Source: an uncultured delta proteobacterium
GTDB taxonomy: Bacteria > Desulfobacterota > Binatia > UBA9968
Assembly (NCBI GenBank): GCA_963760795.1
Contig: CAVXEP010000022.1
Coordinates: forward strand, 192,001 to 256,000
DNA: 64,000 bases
Direction: 5' to 3'
In this document: positions 1 through 64,000 of the stretch, piece by piece
Position numbering within the stretch: position 1 is the stretch's first letter
Layout of the letters: each line of letters starts with the position of its first letter
The notes under the pieces: generated by a model
What the model was told of the DNA's origin: nothing
The model's input: only the letters and a program-made list of their open reading frames with translations
The model's database searches: none
Made by a program: the position numbers and the translations under genes

Positions 1-754
1 CCACGGCGGCGTCCTTGTTCTCGAACAACCAGCGCATCGCCAGCACATGGGCTTTCATGAAGCGTACCGTAGTCGGACGATTCTTTTCCGCCCAAGCGCG
101 GCGCACGACAAATGCATTGGTCTGAAAATGCGGGATGCCGTCGCTTAGCTTGCCGAGGATATTGAACCCGGCCTCTTGAGCGGCGTAGTTCAGCGGCGCG
201 GCCATCGTCGTCGCGGCGATCTGTCCCGCCTGCAGCGCGGCGAGATTGGCCGACGAACCACCGGCGATGATCAACAGTTTGTAGTCGCGCGGATATTCCA
301 ACCCTTTGAGTTTGAGAGCTTCGCGCATGGCCGTGACGATGCCGCCGGTCAGCGATGACGTGCCGAAGGTCGCACCGCGCAGATCTTCGTAGGTTTTGTA
401 ATTCTTGCCCGCAACCAAGAACTGCGCGATACCGTTGATGATGCCGCCAATGACGATGAAGTCGAGACCGCGCTCCGAGGCCTCGATGTAAGGCTCCGGC
501 CCGCCGGAGCCGAAGTGCAGCGAGTTGGCCGCCAGCGCTTGCACGGTCATCGGCACGCCGCGCAGGAGGACGAGCTGCACGTCCAAACCTTGCTGCTCGA
601 AAAACCCTTTTTTCGCCGCTACCCAGAGCGGGCTGTAGCCTAGAGTCTTGCTCGTGGCGCCGAGATAAATTTTCGGCCGCTCCTGCGCCAGCCCAATATC
701 AAAAGCCCAAACGGCGCAAAAGAGAATGATCGTCACGCGGCGTCGAACGGCCAT
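1..754 (-). CDS. NMT1/THI5 (SsuA/TauA)-like ABC substrate-binding protein, 3' end beyond window
   Basis: Not in ORF track. Manual translation from ATG 754 (RBS GGAGGT): MAVRRRVTIILFCAVWAFDIGLAQERPKIYLGATSKTLGYSPLWVAAKKGFFEQQGLDVQLV...; signal peptide and GFF..GLDV motif. Confidence 0.85.
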   Translation of the reverse strand, partial: MAVRRRVTIILFCAVWAFDIGLAQERPKIYLGATSKTLGYSPLWVAAKKGFFEQQGLDVQLVLLRGVPMTVQALAANSLHFGSGGPEPYIEASERGLDFIVIGGIINGIAQFLVAGKNYKTYEDLRGATFGTSSLTGGIVTAMREALKLKGLEYPRDYKLLIIAGGSSANLAALQAGQIAATTMAAPLNYAAQEAGFNILGKLSDGIPHFQTNAFVVRRAWAEKNRPTTVRFMKAHVLAMRWLFENKDAAV

Positions 755-1001
755 GTTACCTCCCAGCCAAACGATCGCGATTTCAAGGTATCGCTTGACC
801 GAGCTTTACAACGACGCTGATTGAACTTTCAAGACATGACCGAGGAATTCATGGGCTTACCGAAACTACCTTTAATGACGTTCGACGATTGACCGCTCCG
901 CCCGCGAATATTTTCCCCGGCTACCGTAATTATTACAGGCCGGAATTCCGTTCCGGCCGCAGGGGCGTGGAGATATCAAGCACTTAGCCCGCCGGGCTCG
1001 C

Positions 1002-1017
1002 TGGCATGTCGGTTGCT
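1002..1017 (+). promoter_or_regulatory. sigma54 (-24/-12) promoter
   Basis: TGGCATGTCGGTTGCT: GG-N10-GC with TTGC, 45 nt upstream of ATG 1062. Confidence 0.7.
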
Positions 1018-1061
1018 CAATTACCCTGCGACCTGACGGAGCAAAGGATACTGGAGGCAAA

Positions 1062-1409
1062 ATGAACAAGCTAAAAAAATTCGCCATGGCAACGTTGATC
1101 GTGGCGGCAGTGAATACGACGGGATGCGCCGGCGGCCAATTAACGACCCGAGAAAAAGGCGCGGGCATCGGCGCTCTCGGCGGTGCCGCGGGCGGCGCCT
1201 TGATCGGTTCAGCCATGGGGCGTCCGGGTGCGGGCGCGGCCATCGGCGCCGGTGTGGGGCTGGCCGGTGGAGCCCTGGTTGGCGACTACATGCAGGGCAA
1301 AGAGCAAGCCCAGCAGTACGAATCCAATCAGCAGACCATCCAACAAAACCAGCGCACCATCGACCGCAACAATCAACAGATTCTACGGCCATCGAGAGCC
1401 GAGTATTGA
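1062..1409 (+). CDS. Glycine-zipper lipoprotein
   Basis: Lipobox-like TTGC, GAGIGALGGAAGGALIG...GAAIGAGVG glycine zipper, Gln-rich tail; RBS GGAGG. Confidence 0.8.
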   Translation: MNKLKKFAMATLIVAAVNTTGCAGGQLTTREKGAGIGALGGAAGGALIGSAMGRPGAGAAIGAGVGLAGGALVGDYMQGKEQAQQYESNQQTIQQNQRTIDRNNQQILRPSRAEY

Positions 1410-1453
1410 TCCAGAGCGCGATAAAAAACTAACTTAACCTAGGAGCACGGACT

Positions 1454-2155
1454 ATGAAAACAGCGAAACTTTTCACCCTATTATCCCTCGGCGCGGCCTT
1501 GATATTCACCCCCGGTACCGAGCGAATAGCCAGCGCAGATAAGGATTCACATCCGGTTTTCAAGGATCATCCTGGTAAACATAAAGGTTGGGACAAACAC
1601 GATCAGCATCACGACAAGGACAACCATGGCAAACACAAGGGTTGGGACAAACATGATCGGCGCCACCACCGAGCCGCCGATGGTAAGCGCGAACATCACC
1701 ACGACCGCTATGCCGATGCCCAGCATGAGCGGCATCACGCCCATAGGATTAGCAGCCGCACCTCGGACGGCTACTGGCACCACCATGACCGCTCTCCACG
1801 CCATTTCCATTATTCGCGCAGACCCGCGCCGGTTCCGCCGCACCGCCACGGCCGAGAGGTTGCCCGGCTTGACGACCGCGGCCGCCAGTACAAGCCAGCG
1901 ACCGGCAAAGATTACCAAGCTATCGACAACGCACGAAAAGAGATTAGCGACGGCCGCGACCAGCTGCGCAATCAACAGACGGAGTTGAAAAATGATCGGG
2001 CTGAGCTGCGCCGCGATATCCGCAGCGGCGCCAGCAAAGACGAGATCATGAAGGACCGTCAGGAAATCCGCGACGACCAAGCGAGTATGCGCAAGACCCG
2101 CGAGGAGCTCGCCAACGACCGCGCCAGACTCGCCGCCGCCCGCCGCGGGAAATAA
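1454..2155 (+). CDS. Exported His/Arg/Asp-rich low-complexity protein with C-terminal coiled coil
   Basis: Signal peptide, GKHKGWDKHD repeated twice, many His, DRAELRRDIR-type helical tail; RBS AGGAG. Confidence 0.7.
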   Translation: MKTAKLFTLLSLGAALIFTPGTERIASADKDSHPVFKDHPGKHKGWDKHDQHHDKDNHGKHKGWDKHDRRHHRAADGKREHHHDRYADAQHERHHAHRISSRTSDGYWHHHDRSPRHFHYSRRPAPVPPHRHGREVARLDDRGRQYKPATGKDYQAIDNARKEISDGRDQLRNQQTELKNDRAELRRDIRSGASKDEIMKDRQEIRDDQASMRKTREELANDRARLAAARRGK

Positions 2156-2407
2156 AGTTGAGTCTAAGTAGCCGCTAACAACGCCCCCGTTCCCAATCCC
2201 TAAGCCTGGCCGCAGCGATGACTGCGGCCAGGCTCCTACCACTCACCACCTTGGGCCGCCGGCAGACTTCCGCGCTTAAGCTCCTTGCACCCTTTGCCTG
2301 TACGTTTCCGATTCTGCCTCGCACTGTTGCTGCAACCATTATCCGGTTGTGTCTCCAAACGATCGCGATTAAGGTAAAGCGAATTTCTTGTGGAGGTCCA
2401 TCGAGAC

Positions 2408-3430
2408 ATGGCGATCAAGCGCTACAACTCCGGGATTCAGCGGGCTAAAGGGTTACTGGAAATCGCGGCGGGGCTTTACGACAGTTCCTTATCCCACGAA
2501 ACACGCCGCGCCGCCGAGGGCGTTTTGCAAACCGACACCCGCGTCGGTCGAGTGTTTCGCCTTTCCCTGGGTGTAAGATCAACCGATCCCACCGATGACG
2601 TCCCGGTTTCATTCGCCACCGGCAGTTTGACTGAGATCATCGCCGTCGCCGAAGGCAAATACTCACTAGCCTGGGTCAATCCGTCGGCGATGCTGACCAT
2701 GGCCTACCGAGGCAAGGGGCCGTTCAAAAAGCGGCTGCCGCTCAAAACCATCGCCACCTTCCCTTCCTTCGATGTCATGGGCTTCGCCGTCCGTAAATCC
2801 ACCGGCATCACGTCTCTGGAGCAAATCAAACAGCAACGAGTTCCGCTGCGCGTGTCCACTGGTTATCTGCCCAAAAGCGATCTCACCGGCAGCGCTACCA
2901 TGTTCACGGTGTCGGCGACCTTGAAAGCCGCCGGCTTCACCCTCGCCGACATTAAGAAATGGGGCGGCAAGATTCATTCGGTGCCGCGGCCAAGCGATCC
3001 CAGCCGGCGCGCCGCCATCGAGGATGGTTCGATCGACGCGGTGTTCGACGAAGGGATAAAGAGCTGGGGTCAAACTGCCATCGACAATGGGTTCCGCTAT
3101 CTGCCCATCGATGGCGCCGTGCTCAAACAATTAAAATCTCTGGGCTACCGCTCCAGTGCCATGTCCCGTTGTGGCTTTCGCGGCATGCCGGGTGAGGTTC
3201 CAACCGTCGACTTCAGCGGCTGGCCGATGATCGTGCACGCCGAACTGCCCAACGAAGTTGCCTACGCGCTCTGCGAAGCGATCGAGCTTCGCAAGGAGGC
3301 GATCCCCACAGATAATTTTAAGAAACTCGACATCGCGCAGCTTTGCCGCAATGACAACGAAGCGCCCTACGATGTCCCGCTCCACCCTGGGGCCAAGCGC
3401 TTCTATCGCGATCGCGGTTATCTCAAGTAG
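2408..3430 (+). CDS. TAXI-family (NMT1_3-like) solute receptor-fold protein without signal peptide
   Basis: GITSLEQI, AIEDGSIDA, HAELPNEVAY and VPLHPGAKRFY motifs typical of TAXI; RBS GGAGGT before ATG 2408. Confidence 0.75.
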   Translation: MAIKRYNSGIQRAKGLLEIAAGLYDSSLSHETRRAAEGVLQTDTRVGRVFRLSLGVRSTDPTDDVPVSFATGSLTEIIAVAEGKYSLAWVNPSAMLTMAYRGKGPFKKRLPLKTIATFPSFDVMGFAVRKSTGITSLEQIKQQRVPLRVSTGYLPKSDLTGSATMFTVSATLKAAGFTLADIKKWGGKIHSVPRPSDPSRRAAIEDGSIDAVFDEGIKSWGQTAIDNGFRYLPIDGAVLKQLKSLGYRSSAMSRCGFRGMPGEVPTVDFSGWPMIVHAELPNEVAYALCEAIELRKEAIPTDNFKKLDIAQLCRNDNEAPYDVPLHPGAKRFYRDRGYLK

Positions 3431-3499
3431 TCGCTGGCGCAATCGCAAGTTGCCGGCATACCGGCAACTGTAGTAATAATCTACCGTCAAATCGAAGCC

Positions 3500-5045
3500 A
3501 TGGACGGACAACCGACATCTCTACAGCCATACAACGCTGCGGTCGATCTGATCGATCGCAACTTAGCGGCACGACCGGATAAGATCGCCTATATCGACGA
3601 ACACGGCAGTTACAGCTTTGCCGAGCTGGCGCAACGGGTGAATCGCGCCGCCAACGCGTTGACCGATCTCGGCCTACCGATGGAATGCCGCGTCATGGTA
3701 GCGCTCCTCGACACCATCGACTTTCCGGTAGTTTTTCTCGGTGCCATCAAAGCCGGCCTTATTCCCGTCGCGGTCAATACTTTACTGACGAGCAACGACT
3801 TCGACTTCATGCTGCGCGACAGCCGGGCCCAAGCATTGATCGTTTCGGCGCCGCTCTTGCCAGTCTTCGAGCCGATCTTGGGCAATCAGCCGTCTGTCAA
3901 ACAGGTCGTCGTATCCGGCGCCAATGAGTCCAAGTATCCATCGTTGACCGAATCAATTGGCCCGAGCCTCGAGCGAATTTACCGCCGCCCCCACCCGCAG
4001 CGACGATCCCTGCTTTTGGCTCTACTCATCCGGATCGACGGGAACACCGAAGGGCACCGTCCACGTACAGTCGAGCATGAGCAAAACCGCCGAGCTCTAC
4101 GCCCAACCGATTCTCGGCATTCAAGAAAGCGATGTGGTCTTCTCCGCTGCCAAATTGTTTTTCGCCTACGGCCTCGGCAACGCATTGAGCTTTCCGCTCT
4201 CCGTTGGCGCGACGACAATTCTTTTAAGCGAACGGCCGACGCCGCAGTCGGTCTGCCGCATATTGCAAGAATACCGCCCGACGATTTTTTACGGTGTACC
4301 GACGCTTTACAGCGCGCTGCTCGCCAGCGGCGAACTGCCCAAGCGCGATGAATCGAATTTGCGCCGCTGCACCTCCGCCGGGGAAGCGCTGCCGCCTGAT
4401 GTCGGCCGGCGCTGGTTCGAACACTTCGGCGTCGATATCCTCGACGGCTTGGGTTCGACGGAGATGCTGCATATTTTTCTATCGAACCGCCCGGACGCCA
4501 ACCGCTACGGCACTTCCGGCACTCCCGTGCCAGGCTACCAAATCCGTTTACTCGACGAGGAAGGAAAAGCTGTAGCAAAAGGCGATCTCGGCGAGTTGCA
4601 TGTCAATGGCCCGACGAGCGCCGCCTGTTACTGGAACAACCGGGAAAAAAGCCGCAATACATTTATCGGCCCATGGACCAAAAGCGGCGACAAGTATATC
4701 GAGAGCGAAGACGGCTACTTCACCTACGGCGGCCGCGCCGACGACATGCTCAAAGTCAGCGGTATCTGGGTTTCGCCTTTCGAGGTGGAATCGGCGCTGT
4801 GTTCCCACGCCGCCGTGCTCGAAGCCGCCGTGGTCGGCCATGCCGATGACAACGGCCTGATCAAACCGAAAGCCTTCGTGGTGCTTCGGCCAAACACCCC
4901 GCAAAGCGAGGATCTCGCCACTGCGCTGCAACAACATGTCAAAGGCCAACTGGCGCCGTACAAATATCCCCGCTGGATTGAATTCGTCGCCGAATTACCC
5001 AAGACGGCTACGGGAAAAATTCAACGCTTCAAGCTACGCGCTTGA
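3500..5045 (+). CDS. Benzoate-CoA ligase family protein (frameshift near 3956)
   Basis: YNAAVDL N-terminus, FWLYSSGSTGTPKG, KLFFAYGLGN, DGLGSTEMLHIFLSN, LPKTATGKIQR; ORFs 3500 and 3957 join with one indel. Confidence 0.9.
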
Positions 5046-5093
5046 AATCCATCCCGTTTGTGGCACAAAAAGAACAGCTCTGCGGAGGAAACA

Positions 5094-6272
5094 ATGAAAC
5101 TTACGCGTCGTAAATTCCTGACTCAGACCAGCCTGCTCATCGCGACTACGTTGTTGCCATGGTCGTTCGCCATCGCCCAGGCGCAACGGATCCGCGTCGG
5201 CCTGATGCTGCCCTACTCCGGGACCTATGCGCAGCTCGGCACCGCGATCACCAACGGCTTCAAACTGGCGGTGACCGAACGTAGCGGTAAACTCGGCGGA
5301 CGGGAATTGGAATTCTTCACCGTCGACGACGAAGCCGAACCATCCAAGGCGCCTGAGAACACCAACAAGCTAGTCCAGCGCGACAAGGTTGACGTGCTCG
5401 TCGGCACCGTGCATAGCGGCGTGCAGATGGGAATGGTTAAGATAGCCAAAGAAACCAACACGCTGATGATCATCCCCAACGCCGGCCTCGACGCTGCCAC
5501 CGGCGCGCTGTGCGCGTCGAATATTTTTCGCACGTCGTTTTCCAACTGGCAGCCGTCCTATCCAATGGGCAAAGTGCTCGCCGATCGCGGCATTCGCAAC
5601 GTCGTTTCGCTGGCGTGGAAATACGGCGCCGGCGAAGAAGCGGTTGCCGGCTTCACCGAAGGATTCATCAAAGCCGGCGGCAAGTCCGTGCGCGGGCTAT
5701 GGATACCGTTCCCGAATGCTGAATTTCAAGCGTTGCTGACAGAGATAGCCTCGCTCAAACCCGACGCCGTGTTCGTATTCTTTGCCGGTGCCGGTGCTGC
5801 CAAATTCGTCAGGGATTATGCTGCCGCAGGTTTACGGAAAACTATTCCGCTCTATGGCTCGGGATTCCTGACCGACGGCATCTTGGACGCGATCCAAGAC
5901 TCTGGGCAAGGCCTGGAGACGACTTTGCACTACGCCGACGGTTTGAACAGCAAACGTGATAAAGAGTTCCGGGCCGCCTACACTAAAGCATTTACTAGCG
6001 AACCCGATGTCTACGCGGTCCAAGGTTATGACGCGGCACTGCTCCTCACCACCGGCCTCGACGCTGTGAAAGGCGATTTTACCAAACGCAAGGAAATGAT
6101 CGCAGCAATGGAAAAAGCCAAGATCGATAGTCCACGCGGCCCATGGACCATGTCGAAAGCGCACAATCCGATCCAGGACATCTACCTGCGCAAAGTTGTC
6201 GGCAAAGAAAATCGCCTCGTCAGCATAGCCCATAAGGCGCTGGCCGACCCAGCGCGGGGATGTAAACTCTAG
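5094..6272 (+). CDS. LivK-type ABC substrate-binding protein (aromatic acid type), Tat signal
   Basis: MKLTRRKFL twin-arginine motif; GLMLPYSGTYA, GTVHSGV, DSPRG; follows benzoate-CoA ligase. Confidence 0.9.
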   Translation: MKLTRRKFLTQTSLLIATTLLPWSFAIAQAQRIRVGLMLPYSGTYAQLGTAITNGFKLAVTERSGKLGGRELEFFTVDDEAEPSKAPENTNKLVQRDKVDVLVGTVHSGVQMGMVKIAKETNTLMIIPNAGLDAATGALCASNIFRTSFSNWQPSYPMGKVLADRGIRNVVSLAWKYGAGEEAVAGFTEGFIKAGGKSVRGLWIPFPNAEFQALLTEIASLKPDAVFVFFAGAGAAKFVRDYAAAGLRKTIPLYGSGFLTDGILDAIQDSGQGLETTLHYADGLNSKRDKEFRAAYTKAFTSEPDVYAVQGYDAALLLTTGLDAVKGDFTKRKEMIAAMEKAKIDSPRGPWTMSKAHNPIQDIYLRKVVGKENRLVSIAHKALADPARGCKL

Positions 6273-6290
6273 CGGCGGCTTCGCCGCCGC

Positions 6291-6390
6291 GTTCCGATAT
6301 AGTTCCACTTGTTCCAGAAGTTCCACTCAGTCAACGCAGAACGCATATAATCCGTCTGGAACGATTGGAACCTGTGGAACTACTGGAACT
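6291..6390. repeat. Inverted arrays of short tandem repeats (GTTCCA x4 / TGGAAC x4, about 9-nt period)
   Basis: gttccg/gttcca at 6291, 6302, 6311, 6320 and tggaac at 6357, 6366, 6375, 6384. Confidence 0.7.
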
Positions 6391-6402
6391 AAATCTTCGC
6401 CG

Positions 6403-7260
6403 ATGTTCTATTTGATTCAGTTACTAAACGCAGTCCAGTACGGTCTTCTGCTCTTCCTTCTATCTAGCGGCCTGACCCTCATCTTCGGCATCATGGGCGT
6501 GATCAATCTCGCCCATGGCAGTTTCTACATGGTCGGCGCCTACCTGACCTATTGGCTGGCGAAAATGACCGGCAGTCTATGGCTCGCCATTCCCATCGGC
6601 GTTACTATCGTGTTCGCCATCGGCCTGCTCCTTGAAACGACCATCATCCGCCGGCTTTATTCTCGCGACCACCTCTATCAAGTGTTGCTCACCTTCGGTT
6701 TGATCCTGATGTTTGAAGAGCTGCGCAGCATTGTTTTTGGCGATGAGGTTCACGGCGTCGCGGTGCCGGAAATTCTGAACTATTCTATTGCGTTAACCGA
6801 CATCCTCGCCTATCCCGTCTACCGGCTCTTTGTCACGGCGGTTTGTTTAGCCATCGCCGCCATCCTGTTTTTCGTCATTCACAAAACCCGTGCCGGCATG
6901 ATGATCCGCGCCGGTAATAGCAATCGGGAGATGGCCGCGGCGCTGGGCGTCAACATTCCGCTGCTCTTTGCTCTGGTTTTCGCCTGCGGCATGGCGCTGG
7001 CAGCGTTCGCAGGCGCTATCGCCGCGCCGATCACGTCGGTCGCGCCGGCCATGGGCAATCAGGTTCTGATCCTCTGCTTCGTCGTCGTGGTCATCGGCGG
7101 CATCGGCTCGATCAACGGCGCCCTGATCGCCTCGCTCCTCATCGGCCTCGCCGATACCCTTGGCAAAGTGCTGGCGCCGGAATATTCCGGCGTCGCCGTT
7201 TATCTTTTGATGGCGGCGATTCTCCTGTGGCGGCCCCAGGGGCTGGCCAACCGATCGTAA
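6403..7260 (+). CDS. livH: Branched-chain amino acid-type ABC permease
   Basis: GLTLIFGIMGVINLAHG, VVVVIGGIGSI, RPQGL. Confidence 0.92.
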   Translation: MFYLIQLLNAVQYGLLLFLLSSGLTLIFGIMGVINLAHGSFYMVGAYLTYWLAKMTGSLWLAIPIGVTIVFAIGLLLETTIIRRLYSRDHLYQVLLTFGLILMFEELRSIVFGDEVHGVAVPEILNYSIALTDILAYPVYRLFVTAVCLAIAAILFFVIHKTRAGMMIRAGNSNREMAAALGVNIPLLFALVFACGMALAAFAGAIAAPITSVAPAMGNQVLILCFVVVVIGGIGSINGALIASLLIGLADTLGKVLAPEYSGVAVYLLMAAILLWRPQGLANRS

Positions 7261-7266
7261 ACTCCT

Positions 7267-8268
7267 GTGACCCATAGCTCACTACCGCGCTGGTTTTTGT
7301 TAAGCGTCGTGCTGCTGTTCGCCTTGGTGCCGCTGGGCGCGACGACTTATTATCTCCAACTTGGCGCCAAAATCATGATCATGGCGATCTTCGCCTTGAG
7401 TCTCGATCTGCTTATCGGCCATACCGGATTGGTTAGCTTCGGCCACTCCGCCTACTTCGGCGTGGCGGCTTATGCGCTAGCACTGATCACACCGAAATAT
7501 GAAGCGGCCAGTTTCTGGCTCACTCTTCCCGCAGCCATGACCGCCGCCGCTTGCGCCGCTCTCGTCATTGGCTTCTTGGTCGTGCGCACCGCGGGCATCT
7601 ATTTCATCATGGTCACCCTCGCCTTTGCACAAATGCTCTACGCGATCTTCCACGACACCAAACTGGGCGGCGGCTCCGATGGCATCTACATCAATGTCCG
7701 GCCAGAATTGACCGTTGCCGGCTTTAAGCCCATCGATCTCGAAAGTCCGGCGCAGTTTTTCTATTTGGCGCTGATCGCTTTGATCGCCGCCTATTGGATT
7801 TTGAATAAGGTTTTGCACGCCCCCCTCGGTCGCGCGCTCGCCGGTATCCGCGTTAACGAGCAGCGCATGCGCGCCATCGGATTTCCGGTCTTCTCGTACA
7901 AGCTCGGCGCATTCACCCTCGCCGGCGCCCTCGCCGGTCTCGCCGGTTATCTCGCCGCCTGCCAGTTCGGCTTCGTCAATCCGGAGATCTTGGCCTGGCA
8001 CCAATCCGGCACCGTGCTGATGATGGTGATCTTGGGCGGCATGGGCCGGCTTCACGGCGCGGTCATCGGCGCGGCGGCGTATGTCTTGTTGCAGGAATTA
8101 TTTTCTTCGTCGGCGCTCTTCGGCGTCTATGCCAAGCACTGGCAATTGTTCATGGGCGGCTTGATCGTCCTCATCGTACTTGCGCTACCGCACGGCATCG
8201 GCGGACTGATCGATGTCGCCTGGCGCCGCCGCGGCGGCGAATTGAACGCAGAGAACGCCGATGACTGA
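7267..8268 (+). CDS. livM: Branched-chain amino acid-type ABC permease
   Basis: GHTGLVSFGHSAYFG, GIYFIMVTLAFAQ, MVILGG. Confidence 0.92.
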   Translation: MTHSSLPRWFLLSVVLLFALVPLGATTYYLQLGAKIMIMAIFALSLDLLIGHTGLVSFGHSAYFGVAAYALALITPKYEAASFWLTLPAAMTAAACAALVIGFLVVRTAGIYFIMVTLAFAQMLYAIFHDTKLGGGSDGIYINVRPELTVAGFKPIDLESPAQFFYLALIALIAAYWILNKVLHAPLGRALAGIRVNEQRMRAIGFPVFSYKLGAFTLAGALAGLAGYLAACQFGFVNPEILAWHQSGTVLMMVILGGMGRLHGAVIGAAAYVLLQELFSSSALFGVYAKHWQLFMGGLIVLIVLALPHGIGGLIDVAWRRRGGELNAENADD

Positions 8269-9019
8269 AACGATTTTACAGGTTCGCAACCTCACCAAGC
8301 ACTTCGGCGGCCTGGCCGCCGTTGGAAACGTAACTTTGGAAGTTCGCCCCGGCGAATTACATGCGATCATCGGCCCCAACGGCGCCGGCAAGTCGACACT
8401 CATAAACCTGCTTTCGGGCGAACTACGCGCGTCATCGGGTCAAATCATTTTCCAAGGACGAGATATCGGCTCGATGCCGCCGGAACAACGATCGCGTCTC
8501 GGCATCGGCCGCAGCTTTCAAAAGACCAACATATTTCCGAGTTTCACGGCGCTGGAGAATTGCCGCTTGGCGGCGCAATCCCGCGAACCGCATCCGTGGC
8601 GTTGGTTACGTCGGGCTCTGAGTTACCCATCGGTGCTGTCGAAAGCTCACCAAGCTCTAGCAGCGGTGGATTTAACCGCACGCGCCGACGCTCTCGCTCT
8701 CACGCTCAGCCACGGCGAACAGCGCCAACTCGAAATCGCCACGTGCCTGGCGACGGAACCTCAACTGTTATTACTCGACGAACCGCTTGCCGGCATGGGC
8801 ACGGAAGAGTCGTTGAACATGGTCCAGCTGATCAAACAACTGGCCGCCACGCACGCCGTCCTGCTGGTGGAGCATGACATGGATGCGGTATTTCAATTGG
8901 CCCAGAGGCTGACGGTGATGGTCGACGGACGTTTGCTTGCTTCAGGCACGCCCGAACAAATCCGCACTAATCGCGATGTGCAAGTCGCCTACCTTGGCGA
9001 TCTGGAAGGCCGGCGATGA
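8261..9019 (+). CDS. livG: ABC ATP-binding protein
   Basis: GPNGAGKST, LSHGEQR, LLLLDEP, VEHDM. Confidence 0.92.
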   Translation: MTETILQVRNLTKHFGGLAAVGNVTLEVRPGELHAIIGPNGAGKSTLINLLSGELRASSGQIIFQGRDIGSMPPEQRSRLGIGRSFQKTNIFPSFTALENCRLAAQSREPHPWRWLRRALSYPSVLSKAHQALAAVDLTARADALALTLSHGEQRQLEIATCLATEPQLLLLDEPLAGMGTEESLNMVQLIKQLAATHAVLLVEHDMDAVFQLAQRLTVMVDGRLLASGTPEQIRTNRDVQVAYLGDLEGRR

Positions 9020-9732
9020 ACGACGTAGCGATCGTCGCCGCACGCGAGCTGCACAGCTACTATGGCGCAAGCCATATTTTGCACGGTATCGATTTCTCCG
9101 TCCGGCCCGCTGAGGTGGTCGGCTTATTGGGTCGTAATGGCATGGGGAAAACGACTCTCATTCGCACGCTGCTCGGCCTGGTGCCGGCGCGCCGCGGCGA
9201 AGTATGGATCGACGGCAAGGCAATGACCAACGCCGCGCCGCATCGGATCGCCCGCCAAGGTATCGCCTACGTTCCCGAGGGGCGCGGTATTTTTCCCAAT
9301 CTAACGGTGCGGGAAAATCTCCTGATGGCGGCCCGCGCGACAACCAGCGGCCAAACTCTATGGAATTTCGATCGCGTCCTTGCAACCTTCCCGCGCCTGG
9401 CCGAGCGGCTTAGCCACGGTGGCCAACAGCTTTCCGGCGGCGAACAGCAAATGCTGTCCATCGGCCGCGCGCTGATGACCAACCCAAGACTCTTGATACT
9501 CGACGAAGCCACCGAAGGCTTGGCGCCGCTCATCGCCCGCGAGATCTGGCGCATCCTCGGCGTGATCCGTGGCACCGGCATCGCCGCCATCATCGTCGAC
9601 AAAAACTTCGCCGCGGTCTCCGCCATCGCCGATAGAAACGTGATCTTGGTTAAAGGCAGGATCGTCTTCGCAGGCAGCGGCAGCGAGCTGAGATCTCAAC
9701 CCGAACTCATGCAGCAGTATCTGGGCATCTAA
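9016..9732 (+). CDS. livF: ABC ATP-binding protein
   Basis: GRNGMGKTT, LSGGEQQML, LILDEATEGLAP. Confidence 0.92.
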   Translation: MNDVAIVAARELHSYYGASHILHGIDFSVRPAEVVGLLGRNGMGKTTLIRTLLGLVPARRGEVWIDGKAMTNAAPHRIARQGIAYVPEGRGIFPNLTVRENLLMAARATTSGQTLWNFDRVLATFPRLAERLSHGGQQLSGGEQQMLSIGRALMTNPRLLILDEATEGLAPLIAREIWRILGVIRGTGIAAIIVDKNFAAVSAIADRNVILVKGRIVFAGSGSELRSQPELMQQYLGI

Positions 9733-9817
9733 CTGTGACGCTTCACACTGTAGAATTACAAGTGAATTTCGCTGCCAGACCCGCAACTCGAAACCCGTAA
9801 CCGATTGTCAACCCGCT

Positions 9818-10165
9818 CTAAACCGGCCAGCCATGCTCGGAAAGATCGATAAGATTGCCGTCGGGATCGGCGATGCGATATTCCGCTTCTCGGTTGGGCG
9901 GCCGTTTCTGCACTTCGGTTTGCGCGCCGAGTTCCTTAGCGATCGGCCGCAACGCCTCGATGCTGTCGAGCTCCATGCCGAAGTGATAAAGCCCTTCTTT
10001 GTAGTGCGGCCGCTTTTCGATGATCGCCAGATTGATATAGCCGTCGGATAAGTAAATCGCCGGGCCGACGCCGTCGATAACTCTGAGACCGAAAGCTTCG
10101 GTGTAGAATTTCACCATCCGCTCGCGGTTCTCACTGACAATCGCTAGATGCCGGATCCTTGCCAT
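9818..10165 (-). CDS. VOC/glyoxalase family protein
   Basis: RIRHLAI, FYTEAFGL, GLYHFG, DPDGNLIDL. Confidence 0.85.
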   Translation of the reverse strand: MARIRHLAIVSENRERMVKFYTEAFGLRVIDGVGPAIYLSDGYINLAIIEKRPHYKEGLYHFGMELDSIEALRPIAKELGAQTEVQKRPPNREAEYRIADPDGNLIDLSEHGWPV

Positions 10166-10262
10166 GATTTTCTCCTTTGGCCAAATTATTAGGTAATCAA
10201 TCGCCGCCTGTCATTTCGATCAATCGCGGCTTCACAGCGAAGTCGTGATATTTTCAAACCGT

Positions 10263-10506
10263 CTATTCTTCCTGCCAAACATTTTCTGGATGGCGTTGCA
10301 TCAGTTCGTCGACGAATTGCGCGAACTCTCCCTTTGGCTTCCGAGCCGTCCGCTTGAATGCCGCCGTCATGGGCACCCAATAGACAGATGACACGGCCGT
10401 CGTTTTCAGTTATCTCGATGAATGAATTGGTGCCGAAAATGACCTGAACTCTTTTGTATCCGCGCTGCCGATCGCCTTCGACAACGACAGCTCTAATTTT
10501 CGCCAT
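10263..10506 (-). CDS. Small hypothetical protein (about 80 aa; probable frameshift near 10330)
   Basis: RBS GAGG; removing one G in a GGG run gives ...EAKGEFAQFVDELMQRHPENVWQEE*. Confidence 0.55.
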
Positions 10507-10561
10507 GTTGACCTCACGATTCGAATGCGCTGCTTTTTCTATTGCGGGCTATGTTCCACAG

Positions 10562-11593
10562 CTATTTCAGCAGCTCGCGCAGTTTACTGACCACCACCGG
10601 GTCTGCTTTAAAAAATCCATTGACGACCCGCTCCAATTCCTCGCCGGTTACCGGTGTCAATTCGAAGTTGCCTTTCTTCGCTTCGGCGACGAAATCCGCG
10701 TCTTTCATAGTTTCGAGAAACGCCCGGCGGAGGATCTGCACCCGGTCTTTCGGTGTGGCGGGAGGAAACGAATAGATGTAAGTGATCGCGCCGACATCGT
10801 GCAGCCCAAGTTGGAGCAGCTTTTTACCCATATCGGTTTTCGCCAAACTCACGGCGGTGGGCACGTCCGGAAGTTCGGGGTGCGGCGCCGGTGTATTTTG
10901 CAAGACGACTTTCACTTCGCCGGACTCCAGCTGCTTGCGCCAGGTCACTTTCACCGAAGCCCAGGCCAGGCCGCAAATCCCGGACACCTCATTGGCGTCG
11001 ATGGCGAGACGGATCTCCGCCGTGCCCTTATATCCGGAAACGATTTGCGTCGGCACACCTATGGCTTCGCGCAGTATGGCGACATTGTCATAGGCGCTTG
11101 ATCCCGGCGGCGTGGCTCCTATCTTCACCGGCGTCGGTGACGACAGCCACTTCTGCGCGCTGTCGATGCCGCTCGCTCGCGACATCACGCAGGTGTCATG
11201 GTTCTTTACCGGCGCGCCGACATATTCAAATTTGCGCGCGTCGAACTCGACGCCGCTGCGGCCGAGAACTTGATGCACCACCAGGTTGCCGATCCAATTG
11301 CCGAGCGTCAATCCGTCAGGTTTGGCCTGGCGATAGAGATAATTGGTGCCGATCAGGAACGCCGCTCCCGGCATGTTCTCAATCGCAAAGCTGGGATTGC
11401 CGGGAATATGCTTGCCCATGTGCCGGGCGATCATGCGCGAGTACGCATCGAAACCGCCGCCCGGCGTGGTCGCTACGACGATCCGAATGGTTTTGCCTTT
11501 GTAAAACTCCTCCGTGTAACCGGTCGACCGACTCAATACATGGGCCGCCGCCAGTACCGAGAAAATGATCCCCAAGCGCTTGCCAAATGTCAT
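10562..11593 (-). CDS. tctC: Tripartite tricarboxylate transporter substrate-binding protein (Bug/TctC)
   Basis: FYKGKTIRIVV..PGGGFD, NMPGA, KPDGLT, GYKG. Confidence 0.9.
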   Translation of the reverse strand: MTFGKRLGIIFSVLAAAHVLSRSTGYTEEFYKGKTIRIVVATTPGGGFDAYSRMIARHMGKHIPGNPSFAIENMPGAAFLIGTNYLYRQAKPDGLTLGNWIGNLVVHQVLGRSGVEFDARKFEYVGAPVKNHDTCVMSRASGIDSAQKWLSSPTPVKIGATPPGSSAYDNVAILREAIGVPTQIVSGYKGTAEIRLAIDANEVSGICGLAWASVKVTWRKQLESGEVKVVLQNTPAPHPELPDVPTAVSLAKTDMGKKLLQLGLHDVGAITYIYSFPPATPKDRVQILRRAFLETMKDADFVAEAKKGNFELTPVTGEELERVVNGFFKADPVVVSKLRELLK

Positions 11594-11790
11594 CGTTCAC
11601 CTCGCTCCGTTAATTATCATCTCTACCGGAACCCCGCCAGCTTTAACCCCGCGTGCGCACCAGTTCCGCCGGAAATTTATTCAAACAACACGGACCGTTT
11701 TAAAATCGCGAAAAAATCGCCGAGAAATTACCTGCGTGTGGCCCTCGTCGACGTTACTCCGCGTGCTCTGCGCCTGCGCAGACAGCTAAG

Positions 11791-11816
11791 AGGGCGGGTT
11801 TCAAACCCGTCCCTAC
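11791..11816 (-). repeat. GTAG-type REP palindrome
   Basis: Reverse strand GTAGGGACGGGTTTGAAACCCGCCCT. Confidence 0.75.
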
Positions 11817-11859
11817 GCATCCGACTCTTTTTTATATGCGCCCTTTGCGTTCTTTGCGG

Positions 11860-12983
11860 CTAATCGTCCTCATTCATCCCATATAGCCGCGCGCAATTGT
11901 CCCAAAGAATCTTACGTCGGCTGGCTATCGCCGATGTCTTTAATCTCGAAAAATTCATCGAGCGCATGGGGAAAATGCGCGTCGATGTGAGGGTAATCGG
12001 TGGAGATCAGAATCGTCTCGTCGCCGATCCGTTTGATCACGTCGGTGACAAGCTCTTCATCGGGGTCCATGGAGATGAAACACTGCTGCAAGAAATATTC
12101 GCTCGGCTGGCGCGACAGCGGCACATCGGCTAACGGCCCGTGCAACTTGGCCCGCTCATCGAGCCGGTAGAGCAGCCAGGGCAGCCAGGCGCAGTTGCCT
12201 TCGAGAAACGCGACGCGCAGCTTGGGAAACTTTTCGAGCACGCCGCCGGCGCAGAAGCAGGAAATCGCTTGAATCAGCTCCACCGGATTGCGCAGCGCCA
12301 GGGCGACGATGTTGGCGTTTGGATGGCCGAAAAATTTATTCGCCACTTGCTCCTGCTTGGGCCTGGCCGGCGGATGAAAGCATAGCGCCACGCCGAGCTT
12401 TTCGATCTCAGCCCAGAGCGGATCGAAATAGCGGTCATGGATGCGCTTGCCGTTGATCGGCTCGGGGCATAACGACAAGGCGCGGATGCCGAGCTCATTG
12501 ACCGCCCGGCGCACCTCGTCGACGGCTAAATCGACATCATGCAGCGTGATCAACGCCGAAGCTTTCAAACGGGCGGCATCTTCCTGGCAAAAATCTGCGA
12601 TCCAACTGTTCCACGCCTTGCAAAGATCGTTGGCGTACTCCGCTTCCAAGGTTTCGTCGCAGTGCAGCGGCGAGGTGCGGAACAACACCGCCATGTCCAA
12701 CCCTTCCATGTCCATGCCTTGCAGCTGCGACACCGGATCGTAGTCCCGCGCCACGGCGAAAGCATAGCGCTCGGCGACCTGCTGCTGGCCGTGGTTGATC
12801 ACGTCGGTGATCGCCCGCAGCGTTCGTGCCGCCGCCGAGCTTGAACTCGACGCGGCCATGCTTGCCGTTGCGCTGACCTTTCGGAATGCGTTCGCCCCAT
12901 TTGGGATTCATGTATTTGTCATAAAGATTCGCCGCGTCGTAAACATGCATGTCGCTGTCGAAGGTCTTGAAGCCATTTTTCAT
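11860..12983 (-). CDS. Amidohydrolase_2 family protein (frameshifts near 12848 and 11922)
   Basis: DSDMH, FDPLWAE, FHP, FPKLRVAFLEG, STDYPH; other frame gives RRKILWDNCARLYG. Confidence 0.88.
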
Positions 12984-13045
12984 TGGCTAGTCTCCCACGG
13001 TGGCTAAGTATCTTCGAAAACGTTTTGAACGGCTGGCTGGTCAAT

Positions 13046-14068
13046 TTACTTCTTCGGCAAAAGTAAGTCAGCCAACTTTTTCAAGACCTGTGGTGAAATA
13101 TTTTTAAATCCGGCGATGGTCGCAGCCAACTCCTCGCCAGTCATTGGATCGACTTCCTGCTGCGCGGTTTTGGCATCGGCCAGAAAGGCCGGATCCTTCA
13201 GTGTCGCCTGCACCGCGTTACGCAACGTTTGCACTTTATCCTTGGGAGTTCCCGGCGGCGCCGAGTAAGCAAGCGTGATCGCGTTCAAATCGTGGATGCC
13301 GACCTCGATCAGTTGTTTGGCCTCATCGGTTTTGGCGTAATTGATCGCCAATGGCACATGGGTCAATTCAGGAATCGACTTGCGGTTGGTTTGCAAAACC
13401 ACATGCACATCGCCGGCCTCATACTGGCGGCGCCAGCTGCTTTTTAACCCCTGCCAGCTCGTGCATTGCCCCGCAAGCTCACCCGCCTCCGCGGCCATAG
13501 TGATGTCCGCGGTGCCTTTGTAGCCTTGGACCAACTGAATCGGCAGATTAAGCGCGGCTTTGAGAATCGTCGAAATATCATCAGGACGCGTGCCCGGCAC
13601 CTGGCCGCCCATCTTCACCGGTATTTTCGCCGCCTGCCATTTTTCCATGCTGTTGATGCCGCTAGCCTTGGTAAACGCGCACAGCATGGTCTGCTGCACC
13701 GGCACGCCGATCCATTCGAACTTGAGCGGATCGAATTCCAAGCCGGTCCCGCCAAGCATTTTTTGCAGCGTCAAACTGCCGACCCATACGCCGATGGTCA
13801 AACCGTCCGGTTTGCTGCGATTGTAGAGATGATTGGCCGCGATCACCGTGCCGGCGCCGGGCATGTTTTGCACCACGACGATCGGATTGCCGGGAATATT
13901 GCGTCCCAGATGGCGCGCCACGATGCGCGTCATGGTATCGAAACCACCGCCCGGCGGCGCGCCGACTAGAAAGGTCACCGTCTTGCCGCGGTAGTAGGAT
14001 TCCTGAGCGCCAACCAGAGGAGCCAAAAAAAACAGCAACAGCAAAGTTAACACACGTGCAACAAACAT
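13046..14068 (-). CDS. tctC: Tripartite tricarboxylate transporter substrate-binding protein (Bug/TctC)
   Basis: YYRGKTV..PPGGGFD, NMPGAG, KPDGLT, GYKG. Confidence 0.9.
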   Translation of the reverse strand: MFVARVLTLLLLFFLAPLVGAQESYYRGKTVTFLVGAPPGGGFDTMTRIVARHLGRNIPGNPIVVVQNMPGAGTVIAANHLYNRSKPDGLTIGVWVGSLTLQKMLGGTGLEFDPLKFEWIGVPVQQTMLCAFTKASGINSMEKWQAAKIPVKMGGQVPGTRPDDISTILKAALNLPIQLVQGYKGTADITMAAEAGELAGQCTSWQGLKSSWRRQYEAGDVHVVLQTNRKSIPELTHVPLAINYAKTDEAKQLIEVGIHDLNAITLAYSAPPGTPKDKVQTLRNAVQATLKDPAFLADAKTAQQEVDPMTGEELAATIAGFKNISPQVLKKLADLLLPKK

Positions 14069-14088
14069 AACTTTCCCCCCGGAATTAT

Positions 14089-15048
14089 TTATGATTTGGG
14101 CTTGATCCCCAGCTCGCGCTGGGCGTCGCGGAGGAACGTAAGATCGGCGACTTCGGAGTTCACCACCGCGCGCTCGATCTTCATCGCCTCACGGCCCTGA
14201 TCGATGACCAGTTTAAGCCCGCTCTCCGACATGCCGCCGTCTTCGCTGAAGATTTTCCAAGTCGAGTCATAGGTCGCCGCCGCGCTTTCCCGGTCGACTT
14301 TGATCCAGTCCATCATGGTCTGAATCGTTCCCTCGCGATTGGCACGAACGAAGCGATTGGCCTTGAGCATGGCTCTAACCATGCGTTTCACCTCGTCGGG
14401 TTTCTCCTTGATCTTTTTCAAGTTCGTGCCGATGCCGGTAAACGGCAGCTTGAACAACTCGTGGAAGCGCGACAGCACGCGAAAACCGCTGCGCTGTGCT
14501 TCCGTATCCGTGGGCGGGGACAACACCGCGACGTCGACGATGCCCTCTTTCAACGCCGCGTAACGCCCTCTTTCGGCGCCGAGCTGAATGATTTTCAATT
14601 CCTTCTCCGGATCGACGCCGCCGTGCTTCATCATCATGCGCGCCGCCACGTCGGAGGTCGCGCCGTAGGTGCTGACCGCCAAAGTCTTGCCTTTCAAATC
14701 GCGAATGGTCTTGTACTCCGGCCGGGCAATCAGCAGATGGGTCGAGCTGTCCATGAAACTGGCAACCACTTTCATCGGCAGGCCGCGCAACGCGCCGCGC
14801 ACCACCGAGGCGAAAACCATGGTGTAATCGATATCCCCAGTGGCCAGCGCCGTGATCGAGACATTGGCGTTCATACGAATCAATTCCACGTCCAACCCCT
14901 CATCGCGAAACATGCCGCGCTTCTGGGCCACACCGGCGGTTAGAAATGACACATCCACCGCCGAGATCGACATGCGCACTTTGTCGGCGGCCTCGCCGAC
15001 TCCCTATACATCAACAGAAATAACAAACTTAAAAGCCATACTCTTCAT
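14089..15048 (-). CDS. NMT1/THI5-like substrate-binding protein (signal-peptide region disrupted by indels)
   Basis: GMFRDEGLDVELI, DLKGKT, tail DLTFLRDAQRELG; hydrophobic RVWLLSLLFLLM lies in an adjacent frame after ATG 15048. Confidence 0.85.
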
Positions 15049-15073
15049 CCGAAACACCTCAATTCTGACATGC

Positions 15074-16036
15074 TCAGCGAATCTCTTTATGAATCTGCCG
15101 CACCAGCGAATAATCGACGATATCGCGAATATTGATTTCTTTCTTCACCCCGGTCTCCGCTTTGGTCTGCTCCAACAAGTCTTTCAACACCGCGTCGCTT
15201 ACCGTGCCGTCGTCGCTCAAGGTTTGCAAAACGATCCGGTGCGTCGCCTCAGCGGTAGCGGGATCGAGACCGAACCTGCGGCCGATGAATTCCACCACAT
15301 CTTTCTTGTCTTCCTTGACCGCTTTCAACGAGCGAAGAAAGCCGCGCAGCATCTTTTTGATCTGCTCGGGATTGCGCTCGATACGCTCTCTTGAAGTGGC
15401 GATGCCGGTTAGCGGCTGGGTCAGCACCTTACCCGTGAAGATCAACTCCTTGAAGCCCTTTTGCGTCAGGCGAAAATTCCACGGCACCGGCATGATCGCC
15501 GCCTCCACTGAGCCGGCTTCCAGTGCCGCCATACGGATCGACGCCGCGCCGATAACGATCAAGGTCACGTCTTTGTCGGGGTCGACCCCCAGGGCTCTCA
15601 ACGACGCCCTGGTCGCCAGCGCGCCGGTGCCGCTGAGCGAGGCCACCGCGACTTTCTTGCCCTTCAAATCCTGGCCGGACTGTATGTTCGGATTGCCCAT
15701 TAGATAGAACAAGAGGCTCTTGAAATCATGGGACACCACTTTCATCGGCAGACCGCGCACCGCTGCGGTGATTGCCGTGCCGGCGCCGTACATGAAGTCG
15801 ACATCCTTGCCGCCGACAATGGAGCTCACCGCCAGCTCGCCGCGCAGCACGCGAAACTGGAGATCGATGCCCTCCTTGCGGTACAAGCCCTTCTCGATGC
15901 CGTAAATTAGCGGCGTGATGCTGATACTCTCGCTCGAATGGGTGATCAGCAGTTTGTCCAGCGGTTGTGCCACGCCGCTCGTGGGAGCAAGGAGACAGAC
16001 TAGAAGTAAGATAAAGGGAAGAATGGGAAGTTTCAC
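15074..16036 (-). CDS. NMT1/THI5-like substrate-binding protein
   Basis: Signal peptide, GLYRKEGIDL, DLKGKKVAV, GVDPDKDV. Confidence 0.88.
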   Translation of the reverse strand: MKLPILPFILLLVCLLAPTSGVAQPLDKLLITHSSESISITPLIYGIEKGLYRKEGIDLQFRVLRGELAVSSIVGGKDVDFMYGAGTAITAAVRGLPMKVVSHDFKSLLFYLMGNPNIQSGQDLKGKKVAVASLSGTGALATRASLRALGVDPDKDVTLIVIGAASIRMAALEAGSVEAAIMPVPWNFRLTQKGFKELIFTGKVLTQPLTGIATSRERIERNPEQIKKMLRGFLRSLKAVKEDKKDVVEFIGRRFGLDPATAEATHRIVLQTLSDDGTVSDAVLKDLLEQTKAETGVKKEINIRDIVDYSLVRQIHKEIR

Positions 16037-16264
16037 CGGTGCTAGTTCACTCCTGGCTGAAAAATTAGCGAATCCACCCTGGCGTCACAGATCGTTATCG
16101 CTGACGGATAGGATTTACTTACCTGGTTTGAAATAGCAGATACAACCGCATCGCGGCAATGAATTTACCGCAACAGGATGAGCAGTCAGCCGATCGGAAC
16201 TAAACGCAAAACCGATGAGTCTATCAACCTTGGCAATGGGAGGAGCCGGAATCCCCCTTAGTTG

Positions 16265-16301
16265 CCGCACTCCATGGCCGGTCACGGGCCATGGAGTGCG
16301 G
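16265..16301. other. 15-bp perfect inverted repeat downstream of the PQQ dehydrogenase pair
   Basis: ccgcactccatggcc-N7-ggccatggagtgcgg; no U-tract on the minus strand, so a terminator role is uncertain. Confidence 0.55.
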
Positions 16302-16330
16302 TTTAGAGGTCGGCGCTGAGAATGGCAATG

Positions 16331-18055
16331 CTACGGTTGGACCTCGATGCTCAGCGCTTTCGACAATGAGACACCGAGGGCATCGGTCACTTCGAAAGTC
16401 AGGTTGGCAGTGCCGGCAGTGGTCGGCGTGCCGGTAATTTTTCCGGTCGCCGGAGCCATGGTTAGGCCCGCCGGCAGGGTGCCGGCCGTGATCGACCAGG
16501 TATGGGGAATTTTGCCAGACATGGCTGCTAAGTCGGCAAGATATCTTCGTCCAACTCGGCCCGTGGGTAGGCTATTCGTGGCGAATACCAGCGCCCGATA
16601 GATCCGCGATTGAAAGTCCTTGGTCGTCGATGCCCCACTCTGCTCCGTCACTTGCACGGAGAACGAATATTTTTTCATTTTGGTCGGAGTCCCGGTAATC
16701 GCATTGTTGACGATGGCGAGGCCGTCCGGCAGCGCACCGCTCAATAGTGTAACCGCATATGGCGCCGTGCCACCGGCAAGACTCAAGTCCAAATTGAATG
16801 GCACACCGAGTTCGCCGTCGGCCACCGACGATGCGCCAATTTCCACGACCCGATGAACGACATAAATCGCGCCATCGCTGATCGAAAGCACGTAGAGCAG
16901 TCCGTCCGGGCCGGTTCTCACGTCTGAGATGCTTCCGAAATCGGTGCCGAGCCGAACATCATTGCGCTCGTTGGCGCTGTCCGCCACTTTATCGCGCAAA
17001 TCTTCGAGGAGTGTAAAATCTATACCGTCGCGCCGTTTGTTCAGTTCAAACCTGGAGAGATTGCCAAACACATAGTCGCCAATAAAAAGGTTGTTTTCAT
17101 ACTCGGGGCCCAATTCCAGAGAATCGACAAACGCCATTCCCGTCAACCCGACGGACTCAAACCAGGAGAATTCGGGATCCGAATAACGCGACCGCGTCAG
17201 AGAAAACAAATCCGCCTCGTTTTCGCCTTCCAGGTCACGACTCATCGGCCCCTGAATCTTATTCCAGCCGCTGTTGAAACCCGGCGCGACGAGATTGATT
17301 TCATCCCAATTAGCCGGACCGTTCTCGGTGTTCCAGAGTTTCCCGCTTACCGGATCAAACGCCATGCCGAATGAATTGCGAATACCGTAGGCGAAATACT
17401 TCGCCACGACTCCGCCCTGAGAATAAAAAGGATTGTTCTTCGGCGCCGTGCCATCGTCATTGAGCCGGAGAATGACCGATGTATCGTTGGGCGCGGCGCC
17501 GCCGGAATTGTTTTGCAATTGCCCGGACAGCCCTTGATCGCCGACGGTGACATAAAGTTTGCCATCCGGGCCGAAAGCCATGACGCCGCTGTAGTTTCCC
17601 GAAGTAGCGGAAAACGGCAGACTCATAATCAGCAGCGGTGCGGTTAAGGCGCCGCTCGCGCTATCCCAGGTGTAGCGGTAGATGCGGTTCGCCACTGCCG
17701 AACCGAGAGTATCGTTGCCGCCGCTCCCTTCGGTGTAAAACAAGTACACATACTTGTTGGTCTGAAAATTCGGATGTATCGCAATACCGAGCAGCCCGCC
17801 GAACGACCGCGGGTCGACATCCACATCCAGCACCGGATTGGCCAGCAACGCACCGTTGAGGACACGGCGCACTTTACCGTCGTTTTTTTGCAATACCAGA
17901 ATGTCGTCCACGCCGATAAATGCCATGGACGATGGAATGTCCAAGGTATCGGCGACGAGACTTACGGTTAAATTCGGGTCAAGTATTGTCGGCTGCGCGT
18001 AGGCGGAAACGGCGTTGATACAAAGTGCAACCAGAGCATAGCAAAGCTTCCTCAT
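16331..18055 (-). CDS. Exported PQQ-dependent sugar dehydrogenase (GSDH) fold + two putative Ig (He_PIG) domains
   Basis: AFGPDGKLY, YGIRNSFG, ENGP..DEIN, PGFNSGW; C-terminal GGTAPY...GALPDGL...ITGTP x2; RBS GGAGG. Confidence 0.88.
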   Translation of the reverse strand: MRKLCYALVALCINAVSAYAQPTILDPNLTVSLVADTLDIPSSMAFIGVDDILVLQKNDGKVRRVLNGALLANPVLDVDVDPRSFGGLLGIAIHPNFQTNKYVYLFYTEGSGGNDTLGSAVANRIYRYTWDSASGALTAPLLIMSLPFSATSGNYSGVMAFGPDGKLYVTVGDQGLSGQLQNNSGGAAPNDTSVILRLNDDGTAPKNNPFYSQGGVVAKYFAYGIRNSFGMAFDPVSGKLWNTENGPANWDEINLVAPGFNSGWNKIQGPMSRDLEGENEADLFSLTRSRYSDPEFSWFESVGLTGMAFVDSLELGPEYENNLFIGDYVFGNLSRFELNKRRDGIDFTLLEDLRDKVADSANERNDVRLGTDFGSISDVRTGPDGLLYVLSISDGAIYVVHRVVEIGASSVADGELGVPFNLDLSLAGGTAPYAVTLLSGALPDGLAIVNNAITGTPTKMKKYSFSVQVTEQSGASTTKDFQSRIYRALVFATNSLPTGRVGRRYLADLAAMSGKIPHTWSITAGTLPAGLTMAPATGKITGTPTTAGTANLTFEVTDALGVSLSKALSIEVQP

Positions 18056-18085
18056 GATCAACCTCCTCGAAACGAACTAGGCCTG

Positions 18086-18101
18086 AGCAATTTGGGGGCC
18101 G
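18086..18101 (-). promoter_or_regulatory. sigma54-like promoter
   Basis: Minus strand CGGCCCCCAAATTGCT (GG-N10-GC), 31 nt upstream of ATG 18055. Confidence 0.55.
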
Positions 18102-18402
18102 TTAATCGACGAGGAAACTTGGTGGAAATGCATTCCAGCCCATGCGAAGGATTACCGGAATGGCCTATCAAGACTAGATTGATGACATAAAGGCACAATT
18201 TATCATGTGACCTGCGATCAAATAGGCGTTTATGGAATTAACAAAACTGTCCGCTCGGGCATAATAACTGAAGAAATAGAATGGCAACTTCCACGATCAC
18301 CGCGCGTTGCAAGGAAGGGCCCGGACAACCGCCTGGGCTGCGTCAGCGGGCTCACTCAACGCCAGGCTTCGACAAAACAGACTCGGACGCCAGCGCGACG
18401 GA

Positions 18403-20104
18403 TCATTTCACTGTGAAGACAAACTCTTTCTGCGCCGTGCCGCCGAGGACATCGGTCACCCGAAAGGTAAGGTTTACGCTGGCCGCAACCAGTGGTGCGC
18501 CGGCGATCCTGCCGGTCACCGGGTCCAAGGCTAGTCCCGCCGGCAAGACACCGGAAACCAAGGACCAGGAATAAGCCTTTTTCCCGCCCCGTGGCGATAA
18601 GCGGCGCGGAGAATTTTCTACCAACGCGGCCAATCGGTAGTCGATTTGTCGCGATGGCGACGGCTGTCACGATTTTCAAGCGATAGCTTCTGCTCGCCGA
18701 CGCGCCGGCCGCGTCGTCAAACTTTAGGGTGAAGACAGACTGGCGTGCTTGGCTCGGAGTCCCAGTGATATTCGTACCGCCAACGGTGAGTCCCAAAGGC
18801 AAAGTGCCTCTAACAAGTGTAGCGACATAGGGCGGAGTACCTCCTGCGACAGCCAGGCCGCCATTATACGCAACGCCAACTTCACCGTCTGGCAGGGTCG
18901 CACTTCCCAGACTGAGACCGGGCTCGATGACATACACCGCACCGTCGCCTATCGAAACTACGTACAGCTTGCCATCGGGACCCAGTTTTATGTCTGTGAT
19001 ACCGCTAAACCCCATGCCGACGCGTACGGATTCCCGTTCCGCAACGCTGTCGGCGACGAGATCGGCGAGCCCGCCGCTCAGAGAAAAACCGTCACGAGAT
19101 TGATTGAGCGGGAGACGATAGAGATTGCCGTTATTCACATCGCCCACCAGTGCGCTGTTTTGATAATCGGCAGCGAACAATTGGGAATTCGGAAATGCGA
19201 TCGCGGTCACTCCCACCGGCGCCAACCAGGAAAACTCAGGATCGGCGTAGTGGGCGCCAGCGACGGCAAATAAATCCGCGACACTGTTGGCGTTGCGGCT
19301 ATCTGGCCCCATCAACTTGCGCCAACCGCTGTTGAACCCGGCTTCGACGATATTGACCTCGTCGTAACTGTCGGGGCCGTTTTCCGTATTCCACAGCTTT
19401 CCGGTCACCGGATCGAATGCCATGCCGAAAGAATTTCTGATGCCGTAGGCAAAATATTTCGCCAGATTACCGCCCTGGGCAAAGAACGGATTATCACTGG
19501 GCACCGTGCCGTCGTCGTTGAGGCGCAAGATAACCGAACTATCGTCGGGCGCGCCCGTGGCATTATTTTGCAGTTGGCCATTACGGTTGAGATCGCCGAT
19601 GACAATGTAAAGCTTGCCGTCTGGACCGAAGGCAATGACACCACCGTTATGGTTCGGCCCCGGGGAAATCGGCAGGTCAGCGATCAGCGTTCCAGGAGCC
19701 GCTAACGTGCTGCCATTCCAGCTGTAACGATAGACGCGATTGGCCGTACCATTACCGGAATCATCGCCCGAACTAGTCTCGCTGAAATAGAGATAAACAA
19801 AAGCCGTAACCGGGAAGTTTGGATGCAACGCGATTCCCAGCAAACCCCGCTCGGACTGCCCATCGACATTAAGGTCGAGGACCGCGGCGGATTGCAGCAC
19901 GCCCGCCGTAACCCGTCGGACTCTACCATCGTTCTTTTGTAAGACTAGAAAATCGTTTGCACCGATAAACGCCATCGTCGTCGGCTCGCTGAGCCCCGCG
20001 ACCACTTGGCGTACGCTGAGACCTGGATCGGTCAAAATCGGCGCGCCCCAGACAACTTCTGCGCTAAGAATCAGCGCAAATAAAAAAACCATAATCCGCT
20101 GCAT
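18403..20104 (-). CDS. Exported PQQ-dependent sugar dehydrogenase (GSDH) + two He_PIG domains (frameshift near 18590)
   Basis: ERGLLGIALHPNF, PNHNGG, YGIRNSFG, ENGPDSYDEVN; second Ig domain completed in ORF 18403-18633. Confidence 0.88.
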
Positions 20105-20142
20105 ATTTGGTCCCCCGCCCCAATGCTAACAATCTAGTTTAG

Positions 20143-20158
20143 AGCAAAACAAGGGCCC
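20143..20158 (-). promoter_or_regulatory. sigma54-like promoter
   Basis: Minus strand GGGCCCTTGTTTTGCT (GG-N10-GC), 39 nt upstream of ATG 20104. Confidence 0.55.
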
Positions 20159-20423
20159 TAGCTTTCCCAGTCGATCGTTTTGTCCTGATTCTGATCGATC
20201 CCTGACAAACCCCGTCATACTTCCAGGTATCCCGAAGGAGCGGCGGCCAAACAAGGTCCGCCGGCTGCTGATCTTGTAGTTAGTCTATCCTGGATCGGCG
20301 ACGGCAAATTTGATAAGCAGCAAGACATCAGTTAATCGTCAGCTAGGTTTTGCCCATCCGCCCTAAAATAGCGGATGCAACTGCGGCGCGGCAATGATTT
20401 GCCGGAAAGAATATGAGGTAGTT

Positions 20424-21477
20424 ATGAACGGCCCAATCGCCAACGTCGAAGAACTCGATCGCCGCCTCGGTGAGAAATGGATCTCCGGCATCTGGCGTAT
20501 CCCCGCCGGTGCTCGTCCCGGCGATCCCAAGACCAAGGTAATACCGCACCTGTGGAAATGGGCCGACATCTACGACGGCCTGCTGCAAGCGCGCGATCAG
20601 ATCGCCGTCGAGCGCGGCGCCGCCGAACGGCGCACGCTCAGATTGGTCAATCCCGGCGTGCAAGACATCGAGATGACCACGCACACTTTGCTAATGTCAT
20701 TGCAGATGATTCAGCCCGGCGAAGTCGCGCCGCCACACCGCCACACCATGTCGGCGATCCGCTTCATCTTGCAGGGCAAGGGCGCTTACACCAACGTCGA
20801 CCAGCAAAAGATGGTAATGGAAGACGGCGATTTGATCCTCACGCCGTGCTGGGCCTGGCACGAGCATGCCCATGACGGCGCCGAGCCGATGGTCTGGATC
20901 GACGGCCTCGACGTGCCGTTCGTGCAGTCGTTGCAAGTGATCTCCTTCGAACCCTTCCCGGAAAAGCGCATGCCGTTGGCCGAACCGCGATATGACACCA
21001 GCGCCTACGGCATGGCCCGGCCGGTCACCGGCGATGAACCAGCGCCCACCGCGCCGCTGCACTACCGCTGGCGTGATATTTATCCGGCGCTGAAAAAGCT
21101 CTCCGAAGGCCCGGCCAATCCCTACGAAGGCTACGCCATGGAATATGTCAATCCGCTCACCGGCGGACCGACCCTGCCGACCATGTCCTGTTGGATACAG
21201 TTATTGAAACCCGGCCAGCGCACCCAAGCGCACCGCCATACCAGCACGGCGATCTACCACGCCTTCCGCGGCGAAGGCACGACGGTGATCGACGGTAAAC
21301 CATTCCACTGGCAAAAGGGCGACTGCTTCGTCGTGCCGCTTTGGCACTGGCATGAGCACGCCAACACCGTCGGCAAGCGACGATGCGATTCTCTTCTCGA
21401 TGAACGACGCGCCGGTGCTAAAACCGTTTGGCCTGTACCGCGAAGAAGGGCCGGGCAAATCTCAATTGGGGCTGTAG
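20424..21477 (+). CDS. Gentisate 1,2-dioxygenase-like bicupin (frameshift near 21376)
   Basis: PHLWKW, ERRTLRLVNPG, PGEVAPPHRH, WHEH, WIDGLDVP, YVNPLTGG, HRHT; corrected tail DDAILFSMNDAPVLKPFGLYRE. Confidence 0.88.
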
Positions 21478-21498
21478 CACTGGAATCCGCCTTTCGGT

Positions 21499-21720
21499 CT
21501 AGCGCGGAAGCACGTTGAAAGCCACGGCCATGCGAATCGAATAGTTGTGATGGCGATCGCCGTTGCGATCAGCAAAATGTCCTTGTCGCTGAGACCCGCA
21601 GCGCGCAGCTCTTCAACATCCTTCTTGCGCACCGCGGCTTCGCTGCGCGCGGATCTTTTTGTAGGCTTCTTTGAGTTCGCCCTTGCCTTCACCTTCCGGA
21701 ACGCCTTTGATCCACGGCAT
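21499..21720 (-). pseudogene. AhpD/carboxymuconolactone-decarboxylase (peroxidase-related) gene with internal deletion
   Basis: N-terminus MPWIKGVPEGEGKGELKEAYKKI joined out of frame to C-terminus DVEELRAAGLSDKDILLIA..HNYSIRMAVAFNV; central core absent. Confidence 0.6.
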
Positions 21721-21750
21721 GTATATTTTCCTGATTTGATAACCGGACAA

Positions 21751-22125
21751 TCAATGTTTGGATTGACTGCCCGTCGTCGTGACCGTGATATGCGACAGCG
21801 GCGAGTCCGCCGACGCGCCGTGCCAATGGCGCTCGCCGGATTTAATATGCACGATATCGCCGACGGTGATTTCGCGCTGTTCAGTTTCCGTCGCCGCGAA
21901 ACCTTTGCCCGCCGTGACGACGAGAATCTGATCGCAGTCGTGCACATGCCAGCCGGTAGTCGCGCCGACGCGGAAGTTGACCACGTTGCAGCGGAAATTG
22001 TCCGACTGCCCGTCGCCGATGACCGCCTGCCGCGTCCGGCTCACCGCCCCGCCGGTCCAACCGGCAATCGGCGTCGCCGTGTCCATGGGAGTTTCCTTCA
22101 GATCGTTAATTTTAAGTACACGCAT
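21751..22125 (-). CDS. Cupin domain protein
   Basis: GWHVHDCDQIL, GDIVHI..GERHWHGA. Confidence 0.88.
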   Translation of the reverse strand: MRVLKINDLKETPMDTATPIAGWTGGAVSRTRQAVIGDGQSDNFRCNVVNFRVGATTGWHVHDCDQILVVTAGKGFAATETEQREITVGDIVHIKSGERHWHGASADSPLSHITVTTTGSQSKH

Positions 22126-22166
22126 TGTCGACCTCCTCAGTTAGCCGTCGATGATTTCGAGTTCTC

Positions 22167-22190
22167 GTAGGAGCGTATTGCATACGCTCT
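22167..22190 (+). repeat. GTAG-type REP palindrome
   Basis: GTAGGAGCGTATTGCATACGCTCT. Confidence 0.7.
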
Positions 22191-22333
22191 TCTTCGCACC
22201 GCCACAACTACACCGGTCGCGCCAAAGGGGTCAAGGGCATTGCCACGTGAATCATGGTTCGAGATCGTGTTCGGTGAAGATTGGCTGTCCCGGTTGACAC
22301 ATTCCATTGCCGGCGGTTATAGCAATCCCAACT

Positions 22334-23311
22334 ATGAGGCAAATCATGCGTCCATCCATTCTTGCTATTTCGATTTCTCTTATCGTCTTACTCGGCATCG
22401 TTCCCGTAAACCACGCCGCCGAGAAAATCCGCATGTCGGTCTCCGGCAGTTACAACATGATCTTTCTCGCCGCCGGCGTGGCGCAACACAAGGGCTTCTT
22501 CAAAGACGAAGGATTGGACGCCGACATCGTCGTCATGACCGCCCCGGCGTCGATCGCCGCGCTGTCGAATGGCGACATCGACTACACGCTGCTCACCGGT
22601 TCGGTGATTCGCGCCGCCATTCGCGGCCTGCCCCTGCGAATTGTCGCCGGCTTGATGAGCAGCTCCGCCCATGTTTTCCTCGCGCGCCCTGAAATCAAAA
22701 CGATCAAAGAGCTTTCAGGCAAACGAATCGGCCTGGCCGGCTTCGGCGACGCGACTCATGTGCTGGCGCGAATGATTCTCGCAAAGCACGGCATCGACCC
22801 AGATAAAGACGTTCAGTTCATCGGACTCGGCTCAGACTCCGGCCGATTCACCGCCTTACAACAAAATCTCGCCGACATGGTCGTCACCTCGCCGCCGTGG
22901 GATTTCGAAGGGAAAAAACTCGGCTACAACATCCTTACCCGCGCCTACGAGCATGTGAACTATCCCCTCGCCGGCGTCGGCGTAAATCAAAAGTCGCTGC
23001 AAACGAATCGTGTCCAAGTAAAGCGGGTGATCAAATCCTTAGTCCGAGCCAACCGTTTCATGCGCGACAATCGCGAGGAGTCGGTGAAAATCTTGATCAC
23101 CTGGGGCAAAGGCAAACCCGAGCACGCCTACGCCGCCTACGACTCCACAGTGAAAATCATCAGCCCCGACGGCGGTATACCGGATGACGGACTGAAAATA
23201 TTGATCGATCAAGCCAAGCGCGATGTGAAAGTCACGCGCGACGTGGCGCTCAGTGAGATTACCGACTTTAGTATCTTGCGAGAAGTGCAGAAGGAGTTAG
23301 GGTTGCGCTAA
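22334..23311 (+). CDS. NMT1/THI5-like substrate-binding protein
   Basis: Signal peptide, KGFFKDEGLD, GIDPDKDV, tail DFSILREVQKELG; start could be 22346. Confidence 0.88.
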   Translation: MRQIMRPSILAISISLIVLLGIVPVNHAAEKIRMSVSGSYNMIFLAAGVAQHKGFFKDEGLDADIVVMTAPASIAALSNGDIDYTLLTGSVIRAAIRGLPLRIVAGLMSSSAHVFLARPEIKTIKELSGKRIGLAGFGDATHVLARMILAKHGIDPDKDVQFIGLGSDSGRFTALQQNLADMVVTSPPWDFEGKKLGYNILTRAYEHVNYPLAGVGVNQKSLQTNRVQVKRVIKSLVRANRFMRDNREESVKILITWGKGKPEHAYAAYDSTVKIISPDGGIPDDGLKILIDQAKRDVKVTRDVALSEITDFSILREVQKELGLR

Positions 23312-23357
23312 TTGTATGATTGGATAGGCCAGGCAAGTCCCCAGCGCAAACCCTGAC

Positions 23358-25271
23358 ATGATCACCCATCCCATCCGCGTCCTTTCGGTCATCCCGCCGA
23401 TGACGCAGCTCAATACGCCCTATCCTTCGACGGCTTATCTTACTGGCTTTCTGCGCTCACGCCGCATCGATGCGGTGCAAGAAGATCTAGCGCTGACCCT
23501 GGTGCTAAAACTGTTTTCCGCCGAGGGACTATTAGCGATCCATGAATGCACCGAAGCGATCTCGAAACGCAAGCGTTCGGCGATCGTCAATGGATTTCAC
23601 CGGCAGTTCGACCGCTATCTCTCGACGATCACACCAGCCATTGCGTTCTTGCAGGGACGCGACCCGACGCTGGCGCATCGCATCTGCGGGCGGCAGTTTC
23701 TTCCCGAAGGGCCGCGCTTCAAACCCATCGACTTTTATCTCCAAGACGGCAATGACGATCCGCTGGCTTGGGCGTTCGGCGCACTCGGAATCGAGGACCG
23801 CGCCAAACATTTGGCCACCCTATACTTGGACGACATCGCCGATGTATTGCGCGACGCGGTCGATCCGCGTTTTGAGTTTGTCCGTTACGCCGAATCGCTG
23901 GCGCAAAGCCAACCGACATTCGAGCCGCTCGCCGAAGCATTGACAGCGCCGCTGAATCTCGTCGATCGGACTTTGCATGATCTGACGCTGGCGGCGCTCG
24001 CACGCCACTCACCGAAACTGGTCCTACTCTCGGTGCCGTTCCCAGGATCGGTCTATGCTGCGTTTCGCATCGCCCAGACGATCAAGGCGCACGACTCATC
24101 GATCATCACCGCGCTGGGCGGCGGCTATGTAAACACCGAGCTGCGCGAACTGAGCGAACCGCGAGTGTTCGATTATTTCGACTACGTCACGTTAGATGAC
24201 GGCGAGCAGCCGCTCTTAGCATTACTCGATCACCTGCGCGGCGAGCGACCGGAAAATCGCTTGGTACGCACGTTCGTGCGCTTTGCCGACAAATCCACCG
24301 TTCACTTCATCGACAGTCATGAGCCAGACATCCCCTTCGCCGATGTCGGCACACCAACTTGGGACGGACTGCCGCTGCACGGCTATTTGTCGCTCCTCGA
24401 CATGCTCAACCCGATGCATCGGCTTTGGTCCGACGGTCGTTGGAACAAACTCACAGTTGCCCATGGTTGTTACTGGAAGAAGTGCAGCTTCTGCGACGTG
24501 AGCCTGGACTATATCTCGCGCTACGACGACATCGCCGCCGCGACCCTGGCCGACCGTATCGAGACGATCATCGCCGAGACCACGCAGACGGGGTTTCATT
24601 TCGTCGACGAAGCCGCGCCGCCCAAGGCATTGAAGGCGCTCGCCGCTGAGATCAAGAAGCGTAAGCTGGCGATTTCATGGTGGACCAATATTCGTTTTGA
24701 AAAGTCATTCAACCGCGAGCTTTGCCAAGAACTCGCCGACAGCGGCTGCATCGCGATCTCCGGCGGGCTCGAGGTCGCTTCCGACCGCCTGCTCAATCTG
24801 ATGAAAAAAGGCGTCACGGTCGAACAGGTCGCCCGAGTGACGCGAGCGTTCTCCGACGCCGGCATTTTGGTCCACGCCTATTTGATGTACGGCTTCCCGA
24901 CGCAGACAGTGCAAGACACGGTCGACGCGTTAGAATATGTCCGGCAATTGTTCGAAGCCGGCTGCATTCAGTCGGGCTTCTTCCACCGCTTCACCTGCAC
25001 GGTGCACTCTCCGGTCGGCAAACACCCCGAACAGTACGGCGTCACGCTCCTGCCTTTGCCGAAGATTTCATTCGCGACGAACGACGTCGGCTTCATCGAC
25101 CCCACCGGCGTCGACCACGACGCTCTCGGCACCGCGCTCAACAAAGCGCTCTACAACTACATGCACGGCATCCGCCTCGACGCCGACGTGCGCAGCTGGT
25201 TTTCCGGCCGAGTGCCGCGCACCAAAGTGCCGCGCGGGTATGTAGCACGAGCACTGGACGCAGTTCGTTAG
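23358..25271 (+). CDS. B12-binding-domain-like radical SAM protein
   Basis: PPMTQLNTPYPSTAYL N-terminus, CYWKKCSFC cluster motif, GFHFVDEA, GLE, YGFP. Confidence 0.88.
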   Translation: MITHPIRVLSVIPPMTQLNTPYPSTAYLTGFLRSRRIDAVQEDLALTLVLKLFSAEGLLAIHECTEAISKRKRSAIVNGFHRQFDRYLSTITPAIAFLQGRDPTLAHRICGRQFLPEGPRFKPIDFYLQDGNDDPLAWAFGALGIEDRAKHLATLYLDDIADVLRDAVDPRFEFVRYAESLAQSQPTFEPLAEALTAPLNLVDRTLHDLTLAALARHSPKLVLLSVPFPGSVYAAFRIAQTIKAHDSSIITALGGGYVNTELRELSEPRVFDYFDYVTLDDGEQPLLALLDHLRGERPENRLVRTFVRFADKSTVHFIDSHEPDIPFADVGTPTWDGLPLHGYLSLLDMLNPMHRLWSDGRWNKLTVAHGCYWKKCSFCDVSLDYISRYDDIAAATLADRIETIIAETTQTGFHFVDEAAPPKALKALAAEIKKRKLAISWWTNIRFEKSFNRELCQELADSGCIAISGGLEVASDRLLNLMKKGVTVEQVARVTRAFSDAGILVHAYLMYGFPTQTVQDTVDALEYVRQLFEAGCIQSGFFHRFTCTVHSPVGKHPEQYGVTLLPLPKISFATNDVGFIDPTGVDHDALGTALNKALYNYMHGIRLDADVRSWFSGRVPRTKVPRGYVARALDAVR

Positions 25272-25441
25272 CGTTGTCTGTCTGGACGTTCGAATGCAAA
25301 AATCATTAGCGAGATCGAGCTTGCGGAGGCGCTCGAATCGTTGAGAAAGTAAGAGTTGGAAACAGTCAATCTGAATGTTTGCTAAATGAAATAGCTATTT
25401 TTGAATCGTTCGTTTCTGAAGCCTCGTGGGAGCCCGTAGTT

Positions 25442-26020
25442 ATGCCTCGTCTTGAGTTTTGGTTTGAGTTCGCCAGCACCTATTCGTACCCGGCCGCCAT
25501 GCGTGTCGAGAAACTCGCTCATGCGGCCGGAGTAGCAGTTCATTGGAATGTGTTTTTGCTCGGTCCGATTTTTCGCGAGCAAGGCTGGAAGGACTCTCCC
25601 TTCAACATATTCCCGGCAAAAGGAAAATACATGTGGCGAGACTTACAGCGTACTTGTGCAGCTCTCTCTATTCCTTTCGTGCACCCATCAAAGTTTCCCC
25701 GCAACGGCGTGCTGGCTTCACGGGTGGCTTGCCAGTTTGCTTCCGAACCCTGGATAACCGAGTTCACTAAGGCGGTCTTTCACGCCAACTTCGCCGAAGA
25801 TCGAGACATTGCCGATGCTCGAGTAGTCGATCGCCTGTCTTAATGGCCTCGGTCTCGACGGTCAGCGCGTCCTTGCGCAAGCACAAACTGCGGACGAGTA
25901 ATGCGATGCTTCGCTCGCAGACCGAGAAGGCCAAGAGTCTCGGAATTATTTGGCGCTCCGTCTTTCTTGGTCGGAAGGGAAATGTTTTGGGGAAACGATC
26001 GTTTAGAAGAGTGCACTTGA
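25442..26020 (+). CDS. 2-hydroxychromene-2-carboxylate isomerase / DsbA-like protein (several frameshifts near the 3' end)
   Basis: EFWFEFASTYSY, KGKYMWRDL; downstream frames give GAPSF and EMFWGNDRLE. Confidence 0.8.
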
Positions 26021-26211
26021 TGTGGGCGAGACTGACATTCTTAGCTGTGAGGCACTCCGGTACAAGGTCAACCGGCTACGCGCCGAAACTATCCTACAAA
26101 CATCGACCAATTAGCTGAGTCGAGATTCAGCACCATCACACCTTTGTCGGAACCAAGCTAAAGCTCATTCGATACTAGCTCTCAGCAAGAGGTATTGCTG
26201 AAGTACTCAGC

Positions 26212-26980
26212 TCAATTCGCCCATCCGCTCTCCGACACCACCACCCGATTCCCTTCCGGATCGTTGAACTGAATCTGCCCTTCGGCGCCATCCGATACCG
26301 CCACACCGCCATCCTGCAAACGTTTCTTGACGACCGCCAAGATCGCCGACCTGAATGCCGAAATATTGCACGCCGCCCTTCGGACGCACTTGCGACTTCG
26401 TCAACATCAGCGTCAGCGTGCCGTCGCTCAAGCGAATCGTCCCGTCATCACTCCATCCCGCGATCTCCAGACCGAACTGCTGTTGGTAAAACTCACAGGC
26501 CGCGGCCAAATCGGGCACCTGCACGGCGAGCAGACGAACGCCGGGAAGCTTCTTTTCTTCCCTGCCGAGATAACCGCGCGACGACAGATCGACGTTGTTG
26601 CCCCAAGGATCGATGAAACGGACTTCAGCAGGCCGCGCCGCTTCCGGGCCCGAAACGCCGGCGGAAATCTGTGGATTGGCGCCATGCGTTAATCCAGGTG
26701 GTAGCTTAGCCACGGCCTGGCCCAAGTCATCCACCATGAAACCGTAATGGTGAATCCCCACCGTCAGCTCCGCCTCGCTGCCGTCGGCTCGGTGCGTCCC
26801 GGAGATCGCCGCCGACACCGCCGCCTGCTGCAAGAAGGCGAGATTGAACAGCGGATCGATCACCATGCGCGAGCCGCTGGGGAAGACTTTGCATTCCTCG
26901 AAGCCGAAATATTTCTGGTAAAAATCGCTGAGCACTTTTGGCTGCTGTGAAATAAACGCGATATGTCTGAGCTTGCCCAT
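26212..26980 (-). CDS. Two-domain VOC/glyoxalase protein (frameshift near 26338)
   Basis: KLRHIAF, GIHHYGF, DPWGNNVDLS; corrected tail ...FNDPEGNRVVVSESGWAN*. Confidence 0.82.
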
Positions 26981-27073
26981 GTTAACCTCCGAGATTGTTA
27001 AATCGTTTATATTTCCGGAATGAATGGTCTCTCAGGTGAATCCGATTCCTTTAAATTTGTCGGGCCCGACCGG

Positions 27074-27100
27074 AGGGCAGACACATGGGTCTGCCCCTAC
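27074..27100 (-). repeat. GTAG-type REP palindrome
   Basis: Reverse strand GTAGGGGCAGACCCATGTGTCTGCCCT. Confidence 0.75.
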
Positions 27101-27161
27101 ATTGGCTACACCGTCCGAATCGTATCGTATCCCTTCCCTCATAGAAACATCGTGCGCCCTA

Positions 27162-28223
27162 CTATCGAATCCTCGCCGCCACCTGTTCCATGAACCGGCA
27201 CATTGACGCGCGCGCTTGTTGGTCGCTTAGTCCGCCCAATGCGAAGTTGCCAGCCAGGTCGGTTAAATAGAGCCGCTCACGGACGTATTCTACTTTTTCA
27301 CGAACTTCTTGTGCGTTGCCAACCAGGACGCGGTTTTGATCCACTAATTCATCGAACGTCAGCCGCTTCATCGCCGCCCGATGTTTATCGTGACTGCGAT
27401 ATGACTCGGGATCGGCCATCCCGGGCGTCAAACTGTGCGCCGCCTGCGCCGCCGAGTGATATTCATGCAACCCATGCGCAGCCGCCGCGCGCGCCTCAGC
27501 TGTGTTCTCGCCAACATAGGCGTGATACACGCCGAGTACCCGCGCGCTCGCCGGATCATGTCCCGCCGCGCGTCGCGCGTTGAAATAGGTCTGCATCTTC
27601 TCGCGCAGCTCCTCTATCTCGTTCAAAAACGGGATCAACATCATGTGGAAGCCTTGAGCGCCCGAGTATTCGAAAGACTCCACCGAAGTGGTCGCCGCCA
27701 TCCACACCGTCGGATACGGCTCCTGCACCGGGCGCGGCAGCACTTCGACGCCGTGATATTCGTGAAAGCGCCCTTTGTGTTCGAGCTTCCCGTCGCGCCA
27801 CGCCTTGAGAATCACGTCGAGATTTTCCTTGAAACGATCGCGCAATTCGTCGAGCGGAATGCCGAAGGTCAGCGCTTCCCACTTGACAAAGCCATGGCCG
27901 ACGCCGAATTCCACCCGGCCGTTGCTCAAGCAATCGAGGGTCGCGTAATCTTCCGCGACACGCAGCGGATTGTGATAGGGCAACAGCAATACCGCGGTGC
28001 CGATGCGCATCTTTTCCGTCCGCTGCGCGATCGCCGCGCCGATCACGGGCGGCGCGGAAAAAATACCGGCAAACGGATGAAAGTGATGCTCGGCGAGCCA
28101 GACGGATTCAAAACCGATTTTTTCGCCGTAGGCTACTTGCTCGATGACCGTGCGAAAGCGCTCGGCGCCTTCGGCGCGCGTTGCCGGAAGCGACGACGGT
28201 AAATAGAAGAGTCCGTAACCCAT
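27162..28223 (-). CDS. LLM-class (luciferase-like) flavin-dependent oxidoreductase
   Basis: GFESVWLAEHHF, RIGTAV..LP.HNPLRVAED.ATLD.LSNGR, PRPVQ. Confidence 0.9.
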   Translation of the reverse strand: MGYGLFYLPSSLPATRAEGAERFRTVIEQVAYGEKIGFESVWLAEHHFHPFAGIFSAPPVIGAAIAQRTEKMRIGTAVLLLPYHNPLRVAEDYATLDCLSNGRVEFGVGHGFVKWEALTFGIPLDELRDRFKENLDVILKAWRDGKLEHKGRFHEYHGVEVLPRPVQEPYPTVWMAATTSVESFEYSGAQGFHMMLIPFLNEIEELREKMQTYFNARRAAGHDPASARVLGVYHAYVGENTAEARAAAAHGLHEYHSAAQAAHSLTPGMADPESYRSHDKHRAAMKRLTFDELVDQNRVLVGNAQEVREKVEYVRERLYLTDLAGNFALGGLSDQQARASMCRFMEQVAARIR

Positions 28224-28372
28224 GGCCGGACCATATGCCAGGGCGGCGGAATTGACAAGTTTTTTAGCGAGATGTGAGGGCACACCCTGCCGGCAATCTT
28301 TCCCTCGACTTTCGTATCTTCGTGGGATAATGGGGTTGTCAAAACTCATTCGGCGAAAGAAGAATTGCGCTT

Positions 28373-30085
28373 ATGTTTACCACCCAGTGGGCCACTTCGG
28401 AACGAAAGTACGATGTCGTCGTCGAACGCGACGTTAAAGTTCCCATGCCCGATGGCACATTGCTCGACGGCGATATTTATCGCCCCGCGTCGGAGGAAAG
28501 ATTTCCTGTGCTTCTCGGCGCGCACGGCTACAACAAGGATCTTCAGTCTCCGCCCATGCGTCCGGTGGGCTTCACGCCGATGCGCGGTTACATGGAAAGC
28601 GGCGATTCGACTTTTTTCGCCCGCCGCGGTTACGTTCACGCGGTTTTCAACTCCCGCGGCACCGGCAAGTCCACGGGTTTCTACCAACTCATGGGGCCAT
28701 TGGAAGTCGAGGATGGCGGCCATCTCATCGACTGGTTGTCGGCGCAACCGTGGAGCAACGGCGCGGTTGGCATGGTCGGCGTGTCCTACTACGCGCGGCT
28801 GGCCAAAGCGGTGGCCGCCACGGGACCGAAATCGCTAAAGGCGATTTTCTCGCCATTCGCCGGCACCGACGACTATCGCCATCGCTGTTACCACGGCGGG
28901 ATTCTCGCCCATGGCTTCATAACGCATTGGCGCAACAGCTTGCACAGGCCCAACTATCGGAGCCTCTATAAAGAACAGCATGGCGAAGCTGCGTACCAAG
29001 AAGCCATCGCTCAGGCGCTGCGCGACGATGAAATTGTCGCGGTGCCGGCACTGCGCGAAGCGCTGCAAAATCCCGGCGCGGGCACCAATGCGCTGATCGT
29101 CGACATGCTGCTTCATCCATTCGACGGCCCGTTCTGGCGCGAGCGCAGCGCTAATGATTCCAATGGAAAAATTCCCGCGTACCTCGGCGCTTGCTGGGGC
29201 AACTACGGACTGCATTTGCCGGGCGCTTTCACGGCGTGGCGTGAGTGGCAAGGTCCGAAGAAGATGGTCATCGGGCCGCCGGTCTATCTCGACCGTCCGG
29301 TGTATCAGTATCAAGATGAGGCGCTGCGCTGGTTCGATCACTGGCTCAAGGGCATCGACAACGGCATCATGAATGAGCCGCCGATCCGCTGCTTCATTCC
29401 GCCCACCGGCGAGTGGAAAAATCTAAGTGATTGGCCGCCTGCCGAAGCGCGCTGGACGACATTCTATCTGCATAAAGAGGGCATCTTGAGCGAGCACGAG
29501 CTGTGGCCCGCTGAAGGATCAGATTCTTTCGACGAATCGAGCTTCGAGCATGGCGCTGTCACCTACACAACGCCGCCGCTGGTGGAAAATACCGAAGTGC
29601 TCGGTCCGAGCGTTGTGACGCTGTACGTTTCCGTTACCGATGGCGATGCGCTGTTGTTCGCGACGCTGCTCTTGATCGACAAGGAAGGCCAAGAGCATGA
29701 GCTCACGCGCGGTTGGCTGCGCGCGTCGCAACGGCGATTGCGCGCGGACAGTAAACCGTGGGAACCGATGCAGGCGCATGAATCGAGGGAGGCGCTGGAG
29801 CCGGGGAAAATCTACCAGTTGCAATTCACCATCGTCGCCACGGCGCGTTTGTTCCAGGCCGGCGAGCGCATCGCGTTGCGCATCAAGGGCTCGGATGACG
29901 AACCGGCGGTAAACTCGTTGCAAGCGCTGGCGCGCAATCATTTACGCCGGCCGCGGCCGCTGCGCATCACGGTCCACCACGACGAGTCGCACCCGTCGCA
30001 TCTCGATCTGCCGATCACACGCGGCAATATCATCGGAACGTTTTTCTCGGGCGGAGACATCAGCTCCTTTGGGCTGTCGCACTGA
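28373..30085 (+). CDS. CocE/NonD family hydrolase (peptidase S15-like)
   Basis: VPMPDGTLL.GDIYRP, RGTGKSTG, QPWSNG.VGM.GVSY, LRWFDHWLKG, RGWLRAS. Confidence 0.92.
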   Translation: MFTTQWATSERKYDVVVERDVKVPMPDGTLLDGDIYRPASEERFPVLLGAHGYNKDLQSPPMRPVGFTPMRGYMESGDSTFFARRGYVHAVFNSRGTGKSTGFYQLMGPLEVEDGGHLIDWLSAQPWSNGAVGMVGVSYYARLAKAVAATGPKSLKAIFSPFAGTDDYRHRCYHGGILAHGFITHWRNSLHRPNYRSLYKEQHGEAAYQEAIAQALRDDEIVAVPALREALQNPGAGTNALIVDMLLHPFDGPFWRERSANDSNGKIPAYLGACWGNYGLHLPGAFTAWREWQGPKKMVIGPPVYLDRPVYQYQDEALRWFDHWLKGIDNGIMNEPPIRCFIPPTGEWKNLSDWPPAEARWTTFYLHKEGILSEHELWPAEGSDSFDESSFEHGAVTYTTPPLVENTEVLGPSVVTLYVSVTDGDALLFATLLLIDKEGQEHELTRGWLRASQRRLRADSKPWEPMQAHESREALEPGKIYQLQFTIVATARLFQAGERIALRIKGSDDEPAVNSLQALARNHLRRPRPLRITVHHDESHPSHLDLPITRGNIIGTFFSGGDISSFGLSH

Positions 30086-30145
30086 ACTTCGTCGCGCTCC
30101 ACGCCAAGCGATGTAAATTCGTCGACTCGAAGTCTATTTCATTGC

Positions 30146-30248
30146 CTTGTTTCCGGCGGAAGGCGGAAACCAGGTTGCTTCGGTTGGGGTGAGTCAATCG
30201 ACGTGAAAATATAAAAAGATTGGCTGCCGGCCGGCGCCGGCATGACGA
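30146..30248. repeat. Degenerate CGTC/GTCA-type REP doublet
   Basis: ttgtttccggcggaaggcggaaaccag ... ttggctgccggccggcgccggcatgacg between convergent genes. Confidence 0.5.
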
Positions 30249-30365
30249 ATCCTGATTTCGACTTAGTGCAAGAGATTTCAACCAACCCAAAGCGAGACAC
30301 TAAGCTTTTTAACCCTTCTCCGCGCTATCGGCGTGCAGCGCTGGCAATCGTAGAGTTCAACTCGC

Positions 30366-31385
30366 TCAGAGCTTGAGCAGCTTCCTGGCATTGCCCTCGA
30401 GAATCAATTGCTTGTCTGTTTCGCTGCAAGGCAATCCCTCGACCTTGTCGACACCGTGCCAGTCGCCGAGCGCGTATGGAAAGTCGGTGCCGAGCAGCAA
30501 ACGTTCCGCGCCGACTTTGTTTCTGAGAAAATCGAGGGTTTCCACGTCATAGACTAGCGTGTCGAAGTAGAGATTTTTGAAATACGCGCTCGGCTTCGCC
30601 AAACAAGTTGGCGCAGCAGGCCGACCGGTGCGCCGAGTTGCCCGTTGTCCCGTGGTGAACTCCTGGTCGAAACGGCTCGCATGATACGGAAAAAATCCGC
30701 CACCGTGGCAGGTGCAAAGCTTTAGATTGGGAAATCTATCGAACACTCCGCTGTAAATGAGCAGTCCGAGGGAAAGCGTCGTATCGGCTGGATTGCCGCA
30801 AACCAGACGCAGACCGAAAGAGCTCATCAGCTCCGTGCCCGCGGGATTGTCCGGATGCATGAAGACCAGCACATCTAACTCCTGCGCTTTTGCCCAAAAC
30901 GGATCGAATTCATCGCTGTCGTAGTAGCGATGGTTAACATTGGTCGCGATGTAGGCGCCGCGAAAGTCGAGCTCGGTAACCGCGTGCTCCAACACTCGCG
31001 CCGCGCGCGCCGGTTCTTGAATCGGCACCGCGGCCATTGCGGTAAACCGCTCGGGATATTTCCTGAGAAACTCTTTGACGCATTCATTGTAGACGCGGCA
31101 CCAGCTCTCCGCCTGTTCGCCTTTGAGGTCGTAGCCGAGGAACTGCGTGCTCGGATCGAGGGCCGCGATCGCGATCTTGCCGTCCGTCATCATCTGCAAA
31201 CGCCGATCAACATCCGTCAAACCATCGAGCAGCGGAAAGCTTGGCCCGCCGGCGAAGGAAACTCGGATGGTTCCATCCTTTGCTTCGGCCACTTCGACGC
31301 CAAGCGCTTGACTATGCCGCTTCGCCTCGCCGATCACTTCGCCGGGAACGTAGTGATGATGAATATCGACAGCGCCTGCTTGCAT
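30366..31385 (-). CDS. Amidohydrolase_2, ACMSD-like decarboxylase
   Basis: DIHHH, FDPFWAKA, FMHP, GVFDRFPNLK..HGGG, YFDT, GTDFP, GNARKL. Confidence 0.9.
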   Translation of the reverse strand: MQAGAVDIHHHYVPGEVIGEAKRHSQALGVEVAEAKDGTIRVSFAGGPSFPLLDGLTDVDRRLQMMTDGKIAIAALDPSTQFLGYDLKGEQAESWCRVYNECVKEFLRKYPERFTAMAAVPIQEPARAARVLEHAVTELDFRGAYIATNVNHRYYDSDEFDPFWAKAQELDVLVFMHPDNPAGTELMSSFGLRLVCGNPADTTLSLGLLIYSGVFDRFPNLKLCTCHGGGFFPYHASRFDQEFTTGQRATRRTGRPAAPTCLAKPSAYFKNLYFDTLVYDVETLDFLRNKVGAERLLLGTDFPYALGDWHGVDKVEGLPCSETDKQLILEGNARKLLKL

Positions 31386-31539
31386 GTGTCTTCTCCTTCA
31401 GTGCGCGCAGAACTCGACCCATGGCAACAACTCCTCCAGTTGTCCCAGACGGGACTCTATGTCAGCTGGTACCCGCCGGCAACCGTTCGCCATGCGCTGG
31501 CGAGCCCGATTTGACTCAACTCTCAGCGAATTCACTGCC

Positions 31540-31649
31540 CGCGATAATCCCGAAATCAAAAAGGTGAAAACCGAGGGCCTTCTCGATGCTATTATCGTGG
31601 TAGAATTGGATGACAGCGGCTTTGTGAAAAGTCTAGGGCCTAAAATAAC
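31540..31649 (+). pseudogene. Isolated 3' remnant of an NMT1-like SBP gene
   Basis: RDNPEIKKVKTEGLLDAIIVVELDDSGFVKSLGPK matches the SGF..LY tail of the intact SBPs. Confidence 0.55.
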
Positions 31650-31686
31650 TGCGAAGGTACGGCAACGCGCCTTTTGAACGTAACTC

Positions 31687-32688
31687 CTATTTGCCACCGT
31701 AGAGCGCTTTGATAAAACCGTTGTCGTCGAATTCTTTCACGAAACGGTTGTCGATGAGCTCGTCAACGTTCATCTTTCTCGCCTCGGGCCTTCTCATCGC
31801 CACTTCCTCCAGGACAAACTTCAGCCCGGCGGGGTCGGCATAGGGCGCTCTTTGGATCACACCATTGCCGAACTCCTCCCAAAGCGCGGACAGAACCTTC
31901 TGATCCTTGTTGCGGGTATATTTCTCCAAGGCTTTGAGCGAAAACTCGCGGTCGGTTTTGTAAATCTTGATTCCCTCAAGCAACGAACGCATCACCCGTC
32001 GCAGCGTATCTGGATTAGACTTGATGTAGGAGCGAGTGGTGACGATGGAACCGCTCGTGTAAGGCACTCCCATATCACCCAAGTTAGCCAGCGTGCGAAA
32101 ACCGGCCTCCGCCAGATTCAGATGGAGAGGCGGATTGACCAGCCCTGCGTCTACCGCCTTGCTGACCATCGCGGCCGCGGTCTCGGCGCCGCCACCGGTT
32201 TGTATCAGCGCCACGTCTTTTGACGAGTCCAATTTCCAGCGGTCTAACAAATAGCGTGTCAGCGCATCGGTCTGTCCACCGAAGCGGCTAATGGCGATTT
32301 TCTTGCCCTTGAGATCCGCGAAAGTTCTAATCGCCGGCGCCGCCATCATACGAAACGTCGCCACGTTCACCGTGGAGGCGATCACGACCAGCTCCGCGCC
32401 CGCGAGATTGGCCTCGACGGCGCCCGGCGACGATGCGTGCGCGACTCTGATCTCGCCGGCGAGCATCGCCTGGATCACCCGCGACCCGCCGCCGATGCGA
32501 ATGATCTCGACGTCCAGCCCGTTTTTCTCGAAGACCCTGGCTTCCTTTGCGATGAAAGGAACGGCCTGTGATCCGTTGGCCTCCAAATGAACGAAACGGA
32601 ACTTGGTAAGTTTGTCCTGGCCGCTGGCTAGATTGCTGACCGTAAACATTAAGCCAATGACCACGAAACCAAGCATCCTCGCAGACAT
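31687..32688 (-). CDS. NMT1/THI5-like substrate-binding protein
   Basis: Signal peptide from ATG 32688, FEKNGLDVE, DLKGKKIAISRFG, tail DDNGFIKALY. Confidence 0.88.
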   Translation of the reverse strand: MSARMLGFVVIGLMFTVSNLASGQDKLTKFRFVHLEANGSQAVPFIAKEARVFEKNGLDVEIIRIGGGSRVIQAMLAGEIRVAHASSPGAVEANLAGAELVVIASTVNVATFRMMAAPAIRTFADLKGKKIAISRFGGQTDALTRYLLDRWKLDSSKDVALIQTGGGAETAAAMVSKAVDAGLVNPPLHLNLAEAGFRTLANLGDMGVPYTSGSIVTTRSYIKSNPDTLRRVMRSLLEGIKIYKTDREFSLKALEKYTRNKDQKVLSALWEEFGNGVIQRAPYADPAGLKFVLEEVAMRRPEARKMNVDELIDNRFVKEFDDNGFIKALYGGK

Positions 32689-32707
32689 TCCAAACTCCCC
32701 CCACCGA

Positions 32708-33913
32708 TCATTTGTATAATTCGCTCGATCGCCGCTCATCGATCCACGACCTCTCGTCGACGATCGCGAGTGCATCCAAATCCGCCGCCACCGCACCGGG
32801 GTCGTCCACCCACTGCCGTAGCAACTCACCGCCATTGATCAGATCGATGGCTAGCCGGTTCTTTTCATATTCATACTCAAAGTCACGCCAAAGATCATAT
32901 TCCGGCTGCAACAAGCGCAGCGCCTTGAACGCCAGCGCCATCAACCGCCACGGCTTGAAAGCATTATGGTCGTAGCTCGGATCGTCGACGTGAATCTGGA
33001 TGCCGGCGCAGAGTTTACCGGCGTGTTTGTGGAAGGTCGGCTCGAACCAGCACTCGCGCAGGCGGCAACCGAGCAGCCAGTCGGGGGCGAATGCCTCCAT
33101 CTTTTTCAACAACGCGCGCGGCTCGATATCCGGCGCGCCGAAAAGTTCCAGTGGTCGCGTCGTGCCGCGCCCTTCCGACAGCGTCGTGCCTTCGAGCATG
33201 ACCGTGCCGGCGTAGCAGCGCGCCATCGATAAATTAGCTGCGTTGGGACTGGGATTGACCCAACTTCTTTTCCCCAGCGGCCAACCGTAACCTGGAGCTG
33301 CCGCCGGATTCCAGCCTGCCATCTTTACGACTTGATAATCGACATCGAGCTTTAGCGTGCTGATAAACCATCCGCCTAATTCACCGAGCGTCAGCCCATG
33401 GCGCATGGGCAATGGACCCGCGCCGACAAAACTCTCCCAACCAGGCCGAAGCCGCAATCCTTCCACCGGCCGTCCCACCGGATTGGGTCGGTCGAGAACC
33501 CAGACAGATTTATTGTGCTGCGCAGCGGCTTCGAGAGCATAGCGCAGCGTGGTGATGAAAGTATAAATGCGGCAACCCACATCCTGGAGATCCACCAGCA
33601 GCACATCGAAGCTAGCCATCATCGCCGCCGTCGGCCGGCGCACTCCGCCGTAGAGGCTGAAAACCGGAATGCCATGTACCGGATCGAGGAAATCCGCCGA
33701 CTCGACCATGTTGTCCTGCTTGTCGCCGCGCAGCCCATGCTGCGGCCCAAACGCCGCACTGAGCTTGATGTCCGGCAGCGCCGCCAACGCGTCAAGCGAA
33801 TGGACCAACTCGCGCGTCACCGACGCCGGATGCGCTAGCAACGCCACGCGCTTGCCTGCAAGCGGCTTGCGCAGCGCTGGTTCATGCAGCAGTCGGTCAA
33901 TGCCAAATTTCAT
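32708..33913 (-). CDS. DUF1343 / NamZ-like exo-beta-N-acetylmuramidase
   Basis: FGPQHG.RG, SLYG, DLQDVGCRIYTF, VLDRPNP, RHGLTLGEL, PSPN, SEGRGTTRP. Confidence 0.88.
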   Translation of the reverse strand: MKFGIDRLLHEPALRKPLAGKRVALLAHPASVTRELVHSLDALAALPDIKLSAAFGPQHGLRGDKQDNMVESADFLDPVHGIPVFSLYGGVRRPTAAMMASFDVLLVDLQDVGCRIYTFITTLRYALEAAAQHNKSVWVLDRPNPVGRPVEGLRLRPGWESFVGAGPLPMRHGLTLGELGGWFISTLKLDVDYQVVKMAGWNPAAAPGYGWPLGKRSWVNPSPNAANLSMARCYAGTVMLEGTTLSEGRGTTRPLELFGAPDIEPRALLKKMEAFAPDWLLGCRLRECWFEPTFHKHAGKLCAGIQIHVDDPSYDHNAFKPWRLMALAFKALRLLQPEYDLWRDFEYEYEKNRLAIDLINGGELLRQWVDDPGAVAADLDALAIVDERSWIDERRSSELYK

Positions 33914-33925
33914 TGTAAGTCTATT

Positions 33926-34507
33926 TTAAGCGCTCTGAATAGGAAGCGCGAGTTCTAGGGCGAAAGAATCGGCATGATGAAAGTCGGGTTTGCCCGCCGG
34001 ATGCCGCAACGCCCAATACGATAGCGTGCCATCGTTGCCTTCGATCACCGCGGTCAATCCGATCCGAAGCCTCGTTCCGGGGTGAATCAGGGCCAAGCGA
34101 TCTAATCGAATCGTTGTCGCAAGCGTCAGCCGATCGGCTATCTGCTCAACAGAAATATTAGGAGCGAACGCATCATTGTCGAGCGGCCAGCCGTCGCGAT
34201 ACGCTCGAAATTGATAAGCCGCCCATTCGCTCGACGGCGAGAAATTAAACTCGTAGTAGGCGGGACTGTCTTTGATACCGATAAACGCCTCAAAACAGGT
34301 GTGCTGCCACAGGCCATCGACGCGCTGTGATGTTGCGACGAGCGGGATGAGCAACTGATTAATGTCCGCTATCAAGGTATACGAGAAGGCCAGCGCACGG
34401 GATTCACTATTATCAACTCTCGCTTCAATCCCATGGATCAGTTGGCGTTGCGATGCCGGGCTCAAGATGAGCGCCGCGGCCGCTGAACTAAAGCGCGTCT
34501 CAGGCAT
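33926..34507 (-). CDS. DOMON-like domain protein
   Basis: DGLWQHTCFEAF, YYEFNFSPS.EWAAYQF, SYWALRHP.GKPDFH. Confidence 0.82.
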   Translation of the reverse strand: MPETRFSSAAAALILSPASQRQLIHGIEARVDNSESRALAFSYTLIADINQLLIPLVATSQRVDGLWQHTCFEAFIGIKDSPAYYEFNFSPSSEWAAYQFRAYRDGWPLDNDAFAPNISVEQIADRLTLATTIRLDRLALIHPGTRLRIGLTAVIEGNDGTLSYWALRHPAGKPDFHHADSFALELALPIQSA

Positions 34508-34594
34508 AAAAGACCGGCTGTAAAATCAGCCGCGCAAATAAATAAACTGAGATGGCCGCATCAGAACAACGAGACAGCGCCGTCAATGCAGAAT

Positions 34595-34909
34595 TTAAAT
34601 CGTCCGAATGTCCTGAGCGATGATCAAGACATCGATTTGCTTGAGCAGACGCTTGAGCCGTTCTTTGAACAGCCTGAAGAATTTTTGCGTCTTGCGGTCC
34701 GCGCGCGCGATAATTTCAATCTTGATAATATCTTCGATAAAATCGATGCCGCGATAGTTCCAAGCTCCTTGATACGGCGCGACTTGAGAGCTAATCGTTC
34801 GCGCGCCGAACACGTCGACCAATTCTTGGCGAATTTGCGTGATTTTTTGCGCTTCGATCTTGGAGCCATCGTTATACTTCAGTGGCAGATATATCTCGTA
34901 CTTTTTCAT
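34595..34909 (-). CDS. Conserved-looking hypothetical protein (MKKYEIYLPLKYNDG)
   Basis: 105-codon ORF with a plausible alpha/beta pattern; function unknown. Confidence 0.65.
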   Translation of the reverse strand: MKKYEIYLPLKYNDGSKIEAQKITQIRQELVDVFGARTISSQVAPYQGAWNYRGIDFIEDIIKIEIIARADRKTQKFFRLFKERLKRLLKQIDVLIIAQDIRTI

Positions 34910-35071
34910 AGGGCAGATGACGCTTTCGCACAAGCGCTTAAGAAAACGATAAAGGCTCGGTATTTCGATGTCAAGAAAATGTTTTCGTCTGTTTTTCGTG
35001 CAGCACCTTGACAGTGTCCTTATCGGCCACTAGAACCGATTCATAGATTTTTCAATTTATGAGGAGCGCTC

Positions 35072-35794
35072 ATGGCTGTCACGGACTACAAAGGACCAGC
35101 ATTCGATTCCAGCGAGCTGAAAGAACTCAAAGCGAAAGTCGTCAATGGGTGCCTGATTCTTGACCGCGAAGGCATCACCGATGGCTTTGGCCATGTCAGC
35201 GTGCGGATTCCGCAACAGGCGGCATTTCTCACCATCGCCCAGGTCAGCCCCGGCTGCGCGGCCCTCGACAAACTGGTTCTGCTTGACCTCGACGGCGACT
35301 ATCTCGGCGGCGCCAAACCGGCGCCCTACGAGTGGCCGATTCATGCGTGCATCATGAGCGCGCGCCCGGATGTCATGAGCGTGTGCCACACTCACTCCAA
35401 ATGGAGCGCGCTGTTTAGCGTGCTAAAAAAAGGGCTCCGCCCGGCGCATATGTACGGCCGATTTCTTCCGGTTGGCGGCGCGCCCATCTATCCCAAAGCC
35501 GGCCTGATCACTTCCGTCGAGCGAGGCCAGGCGCTGGCCGACACATTGAAAGACGGCGCAGCCACTTTGTTGCGCGCTCACGGCGACGCCGTCGTCGGCG
35601 CCAGCGTCGAGCAAGCGATCCTGCGCACGGTGCAGCTCGCGTTTCTGGGCGAGCTGTCGCACTTGGCGGCGGTCCACGGCGGGCCAGACTACTTGACCGA
35701 AGAGGAGCTGGCGACTTTCGCCGGCGACCGGTCGTTTCCGGCGCGCCCATGGGAATATTTCTTGACCCGTTTGGGCGATCGGCGCGTTGCTTGA
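35072..35794 (+). CDS. Class II aldolase/adducin-fold protein, decarboxylase-like
   Basis: DGFGHVSVR, EWPIH, HTHS, LRAHG metal-binding set; RBS GAGGAG. Confidence 0.88.
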   Translation: MAVTDYKGPAFDSSELKELKAKVVNGCLILDREGITDGFGHVSVRIPQQAAFLTIAQVSPGCAALDKLVLLDLDGDYLGGAKPAPYEWPIHACIMSARPDVMSVCHTHSKWSALFSVLKKGLRPAHMYGRFLPVGGAPIYPKAGLITSVERGQALADTLKDGAATLLRAHGDAVVGASVEQAILRTVQLAFLGELSHLAAVHGGPDYLTEEELATFAGDRSFPARPWEYFLTRLGDRRVA

Positions 35795-35866
35795 CAGACA
35801 GATGACCGGCAACTATTGTCGCGACAATAAATTGATTCATCGCGCATTCAGTCTGAAGGAGCATGC

Positions 35867-36595
35867 ATGGCTGCCGGTCGCAAAGACATTCCCACCATCG
35901 ATTCTTCCGAGCTTAAGGAGCTCACCGACAAACTGATTACCGCCTGTCATATTCTCGACCATGAAGGCGTCACCGACGGCTACGGCCATGTCGGCGTACG
36001 CGTCCCCGGCGCGGAGGCGTTTATCACCATCGCCAATATCAGTCCTGGCGCGGTCACGCGCGACCGCTTGATCATGCAGGATTTTGCCGGCAACCATCTC
36101 GACGGCGCCACGACTCCGCCCAACGAATGGCCGATCCACGCCTGCATATTCAAAGCCCGGCCGGAAATTGTCAGCGTGGCGCATACCCATTCCAAATGGA
36201 GCACGATTTTCAGCGTGCTGCCGATCAAGCTCAAGCCGCTGCATCATTATGGCAAGTTTCTCTCCGCCGACGGCCCGCCGGTTTATCAAGGAGTCGGCCT
36301 AGTGCGCACCCTCGAACGGGGCGACGACTTGGCAGCCGCGTTGGGCAAAGGACCGGCGGTGTTGATGCGCGCCCACGGCGACGCCGTGGTCGGTGAAAGC
36401 ATCGAGCAGATGATCGAGCGCACCACCCGGCTGGCGATGTTGGGCGAGTGGAATCACTTGGCCCTGCTGCACGGCCAACCGAGATATCTCAGCGCTGAAG
36501 AGCTGGAAGTGTACAACGCCGACCAACGTTTTCCCTTGCGCGGCTGGGAATATTTCGTCGGCCGGCTGAGCCGAAACAAACGTGAGTTGGAGTGA
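35867..36595 (+). CDS. Class II aldolase/adducin-fold protein, decarboxylase-like (paralog)
   Basis: DGYGHVGVR, EWPIH, HTHS, MRAHG; clearly similar to the 35072 gene. Confidence 0.88.
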   Translation: MAAGRKDIPTIDSSELKELTDKLITACHILDHEGVTDGYGHVGVRVPGAEAFITIANISPGAVTRDRLIMQDFAGNHLDGATTPPNEWPIHACIFKARPEIVSVAHTHSKWSTIFSVLPIKLKPLHHYGKFLSADGPPVYQGVGLVRTLERGDDLAAALGKGPAVLMRAHGDAVVGESIEQMIERTTRLAMLGEWNHLALLHGQPRYLSAEELEVYNADQRFPLRGWEYFVGRLSRNKRELE

Positions 36596-36663
36596 TGGAA
36601 TGTTGGAGTGTTGGAGTACTGGGCCTCCCCTCACCCATGACTCCAGCACTCCATCACTCCAAT
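36587..36663. repeat. Inverted 8-mer tandem arrays (TGGAGTGN x4 / ACTCCANN x3)
   Basis: tggagtga tggaatgt tggagtgt tggagtac ... actccagc actccatc actccaat. Confidence 0.75.
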
Positions 36664-36699
36664 GACCCATAAACTTAACCGCTGAGGAGGACTTTCATC

Positions 36700-37386
36700 A
36701 TGGCCACATCCGCAGAATTTGTCGCAAAACTAAAAAAAGATATCCAGGCGTTTCCCAAGATTCGCATCAAGCATCCGTTCTTGAAAGCGGTCTGCGACGG
36801 CAGCGCCACTATGGAGCAAATTCGCGCCTGGGCGATTCAGGACTATCAATTTCGCGCCGCCGTGCCGCGCATCTGTATGCTGCGCTACCTCGCCTGCACC
36901 GATCCGGAGATCGCGCAAAAGCTCTGGGGCGTGGTCGAGGAAGAGATCCACGGCATGGACACCGGCAGTGCAGGTCACAATGAACTGGCGATCCGCTTCG
37001 CTAACGCCATCGGTCTCACGCAGCAGCAGCTGGAAAATGCCGTACTGCGCCCGTCCACCGCGGCGCATCTTTATTACGTCGAGCTGATCATTCACACACT
37101 GCCCTGGTTCGTCGTCATGTCGATCCAGATCGGCGCGGAAGGGACCTTCGGTCCGGCGGCGGCGGCGATCGGCAACGGCCTGCTGAAAAACTACAAGATG
37201 AATCCCGATGACGTTCGTTTCTTTACCGTCCATTCAGAAGCCGACGAAGATCACAGCAGCCTGGCCGAAGAGATCGCCGTGCGTTATCTCCACTCGCCCG
37301 CGCTCCAGGAGCAAACTTACAAAGCGACGTTTCGCCGCATGGAGCTGCTCTACGACATCTGGTCCATCGACGGCTACGATAAATAA
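36700..37386 (+). CDS. Heme-oxygenase-like diiron enzyme (CADD/PqqC/TenA-like)
   Basis: HPF, EEEIHG...GH, AE, FFTVHSEADEDH; RBS GAGGAGG. Confidence 0.85.
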   Translation: MATSAEFVAKLKKDIQAFPKIRIKHPFLKAVCDGSATMEQIRAWAIQDYQFRAAVPRICMLRYLACTDPEIAQKLWGVVEEEIHGMDTGSAGHNELAIRFANAIGLTQQQLENAVLRPSTAAHLYYVELIIHTLPWFVVMSIQIGAEGTFGPAAAAIGNGLLKNYKMNPDDVRFFTVHSEADEDHSSLAEEIAVRYLHSPALQEQTYKATFRRMELLYDIWSIDGYDK

Positions 37387-37425
37387 GCAAAAACCGGCGT
37401 GGCAATACCGAAACGGAGAAGAATT

Positions 37426-37561
37426 TTCACCACAAAGGGCACAAGGGTACAAAGTAGGGGCCGGTCGTGACCGGCCCAGCTCGGAATCGGATCATTAACC
37501 GCAGAGAACGCAAAGGGCGCAAAGTTCGGACATCTTTGTAGGGGCGTATGGCATACGCCCT
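37426..37561. repeat. Composite repeat: two 9-mer CAAAG tandem arms each followed by a GTAG REP
   Basis: ttcaccacaaagggcacaagggtacaaa + GTAGGGGCCGGTCGTGACCGGCCC (37454-37477); taaccgcagagaacgcaaagggcgcaaag + GTAGGGGCGTATGGCATACGCCCT (37538-37561). Confidence 0.72.
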
Positions 37562-37631
37562 GCGGTGGCGGCATGGCGCTTGCCCGGCAACAAAAATTAC
37601 CCAGCCGACGTAGATTCTAAAAATAATTAAA

Positions 37632-38642
37632 ATGGAACAACTCACCTTAGGATTCATTTCCGCCTTTAACGAACGGGTCGAACCGCTGATGAACGGCACG
37701 ATCGAAGTTGAGGGAGTCGAATTGATTCCCACTTACTCTCATCCGGCCGAGACATTTTGGCGCCAGCTCAAGTTCGGCGAATTCGAAGTGGCGGAGATGT
37801 CGATGTCGTCATTTCTGATCGCCCGCTCACAGGGCGCCGACATGATCGCGCTGCCGGCTTTTCCGAGCCGCCGCTTGTTTCAAACCGAGCTGTCCTACCA
37901 TGTCGATTCCGGCATCGCAAAACCGCAAGACCTCGTGGGCAAACGTTTGGGCGTGGCGGAATATCAGCAAACCGCGGCGTTGTGGTTGCGCGGCATTCTC
38001 GAACACGACTTCGGCGTGTCGCAGTACCAGATTCACTGGTACATGGAGCGGAGCGAGGAGATGAGCCACGGTGGCGCCACCGGTTTCAAACCGCCGCCGG
38101 GAATATCGTTTCAGCGCATCGCCGGCAACAAGAGCCTGGCCTCGACAATTCTCGCCAACGAACTGGACGTCGCCCATGTCTCGAGCCCCTGGGTGCTGCA
38201 AGCCAACACGCTGGACCGCTCGAGCCGCATCACCGGCAAGGGCGATTGGAGCCAAATCAAACCGCTCTTTCCCGACCGCATGGCGGAAGGCGCGCGCTTC
38301 TACCGGCAGCATGGGTTTCTACCGGTCAATCACGCCTACATCATCCGCGGCGACATTCACCGCAAACATCCCTGGCTCGCCGGCAAATTATATGACGGCT
38401 TCGTCCGCGCCAAAGCCTACGCCCAAGATAGACTAGCGGCACAGATTCCGACGGCGCTGATCTTCGGCCAGGAATATCTCGCCACCACCCGCGAGCTGAT
38501 CGGCGACGACCCGTTTCCTTTCGGTATCGCCGCCAATCGCGCCATGCTCGACACCATTACCAGCTACTCCCACGAACAAGGCTTGACGCCGCGCCAGATG
38601 AAAGTCGAAGAACTCTTCGCCGAGAGCACGCTCGACACGTAA
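37632..38642 (+). CDS. 4,5-dihydroxyphthalate decarboxylase-like protein (SBP fold, no signal peptide)
   Basis: PL.NG.I.VEG, ETFWRQL..EFEVAEMSMSS, P.FPSR, DL.GKR.GV.EYQQTA..W.RGIL, G..PVNH, DPFPFGI.AN, YSHEQGL. Confidence 0.82.
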   Translation: MEQLTLGFISAFNERVEPLMNGTIEVEGVELIPTYSHPAETFWRQLKFGEFEVAEMSMSSFLIARSQGADMIALPAFPSRRLFQTELSYHVDSGIAKPQDLVGKRLGVAEYQQTAALWLRGILEHDFGVSQYQIHWYMERSEEMSHGGATGFKPPPGISFQRIAGNKSLASTILANELDVAHVSSPWVLQANTLDRSSRITGKGDWSQIKPLFPDRMAEGARFYRQHGFLPVNHAYIIRGDIHRKHPWLAGKLYDGFVRAKAYAQDRLAAQIPTALIFGQEYLATTRELIGDDPFPFGIAANRAMLDTITSYSHEQGLTPRQMKVEELFAESTLDT

Positions 38643-38678
38643 TTAAGCCCGAACGGTGTTTCAGCCGGGAGGGAAATC

Positions 38679-39707
38679 ATGAAACTGAAGAGCCGCGTCG
38701 CCGTCATCGCTGTCAGCGCCGCAATGTCAGCGGCGATTTTTGCCGTCGAGTTCGCCAGTTCGCAAGCGAACCCCGATCCGCGCTTGATCGAAGGAGCAAA
38801 AAAAGAAGGCGAAGTCATTTTCTACACCACCATGACCCTGGATCAAAGCAAGGAGGTCGTGGATCGCTTTCAGAAAAAATATCCGTTTATCAAGCCGACT
38901 CTGTTTCGCACCGGCGGCGGCCCGCTGCTCAATAAAATTCTCAACGAGGCGCGCGCCGGCCGTCACGCCTGGGATGTCGTCGCCGGCCGAGCCGAGATGT
39001 ATGTGCCGCTGATGGAGAGAAAACTATTGGCTTCCTATCGCTCGCCGGAAGCCAAGGCGATCGACGAAGATCTGGTCGACAAGGAAGGCTACTGGACGGC
39101 TTACTATGTCGTCACCTACGTCTTGGGATGGCATACCAAGCTGGTCAAGCGCGAAGATGTGCCGAAGACCTACGAGGCCCTGGTCGAGTCAAAATGGAAA
39201 GGCCAGCTGTCCTTCGATAACGAGGCGTACGGCATGCTGCAAGGGCTGATGCGCGCCTGGGGACGGGAAAAAGCCATCGCCTATTTTCGCCGCATCGCGG
39301 CCATCAATCCCGCCATGATGCGCGGCAACTCGGAAAGAGTCGCACTGGCGGCGGCGGGTGAGTATCCGCTAATCGTCGCCTACAATCAGACCTTGGAACG
39401 CATGGTTGCCAGACGCGCGCCCCTCGACTGGTTGCCCTTGGAGCCGGCGGTGGTCAGCGCCTTTCCGATCATGATCGCGGCCAAGGCGCCCAATCCCAAC
39501 GCCGCCCGGCTCTACTATGATTTCAGCCTGTCAAAAGAGGGACAAGAGATGATGCGCGGCATGCAGCGTATTCCGGTGCGCAAAGATGTCGAACCCCATC
39601 CGCCGCGGCTATTTCGCGGCTACAAACGCGTGGTGGAAAACCCCGAGGATTACAAAGACTTCGAAGGACTGGTAAAAACCTACAATGACATTTTCAAGCT
39701 TCGTTAA
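38679..39707 (+). CDS. Extracellular solute-binding protein (Fe3+/thiamine/polyamine cluster)
   Basis: Signal peptide, GAKKEGEV.FY, FQKKYPFI, PKTYE.L, APNPNAARL. Confidence 0.85.
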   Translation: MKLKSRVAVIAVSAAMSAAIFAVEFASSQANPDPRLIEGAKKEGEVIFYTTMTLDQSKEVVDRFQKKYPFIKPTLFRTGGGPLLNKILNEARAGRHAWDVVAGRAEMYVPLMERKLLASYRSPEAKAIDEDLVDKEGYWTAYYVVTYVLGWHTKLVKREDVPKTYEALVESKWKGQLSFDNEAYGMLQGLMRAWGREKAIAYFRRIAAINPAMMRGNSERVALAAAGEYPLIVAYNQTLERMVARRAPLDWLPLEPAVVSAFPIMIAAKAPNPNAARLYYDFSLSKEGQEMMRGMQRIPVRKDVEPHPPRLFRGYKRVVENPEDYKDFEGLVKTYNDIFKLR

Positions 39708-39741
39708 GCAAGTCCCGACGAAGTAACCAGCAGGAGAGGTA

Positions 39742-40756
39742 ATGGCGAAGTTACGGTTAAACTTTATTTCCGCATTCAACGAACGGGTCGAGCCGCTGAT
39801 GCAAGGCATCGTTCAAGCGGAAGCGATCGAGATCGTGCCGACCTATTCGCATCCATCGGAGACCTTCTTGCGCCAGCTGCGGGATATGGAGTTCCCAGTC
39901 GGCGAGATGTCGATGTCGTCCTATCTGATCGCCCGCGAGCGCGGCCTCGATATGATCGCGCTGCCGGTGTTTCCCAGCCGCCGGCTGTTTCACACCGAGC
40001 TTTCCTACCACACCGACTCCGGAATCAAGAAGCCCGAAGATATCATCGGCAAACGCATCGGCGTCAGCGAGTATCAGCAAACCGCGGCGCTCTGGCAGCG
40101 CGGCATCCTCGACCACGACTTCGGCGTGTCGCAGTACAAAGTCCACTGGTACATGGAGCGCACCGAGGCCATGAGCCATGGCGGCGTGACCGGCTTCACT
40201 CCGCCGGAAGGGAATTTCGTTCCAGCGGGTGCCGCCGGACAAGAGCCTCGCGTCGATGCTGGTGAATAAGGAATTGGACGTGGCGGCGATCAACAGTCCC
40301 TGGAAAAACGCGCCGAGCCAGCTCGGCCGCTCGCACCAGATCACCGGCGCAGACGGCGACTGGAGCAAAGTGAAGCTGCTCTTTCCCGACCGCGTTGCCG
40401 AAGGCAAACGGTTTTTCGATAAGTGGGGATTTCTCCCGGTGAACCATGCCTACACGATTCGCGGCGATATCTATCGAAAACACCCGTGGGTCGCTTTCAA
40501 CTTGTACAGCGCCTTTGTCAAAGCCAAGGAACACTTCAACGCCAAGTTGGTCGATAGCATTCCGTCCGGGCTTTTCTTCGGCAAAGAATATTTGACCAAG
40601 ACCCAAGAGATATTCGGCAACGATCCCTTCCCCTACGGGGTCAAAGCCAATCGAAAGTTGCTGGAAACGCTCATCGACTTCTCGCACGAACAAGGACTGA
40701 TAACGAAAAGGCCCAAGATCGAAGAGCTATTCGCCGCGAGCACGCTAGATTTGTGA
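39742..40756 (+). CDS. 4,5-dihydroxyphthalate decarboxylase-like protein (frameshift near 40212)
   Basis: Close paralog of 37632; EMSMSSY, FPSRR, EYQQTA, PVNH, HEQGL across ORFs 39742 and 40229. Confidence 0.82.
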
Positions 40757-40850
40757 CGCTTAAAGCGATGCGGTTGTCGAGGAATGGGCCGACAACTCGT
40801 CGGTCGAACGGTTCCAGCGCGAGCGAATCGTTGAAGGACTAAGTTAAAAC

Positions 40851-41825
40851 ATGAAAAGAGATATTCTCATCCCGCTCTTGATCGCCGTTGCCATGCTGGC
40901 CTTTGCCAGCGCCAATCATGCAGCGTCGTTAAAATCGGTCAACTTCGCGTCGAACACACCGACGTTGAGTGGCACGTTGCCGCTGGTCGTCGCCCAGGAG
41001 TTTGGTTTCTTCGCCGCCGAAGGTTTGGACGTCAAAACCGTGCTGATTCGCGGCGGACCGACGGCCATGGCGGCTCTGGTAGGCGGCGGCGTCGATTACA
41101 CGCTGGTGGCCGGCGTGGCAGCGGTACGGGCGATCGCGCAAAACGCGCCGATGACGATCATCAGCGGCCTTCAACCTTACATGGACTACACGTTGCTCGG
41201 CGCCAAAGGCGTCACCGGCGTCAACGACCTCAAGGGCAAAGTCGTCGGCGTCACCGGTCCGGGCGGCATCGCCGAGTTCGCCACGGTGGAAGGGCTGGCC
41301 AAGAAAGGGCTGGTGCGCGACCGGGATTATAAAGTCCTTTATGGCGTCGGCAACAGTCCGGCGCGCGCTCAAGCTTTAGAAACCGGCAAGATTCACGCCT
41401 CGCCATTTTCTTTCTTAGAAAGATTGGAACTGGAACGGAAAGGCTATCCCACTCTTTTCGATATCGGCAGCGTCATGCCGGGATTTCCTTTCGTAGTGAT
41501 CGTTACCAGTAAACAAAAAATCGAGACCGATCCCGAAGGAATCGTTTCAATGCTGCGCGCGATCAAGCGCGGCTTGGACTTCCTCGCCGGCAACCATGAA
41601 AAAGTCGCCGCCGTGGTGATTAAGAAGAACAACTTCGGCGACCCGGCCACGGTGCGCAAAGTCATCGCGCAGTTTGCCGAGGTCTATTCGGTGGCGATCA
41701 CCAAAGACGACATCGAAGCGCTGATCGCCGCCACGCGCATCGAAGCGGAAGCGAAAAAGCTCGGCGGATCGGAAAAATTCTTTACCCGGCAATTTCTCAC
41801 CAAGGCTCTCGGCCAAAGCCGTTGA
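40851..41825 (+). CDS. NMT1/THI5-like substrate-binding protein
   Basis: Signal peptide, GFFAAEGLDV, DLKGKVVGV. Confidence 0.88.
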   Translation: MKRDILIPLLIAVAMLAFASANHAASLKSVNFASNTPTLSGTLPLVVAQEFGFFAAEGLDVKTVLIRGGPTAMAALVGGGVDYTLVAGVAAVRAIAQNAPMTIISGLQPYMDYTLLGAKGVTGVNDLKGKVVGVTGPGGIAEFATVEGLAKKGLVRDRDYKVLYGVGNSPARAQALETGKIHASPFSFLERLELERKGYPTLFDIGSVMPGFPFVVIVTSKQKIETDPEGIVSMLRAIKRGLDFLAGNHEKVAAVVIKKNNFGDPATVRKVIAQFAEVYSVAITKDDIEALIAATRIEAEAKKLGGSEKFFTRQFLTKALGQSR

Positions 41826-41836
41826 AAGGAACCATC

Positions 41837-42790
41837 ATGGCAAAAAACATCGAACTGAGTCTTCTCCTCGCCGACTACCACCGCACGCGGCCCATGTTGA
41901 ACGGCGAGATCAAAGCACCGGGTGTTGAATTCACGCTGCACCGCGCCGAGACCGGCGTCGCCTGCATGCGGCCGGTCTACGAAGAATACGACATCGCCGA
42001 GATGTCTCTGTCATGGTACGTCATGGCGCGCAGCCGCAACGAGCCGGTCGTCGCCCTGCCGATCTTTCCGTTGCGCATGCAGATCCACCCATATATTTTT
42101 TGCTCGCCGGCCTCCGGCATCGAACGCCCGGAGGACTTGAAGGGCAAAAAGATCGGCATGGACCAATACCGCTTGACCGTCGGTCTGTGGGCGCGCGGCA
42201 TCCTGCAAGAACATTACGGCGTGCGGCCGGAAGATTGCCATTGGTTTACCAACGAACCCGAGTCGCCGGACGCCGGCTTTCAACTGCCGGCGAATGTCGA
42301 GCTCACCTGCGCCCAGGAGTCCACCGAAGCGATGCTTTTGCGCGGCGAGCTCGACGCCCTGATCCCGCCCAACATAGTGCCGTCGTTTCGCAACCAAGAC
42401 CCGCGCATTCGCCGCGTCTTCAAAGACATTCGCGTCACCGTCAATGATTATTTTCGTCACACCCGAATCTTCCCGATCACTCACACGCTGGTGGTGCGCG
42501 AGGAGTTGTTCGAAAAACAGCCTTGGCTGGTAGCCAGCCTGCTCGAAGCCTTCAATGAAGCTGAAGAACTTTGCCGCAAGTCCTACGCCTATGCCAAGCG
42601 CTCGGCATTTCCGTCGGCGGTGCTGATCTTGGAAGAAGAGGAAGAAGTTTTCGGCAAGAATCCCTGGCAGCACGGCTTAACGCCCGAGAACCAAGTGGTG
42701 CTGGAAAAATTCGTGCAATACGCCAACGAGCAGGGCTACATTCCGAACCGTCCGGCGCTAAGCGAGCTGTTCGCGCCGGTCGGCAACTAG
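41837..42790 (+). CDS. 4,5-dihydroxyphthalate decarboxylase-like protein (divergent third copy)
   Basis: DYHRTRP, EYDIAEMSLS, PIFPLR, DLKGKKIG..Y..T...WARGIL, IFPITH, EQG. Confidence 0.82.
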   Translation: MAKNIELSLLLADYHRTRPMLNGEIKAPGVEFTLHRAETGVACMRPVYEEYDIAEMSLSWYVMARSRNEPVVALPIFPLRMQIHPYIFCSPASGIERPEDLKGKKIGMDQYRLTVGLWARGILQEHYGVRPEDCHWFTNEPESPDAGFQLPANVELTCAQESTEAMLLRGELDALIPPNIVPSFRNQDPRIRRVFKDIRVTVNDYFRHTRIFPITHTLVVREELFEKQPWLVASLLEAFNEAEELCRKSYAYAKRSAFPSAVLILEEEEEVFGKNPWQHGLTPENQVVLEKFVQYANEQGYIPNRPALSELFAPVGN

Positions 42791-42796
42791 TTTCGA

Positions 42797-43789
42797 TTAC
42801 TTCGCGGGATACAAGCCAGCGAAGAAACCGCTCTGCTCCAGGCCGCGCACGATGGAGCCGTCGATCTGATCGTCCACCGACAGCGGCCGCAGCTGCGGTT
42901 CGCTTTTCTCCAGGAAGGTTTTGATCAGCGCGATGCCCGCTCGGTTCGGATACGGCACGCGCGGGACATAATTGAGATAGGTTCGTTGGGTTTCTTCCTG
43001 TACCAGCACGTCGTCGATCTTTAACCGGTCCTTAATGATCTTCTTGGAATAAGCCGCATCATTCTTAAAAACCGCGATCGCCTCGCCCATGGCGCGGACA
43101 AAGTTGCGCGCGACTTCAGAATTTTGCCGCAGGAACAACTTACGCGTCACCACACCGGCTGATTGATAGTCTGGAATGACATCGGCGAGATCGACCAGCT
43201 CACGAAACCCTTCCTGCTTGGCCACCGCCAACGTCGGCAGAGAAATCGGCCCGCCGAAGATCTTCTTGCTCTGCATGCCGGAAAGAATCGGCGGCACCCC
43301 GCCCATCTGAATGATCGGCACATCGGTTTCCGGCCGAAGCCCCCATTTATCGAGCGCAAGGCGCAGCAGCGCATCGGTGGTGGAACCGAAGCGCGTCACG
43401 CCCATCGCCTTGCCCTTGAGATCCTTGGGCTCACGAATCTCCGGCCGCACGATGATCGAAAACGGCGGCTTGGTCACCAGACCGACAATCATCACGGCAT
43501 CGCTCCCCTGCGCATTGACCCGCATCACCGGCTCGATTCCTTGAATGCCAAGCTGCGTGGTCCCGCCGAGCAGCGACTGCATCGCCGGCGAACCGGCGAC
43601 GTAAATCAATTCAACGTCGAGATCATATTTGGCAAAAATCCCTTTATCGACGGCGATCCAGGGGATCACCGCTGAGCCGGAGATCGAGCTATAGGCGACG
43701 CGGAGCTGGGTCGGCGCCTTGCTCGCCGCAAGCAGCGGCGATGAGAAGAGAACTGCGACAAGTGAGCTGACAAGTCCAAGTAAGGACAT
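42797..43789 (-). CDS. NMT1/THI5-like substrate-binding protein
   Basis: Signal peptide from ATG 43789, GIFAKYDLDVEL, DLKGK.MGVTRFGS, tail EQSGFFAGLY. Confidence 0.88.
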   Translation of the reverse strand: MSLLGLVSSLVAVLFSSPLLAASKAPTQLRVAYSSISGSAVIPWIAVDKGIFAKYDLDVELIYVAGSPAMQSLLGGTTQLGIQGIEPVMRVNAQGSDAVMIVGLVTKPPFSIIVRPEIREPKDLKGKAMGVTRFGSTTDALLRLALDKWGLRPETDVPIIQMGGVPPILSGMQSKKIFGGPISLPTLAVAKQEGFRELVDLADVIPDYQSAGVVTRKLFLRQNSEVARNFVRAMGEAIAVFKNDAAYSKKIIKDRLKIDDVLVQEETQRTYLNYVPRVPYPNRAGIALIKTFLEKSEPQLRPLSVDDQIDGSIVRGLEQSGFFAGLYPAK

Positions 43790-43821
43790 AAGGATTCGAC
43801 TTTCAGACTTCCGGCATCTGA

Positions 43822-44298
43822 CTAACCTTCGGCATGCAGCATCTTCCCGCCCACCTCGACTGGCTTGGCGTCGATCAGGATGAAAGCAATCACGCAAGGC
43901 TCGGTGCCGCGGTTGACCCAGTTGTGGATCGTGCCGCGCTGCACCAGCACATCACCCGCCTTCAGATGGACGACAGTGTCATCGAGCTCCATGTCGATCT
44001 CTCCCGACATGACAACGGCATAATCGATGGAATCCGTTCGGTGGTTGCGCGGCGCGACGCCGGGCGCAAACTCGACAACGCGAAAGACCGTGCCGTTATT
44101 CAACGTCGTGCCGACCTGCCGCAGTCCCTCGTCGGCGTCGCCGGTGTTGTTGACGGGAAAAGATTCCGTGGTCCAGACCACACAAGCCGACCGTCCAGGC
44201 CGGCCCGCGGGGAGATTTTTAGAAACCTCATCGATCTTCACAATCGCCCGTCCATTGGCATCATGTCCTGTGACTACCCGTCGTAACTGAAGTGACAT
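43822..44298 (-). CDS. Cupin_2 domain protein
   Basis: RRVVTGHD.NGR, HRTDSIDY, GDVLVQRGTIHNW. Confidence 0.9.
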   Translation of the reverse strand: MSLQLRRVVTGHDANGRAIVKIDEVSKNLPAGRPGRSACVVWTTESFPVNNTGDADEGLRQVGTTLNNGTVFRVVEFAPGVAPRNHRTDSIDYAVVMSGEIDMELDDTVVHLKAGDVLVQRGTIHNWVNRGTEPCVIAFILIDAKPVEVGGKMLHAEG

Positions 44299-44635
44299 TG
44301 TCTTTTCCCTCCGTTAGAACTTGGCCGCACTCAGCTTTGTGACACTCAACAATCATTTAAGTGCCGTCTGCCTCATGCGGATCATCTGCCTCCGTCGCGG
44401 AACTTTTTTCCTTGATTCAGATTTATTAGTCGTAGTCCCCTTCCCCGCAGGCGGACAGATAGTTTGCATGAAACCGCATGATGCTCGCCTCGCGCTCTAA
44501 CGACTTGGCATGAGGGGCGCGACTTCAGGAGCCGCCTTTTCCAGGCTTTTGCTAGCCGAGCGTTTTAATAATCGCTCTCACTGTTACTATTTTGGGATGC
44601 GCCAGGAGCAACAACTGACCTCAATTCCGGCGGTC

Positions 44636-45565
44636 CTATTTCACTGGCTTCTTCAGGTGATGTCCAAAGAACGCTATTACCTGGTGAACACTGTCGTCCC
44701 AGGCTTTGGGATCGCCACCAGTGGTCGCACCACGCCCCGTGGGTGAATTGCCGTTAATACGCGCCGGATCGTAGCGCACAGGAAAGCTGCTATCAAAAGA
44801 ATGATGCGCTCCGGGATAAACTTTGATCGACACGGGATACCCCGCTTCGCGCGCGATTTCAACCAGCTTGCGGCACGGCTCTGCCGGTGTCCAATCGTCG
44901 TTCTCTCCGATTAGGATTAGCAGCGGCGCTACCGGTTTGTACACGCCGACGTAGCTCGTGATCGGACCACTGCTGCCGGATTGCCGCACGGAGCGCCAGC
45001 CCCCCAGGCGAGCCGCACAACCCGGATAGAGAGCTATTGCCGCGCTGAAACCCGTCCGCTTCTCTTGAGCAAGCGGTTCCATTCCCCGTTCCGGAGCCAC
45101 CAGCGAAGCCAACGTCGACGATCCACCGTGAGACCCGCCCATGATGCCGATTCGCGATCCATCGACATAGGGCAGTGTCCGAAGGTAGGCCAACGCCGCA
45201 TACGCGTCGTCTACACGGCGAGCGGGGGCCACTTCGTTTCGACTCGGTGACGCGTTAGTACAAACACCACCGGCATGGCCGCGCGCGGTGAAGCTATCCG
45301 GCATAACGATGACATATCCTCTCTCCACCAGTTCCCTGGCCCAGCGAATGGGCGCACCGCTCGAACGTGGCCCAAGCCCGCTGCAATCGTGCATGATCAC
45401 GACCGCGGGGAATGGCCCCGTCCCCTCCGGTTTCAACATCGTTGTGGGGACCTGCTCTAACGTACCATTGGCCGCATTTGTGGATAGGGTTAGACGGGAG
45501 GTTGCGCCGACACAACCCGCGAGTAACAGGAAGCAAAATACCATAGCCTTAAAAGCAATATACAT
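44636..45565 (-). CDS. Dienelactone hydrolase family lipoprotein
   Basis: LAGC lipobox, GPFPAVV.MH.CSG, GGSHGG nucleophile, DDWT, YPGAHHSFD. Confidence 0.88.
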   Translation of the reverse strand: MYIAFKAMVFCFLLLAGCVGATSRLTLSTNAANGTLEQVPTTMLKPEGTGPFPAVVIMHDCSGLGPRSSGAPIRWARELVERGYVIVMPDSFTARGHAGGVCTNASPSRNEVAPARRVDDAYAALAYLRTLPYVDGSRIGIMGGSHGGSSTLASLVAPERGMEPLAQEKRTGFSAAIALYPGCAARLGGWRSVRQSGSSGPITSYVGVYKPVAPLLILIGENDDWTPAEPCRKLVEIAREAGYPVSIKVYPGAHHSFDSSFPVRYDPARINGNSPTGRGATTGGDPKAWDDSVHQVIAFFGHHLKKPVK

Positions 45566-45718
45566 AATTATCTCTCACAAACGGTGAACTATCCGAATCA
45601 ATCATAACCGTCTTGGTGCAGGCGAATTTTCCTGTCCATGCGGCAACGTAAAACGGGTAAGAGAGAAAATTTGCGTAGACTGCGGAAACATTAAACTAAC
45701 TTAATACAGGGACTTTGC

Positions 45719-46198
45719 TCATTTTTGCCGTGGTTCACGGCGGAATTCGATCCCATGGGCTTCGAGAAACTCTATAGCGATCTCTTCGAGCGCGGCGTCG
45801 CGATAGCGATACCACGCATCGGCGATTGCCCGCCTGTGCAAGGCGTCTTTAAACCGGCCAAACGCGCCGCGCCCGTGCAGCGCCGCTTCAAGCTCATCGC
45901 GCACGTCGCCGTCGGCAACCGACCGGGCAAAGCGTTCCATGATCGACCATTCGTGAATGTCGAACTTGCTCGGCAAAGGGATAAAGTCTTCCGACGCCGT
46001 CACTTCACGCACCTTGGGCATAAACTCTTTCTGCCATTCAGGCGCGTCCTCTGCTTCGTCCGGATCTTCGGCCAAGCTGAACATTTCGTCAGTAATGGTA
46101 ATCAGCTCGCCGGTCTTACGATTGATGTAGGCCGTCGCCTCATCACTCATGATCTCCATTTCATCGATCACTTCGCGCAGGGAAACGATCGCAGCCAT
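45719..46198 (-). CDS. UPF0158 family protein
   Basis: YINRKTGE, LP...IHEW.IMERF, GRGAFGRFKD, WY.YR. Confidence 0.85.
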   Translation of the reverse strand: MAAIVSLREVIDEMEIMSDEATAYINRKTGELITITDEMFSLAEDPDEAEDAPEWQKEFMPKVREVTASEDFIPLPSKFDIHEWSIMERFARSVADGDVRDELEAALHGRGAFGRFKDALHRRAIADAWYRYRDAALEEIAIEFLEAHGIEFRREPRQK

Positions 46199-46377
46199 AC
46201 TGGTCCTCAGACTAATCAGGATCTAACTCTAGCCGAACATATCTAAAAATTTTGCCGAACTTCCGATCAAGGGACTCGGAAAAGAGACGTCTCCCACCTG
46301 GTCTTTAAAGTTAAACCATAAACTTGTCGGTTCCGACGCGAAAGCAGCCCCGCGGACCGAAAGCTGAAACTCGAAAC

Positions 46378-47400
46378 TCATTTCGCCTCTGGTATCTCCA
46401 GTTTCCCGATGCGTTTGATCGCGTCGGTGAGCATCTTCGCGTCCTTGTCCCAGAATTTCTGGAACTCGGGGGCGTCGAGATAGGCGATCGGGGTCTGAAG
46501 CTTTTCCATGGCGGTTTTAAACTCGGCAGTGTTCACCGCCTGGCGCACCGACTCGCGGATACTTTTCATCACCGGCTCGGGTGTCCCGCGCGGCGCGAAC
46601 AGTCCGGCCCAGATATAAAACTCGATGTCGTATCCCAGCTCCTTGAAGGTGGCGACGTCGGGCAGGGACGCGACCCGTTTGGCGCCCCATCCGGCCAGAG
46701 GCCGCAGCTTGCCGGCCTTGATATGCGGGATGACCACTGCCGGTCCGGAGGCGAGCGTATCGACGTGACCGCCGAGAATCGCCGTCAGCGCGGGCCCCGC
46801 GCCGGAGTACGGCACATGCTTCAAACTGATGCCTGCGCCATGCGAGAGCATCTCCATCGCCATATGCAAAGTCCCGTACACGCCGGAGGAAGAAAACGAA
46901 ATCTGTCCCGGACGTTTCTTGGCGTCATCGACAAATTCCTTGACGCTTTTCCACGGCCGTTCGGCGCTGACGACGAAGATCGTCGGGTCCGCGGAAATCA
47001 AGGCGATGGGAATGAGCTGGTCCATGGTGTAGGCGGGCTTGCGGTCGAAGAGCTTGTCCGCCTCTGGGATGATCGAAATGCTCGATAACGCCATCAGCAG
47101 ATTGTAGCCGTCCGGCTTGCTGTTGGCGACGAAGGACATTCCCACGGCGCCCGCCGCGCCGGTCTTGTTGGCGACCACCACCGGATTTTTCAGCACGTTC
47201 TCCAGCGCCGCCGCGACCGGCCGTGCCATTAGGTCGGCAACGCCGCCAGGCGGAAACGGCGCGACGATCGTAATCGGCCGGTTCGGATATTTCTCCTGGG
47301 CTAGAGCGTCAGCCATAAAGCCGAAAAGCAAAATGACTAGAGCCGGGAAAGTACTGCGCCGGCATAAACAGATGATGTCTCGATTAAAAATGGCCGTCAT
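46378..47400 (-). CDS. tctC: Tripartite tricarboxylate transporter substrate-binding protein
   Basis: YPNRPIT.VAPFPPGG.AD, KPDGY, HVPY.G.GPA. Confidence 0.92.
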   Translation of the reverse strand: MTAIFNRDIICLCRRSTFPALVILLFGFMADALAQEKYPNRPITIVAPFPPGGVADLMARPVAAALENVLKNPVVVANKTGAAGAVGMSFVANSKPDGYNLLMALSSISIIPEADKLFDRKPAYTMDQLIPIALISADPTIFVVSAERPWKSVKEFVDDAKKRPGQISFSSSGVYGTLHMAMEMLSHGAGISLKHVPYSGAGPALTAILGGHVDTLASGPAVVIPHIKAGKLRPLAGWGAKRVASLPDVATFKELGYDIEFYIWAGLFAPRGTPEPVMKSIRESVRQAVNTAEFKTAMEKLQTPIAYLDAPEFQKFWDKDAKMLTDAIKRIGKLEIPEAK

Positions 47401-47497
47401 ATTTCACCTCCGAGTTCCGAAATAGTGGACCGCGTATCTAAGTTCGCTATCCTCAATCTTCGATTCTCCATCCTCGGTTTTACCGTATTTACATCTA

Positions 47498-49018
47498 CTA
47501 TTTGACAGCGGCGAATCCGAAGCGTTGCCGCCAATCGGCCTTTTTCATAACAAATGTAATCATGCTCGATAACAAGAGCGCCGCCCCGACCGTCAGCAGC
47601 ACCAGAGCGATGGGCCGGGTGACGAAGATCGCGTAGCTTCCCGAAGACATCGACAGCGACTGGCGAAAGCTCATCTCCATCATCGGTGCCAGCACCAGCC
47701 CCAATACTACCGGCGCGGTCTCGAAGTCAAACTTGCGCAGCCCGTAGCCGAGCGCGCCCATCGCCGTCATGATGCCGACATCGACGACGCTGCCGTTAAC
47801 CGCGTAGACGCCAAGCACGCAAAAAATCAGGATCGCTGGATAAAGCAGCGGATAAGGTATGCGCAGCAAATTAACAAATATCCCGACCAACGGCAGATTC
47901 AAAATCAACAGCACCACATTGCCGACGTACATGCTGGCGATGAAACCCCAAAAAAGCTCCGGCTGCTGCGAGATCATGAGCGGACCGGGGGCGACGCCAT
48001 GCACCATCAACGCGGCGATCATCACAGCGGGTATCGGCCCGGACGGCACGCCCAGCGCGAGCATGGGGACGAAGGCGCCGGAAGTTGCCGAGTTGTTCGC
48101 CGATTCCGGACCAGCGACGCCCTCGATGGCGCCATGACCGAATCGCTCCGGATGCTTGGAAAGACGGCGCTCGACGGAGTAGGAGACAAATGACGCGATA
48201 ATGTGGGCCGAGCCGGGAATGATGCCGATCAAAAAACCCAGCACCGTACCGCGGCCGATGGGCCAAAGCGATGCGCGCCATTCCGCGCGCGACGGCAGCA
48301 GTTCCCTCAGCCGCGGTTTCTTGACCTCCGGTGCGACCGGCTGCCCCGCGGTCAGTAAAATCTCTGAGAGGCCAAACAGCCCAACGGCAACCGGCACCAC
48401 GCCGATGCCGTCGCCCAGTTCCACCAGCCCGTAGCTGAAGCGTGAGAAGCCGGTCATCGGATCGATGCCGATCATGCCTAAGAGCAGCCCCAGCGCCGCC
48501 ATCGCGAGAGCTTTGAGCATGGAACCGCCGCTCATGTAGGCGAGCGCGAGCAGGCCCAAAAGCAGCAGGGTGAAATACTCCGGCGGTCCGAAGCGCAGCG
48601 CGAAGCTCGCCAACGGCGGCGCGAGAAACATGAGCGCGACGACGCTCACCGTCCCGGCGATATAGGAGCCGACCGCGGCAATGGCCAACGCCGGCCCAGC
48701 CCGGCCACTGCGCGTCATTGCGTAGCCGTCGATGCAGGTCATGACCGAGGCCGCTTCGCCAGGGATCCGCATCAGTATCGACGTCGTCGAGCCGCCATAC
48801 ATGGCGCCGTAGTAAATGCCCGCCAGCAGAACGATGGCGGAAGTTGCATCAAGACCGAACGATGCGGGCAGCAGCAAGCTAATGCCGGCAAGCGGACCCA
48901 CGCCCGGCAAGACGCCAACGAGTGTGCCAACGACGCAGCCGACAAAAGCATAGAGCAAGACATTCGGTGCAAGCGCGACGGAAAAACCGAGATAAAGATT
49001 ATGCAGAGTTTCGACCAT
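47498..49018 (-). CDS. tctA: Tripartite tricarboxylate transporter large permease
   Basis: GVLPG.G, GAMYGGS, PGE, FGPPEYF, GPESANN, LGVP. Confidence 0.94.
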   Translation of the reverse strand: MVETLHNLYLGFSVALAPNVLLYAFVGCVVGTLVGVLPGVGPLAGISLLLPASFGLDATSAIVLLAGIYYGAMYGGSTTSILMRIPGEAASVMTCIDGYAMTRSGRAGPALAIAAVGSYIAGTVSVVALMFLAPPLASFALRFGPPEYFTLLLLGLLALAYMSGGSMLKALAMAALGLLLGMIGIDPMTGFSRFSYGLVELGDGIGVVPVAVGLFGLSEILLTAGQPVAPEVKKPRLRELLPSRAEWRASLWPIGRGTVLGFLIGIIPGSAHIIASFVSYSVERRLSKHPERFGHGAIEGVAGPESANNSATSGAFVPMLALGVPSGPIPAVMIAALMVHGVAPGPLMISQQPELFWGFIASMYVGNVVLLILNLPLVGIFVNLLRIPYPLLYPAILIFCVLGVYAVNGSVVDVGIMTAMGALGYGLRKFDFETAPVVLGLVLAPMMEMSFRQSLSMSSGSYAIFVTRPIALVLLTVGAALLLSSMITFVMKKADWRQRFGFAAVK

Positions 49019-49090
49019 GGACGAAATGAAAAATTTAAAACGCCATAGTTAAACACACTCCGATTATTATTTTTTGCTTTTACCTTTCCG

Positions 49091-49535
49091 TCAAAACCCC
49101 AGCGGTCCCAGCGGCAGAGGAACCCGGAGCAGCGTATGGAACAAGTAAAACGAGCCAAACGCTAGACCCAAGGCAAGACCTATGGTTCCCCTCCAGCTGC
49201 GCCTTTCGACAACTTTGAGCAGGAAGCCAAGCACGAGCACGACCGTCAAACGGTAGCCAAGACGCTCGATGCCAAGCGCCGCAAAGATACAGGCCGCGAA
49301 TATCGCCAGGGCGTGACGCCACTCGACCCAACGAATCGACGATAGGATGGCGCCGACGGCCACCGGTCGCTGACGAGAAACACTCCGAAGATTAGCAGCA
49401 GTGATGCAAGCAGAATCGGAATGTAAGCCGGTCCCGGGTTGACGAAATGTCCCGAGCGGCAGAACGCGGCATCTCCCAAATCACCAGCAGAGAGAAAATA
49501 ACCAGCACGCTCCCCGATAATCGGTCAGTCGTCAA
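49091..49535 (-). CDS. tctB: Tripartite tricarboxylate transporter small permease (frameshifted)
   Basis: PGPAYIP, ERLGY, F..LL.V.LP.G motifs spread over frames; TTG start after AAAGGA. Confidence 0.8.
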
Positions 49536-49610
49536 CGGTTCCGTCCTTTCAATTCCGAGTTCCTTAATTCTTTGCGCTCTTGCCGGCCAACCTCCTCCGA
49601 ACCCGAAACA

Positions 49611-49639
49611 TTGAACCTTGAACCTTTGAACTTTGAACC
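49611..49639. repeat. TTGAAC(C/T) short tandem repeat x4
   Basis: ttgaacc ttgaacct ttgaact ttgaacc. Confidence 0.7.
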
Positions 49640-49653
49640 GCGCGCGGTGCGCG

Positions 49654-50430
49654 CTATTTATGAAACTCCTTCGTCCCGGCGTACGCCCGCGGGTTGACCA
49701 GCGCGTGCTCTTCCTGCATCAGCCAGGCGATCTCCGCCGCCATCGGCACGCTCGCCGCTTCCATCGACGAATGCGCCGCCATTTTGCAGTATTTCAACGT
49801 CGTCTTGTCGAACTTGCCGATCTCCTCGCCCCACTTCCACGCCTCGTCTTGCAATTGATCGTGCGGCACCACGCGATTGATCAAACCGGCGTTCATCGAC
49901 TTGACCGCGTCCCAGTTTTTGCCGGTGAGAATCAACTCGAAGCCAAGTTTGGTTGGAATCAGCGTCTTGAACATGGTCGCGATGATCGGATAGGGCAAGA
50001 AGCCGCGCATGATCTCGGGCAAACCGAACATCGCCTTGTCCGAAGCGATCGCCAAGTCGTGCGGCAATAGCAGGGTAATGCCGCCACCCAAACAGAATCC
50101 GTTCACCACCGCGATCGTCACTTTGGGGAAAGTCCGAATCACTTCGGCGACATGATAGGCGCGCGGCTCCTTGCGCCGGTCTTTGCCGCGATTCTGCCCG
50201 CCTTCCGTCGGAAACTCAGAGAGGTCGCGGCCGGCGCAGTACGCGACATCGCCCGCGCCGGTGGTCAACACCACGGCAATCTCGTCGTCGTTGCGTAGCT
50301 CCTCGAACACGGCCAGCATCTCGCGAATCGCATCGCGGCTGAGCGCATTGCGTTTCTCCGGCCGGTTGATCGTCAACTTCGCCACCGCGCCGCGGGTTTC
50401 CAAAATCGTGAACTTACCTTCTTTGATCAT
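49654..50430 (-). CDS. Enoyl-CoA hydratase/isomerase (crotonase) family protein
   Basis: NRPEKRNAL, CAGRDL, VNGFCLGGG, DLAIAS..A.FGLPE. Confidence 0.9.
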   Translation of the reverse strand: MIKEGKFTILETRGAVAKLTINRPEKRNALSRDAIREMLAVFEELRNDDEIAVVLTTGAGDVAYCAGRDLSEFPTEGGQNRGKDRRKEPRAYHVAEVIRTFPKVTIAVVNGFCLGGGITLLLPHDLAIASDKAMFGLPEIMRGFLPYPIIATMFKTLIPTKLGFELILTGKNWDAVKSMNAGLINRVVPHDQLQDEAWKWGEEIGKFDKTTLKYCKMAAHSSMEAASVPMAAEIAWLMQEEHALVNPRAYAGTKEFHK

Positions 50431-50513
50431 TGCCAAATCCTTTCTTAGATCGTCGTACTCTAGGCGAATAACACTTGCCATCCGTTTCGGTCAACCATAT
50501 AGAAAAAGACGTC

Positions 50514-50595
50514 TTCACCACGAAGCCACGAAGGACACGAAGGGTTCAAATAATGTTATTCCGAACTTCGTGCTCTTCGTGTCCTTCGTGGTGAA
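50514..50595. repeat. Inverted 9-mer tandem arrays (CACGAAG x3 / CTTCGTG x3)
   Basis: ttcaccacgaagccacgaaggacacgaag ... cttcgtgctcttcgtgtccttcgtggtgaa. Confidence 0.8.
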
Positions 50596-50672
50596 ATCGG
50601 CTCTTTTCATCGAACGCAGTAAACCGACTCTATCCTTGAAAGCCAAAAGCCAATCGGTTATCCCCGTAGCCA

Positions 50673-51521
50673 ATGGAATCGACCATCCGCCAGATCAGCA
50701 AATCCGCATTCGCCATCATCGGCCCCGAAGGCGCTACCAACTTCACCATCGTCAAGGGCAGGGACGGCAGCGCCGTGCTCATCGACGCCGATATTCGCCG
50801 CATCGACGAAGTCGAAGAAGCGCTGCAGCTCACCGGCTGTACCCAAGTTGAATATTTGATCGACACCCACGAGCACTTCGACCACACCTCGGCGAATTTT
50901 TACTTCACGCAAAAACAGATTCCGATCGTTGCCAGCGCCGGCTGCGTGCAGGCGATGCAGGACGATGGTGCAGCCGACTTCGCGCGCATGCTCAAGCCCG
51001 TACCGGAGTTGTACGAGCGCTTTCCCGGTCTCTGTCTGACCCTGCCCGATGTGGTCTTCGACTCAACAACTCAACTGAAGCTGCCGGGCGTGACATTGGA
51101 TTTGGTTTACCGGGCCGAGAACGGTCACAGCCATAGCAAGGGCGACACGACCATCTATTTTCACGAAGAAGAAGTCTTCATCGCCGGCGATCTGCTCTAC
51201 ACCGAAGTTCATCCGGTGACCTTCTTCGGCAATATTCCCAACTGGCTGACCGCGTTAAAGCCGCTCTTCGATTGCCACTACAAACAATTGATTCCCGGTC
51301 ATGGACCTGCCGTCGACGGCGAGCAGTCCGGCAGAACCTACTTCAAGCGCATGCACGATTATCTCGAAGACTTTTACGGCCATCTAGTGGAGATCGATTC
51401 TGGGCGCACAAGCCGCGAAGAGGTCGCGCGTCATATGCAAAGCGGCGCTTACGCCAAGCTTGGCAAAACGCGCATGGTGGAACGCAACATCAACCAGTTT
51501 CTCACCGGAAGGTGGTTTTAG
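50673..51521 (+). CDS. MBL-fold metallo-hydrolase (cyclase-like)
   Basis: THEHFDH, HSKGD, AGDL, IPGHG. Confidence 0.88.
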   Translation: MESTIRQISKSAFAIIGPEGATNFTIVKGRDGSAVLIDADIRRIDEVEEALQLTGCTQVEYLIDTHEHFDHTSANFYFTQKQIPIVASAGCVQAMQDDGAADFARMLKPVPELYERFPGLCLTLPDVVFDSTTQLKLPGVTLDLVYRAENGHSHSKGDTTIYFHEEEVFIAGDLLYTEVHPVTFFGNIPNWLTALKPLFDCHYKQLIPGHGPAVDGEQSGRTYFKRMHDYLEDFYGHLVEIDSGRTSREEVARHMQSGAYAKLGKTRMVERNINQFLTGRWF

Positions 51522-52500
51522 ATGAAGCTGACAGCCGTCCTCGTCATCGCACTCGCGCTGGTATCTGTCGGCAATAGACTACAAGCCGCCGAAAAGCTCC
51601 GCGCCGCCTACCCAGCCATCGCGCCCGGCTCGACTCCCTCTTGGGTCACGGCGGAAAGAGGCATCTGGCGCAAGTACGGCTTCGACGTGGAGCCGATTCT
51701 CGTAAGCGGCGGCGCCCGCGCCGTGCCGGCCTTGATCGGCAACAGCGTGCAATTTCTCATCGGCTCGGATACCGGCGTGACCACGGCGCAGCTGCAAGGC
51801 ATCCCCATCGTCCGGCTCGGCGTGACCATGAACACTCTGGGCTCCTCGCTGTTGACGCAGCCAAGCGTTCAATCGGTTCAAGACTTGAAAGGAAAGATTC
51901 TCGGTATCTCGCGCGGACGCGACGCCAGTTATATTCGTTTGGCCAAGTTGCTGCGCGATCACGGCCTCGACCCCAACCAAGACGTGAAATTTCTCTCCAT
52001 CGGCGGCGGTGAAGGCGGCCGGCTCTCGGCGCTCAAAGCGGGGGTCATTCACGGCACCATGCTTTTCCCGCCGCTGGATTTGATCGCCAGAAATGACGGA
52101 CTGAAAGTCCTCAGCAAATTCGACGTGCCGACGCCGGGCGGCGGCATCAGCACCAGCGCGGCGCTGCTCAAGCAGAACCGCCCGTTGGTGCTGAACTTTC
52201 TCAAAGGCTACATCGAAGGCATCCACTACATGATCGGCCACAAGCCGGAGAGTCTGAAAATTCTCCAGCGCTATTTTCAAAATTCCGATCTCGCAGCGAT
52301 GGGCTATCTATACGACGAGACCACACGCCGGCTGGAAAAAGAACTGCGCGCCAGTCCTGACGTCCATCGCCTTCCATTACGACATGGCCGCCCAAGACGA
52401 CCCACGCGCCAAGCAGGCCACCGAGAAAACATTTTGGGATAGTAGTTTAGTCGAGGAGATTCGTCGCTCGGGATTTGTCGATCAGCTATATAAAAATTAA
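51522..52500 (+). CDS. NMT1/THI5-like substrate-binding protein (frameshift near 52365)
   Basis: Signal peptide, GIWRKYGFDVE, DLKGK; corrected tail FWDSSLVEEIRRSGFVDQLYKN*. Confidence 0.85.
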
Positions 52501-52818
52501 ATGTGATAAGGAGTTAGGCGTGAAGGGGTCCGCCTATACCCTTTCCCCCTTTGGCAAAGAACACTGGCACGATCACCTCGCATCCGTGCGCGCGCTCTTC
52601 CTAACGCACCGAGCTGCGGGATATTGATTTACCGAGATAGAAAACGAAAAATACCAATGTGCAGCGATTCTCGGAGTGCCATTTTCGTTGTTAAACGTCG
52701 ACCCAGTGTATAGGATTCGCAGCATCGTTAGAGCGTCCATCGGAATCGATTGACCGACTGGCTCAACAGTTAGTTCGCCTCGGATGGCGGGGTTAGCTTT
52801 AGCGAACGGAGAGGAAAC

Positions 52819-53655
52819 ATGCCGGTTTACATGGATCGTCATTACGTCGAAGGAGCAACTCGACATGCCCTCGCAGATGCGCACCAGCGGGATATGGCGC
52901 TGCAAGATAAGTATCACGTCAAATTTCTGACCTACTGGTTTGATGAGACGCGCTGTACCGCATTTTGTCTCATCGAAGCGCCGAATCGAGAAACTATTGA
53001 GCGAGCCCATAGCGAAGCTCACGGCTCAGTCCCCAATGAGGTCCTTGAGGTCGATCCCAACGTGGTGGACGCCTTCCTGGGCAGGATCAAAGATCCTCCG
53101 CCCGTGGCTGCGCCGGCAGCAGAGGCCGGTGAGATTCCCATTGACCCGGGTTTCCGCGCCATCATGTTCACGGATTTGAAAGATTCGACGCGGATGACCA
53201 CCCTGTATGGAGACACCAAAGCTCTGCATCTGCTGCATATCCACAATGCCCTGACACGCACTGCGCTTCAGAAGCATCGGGGACATGAGGTCAAGCACAC
53301 GGGTGACGGAATAATGGCCTCCTTTGCCGCCGTGCCGGATGCGGTCGAGTGTGCCATCGCCATCCAGAAGGCGTTCGCTGCGTATAACCAGGAAAATCCC
53401 GAAGCGCCGCTATATTTACGCATTGGTCTGAGCGCGGGCGAACCGATTGAGGAACATGGCGACCTGTTTGGCAAGGCGGTCCAACTGGCGGCGCGCCTTT
53501 GCGCGCAAGCTCAACCTGCTCGGATTCTAGTTGCTCAGTTGGTGTTGGACCAGTGCCAAGGCAAAGAATTGCCGTTCTCAGACCTAGGCCAAGTAACACC
53601 CAAAGGTTTCGATCACGCCATCCGCGTGCACGAACTCAGATGGGCAGAGGCGTAA
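52819..53655 (+). CDS. DUF4242 (SCO4226-like nickel-binding) domain + class III adenylate/guanylate cyclase
   Basis: YMDRH...AH..D...FCL.EAP....H..AHG; FTDL.DST, VKHTGDG, RIGL.AGE, DLFG.AV.LAAR. Confidence 0.88.
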   Translation: MPVYMDRHYVEGATRHALADAHQRDMALQDKYHVKFLTYWFDETRCTAFCLIEAPNRETIERAHSEAHGSVPNEVLEVDPNVVDAFLGRIKDPPPVAAPAAEAGEIPIDPGFRAIMFTDLKDSTRMTTLYGDTKALHLLHIHNALTRTALQKHRGHEVKHTGDGIMASFAAVPDAVECAIAIQKAFAAYNQENPEAPLYLRIGLSAGEPIEEHGDLFGKAVQLAARLCAQAQPARILVAQLVLDQCQGKELPFSDLGQVTPKGFDHAIRVHELRWAEA

Positions 53656-53758
53656 AGTCTGCGGCGGTCTGGCCCGTGCTTGCGGCGTCAGTAGCGCGAC
53701 CGGTTCGGCGGCTGCCGGCGCCATTGCGTTTAGTGCTTTGTCAGGAATGGAGGTAATT

Positions 53759-55186
53759 ATGTCAGACTTACAAGTTCGGACCCGGACCAATGGGGAAATC
53801 ACTCTGAACCAAGATACCCTTCGGAAATTCAAGGAGAGTCTTCACGGTGAGCTTATCCTATCCGACGATCCTGGTTACGACGATGCGCGCGCCATCTGGA
53901 ACGCCATGATTGACCGCCGGCCCGCGCTCATCGCGCGCTGCCTCGGCGTTGCCGATGTTGTCACATGCGTTAACTTCGCCCGCGAGCACGGCCTCATACA
54001 GTCCATTAAAGGCGGCGGTCACAATATCTCGGGACTTGCCGTATGCGAGGGAGGACTGATGCTCGACATGTCGCGCATGCGCGGCGTATGGGTGGACCCG
54101 ACCACGCGCACCGCCCGCGCCCAAGCCGGCTGCCTCTTGAGCGACGTAGACCGCGAGACTCAACTCCACGGCCTTGCTGCAGTCCTCGGCTTTATCTCGA
54201 ACACCGGCATAGCCGGCCTTACCCTCGGCGGTGGGTTTGGTTATCTTACGCGCCGGTTTGGCTGGACCAGCGATAATCTCATATCACTGGAGGTGGTCAC
54301 CGCTGACGGACGCATCGTGCGCGCGAGCGAAAAGGAAAACAGTGATTTGTTCTGGGGCCTGCGCGGCGGTGGCGGCAACTTCGGCGTCGTGACCAACTTC
54401 GAGTACAAGCTCCACCCCGTGGGTCCGGAGGTGACGGCCGGCGCGATTGCCTGGCGCGCTGAATCTGCCGGGAAGGTTCTCGAAATGTTCCGTGCCGTCA
54501 TGGAGAAAGCCCCGCCAGAGTTCGTTTGCGTCGCCGGGCTCCGCATCGCGCCACCCGCGCCCTGGTTGGCTAAAGACGTCCACGGCAAACCTATTGTCGC
54601 GCTCTTTGTTTGCCACACAGGGCAGTTAACCGAAGGTGAAAAACTCGTCGCCCCGATCAAAGCCTTTGACTCTCCGGTGGGCGACATAATTCAGCGGCGC
54701 CCGTATGTCACCCAGCAAAACCTGCTCGACGGGACACAGCCGAAAGGCCGGCGCTATTACTGGAAGTCCGAATACTTGCCTGATCTTAAACCGGATCTAC
54801 TCGCTAAGGCGATCAGTCATGCCAAGGCTATTTCATCGCCCCACTCGGCGATCCTCCTCTTTCCGCTCGATGGAACGCTCAACCGACTCCCCGAGAATCA
54901 TTCCGCCGTGGGCAACCGGGACGCGGCTTGGGTTCTGAACATCACGGCTTCCTGGGAAAAGGCGGAGAACGACACGGCGAACATCGAGTGGGCGCGCGCC
55001 GCCTGGCGGGACCTGCGGCGTTTTTCCACGGGCGGTACTTATGTCAACTTCTTGACGGAAGAGGAGGGCGACGACCGCGTCCACGCCGCCTACGGCAACA
55101 ACTACGAGCGACTCGTCGAGGTCAAGTCGAAATGGGATCCGGCGAATCTGTTTACGATGAACAAGAACATCGCGCCGCGGGTGTAA
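53759..55186 (+). CDS. FAD-binding oxidoreductase (berberine bridge / 6-hydroxy-D-nicotine oxidase-like)
   Basis: WNAMIDRRP, KGGGH covalent-FAD His, GLTLGGG, DLFWGLRGGGGNFG, YVNF, KWDP.NLF. Confidence 0.92.
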   Translation: MSDLQVRTRTNGEITLNQDTLRKFKESLHGELILSDDPGYDDARAIWNAMIDRRPALIARCLGVADVVTCVNFAREHGLIQSIKGGGHNISGLAVCEGGLMLDMSRMRGVWVDPTTRTARAQAGCLLSDVDRETQLHGLAAVLGFISNTGIAGLTLGGGFGYLTRRFGWTSDNLISLEVVTADGRIVRASEKENSDLFWGLRGGGGNFGVVTNFEYKLHPVGPEVTAGAIAWRAESAGKVLEMFRAVMEKAPPEFVCVAGLRIAPPAPWLAKDVHGKPIVALFVCHTGQLTEGEKLVAPIKAFDSPVGDIIQRRPYVTQQNLLDGTQPKGRRYYWKSEYLPDLKPDLLAKAISHAKAISSPHSAILLFPLDGTLNRLPENHSAVGNRDAAWVLNITASWEKAENDTANIEWARAAWRDLRRFSTGGTYVNFLTEEEGDDRVHAAYGNNYERLVEVKSKWDPANLFTMNKNIAPRV

Positions 55187-55319
55187 CGGAATCCGGTGAC
55201 TTTCCGAGCGTGAGTCTTTGCCGGCTTACGTTTGGGACCCGCTATGTCCTTGCCTGTTAGCGACCCGCCGGAGCTGAAACACTGATCAGCGAACTTTCAT
55301 TCGCACCAACAAAGCCACG

Positions 55320-55598
55320 ATGGCGATAAATCCCAAACAGCCGGCTGATTATATTCTGGCTTATAAACACTCGTCCGGGCAACGAGCAGAAGTCGCGGCC
55401 AGTGAAAAGTGTCGGTGCTTTTACTGTCTGGATATGTTTTCGCCCGCTGACATTATCGACGGGCTCAAAGAAGGAAACGGCACAGCTCATTGTCCGCGCT
55501 GCGGAATCGACTGAGTGATTGGCTCGCAGTCCGGTTCTTCGCTCACAACTTCGTGTCTTCGCGAGATGCATCGATACTGGTTCAGCACCAAACCGTAA
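55320..55598 (+). pseudogene. Small Cys-rich zinc-ribbon-like gene interrupted by in-frame TGA (55512-55514)
   Basis: CRCFYC...TAHCPRCGID*VIGSQSG...LREMHRYWF; the frame continues 27 codons past the TGA. Confidence 0.6.
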
Positions 55599-55657
55599 AA
55601 TCAGTCCTGGTCAACATTGGGGCGTGAAGCCTGAGTCGAACTGGATATTTCACAACT

Positions 55658-56641
55658 TTACTTCCTATAGAGTTGCTCCAAAAATCCCGAGCGTTGAATC
55701 TCATCGATCAAGCTGAGATCCCAATTATCTTTCTCGGTCAGCTTCTTCGCCTGCGGAAAATCGAGGGCGGCCAGCTCCAGCAACGCGCGCACCGCATCTG
55801 ATTGCGGACGCAAATCTTTTTCGGCGCGGCTGGAAATTTCTTCGTAGAGATAAGCCATGATTTCGAGATCCGGGTTGCGCACATACTTGGCAAAAATCTT
55901 TAAGCTCTCGTTCCTGTTCGCCTTCAAGTAGTGAATCCCTTCCATATAGCCGCGCATGAATCGCAACGCTTGCGGCCGGTTCTTTTGCACGAATGCAGGC
56001 GTCGTGTTGATACCGCCGCCGACATTGGCGACATCGAGGCGGGAGAGAATGCTCATGCCGGACTTCTCGGAGATCTTATCCGAGGGCGGCGTAAACATGG
56101 TCGCGTGGATCACGCCGGTGGACAGCGCCGCCACCCGCGCCGCCGGGCCGCCGTCGCCCACCGATAGAAACGTCACGTCTTTCGCCGCGTCCATGCCGTT
56201 GTCGCGCAGCAGCTTGACGACCCGCGCGTAGGCGGCGTCGCGCCCGGGTGTGACGCCGATGATCTTGCCCTTGAGATCGCGCACGGTCTTGATGCTCGGC
56301 TGGACGACGATGGAATATCCCAGCGTGTTGGTGGTCACGCCGACCCGCGTGAGGCTGGCGCCCTGGATGATTCCCGTCGTCACCCCAAGGTCCGAGCCAA
56401 GAATGACATCGACACTGCCACCGATCAACGCGGCGACCGTTCTCCCGCCGCCGCGCAGAAAGATCAGCTCGACGTCAAGACCGTGCTTTTTCCAAAAGCC
56501 CTTGTCGGCGGTGACCCACGACGCGGCAAACCCGGTTGCAAGCGACGGGTAACCCACGCGCACGATATCCGCGCTCCAAAGCCTCGATGTCGGCAATAGG
56601 AACCACGCGAGCAGAGCAAATCCGATCGACAGTGATTTCAT
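55658..56641 (-). CDS. NMT1/THI5-like substrate-binding protein
   Basis: Signal peptide from ATG 56641, GFWKKHGLDVEL, DLKGK, tail QRSGFLEQLY. Confidence 0.88.
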   Translation of the reverse strand: MKSLSIGFALLAWFLLPTSRLWSADIVRVGYPSLATGFAASWVTADKGFWKKHGLDVELIFLRGGGRTVAALIGGSVDVILGSDLGVTTGIIQGASLTRVGVTTNTLGYSIVVQPSIKTVRDLKGKIIGVTPGRDAAYARVVKLLRDNGMDAAKDVTFLSVGDGGPAARVAALSTGVIHATMFTPPSDKISEKSGMSILSRLDVANVGGGINTTPAFVQKNRPQALRFMRGYMEGIHYLKANRNESLKIFAKYVRNPDLEIMAYLYEEISSRAEKDLRPQSDAVRALLELAALDFPQAKKLTEKDNWDLSLIDEIQRSGFLEQLYRK

Positions 56642-56806
56642 TGAAACTCCATTCGCTGAAACATATTCTCGCCCAACGATCGGCCGAGCCTCAGAAGTCC
56701 GAACGACTTGATTATTTTGAACGGCTTGAACGATTTGAACGCCGCGGCTGCCGCGGTCAGCCCTAGCTAACACCCGCGCCGGAACCTGTCAAATAAACAA
56801 GGCATT

Positions 56807-56901
56807 TCGCGTACGGGGTCTTAACCCCGCACGCGACCAAAGGGGATGCTCGCCCCCTTTGGATTCCCCATTTGATGGCGCCCGCAGCAAGCTGCGGGGA
56901 A
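56807..56901. repeat. Three consecutive hairpins (possible MITE/REP-like element or structured RNA)
   Basis: tcgcgtacgggg/ccccgcacgcga; ccaaagggg/cccctttgg; cccgcagc-aa-gctgcggg. Confidence 0.55.
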
Positions 56902-56995
56902 TGTATAGATTTGAAAAGCCAGCGCGCAATTTGACATCAGCAAGGCACAACGCGTAATTTCGACGAACCAAACGATTGCCCGACGGAGGTATGAT

Positions 56996-57991
56996 TTGAC
57001 AGTCGTTGCAAGTATTGCACTTATTCTTGCGATCAATTTTCCGCGGATCCTATGGTCAGCAGATGCGCCGAAACTGGAAAAGCTCGTGATCGGCTACCCC
57101 GCGCCGGTGGCGTCCTTGGGCATCATCGATGTCATGCGCAAAGCCGGACTGTTTAGAAAAAACGGCCTCGATGTAGATTTGGTTTTCATCCAGGGCAGCC
57201 CGATCTTAACCACGGCGATGGTCTCAGGCCAGGTGCCGCTGAGTTTCATTGGCGGCGCGGCCATTGTCGCCTCCGCCATCGGCGGCGCCGATACGGTCTA
57301 TCTCGCCTGCGGCATCAACACGCTCTACTGGCGGATTTTCTCGACCCCGGAGGTTAAAACCATCGCCGACCTGAAAGGCAAGAAGTTCGGCGTCACCACC
57401 ATCGGCTCGCAGGAAGACAGCGTCATCCGTTTCATCCTCAAAGAACGCGGACTCACTCCCGACCGGGACTTTGCCATGGTCGCCGTCGGTGGCGCGCCGA
57501 CACGCTTGGCGGCGTTGAGCAAAGGCGTAATCCACGCGTCGACCTTCATTCCGCCTCAGGACATCGCGGCTGAGAAACTCGGACTCCATGAGTTGCTCGA
57601 TCTGAGCACGCTTGGCCTGTACAACCCCGGCAGTTGCTTCGCCAGCACCAAAAGCTATATCAAGACCCACCGCGACACGGTCATGCGAGTGATGAAAGCC
57701 TTCGTCGAGGGACTGCGCTACTACAAAGACAATCGCGAGTTCGTTTTGAAAGTCACCGCCGACTTCGCCCAGAACCGCGACCCCGAAGTCTTGCGGCCAA
57801 CCTACGAAGTCGTCACCCGATTCCAGGACCGCGTTCCCTACGTCAATATGAAAGGCATCGAGTTCATGCTCAAGACTCTGGAGCTGCGCGACCCGCGCGC
57901 CAGGACTTTCGATCCCAATAACGTTGTCGACTCCAGCTTCATCCAAGAGCTGGACAAGAGCGGCTTCATCGACGCGGTGTGGAAGAAATAG
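56996..57991 (+). CDS. NMT1/THI5-like substrate-binding protein
   Basis: TTG start after GGAGG, GLFRKNGLDV, DLKGKKFGV, tail DKSGFIDAVW. Confidence 0.88.
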   Translation: MTVVASIALILAINFPRILWSADAPKLEKLVIGYPAPVASLGIIDVMRKAGLFRKNGLDVDLVFIQGSPILTTAMVSGQVPLSFIGGAAIVASAIGGADTVYLACGINTLYWRIFSTPEVKTIADLKGKKFGVTTIGSQEDSVIRFILKERGLTPDRDFAMVAVGGAPTRLAALSKGVIHASTFIPPQDIAAEKLGLHELLDLSTLGLYNPGSCFASTKSYIKTHRDTVMRVMKAFVEGLRYYKDNREFVLKVTADFAQNRDPEVLRPTYEVVTRFQDRVPYVNMKGIEFMLKTLELRDPRARTFDPNNVVDSSFIQELDKSGFIDAVWKK

Positions 57992-57999
57992 AAAAATAT

Positions 58000-58065
58000 C
58001 GTAAGGCGTAAAGGGTGAGGCGTAAGGCGTTCCCACCCCTAACCCCTTACCCTTCACCCCTTACG
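58000..58065. repeat. Inverted 7-mer tandem arrays (CGTAAGG-like / CCTTAC-like)
   Basis: cgtaaggcgtaaagggtgaggcgtaagg ... cccctaaccccttacccttcaccccttacg. Confidence 0.7.
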
Positions 58066-58073
58066 TTTAAATC

Positions 58074-59601
58074 ATGAACATCGGCGAATCCTTAACCCGC
58101 AACGCCCAACACTTTCCCGACAAGCGCGCCATCGTCGACGCGCATAGGTCGGTAACCTATGGCGAATTGCACCAGCGCACCGATCGCTTGGCTAACTATC
58201 TGCTCGATCTAGGTGTCGGCAAAGGCGACCTGGTCGGTCTTTCGGTGGGCAGCCGAGCCGAGCACTTCGAAGCGCTCTTCGCCATTGCCAAGATCGGTGC
58301 CTTGGCGATTCCGTTCGATTTCAATTGGAGCGCGCAAGAGTGTGACGCCATGGTGCGCTTCTTTGCACCCAAGGCGTTCTTCTTCGAAAAACGACCAGAG
58401 ACCGAGGCCCTGCTGGGGCTGGCACGCGGTGCCATCCCTGCCGAAAAGCTCATCCTGATTGCCGCTGACGAACTGCCAGGACGGTGCCGGCATGGAAAGC
58501 GCTATCGAGCTCGGCAATCCCAAGGAGCCACAAGCCATTGTCGACGGCAAGGATCCGTTTCTCCTGATGATCACCTCCGGCACCACCGGATTCCCCAAGG
58601 CGTGCAGCATCGACCACGAGACCTATGCGCTGCGCTGCCTCAACTACAGCGTCAGCAAAGGCATGAACCACAACGAGCGCGCCCTGATGGCGCTGCCGGT
58701 CCACTTCAACGCCGGCCGCGGCTCGGTGATGGCGATCCTGTATCTCGGCGGGACGATCATCATTCAAGAAAAATTCGACGCCGAGAGATTCTTGCAAGCC
58801 ATAGAGCGGGAGCAAATCACCTACACCATGCTGGTGCCGGTATTATGCGAACGCTTGCTGCGCTCCGAGCACTTGAACAAATATCGCACAACGTCACTCC
58901 GCTTCCTCGGCATCACCGGCGGCCATCTTTCCCAAGAACTCGCGCGTGAAGCACGCCAGCGCCTGAGCCCGGGTATCTTTGAAGCTTACGCCTCCACCGA
59001 CTGCGGTCAGATCACCACCGTCGACGCCGAGGACTGGGAAACCCACGGTGACACCGTGGGCAAACCGATCTGGTGTGTGCTGGTACGCTTCGCCGACGAC
59101 GACGGCAACGAAACGGCGCGCGGCGAGCCTGGAGAGATTTGCCTGCGCACGCCGCTTGCCATCCAAGGTTACTACCGAAACCCGACAGCGACAGACGAAT
59201 TCTTGACCGGCGGCTGGTGCCACACCGGCGATATCGGATTTTTGGACCAAGAAGGCTACCTGCACATCTCCGGCCGTAAGAAGAACATGGTAAAGAGCGG
59301 CGGCATCAGCGTCTTTCCCGAAGAAATTGAAGACGCGCTGCGCCGGCATCCCGCGGTTGCGGAGGCGGCGGTGGTTGGGTTCGATAGTCAGCAGTGGGGC
59401 GAAGCGGTGAAAGCGTTCGTAGTTTTGAACCCCGGCGCCGATTGCAACGCAGACAAATTGATTCAATTCTGCAAAGAGTCGCTGGCGCCGTATAAAGCGC
59501 CCAAAGCCGTGAAGTTTCTCGCCGCGCTGCCGCGCACCGGGCTCGGCAAGATCGATCGAGGCAAACTAGCGGCGCTGACAAACCAACTGGACGAGAATTG
59601 A
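58074..59601 (+). CDS. AMP-binding acyl-CoA synthetase (frameshift near 58480)
   Basis: TSGTTGFPK, YASTD, GWCHTGD, GRKKNM..GG..V.P.EIE, LPRT..GK. Confidence 0.88.
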
Positions 59602-59792
59602 AAGGGCGGGGTTTCGATGTCGCGCCGGTGAGCGGCGATACCTGGCGGCACTCGGTTTCGAGATCGAATTGAAGCGTCATTTCGCGTCGGCTTTCGCATC
59701 GCCGATGCGGCGTTATCGCCATCTTACAGCTGCGGGAACGTCACAGCACTGCGCGTAGCGAAACCTCTCACGTTGTCAGCCTTGCCATGCCG

Positions 59793-60107
59793 TCAGGCAA
59801 ACAGCACGAGCATTTTCATGATCAGCAGCACTGCCAGGATTGAATAGACACACGCAATAATCGTCAACCCATGAACGACCACCGCCTCCACCCGTTTGCG
59901 CAGCATGAAGATTAGGATCACCAAGATGCAGCCGATCGCTTTGCTATAGAGCAATCCACCGAAGACACCCCAATGGGCGATGTAGGTGGCCACCACCGGA
60001 TTTTCTTCCGGCACACCGGCGGAGAGAATCTGATAGGAAGCGAGTCCATCGACGACCTGGAGCAGTATGTTGGCGATGGCCAGCGTGACAATCGTACCCT
60101 GCCTCAT
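59793..60107 (-). CDS. Small membrane protein (DUF5658-like)
   Basis: LQVVDGLASY, EENP, K, three hydrophobic helices. Confidence 0.75.
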   Translation of the reverse strand: MRQGTIVTLAIANILLQVVDGLASYQILSAGVPEENPVVATYIAHWGVFGGLLYSKAIGCILVILIFMLRKRVEAVVVHGLTIIACVYSILAVLLIMKMLVLFA

Positions 60108-60159
60108 TTCAGAGTCCCCTTTCACTGAACCAACGCTAGGATTCACGCAAGCTGTTCAT

Positions 60160-60175
60160 TGCTAGAGCGGTGCCG
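60160..60175 (-). promoter_or_regulatory. Possible sigma54 promoter
   Basis: Minus strand CGGCACCGCTCTAGCA (GG-N10-GC; TAGC instead of TTGC), 53 nt upstream of ATG 60107. Confidence 0.4.
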
Positions 60176-60432
60176 GAACCCTTTTGGCGCGAGATGAGGA
60201 TTCACATTCTTAGAAGCTCCCAGAGGGACCAAGCGGATTTGCCTGCAAGCGGAAAGACACCTTGGCACCGGGCACGGCCGACCTGCGCGGCGTCATGCTC
60301 GCTGCGTCACTGGTTAATGGGATTTTGTCGACGAAATGAGAGTTTTTGGTGGGTTCGATCAAATTTTGTTTGACCGCTTCAGGCTTGGATTGGTAGAAGG
60401 GCTCAATCACTCTCGTTAGTAAGGAGACTCCC

Positions 60433-61564
60433 ATGAGCGAAGGCAACCTACCGAAATTTGGCATCAGCAAGAACGTGAAACTGGTCGGCCGCACCGACCT
60501 CGCCGGCGGCGGCCAAGTCGTCGTCGAAAACGGCTACGCTTACGTCGGCCATATGGAACCGCCCCATGGCACGACGATCCTCGATGTCAAAGATCCCAAG
60601 CATCCGAAAGTCATCGCCGAGGTCGAATTCCCCAGGGCGTGCACTCGCACAAGGTGCGCGTCAGCGGCGATGTCATGCTGGTGAATCTGGAACGATACCG
60701 GCCGAAAGAGAGACTGCCGACGGGTCTAAAGATTTACGACATCTCCAACCGCGAGAAGCCGCGCGAGATCGCATTTTATGAAACCAACGGCGGCGTGCAT
60801 CGTTTTACCTTCGATGGCCGCTACGCCTATCTCTCGGTGCATGTCGAAGGCTACATCGGACGTATCCCGATCATTTTGGATCTCAAAGATCCGAGCCAAG
60901 CCGGTTGAAGTCGGCCGCTGGTGGAAACCAGGACAGTGGATCGCCGGCGGCGAGAAGCCTACCTGGGAAGGCACCGCACATCAGTGCCATCATCCGATCC
61001 GCTACGGCGACCGGCTCTACGTCAGTTACTGGCATGGCGGCTTTCGTCATTCTCGATATCGCCGACATGAGCAAACCGAAATTTATCAGCGGCCTCAACT
61101 GGTCGCCGCCCTATCCTTCACCGATTCACACGACGTTGCCGATTCCGTGGAAGCTCAAGGGCCGCGACATGATGGTGGTGGTCGACGAGGAGGCCGGCAA
61201 ACGCGCGCCGACACCGCCGGCGTTCATGTGGATGGTCGATATCACGGATGAAAAACAGCCGGTATCGGTGTCGACCTTCAATCCCGAGGGCGCGTGGGAC
61301 ATCGCTCCCGGCAATCAATACGGCGCGCACCAACCGGCCGAGCAAGTTTACGACAACAAGATGTTCGTCACCTGGTTCAGCGGCGGCCTGCGCGTCGTCG
61401 ATATTTCGAATCCATACAGCCTGCAAGAGATCGGCTACTACGTGCCCAATCCAGGGCGCGGCCAGAAAACCGTCAAAAGCAACGATGTCTATCGCGACGC
61501 CAACGGCTTGCTCTACTTGATCGACCGGCTGGATGGATTGGAGATACTCGAAAGCGAAATATGA
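60433..61564 (+). CDS. LVIVD-repeat beta-propeller protein (frameshifts near 60633, 60898, 61043)
   Basis: TILDVKDPKHP, IYDISNREKP, ILDLKDP, ILDIAD..P, MVDITDEKQP, VVDISNP blades. Confidence 0.8.
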
Positions 61565-61569
61565 ATTTG

Positions 61570-61622
61570 ATGTCATTTCGATCGAAGGGACAAATCTTTC
61601 CCTCGCCTGCGCTCAGGATGGC
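61570..61622. repeat. Degenerate CGTC/GTCA-type REP
   Basis: tgtcatttcgatcgaagggacaaatct...ccctcgcctgcgctcaggatg. Confidence 0.5.
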
Positions 61623-61755
61623 GGATATCGGACTATCACGTTGGCGACGTTGCCGGGAAAATCCGAAAACGAAAGCATCATGCGATACCGCGGGGGCCTA
61701 CTATTAGCAGCTTGCTAAAAGAAGTGTTAGCGGAGCTGAGAAAGTGATCTGAAGC

Positions 61756-63347
61756 TCACAGCGCTTCGAACACGGCCGCGCCACGATCCTCATAGCGCAA
61801 CGCGAATCGCGAGTCGCTCAGGAAATGAAAATAGGCGTTAGCATCGAACTCCTTGAGCAAATAAACATAGCGCGCGCGATAGCGCTCCTTGAGCAACTTA
61901 AACGCATCCACGCCAGCCGGATCGGCACAGTCGCCGGTGGGACAGAGGAGGGAGGGCTGGCGCGCCGCGATTTTCAAACCGGACAAATACAACTGCGGAT
62001 CGAAAGCGTACTGGAAGATCGGGTCCATGCCGCTGGTGTAAACATTCTTGGTGTTCCAGAAAAACAGCTCGGGGAAATAGGACCAGCGAAAATTAAACAC
62101 GACATCGCCGGGGTTGGAGTTGGCATGGAGCCAGCGTGCCGCCGGCTCAGCTTGATTGACATCCCAGCCAAGCGCGACCACGCGATGGCGCTGCGTCACG
62201 CCGTAAACCGCCAACACGCTGAACAAACCGACAACGGCGAGGCGCGGCCAATTTTTGCCAGGCATGATCTCGCCGACCGCCAGTGCCAGCACCAGCACGC
62301 CGAAAGCCGAACAAAAATCGAAACCGCGGCGGGCAAACAAGATCGCGACTAGGAAGAAAACCGATGACAGCATCGCGCTCAGCAGTAGCGCGGTTTTTAT
62401 TGACACGGCGAACTGGGATCGACTGGCGATGGCGCGCCACAGGAGAAACAGCAGACTTGCCAACCACAGCAGGATAAACGGCAGATAGTTGCTGTAGTAA
62501 GCGAGCACCAACGGGCGCAGCTCGGAGCCGAATTCGAGCGGCGCATGAGCGAGGTTCGCAAGCGTAAGATCGACAACTTGAACATAAGCGATCGACGCCG
62601 CGCCCAACGGATTGGGCCGCAGCAGCCAGCCGGCGACGAGCCCCGCGCAGCCCGCAACGAACTCTTGCCAGCGCAGTTCCTTATCCGTGAAAATTTTTAT
62701 CGCCGGAAATAAACCGAGCAAGATCAGCGGCGCGAAGAAAAGACTCAAATGGACCCAGGCGATGGCAAAGGCGATGACAAAGACGCCGCGAAGATTGCCG
62801 AGCACGATCTGCGCCAGTAACAGCACGGTCAGTCCGAGCGAGAGCACTTGCGGCCGCAGCATGGTGACGCGGTGCAGCAGAAACGCCGAGGATACCAGCA
62901 GTGCGAAATGGCCAGAGCCATGCCGGCTTGAGATCGAGCTTTACGCAAGCGCAATAAATCGTCAGGAGAAACGCCCAGGTCAGAACCACCCCGGCCAGAC
63001 GCATGGCCAACACCGGATCGCCGATCCAGGTAAACGGTATCAAGAGGACATGAAAGCCGTACCAAATATCCGCCGAGTATTTACCGATGACCGAAAAGGG
63101 AATCCACGGAAACGCCGGCGAAAATAAATTTTCCTCGCCATAGAGCGCCGCGTGGCGGAAATGATAAAAGCCGTCGGGGTCGGCGAACTTGTCCGAGCTA
63201 AAATGCAACAGCGCCGAAACGATCAATGCGATGAGCGCAAAGATCAGCGCTTGACCGCGCGCGCTAAGCGCGGCAACCAGGCGGCGCCGATTAATTTCGC
63301 CTTGCGCTTTCCGCGCCGCTGCGCCGCTGTTTTCGCAACTTAGCCAT
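61756..63347 (-). CDS. Multi-pass membrane protein, GT-C-like glycosyltransferase candidate (frameshifts near 63325 and 62905)
   Basis: DPDGFYH in the first external loop, many TM helices, C-terminal soluble domain WLHANS.PGDVVF..WSYF. Confidence 0.65.
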
Positions 63348-63451
63348 TATCGTTGCGCCAACCGTAGCCGAGATTCTACATTCAATCAAAGCGAACGGCG
63401 TCGCAGCTGCGATTCACGCTTATTTCGGTAAATCGTCAGCGATTCGACAAT

Positions 63452-63478
63452 GTCGGGGCAGACTCCTGTGTTTGCCCT
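63452..63478 (+). repeat. Degenerate GTAG-type REP
   Basis: GTCGGGGCAGACTCCTGTGTTTGCCCT, a variant of the 27074-27100 element. Confidence 0.55.
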
Positions 63479-63789
63479 CTGCGCACCGGCGCCAGCGCAT
63501 TCTTGCTGGCTGCATTCGCTAGCCCGGATTATTCATCCTACCAGGAAAGCTGACAACAGAGTGTCGATCGAGGTGGAACCCTGTAGAAGCGAAAGGCATC
63601 AGCGCCAAAGGTTCATCGTCATGGTCAGTGCTCGGCAATATGTTTGACCTTTTCATAGGTAATTTCACGGCAGTTCGCTGCGCTTGCCGCTTCAAGGCAG
63701 AGCCGCTTTGCCTTCGCTCCGGAAGGGTTTCGCCGCGATCCCTGTTGCACCACGAATGATCCGGGCTAGGTCAGTTGCCGTGCAGAGAC

Positions 63790-63858
63790 TTATTTATTGA
63801 TGCCGTAGGCCGCGTAGGTTCGCTGCAAGAAGCCGCTCTCTTCGAGTTTTCTGAGCAT
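63790..63858 (-). pseudogene. Isolated 3' remnant of an NMT1-like SBP gene
   Basis: MLRKLEESGFLQRTYAAYGINK* matches the SBP SGF..Y tail; no SBP-like sequence recognised upstream to the window end. Confidence 0.55.
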
Positions 63859-64000
63859 AAATAAACCATCGAATCCCGTTTTTATCGAACGCAAACGCAT
63901 CAAGCGACTTCGCTGGTCAGCTAAAACCGAAGGTCTGGCGGAACGATTTCTGATGGCCGTCGATATTGCGAAAGACCGTGTCCCAATTGGAATCCCAAAA

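Follow-up and report, generated by a model that had tools for sequence, protein, structure and literature searches.

In the genome of an uncultured soil bacterium, three neighbouring genes encoding a class II aldolase-fold protein (AldB), a heme-oxygenase-like dimetal protein (HDO) and a cytoplasmic homolog of 4,5-dihydroxyphthalate decarboxylase (DcA; such homologs are termed Dc) form a core that retains its synteny across dozens of related genomes, a grouping beyond chance. The cluster built on this core, which joins two unrelated types of putative aromatic-acid decarboxylase to a putative, uncharacterised diiron oxygenase, is likely to degrade a hydroxylated aromatic acid via a route that has not yet been described.

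The core lies in a 64,000-nucleotide stretch of DNA (the window) for which the initial annotation had proposed a catabolic operon of eight co-oriented genes. All eight are present on the + strand at 35072-42790, where it had placed them, and Pfam, NCBIfam and PDB matches bear out its family assignments: two class II aldolase-fold paralogs, one HDO, three cytoplasmic Dc homologs and two solute-binding proteins (SBPs) with signal peptides. The features are as follows.

35072-35794, + strand: AldA, class II aldolase-fold protein of 240 aa, accessory paralog of AldB
35867-36595, + strand: AldB, class II aldolase-fold putative metal-dependent aromatic-acid decarboxylase of 242 aa, core member
36700-37386, + strand: HDO, protein with a Haem_oxygenas_2 match, core member
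37387-37631, no strand: variable intergenic spacer with short dispersed repeats, outside the functional module
37632-38642, + strand: DcA, cytoplasmic SBP-fold 4,5-dihydroxyphthalate decarboxylase homolog of 336 aa, core member
38679-39707, + strand: SBP1, secreted FbpA/AfuA-type solute-binding protein of 342 aa, accessory
39742-40756, + strand: DcB, second DcA-like decarboxylase homolog, split into open reading frames at 39742-40269 and 40229-40756
40851-41825, + strand: SBP2, secreted NMT1/SsuA-type solute-binding protein of 324 aa, accessory, travelling with DcC
41822-42790, + strand: DcC, divergent 4,5-dihydroxyphthalate decarboxylase homolog of 322 aa
42883-42900, + strand: terminator-like hairpin 3' of DcC, from a consensus scan

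Because the consensus scan returned 18 sites against 10.7 expected, the hairpin is not significant by itself and is a weak indication of where the operon ends. The spacer, which one soil contig skips by joining 37386 to 37631, contains a repeat with about 27 copies in the genome (37499-37523) and a palindromic repeat with about 12 (37537-37571). A Pfam scan detected no regulator or membrane transporter within the cluster. The same approach found no Rieske domain in the 55 open reading frames of the window that were scanned, as the initial annotation had claimed for the cluster itself, and the contig of the window (C22) carries none of the genome's 53 Rieske matches.

The conserved unit is the triad AldB-HDO-DcA and not the set of eight genes. 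Among 53 loci with an HDO at least 73% identical, AldB is located upstream of HDO in 46 of 49, and in 47 of 48 the start of a DcA-like gene is at most 1.5 kb downstream of HDO, on either strand, whereas the full eight-gene set was recovered in only 4 of the 29 related loci with sufficient flank. Because part of the set is thus strongly syntenic, the objection that it is not syntenic in any relative, which the initial annotation had raised against its own reading, fails. AldA was present in 19 of 47 related loci and is dispensable in most relatives, SBP1, SBP2 and DcC were present in 6, 18 and 17 of 30 loci, respectively, and at least two DcA-like genes occurred in 19 of 30. The heteromeric decarboxylases that the initial annotation had considered possible find no support. 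In the group of loci L030-L043, DcA is on the opposite strand, and it is therefore not always co-transcribed with AldB-HDO. The AldB-HDO pair is kept down to 66-74% HDO identity, also in metagenome-assembled genomes labelled as other phyla, and in five loci (L046, L047, L048, L050 and L060) it is kept within completely different flanks. In L034, L047 and L050, the module has uptake genes of the TRAP, TTT or ABC type as neighbours.

In some loci, non-homologous genes take the place of the decarboxylase partner. In L046, the AldB-HDO pair is followed by two Amidohydro_2 genes in place of DcA. In a sister HDO clade (61-66% identity), a CoxL-like molybdenum hydroxylase follows HDO in 21 of 26 loci, and a UbiD decarboxylase is next in 19 of those 21; this UbiD is VdcC-like ('non-oxidative hydroxyarylic acid decarboxylase'), and the best match of the molybdenum subunit is CoxL group 5, at a score under the cut-off for that group. 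A paralogous HDO on another contig of the same genome (C8) adjoins a Dc-family gene, and a UbiD gene is located at a distance of about 1.4 kb. Judged from family membership, the partners of this HDO clade are putative aromatic-acid decarboxylases of four unrelated folds, namely aldolase-II, SBP-fold, Amidohydro_2 and UbiD. No ring-cleavage or downstream genes were conserved beside the triad in the related and sister-clade loci that we compared.

AldA and AldB, which share 55% identity, both match Pfam Aldolase_II (E 1.1e-28 and 5.6e-29, respectively), and PhtC is the top NCBIfam match of each, at 85.9 and 76.9 bits, far under the equivalog cut-off of 200. The best match in the PDB is the vitamin B6 pathway decarboxylase Mlr6791 (HMPDdc, 2z7b; E 5.6e-17 for AldA and 6.1e-19 for AldB), to which AldB aligns over residues 18-234, including the H-x-H motif, the third His and the Glu. 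The AldB residues E87, H106, H108 and H170 do not vary across 19 sequences, and the His triad and Glu are kept. The initial annotation had read these proteins as decarboxylase-like, and the motifs agree: P-S-S-E of FucA is replaced by P-P-N-E, with loss of the phosphate-binding serines (S-S to P-N), and G-N-V by G-H-V, matching the G-H-(V/I) motif common to AldB and 2z7b. In these features, AldA and AldB are unlike sugar-phosphate aldolases and similar to the decarboxylase of the vitamin B6 pathway. Unlike the genes of Mlr6791 and PhtC, theirs have no adjoining vitamin B6 or phthalate pathway genes. Because the fold also includes oxygenases, such as NovR and TqaM in the PDB match list, the Ald chemistry is not certain.

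HDO has matches to Haem_oxygenas_2 (E 3.3e-18) and TENA_THI-4, and its AF2 model (pLDDT 89.5) is closest in Foldseek to CtCADD (TM 0.84/0.89) and PqqC (TM 0.82). Residues E80, E82, H93, E147, H178, D182 and H185 show no variation across 68 sequences and include a three-histidine, three-carboxylate ligand set with an H-x3-D-x2-H motif on the third core helix. This ligand pattern is shared with the CADD/NePabS pABA synthases (1rcw, 8va9 and 9pj4), the nearest solved relatives by sequence and fold, but the sacrificial Tyr and Lys of these enzymes are replaced by aliphatic residues (Leu/Val and Ile/Leu/Met, respectively) in all 68 orthologs, the score against the CADD model is far under the cut-off (70.1 against 200), and the neighbours are decarboxylases and SBPs rather than folate genes. 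PqqC, the second fold relative, binds an aromatic tricarboxylate. It is a metal-free PQQ synthase, described as metal-independent in a 2026 review (PMC13108848), whereas the metal ligand set is conserved in HDO; the score against the PqqC model TIGR02111 is 39.6 against a cut-off of 240, and a Pfam scan of the window found no adjoining pqq genes. The orthologs are labelled PqqC in JGI annotations. The HDO clade was seen in a single order, which belongs to an uncultured class with the NCBI label Candidatus Binatia: it was present in 76 of 94 other genomes sampled in three families of that order and in 0 of 306 genomes in other families of the same class.

DcA and DcC align over their full length with the 4,5-dihydroxyphthalate decarboxylase 9jp7 (EC 4.1.1.55, Pht5/OphC type) with E-values of 2.7e-47 (residues 4-336 against 24-346) and 6.1e-49, respectively, and, as read from the translations, neither has an N-terminal signal sequence. 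So far, this family is known for a single activity, the non-oxidative decarboxylation of hydroxy-aromatic acids. All three Dc proteins share with 9jp7 the full-length cytoplasmic SBP-like fold and long conserved motifs, but DcA and DcC are distant from it in sequence (for DcC as judged from the alignment) and are only 28% identical to each other. Unlike Pht5/OphC systems, the cluster has three Dc copies, no neighbouring phthalate 4,5-dioxygenase or dihydrodiol dehydrogenase, and HDO and an aldolase-fold protein as conserved partners. The two halves of DcB both align to DcA, and the split is explained by one extra A at 40208/40209 (a 1-nt frameshift); the extra base at 40208 is missing from contigs of three soil DNA runs of three studies. 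The initial annotation did not report this split, and other genes in the same assembly show similar ones. The start of DcC overlaps the stop of SBP2 by 4 nt. By eye, the N-termini of SBP1 and SBP2 have a basic, then hydrophobic, then A-x-A type signal sequence. SBP1 matches SBP_bac_6/8 in Pfam and, in the PDB, an iron ABC SBP (7f6p, E 1e-16) and the pyridoxal-5-phosphate-binding P5PA (6wce, E 7e-12); SBP2 matches NMT1 (E 2.6e-21), 3qsl (E 7e-12) and THI5 (E 1e-8).

The genome encodes about 33 Dc-family and 16 aldolase-II genes, at least 150 NMT1 SBPs and, by tblastn, about 126 matches to SBP1. Because of these expansions, nearby SBPs and extra paralogs carry little weight, and it may be coincidence that the accessory genes lie here. 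The 'five decarboxylases' of the initial annotation are present as homologs but partly reflect this genome-wide expansion. With 53 Rieske, 8 LigB-type and 3 intradiol dioxygenase matches, the host is an aromatic-compound degrader. DcA and the SBP2-DcC pair have their closest in-genome paralogs between Rieske/LigXa-like oxygenases, in Rieske/LigXa-Dc clusters on contigs C13 and C1; the paralogous SBP2-DcC pair is the one flanked by Rieske genes on C13. In this Rieske-rich organism, the view of the two decarboxylase families as strict alternatives therefore does not hold, and the arrangement of the paralogs fits an HDO that holds the oxygenase position in the cluster. Near-identical sequence was found in soil DNA runs from several studies and in contigs of one soil metatranscriptome library, the latter a weak hint at expression.

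From family membership, conservation of metal ligands and synteny, we infer decarboxylase activities, a reaction of HDO and a substrate, and we give an even chance to a module for uptake, decarboxylation and O2-dependent oxidation of a hydroxylated (hetero)aromatic carboxylate with AldB-HDO-DcA as its core. This reading is the best explanation of the synteny of the triad, the replacement of the decarboxylase partner by non-homologous ones, the catalytic residues, the signs of uptake and catabolism and the occurrence in soil. Against it stand the low PhtC score of AldB, the distance of DcA and DcC from the one characterised enzyme of their family, the lack of conserved ring-cleavage genes beside the triad and of a regulator or transporter in the cluster, the expanded families and the strand flip of DcA. 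In addition, the validated HDOs in the accessible part of PMC13108848 act in biosynthesis on fatty-acid or amino-acid substrates, so a catabolic aromatic HDO would lack precedent there. This fits a different reading in which HDO makes or recycles an aromatic cofactor or metabolite (aminobenzoate, hydroxybenzoate or a quinone precursor) and the decarboxylases trim a precursor, as do the pABA synthases and PqqC as nearest solved relatives, the high conservation of HDO (80-98% identity across one family of genomes) and the UbiD-family neighbour in the sister clade, a family that also serves quinone biosynthesis. We consider it unlikely because the self-sacrificial residues are replaced throughout, both family scores are under their cut-offs, the patchiness within one order would be odd for an essential cofactor, and the neighbours are secreted SBPs and uptake systems with no other biosynthetic genes nearby. 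That the genes share no pathway, with massively expanded families meeting by chance and recent common ancestry mimicking conservation, is quite unlikely. The paralog numbers, the rarity of the full set and an unrelated upstream NamZ gene that is also syntenic (22 of 40 loci) would fit, but the AldB-HDO pair outlasts divergence, phylum labels and exchanged flanks, the triad is kept despite variable flanks, and 9 of 37 Dc gene pieces, four of them from the focal cluster, are no more than 5 kb from an Ald or HDO gene, against a mean of 1.5 and at most 6 in 300 trials of random placement.

A special case of the favoured module, rather improbable as such, is catabolism of a pyridine ring (vitamin B6/pyridoxate or a pyridine-dicarboxylate), in which AldA and AldB would act as 3-hydroxy-2-methylpyridine-4,5-dicarboxylate decarboxylases and HDO would replace the flavin ring-opening oxygenase. 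Mlr6791 as the best solved relative of both Ald proteins, the P5PA match of SBP1 and the resemblance of SBP2 and the Dc fold to THI5, which binds PLP, point this way, as does the molybdenum hydroxylase of the sister clade, an enzyme type typical of N-heterocycle hydroxylation. However, the Pfam scan found no genes for pyridoxal/pyridoxate dehydrogenase, MHPC oxygenase or acetamidomethylene-succinate hydrolase in the cluster, SBP1 is infrequent and its top matches are iron-binding SBPs, AldB and HMPDdc are distant relatives (E 6e-19), and the molybdenum subunit is nearest to CoxL group 5, below its cut-off. An ordinary phthalate pathway, with true 4,5- (Dc) and 3,4-dihydroxyphthalate decarboxylases (Ald) and the dioxygenase and dehydrogenase encoded elsewhere, would agree with the homology to 9jp7, the PhtC matches and the Rieske genes outside the cluster. 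It is highly improbable given the PhtC scores, the Dc paralogs, which cannot all be phthalate-specific, the lack of a phthalate dioxygenase or dihydrodiol dehydrogenase in the window, and a conserved HDO for which the known pathway, as covered by the accessible part of PMC13040137, offers no function.

In the favoured decarboxylation and oxidation module, the substrate would be a hydroxylated aromatic or N-heteroaromatic carboxylic acid from soil, perhaps a polycarboxylate. AldB, as a PhtC/HMPDdc-type metal-dependent enzyme, would take off a carboxyl group that is ortho to a hydroxyl of the ring, and DcA, as a 4,5-dihydroxyphthalate decarboxylase-type SBP-fold enzyme, one that is para to a hydroxyl. 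HDO would bind its three-histidine, three-carboxylate dimetal cofactor, activate O2 and carry out an oxidative step on the ring, either before or after decarboxylation; this step could be a hydroxylation, an oxidative decarboxylation or a C-C cleavage. Tandem AldA, DcB, the SBP2-DcC pair and SBP1 would be lineage-specific accessories gained in this strain, which may broaden the substrate range or provide uptake. Like classical pathways built from a Rieske dioxygenase, a dehydrogenase and a decarboxylase, the module would oxygenate and decarboxylate a substituted aromatic acid; unlike in these pathways, two unrelated decarboxylase folds are kept together, and HDO, the only O2-activating candidate of the module, would fill the slot of the Rieske or ring-cleaving dioxygenase.

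Eight co-oriented genes occupy the + strand at 35072-42790, with neighbours lying 34-104 bp apart except for one pair that overlaps by 4 nt and one that is separated by a 245-bp spacer:

35072-35794, +, AldA, class II aldolase-fold protein (Aldolase_II)
35867-36595, +, AldB, class II aldolase-fold protein (Aldolase_II), 55% identical to AldA
36700-37386, +, HDO, heme-oxygenase-like dimetal protein (Haem_oxygenas_2 and TENA_THI-4)
37632-38642, +, DcA, homolog of 4,5-dihydroxyphthalate decarboxylase (Dc family; match to structure 9jp7, E 2.7e-47)
38679-39707, +, SBP1, solute-binding protein (SBP_bac_6/8) with a typical signal sequence, N-terminus judged by eye
39742-40756, +, DcB, DcA-like protein in two overlapping ORFs
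40851-41825, +, SBP2, solute-binding protein (NMT1) with a typical signal sequence, N-terminus judged by eye
41822-42790, +, DcC, Dc-family protein (match to 9jp7, E 6.1e-49)

Gene calls and domain matches agree with the initial annotation, which had described these eight genes and overlooked only the frameshift in DcB. Its statement that the cluster lacks a Rieske system was likewise borne out: no Rieske domain was found in the 55 window ORFs scanned, and none of the 53 Rieske matches in the genome lies on contig C22. A promoter and terminator scan of the window returned counts close to the shuffled expectation and yielded only a hairpin after DcC, which is not significant by itself. The spacer between HDO and DcA (37387-37631) contains two short dispersed repeats, one at 37499-37523 with about 27 genome copies and a palindromic one at 37537-37571 with about 12, which resemble an intergenic element of the REP or MITE kind. 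Many soil contigs end exactly at 37537/37571, and one omits the whole spacer.

A scan for HDO in one genome per species yielded 79 loci, most of them from MAGs titled Candidatus Binatia, 'delta proteobacterium' or Syntrophobacter-like. We mapped the window proteins onto these loci by tblastn, counted only loci with enough flanking DNA and restricted the synteny counts to the 53 loci with an HDO identity of at least 73%. AldB was located within 1.5 kb upstream of HDO in 46 of 49 loci, and a DcA-like gene started within 1.5 kb downstream, on either strand, in 47 of 48. The remaining genes were found less regularly, namely AldA in 19/47 loci, two or more DcA-like genes in 19/30, SBP2 in 18/30, DcC in 17/30 and SBP1 in 6/30, and all eight occurred together in 4/29 (L004, L005, L006 and L051). 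The triad AldB-HDO-DcA forms the conserved unit, and the other genes are lineage-specific decoration. Of the operon proposed from the sequence alone, the triad is syntenic among relatives but the full eight-gene set seldom is.

In one locus, from a MAG labelled Chloroflexota (L060:7952-12028), AldB and HDO are separated by a LacI-family regulator gene, and an NMT1 solute-binding protein comes next; this is the only regulator within the module across the loci annotated. On the strand opposite to the module, window 32708-34507 (-) encodes NamZ (exo-beta-N-acetylmuramidase) and an adjoining 193-aa protein without a Pfam match. Both genes are divergent from the module and syntenic with it in 22/40 related loci; they appear to form an unrelated unit for cell-wall recycling.

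The AF2 model of HDO (pLDDT 89.5) is all-helical with the seven-helix heme-oxygenase-like fold, and a Foldseek search ranked CtCADD first (TM 0.84/0.89), followed by PqqC, TenA, UndA and BesC. All 68 orthologs compared, and likewise a set of 22, share E80, E82, H93, E147, H178, D182 and H185 without exception, and H178-x3-D182-x2-H185 aligns with the CADD motif. Conservation indicates that HDO carries a three-histidine, three-carboxylate primary ligand set on three core helices, with E80 or E82 as one ligand, and such a set is described for most HDOs in excerpts of PMC13108848. The pABA synthases CADD and NePabS differ from HDO in their sacrificial tyrosine (CtCADD Tyr27, NePabS Tyr25) and lysine (Lys152 and Lys159, respectively), whose roles are given in excerpts of PMC11965152. 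These residues are replaced in HDO by Leu28 and, in the alignment to 9pj4, by Ile157; among 68 orthologs, the first column is occupied by Leu (44) or Val (24) and the second by Ile (21), Leu (46) or Met (1). As HDO lacks both sacrificial residues, we rejected the candidate function of a self-sacrificing pABA synthase; HDO presumably acts on a free substrate. It scores 70.1 bits against the CADD family model TIGR04305 (cut-off 200) and 39.6 bits against the PqqC model TIGR02111 (cut-off 240), and no pqq genes are found among its neighbours. Six arginines (R22, R42, R52, R57, R62 and R213) are invariant in the 68 orthologs and, speculatively, might suit an anionic substrate.

HDO is also isolated in sequence space. 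Searching 1.84 billion representatives returned 399 proteins at E 1e-3 and 20 at 1e-30, with the identity of full-length relatives falling from 65% to 35%, and a Protein Atlas look-up gave only generic 'iron-containing redox enzyme / TenA' clusters. A tblastn search of 72,556 plasmids gave no match at E 1e-8, and therefore no cultured catabolic plasmid supplies a context for HDO. The prediction of an AldB-HDO complex scored 0.00 in both runs, which carries no weight for or against binding.

The best solved relative of the two aldolase-fold proteins was Mlr6791 (E 6e-19 for AldB and 6e-17 for AldA; PDB 2z7b), which we take to be HMPDdc, the decarboxylase of the vitamin B6 pathway. The metal-site H-x-H, the third His and the Glu are present in the alignments of AldA and AldB, and E87, H106, H108 and H170 of AldB are invariant in 19 orthologs. 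The P-S-S-E motif of FucA, the serines of which presumably bind phosphate, is P-P-N-E in AldA and AldB, and the G-N-V of FucA is G-H-V, as in Mlr6791. With the sugar-phosphate binding residues lost in the alignment to FucA, a role as sugar-phosphate aldolase or epimerase was rejected. Both proteins were also rejected as equivalogs of the 3,4-dihydroxyphthalate decarboxylase PhtC, with AldA at 85.9 and AldB at 76.9 bits lying far under the 200-bit cut-off of model NF053537.

DcA (residues 4-336 against 24-346) and DcC show full-length homology to 9jp7, a 4,5-dihydroxyphthalate decarboxylase on whose structure we found no paper; they share just 28% identity with each other, and both halves of DcB align to DcA. 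Unlike the transport solute-binding proteins that share their fold, DcA, DcB and DcC have no signal peptide, as judged by eye from the N-termini, and are predicted to be cytoplasmic.

DcB is split into two overlapping ORFs by an extra A at 40208/40209. Contigs from three soil DNA runs of three studies have one base fewer at 40208 at every depth recorded, and DcB is therefore intact in related strains. Other genes of the assembly are split as well, including the Dc paralogs C18:126061-127007, C4:199312-200296 and C29:82899-83850 and a PEP-mutase/isocitrate-lyase-family gene (L091:8538-9400) in two adjacent or overlapping ORFs, which suggests frequent indel errors. Because several genes are split alike, the extra base in DcB is likeliest an assembly indel error, and ORF-based gene calls in this assembly call for caution. 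A real recent mutation, or DcB being a true pseudogene, is unlikely, a judgement limited by the soil contigs, which stem from other strains and deviate from the window sequence by a few percent.

Further soil contigs (runs X2 and X6; window 37698-39904) run from the 5' portion of DcA straight into the corresponding portion of DcB, omitting about 2.1-2.2 kb that include SBP1. These junctions represent either strains that lack SBP1 and carry one DcA/DcB hybrid, an option that agrees with the presence of SBP1 in so few related loci, or assembly chimeras of paralogs. Together with the omitted HDO-DcA spacer, they fit a locus that recombines between its paralogs.

The decarboxylase partner of HDO varies between loci. 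In L046, AldB and HDO are followed by two Amidohydro_2 genes in place of DcA. A sister HDO clade (26 loci, 61-68% identity) has kept AldB in 4 loci and DcA in 1, and 21 of the 26 (within L052-L074, 61-66% identity; e.g. L072:9983-14789 and L057:9887-14605) share a context of their own: an opposite-strand Peripla_BP_6 ABC system, HDO, a molybdenum hydroxylase large subunit (21/21) and a UbiD-family decarboxylase (19/21). The molybdenum subunit is nearest to CoxL group 5, with a score under its cut-off, and genes for iron-sulfur or FAD subunits were not encountered beside it in the loci annotated; the UbiD protein is VdcC-like ('non-oxidative hydroxyarylic acid decarboxylase'). Elsewhere in the genome studied here, a paralogous HDO on C8 adjoins a Dc-family gene, a UbiD gene is found some 1.4 kb away, and Ald and Dc genes are adjacent on C1 and C29. 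The HDO lineage is repeatedly tied to aromatic-acid decarboxylases of four unrelated folds (aldolase-II, SBP-fold, Amidohydro_2 and UbiD). The strongest argument that the HDO-decarboxylase link is functional, and that hydroxy-aromatic acid decarboxylation belongs to the pathway, is that these partner folds recur.

The genome (6.58 Mb in 35 contigs, 89% complete, 6% contamination) contains about 33 Dc-family genes (37 tblastn pieces), 16 Aldolase_II genes, 8-11 HDO genes and 8 LigB-type and 3 intradiol dioxygenase matches, and its organism is an aromatic-compound generalist. Solute-binding proteins are extremely expanded, with about 126 SBP1-like (SBP_bac_6/8-type) tblastn matches, at least 150 NMT1 (PF09084) matches (all 150 scored of the 461 first-look candidates matched) and about 10 NMT1 genes within the window alone; the scanned ORFs of the window showed no BPD_transp_1 permease. 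The nearest in-genome paralog of DcA (64% identity) and the nearest SBP2-DcC pair (46 and 56% identity) both lie on C13 between Rieske/LigXa-like oxygenases. The Dc family of this organism normally travels with Rieske oxygenases, and the focal module is a variant with HDO and an aldolase-fold protein in the Rieske place.

Paralogous clusters on C13 (L093, C13:181000-192000; L094, C13:257000-269000) and C1 (L090, C1:24000-36000) carry Rieske/LigXa-like oxygenases, variously combined with Dc-family genes, NMT1 solute-binding proteins, a UbiD gene, a bicupin or an Aldolase_II gene, and seem to be kindred modules for aromatic acids within one genome. In the window, a bicupin 14 kb upstream of the module (20394-21518, +) resembles 5-aminosalicylate and gentisate 1,2-dioxygenases (305 and 269 bits, both under cut-off). 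It is not syntenic with the module and is possibly a ring-cleavage enzyme. At 16331-18061 and 18356-20104 (-), two GSDH-type (glucose/sorbosone dehydrogenase) proteins are encoded in tandem, and each carries He_PIG Ig-like domains at its C-terminus.

HDO was found at E 1e-60 or better in 77 of 401 sampled genomes of the class, a tally that includes the present genome and one unpublished genome (G728). With the present genome left out, the matches fall into three families of one order, f1 (48/63 genomes), f112 (26/27) and f113 (2/4), with none in the 306 genomes of all other families. A phylum-level sample had HDO in 0 of 400 other genomes, which is uninformative because these are thinly spread over a large phylum. 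The locus was found in soil metagenomes of several studies, and contigs of one soil metatranscriptome library (X15) cover HDO, SBP1 and DcB, which is no more than a hint of expression, given that DNA can occur in RNA libraries.

We consider the chances about even that the module is an uncharacterised catabolic module for a hydroxylated aromatic or N-heteroaromatic carboxylate. This reading builds on family memberships, residue conservation and synteny, from which we infer activities, step order and substrate. After uptake of the carboxylate, AldB would, by analogy with PhtC and HMPDdc, non-oxidatively remove a carboxyl ortho to a hydroxyl, DcA would, by analogy with 4,5-dihydroxyphthalate decarboxylase, do so para to a hydroxyl, and HDO would perform an O2-dependent oxidation of the compound. 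A more specific pyridine- or vitamin B6-type pathway is a sub-case to which we give little credence; the relationship of AldA and AldB to Mlr6791 favours it. An ordinary phthalate pathway, to which 9jp7 homology might point, is highly improbable: its context, an adjacent Rieske phthalate 4,5-dioxygenase and a cis-dihydrodiol dehydrogenase, does not surround the Dc genes of the module, which have no Rieske gene nearby.

That the genes are neighbours by chance, in a genome with so many paralogs of each, also appears quite unlikely. In a placement test, 9 of the 37 Dc pieces had an Ald or HDO gene no more than 5 kb away, four of the nine being the focal cluster itself; 300 random placements averaged 1.5 such pieces and gave at most 6. 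The triad recurs across related genomes. Somewhat less improbable, but still not favoured, is that an aromatic cofactor is made or salvaged rather than catabolised. CADD and PqqC head the structural matches of HDO, and the excerpted text of PMC13108848 counts about a dozen validated HDOs, all biosynthetic and acting on fatty-acid or amino-acid substrates; on the other side stand the missing sacrificial residues and pqq genes. Within the catabolic reading, we propose only tentatively that HDO is a ring-hydroxylating, oxidatively decarboxylating or ring-opening enzyme that replaces Rieske/extradiol dioxygenases and is paired with whichever hydroxyarylic-acid decarboxylase fold its lineage uses. 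Plausible substrates would then be benzene- or pyridine-polycarboxylates that bear hydroxyl groups and derive from the humic or pyrogenic carbon of soil. Full-text searches gave no paper that joins an HDO with a class II aldolase or with a catabolic decarboxylase gene cluster.

If the grouping turned out to be no more than a neighbourhood of paralogs, it would teach that gene groupings in genomes with hundreds of SBP-fold genes need synteny before a pathway is read from them. According to excerpts of PMC13200403, homologs of 4,5-dihydroxyphthalate decarboxylase are carried, and in one data set expressed, by uncultured Dehalococcoidia that lack a canonical phthalate dioxygenase, and its authors propose an unknown oxygenating enzyme. 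If HDO is a ring oxygenase, it would suggest an answer to this puzzle of Dc homologs in uncultured lineages as set out there, and the triad provides a candidate for the kind of enzyme meant, albeit in a different lineage. The module would also argue against labelling K04102-type homologs 'phthalate degradation'. The triad would be a concrete three-protein target for function finding, and the substrate panel is narrow because both partner folds have few known chemistries. If a conserved HDO is linked to aromatic-acid decarboxylases, the superfamily would gain a new functional class, and the finding would weigh more should HDO turn out to oxygenate aromatic compounds in catabolism. For soil carbon, it would indicate a route by which an abundant lineage of uncultured bacteria processes aromatic matter rich in carboxyl groups.
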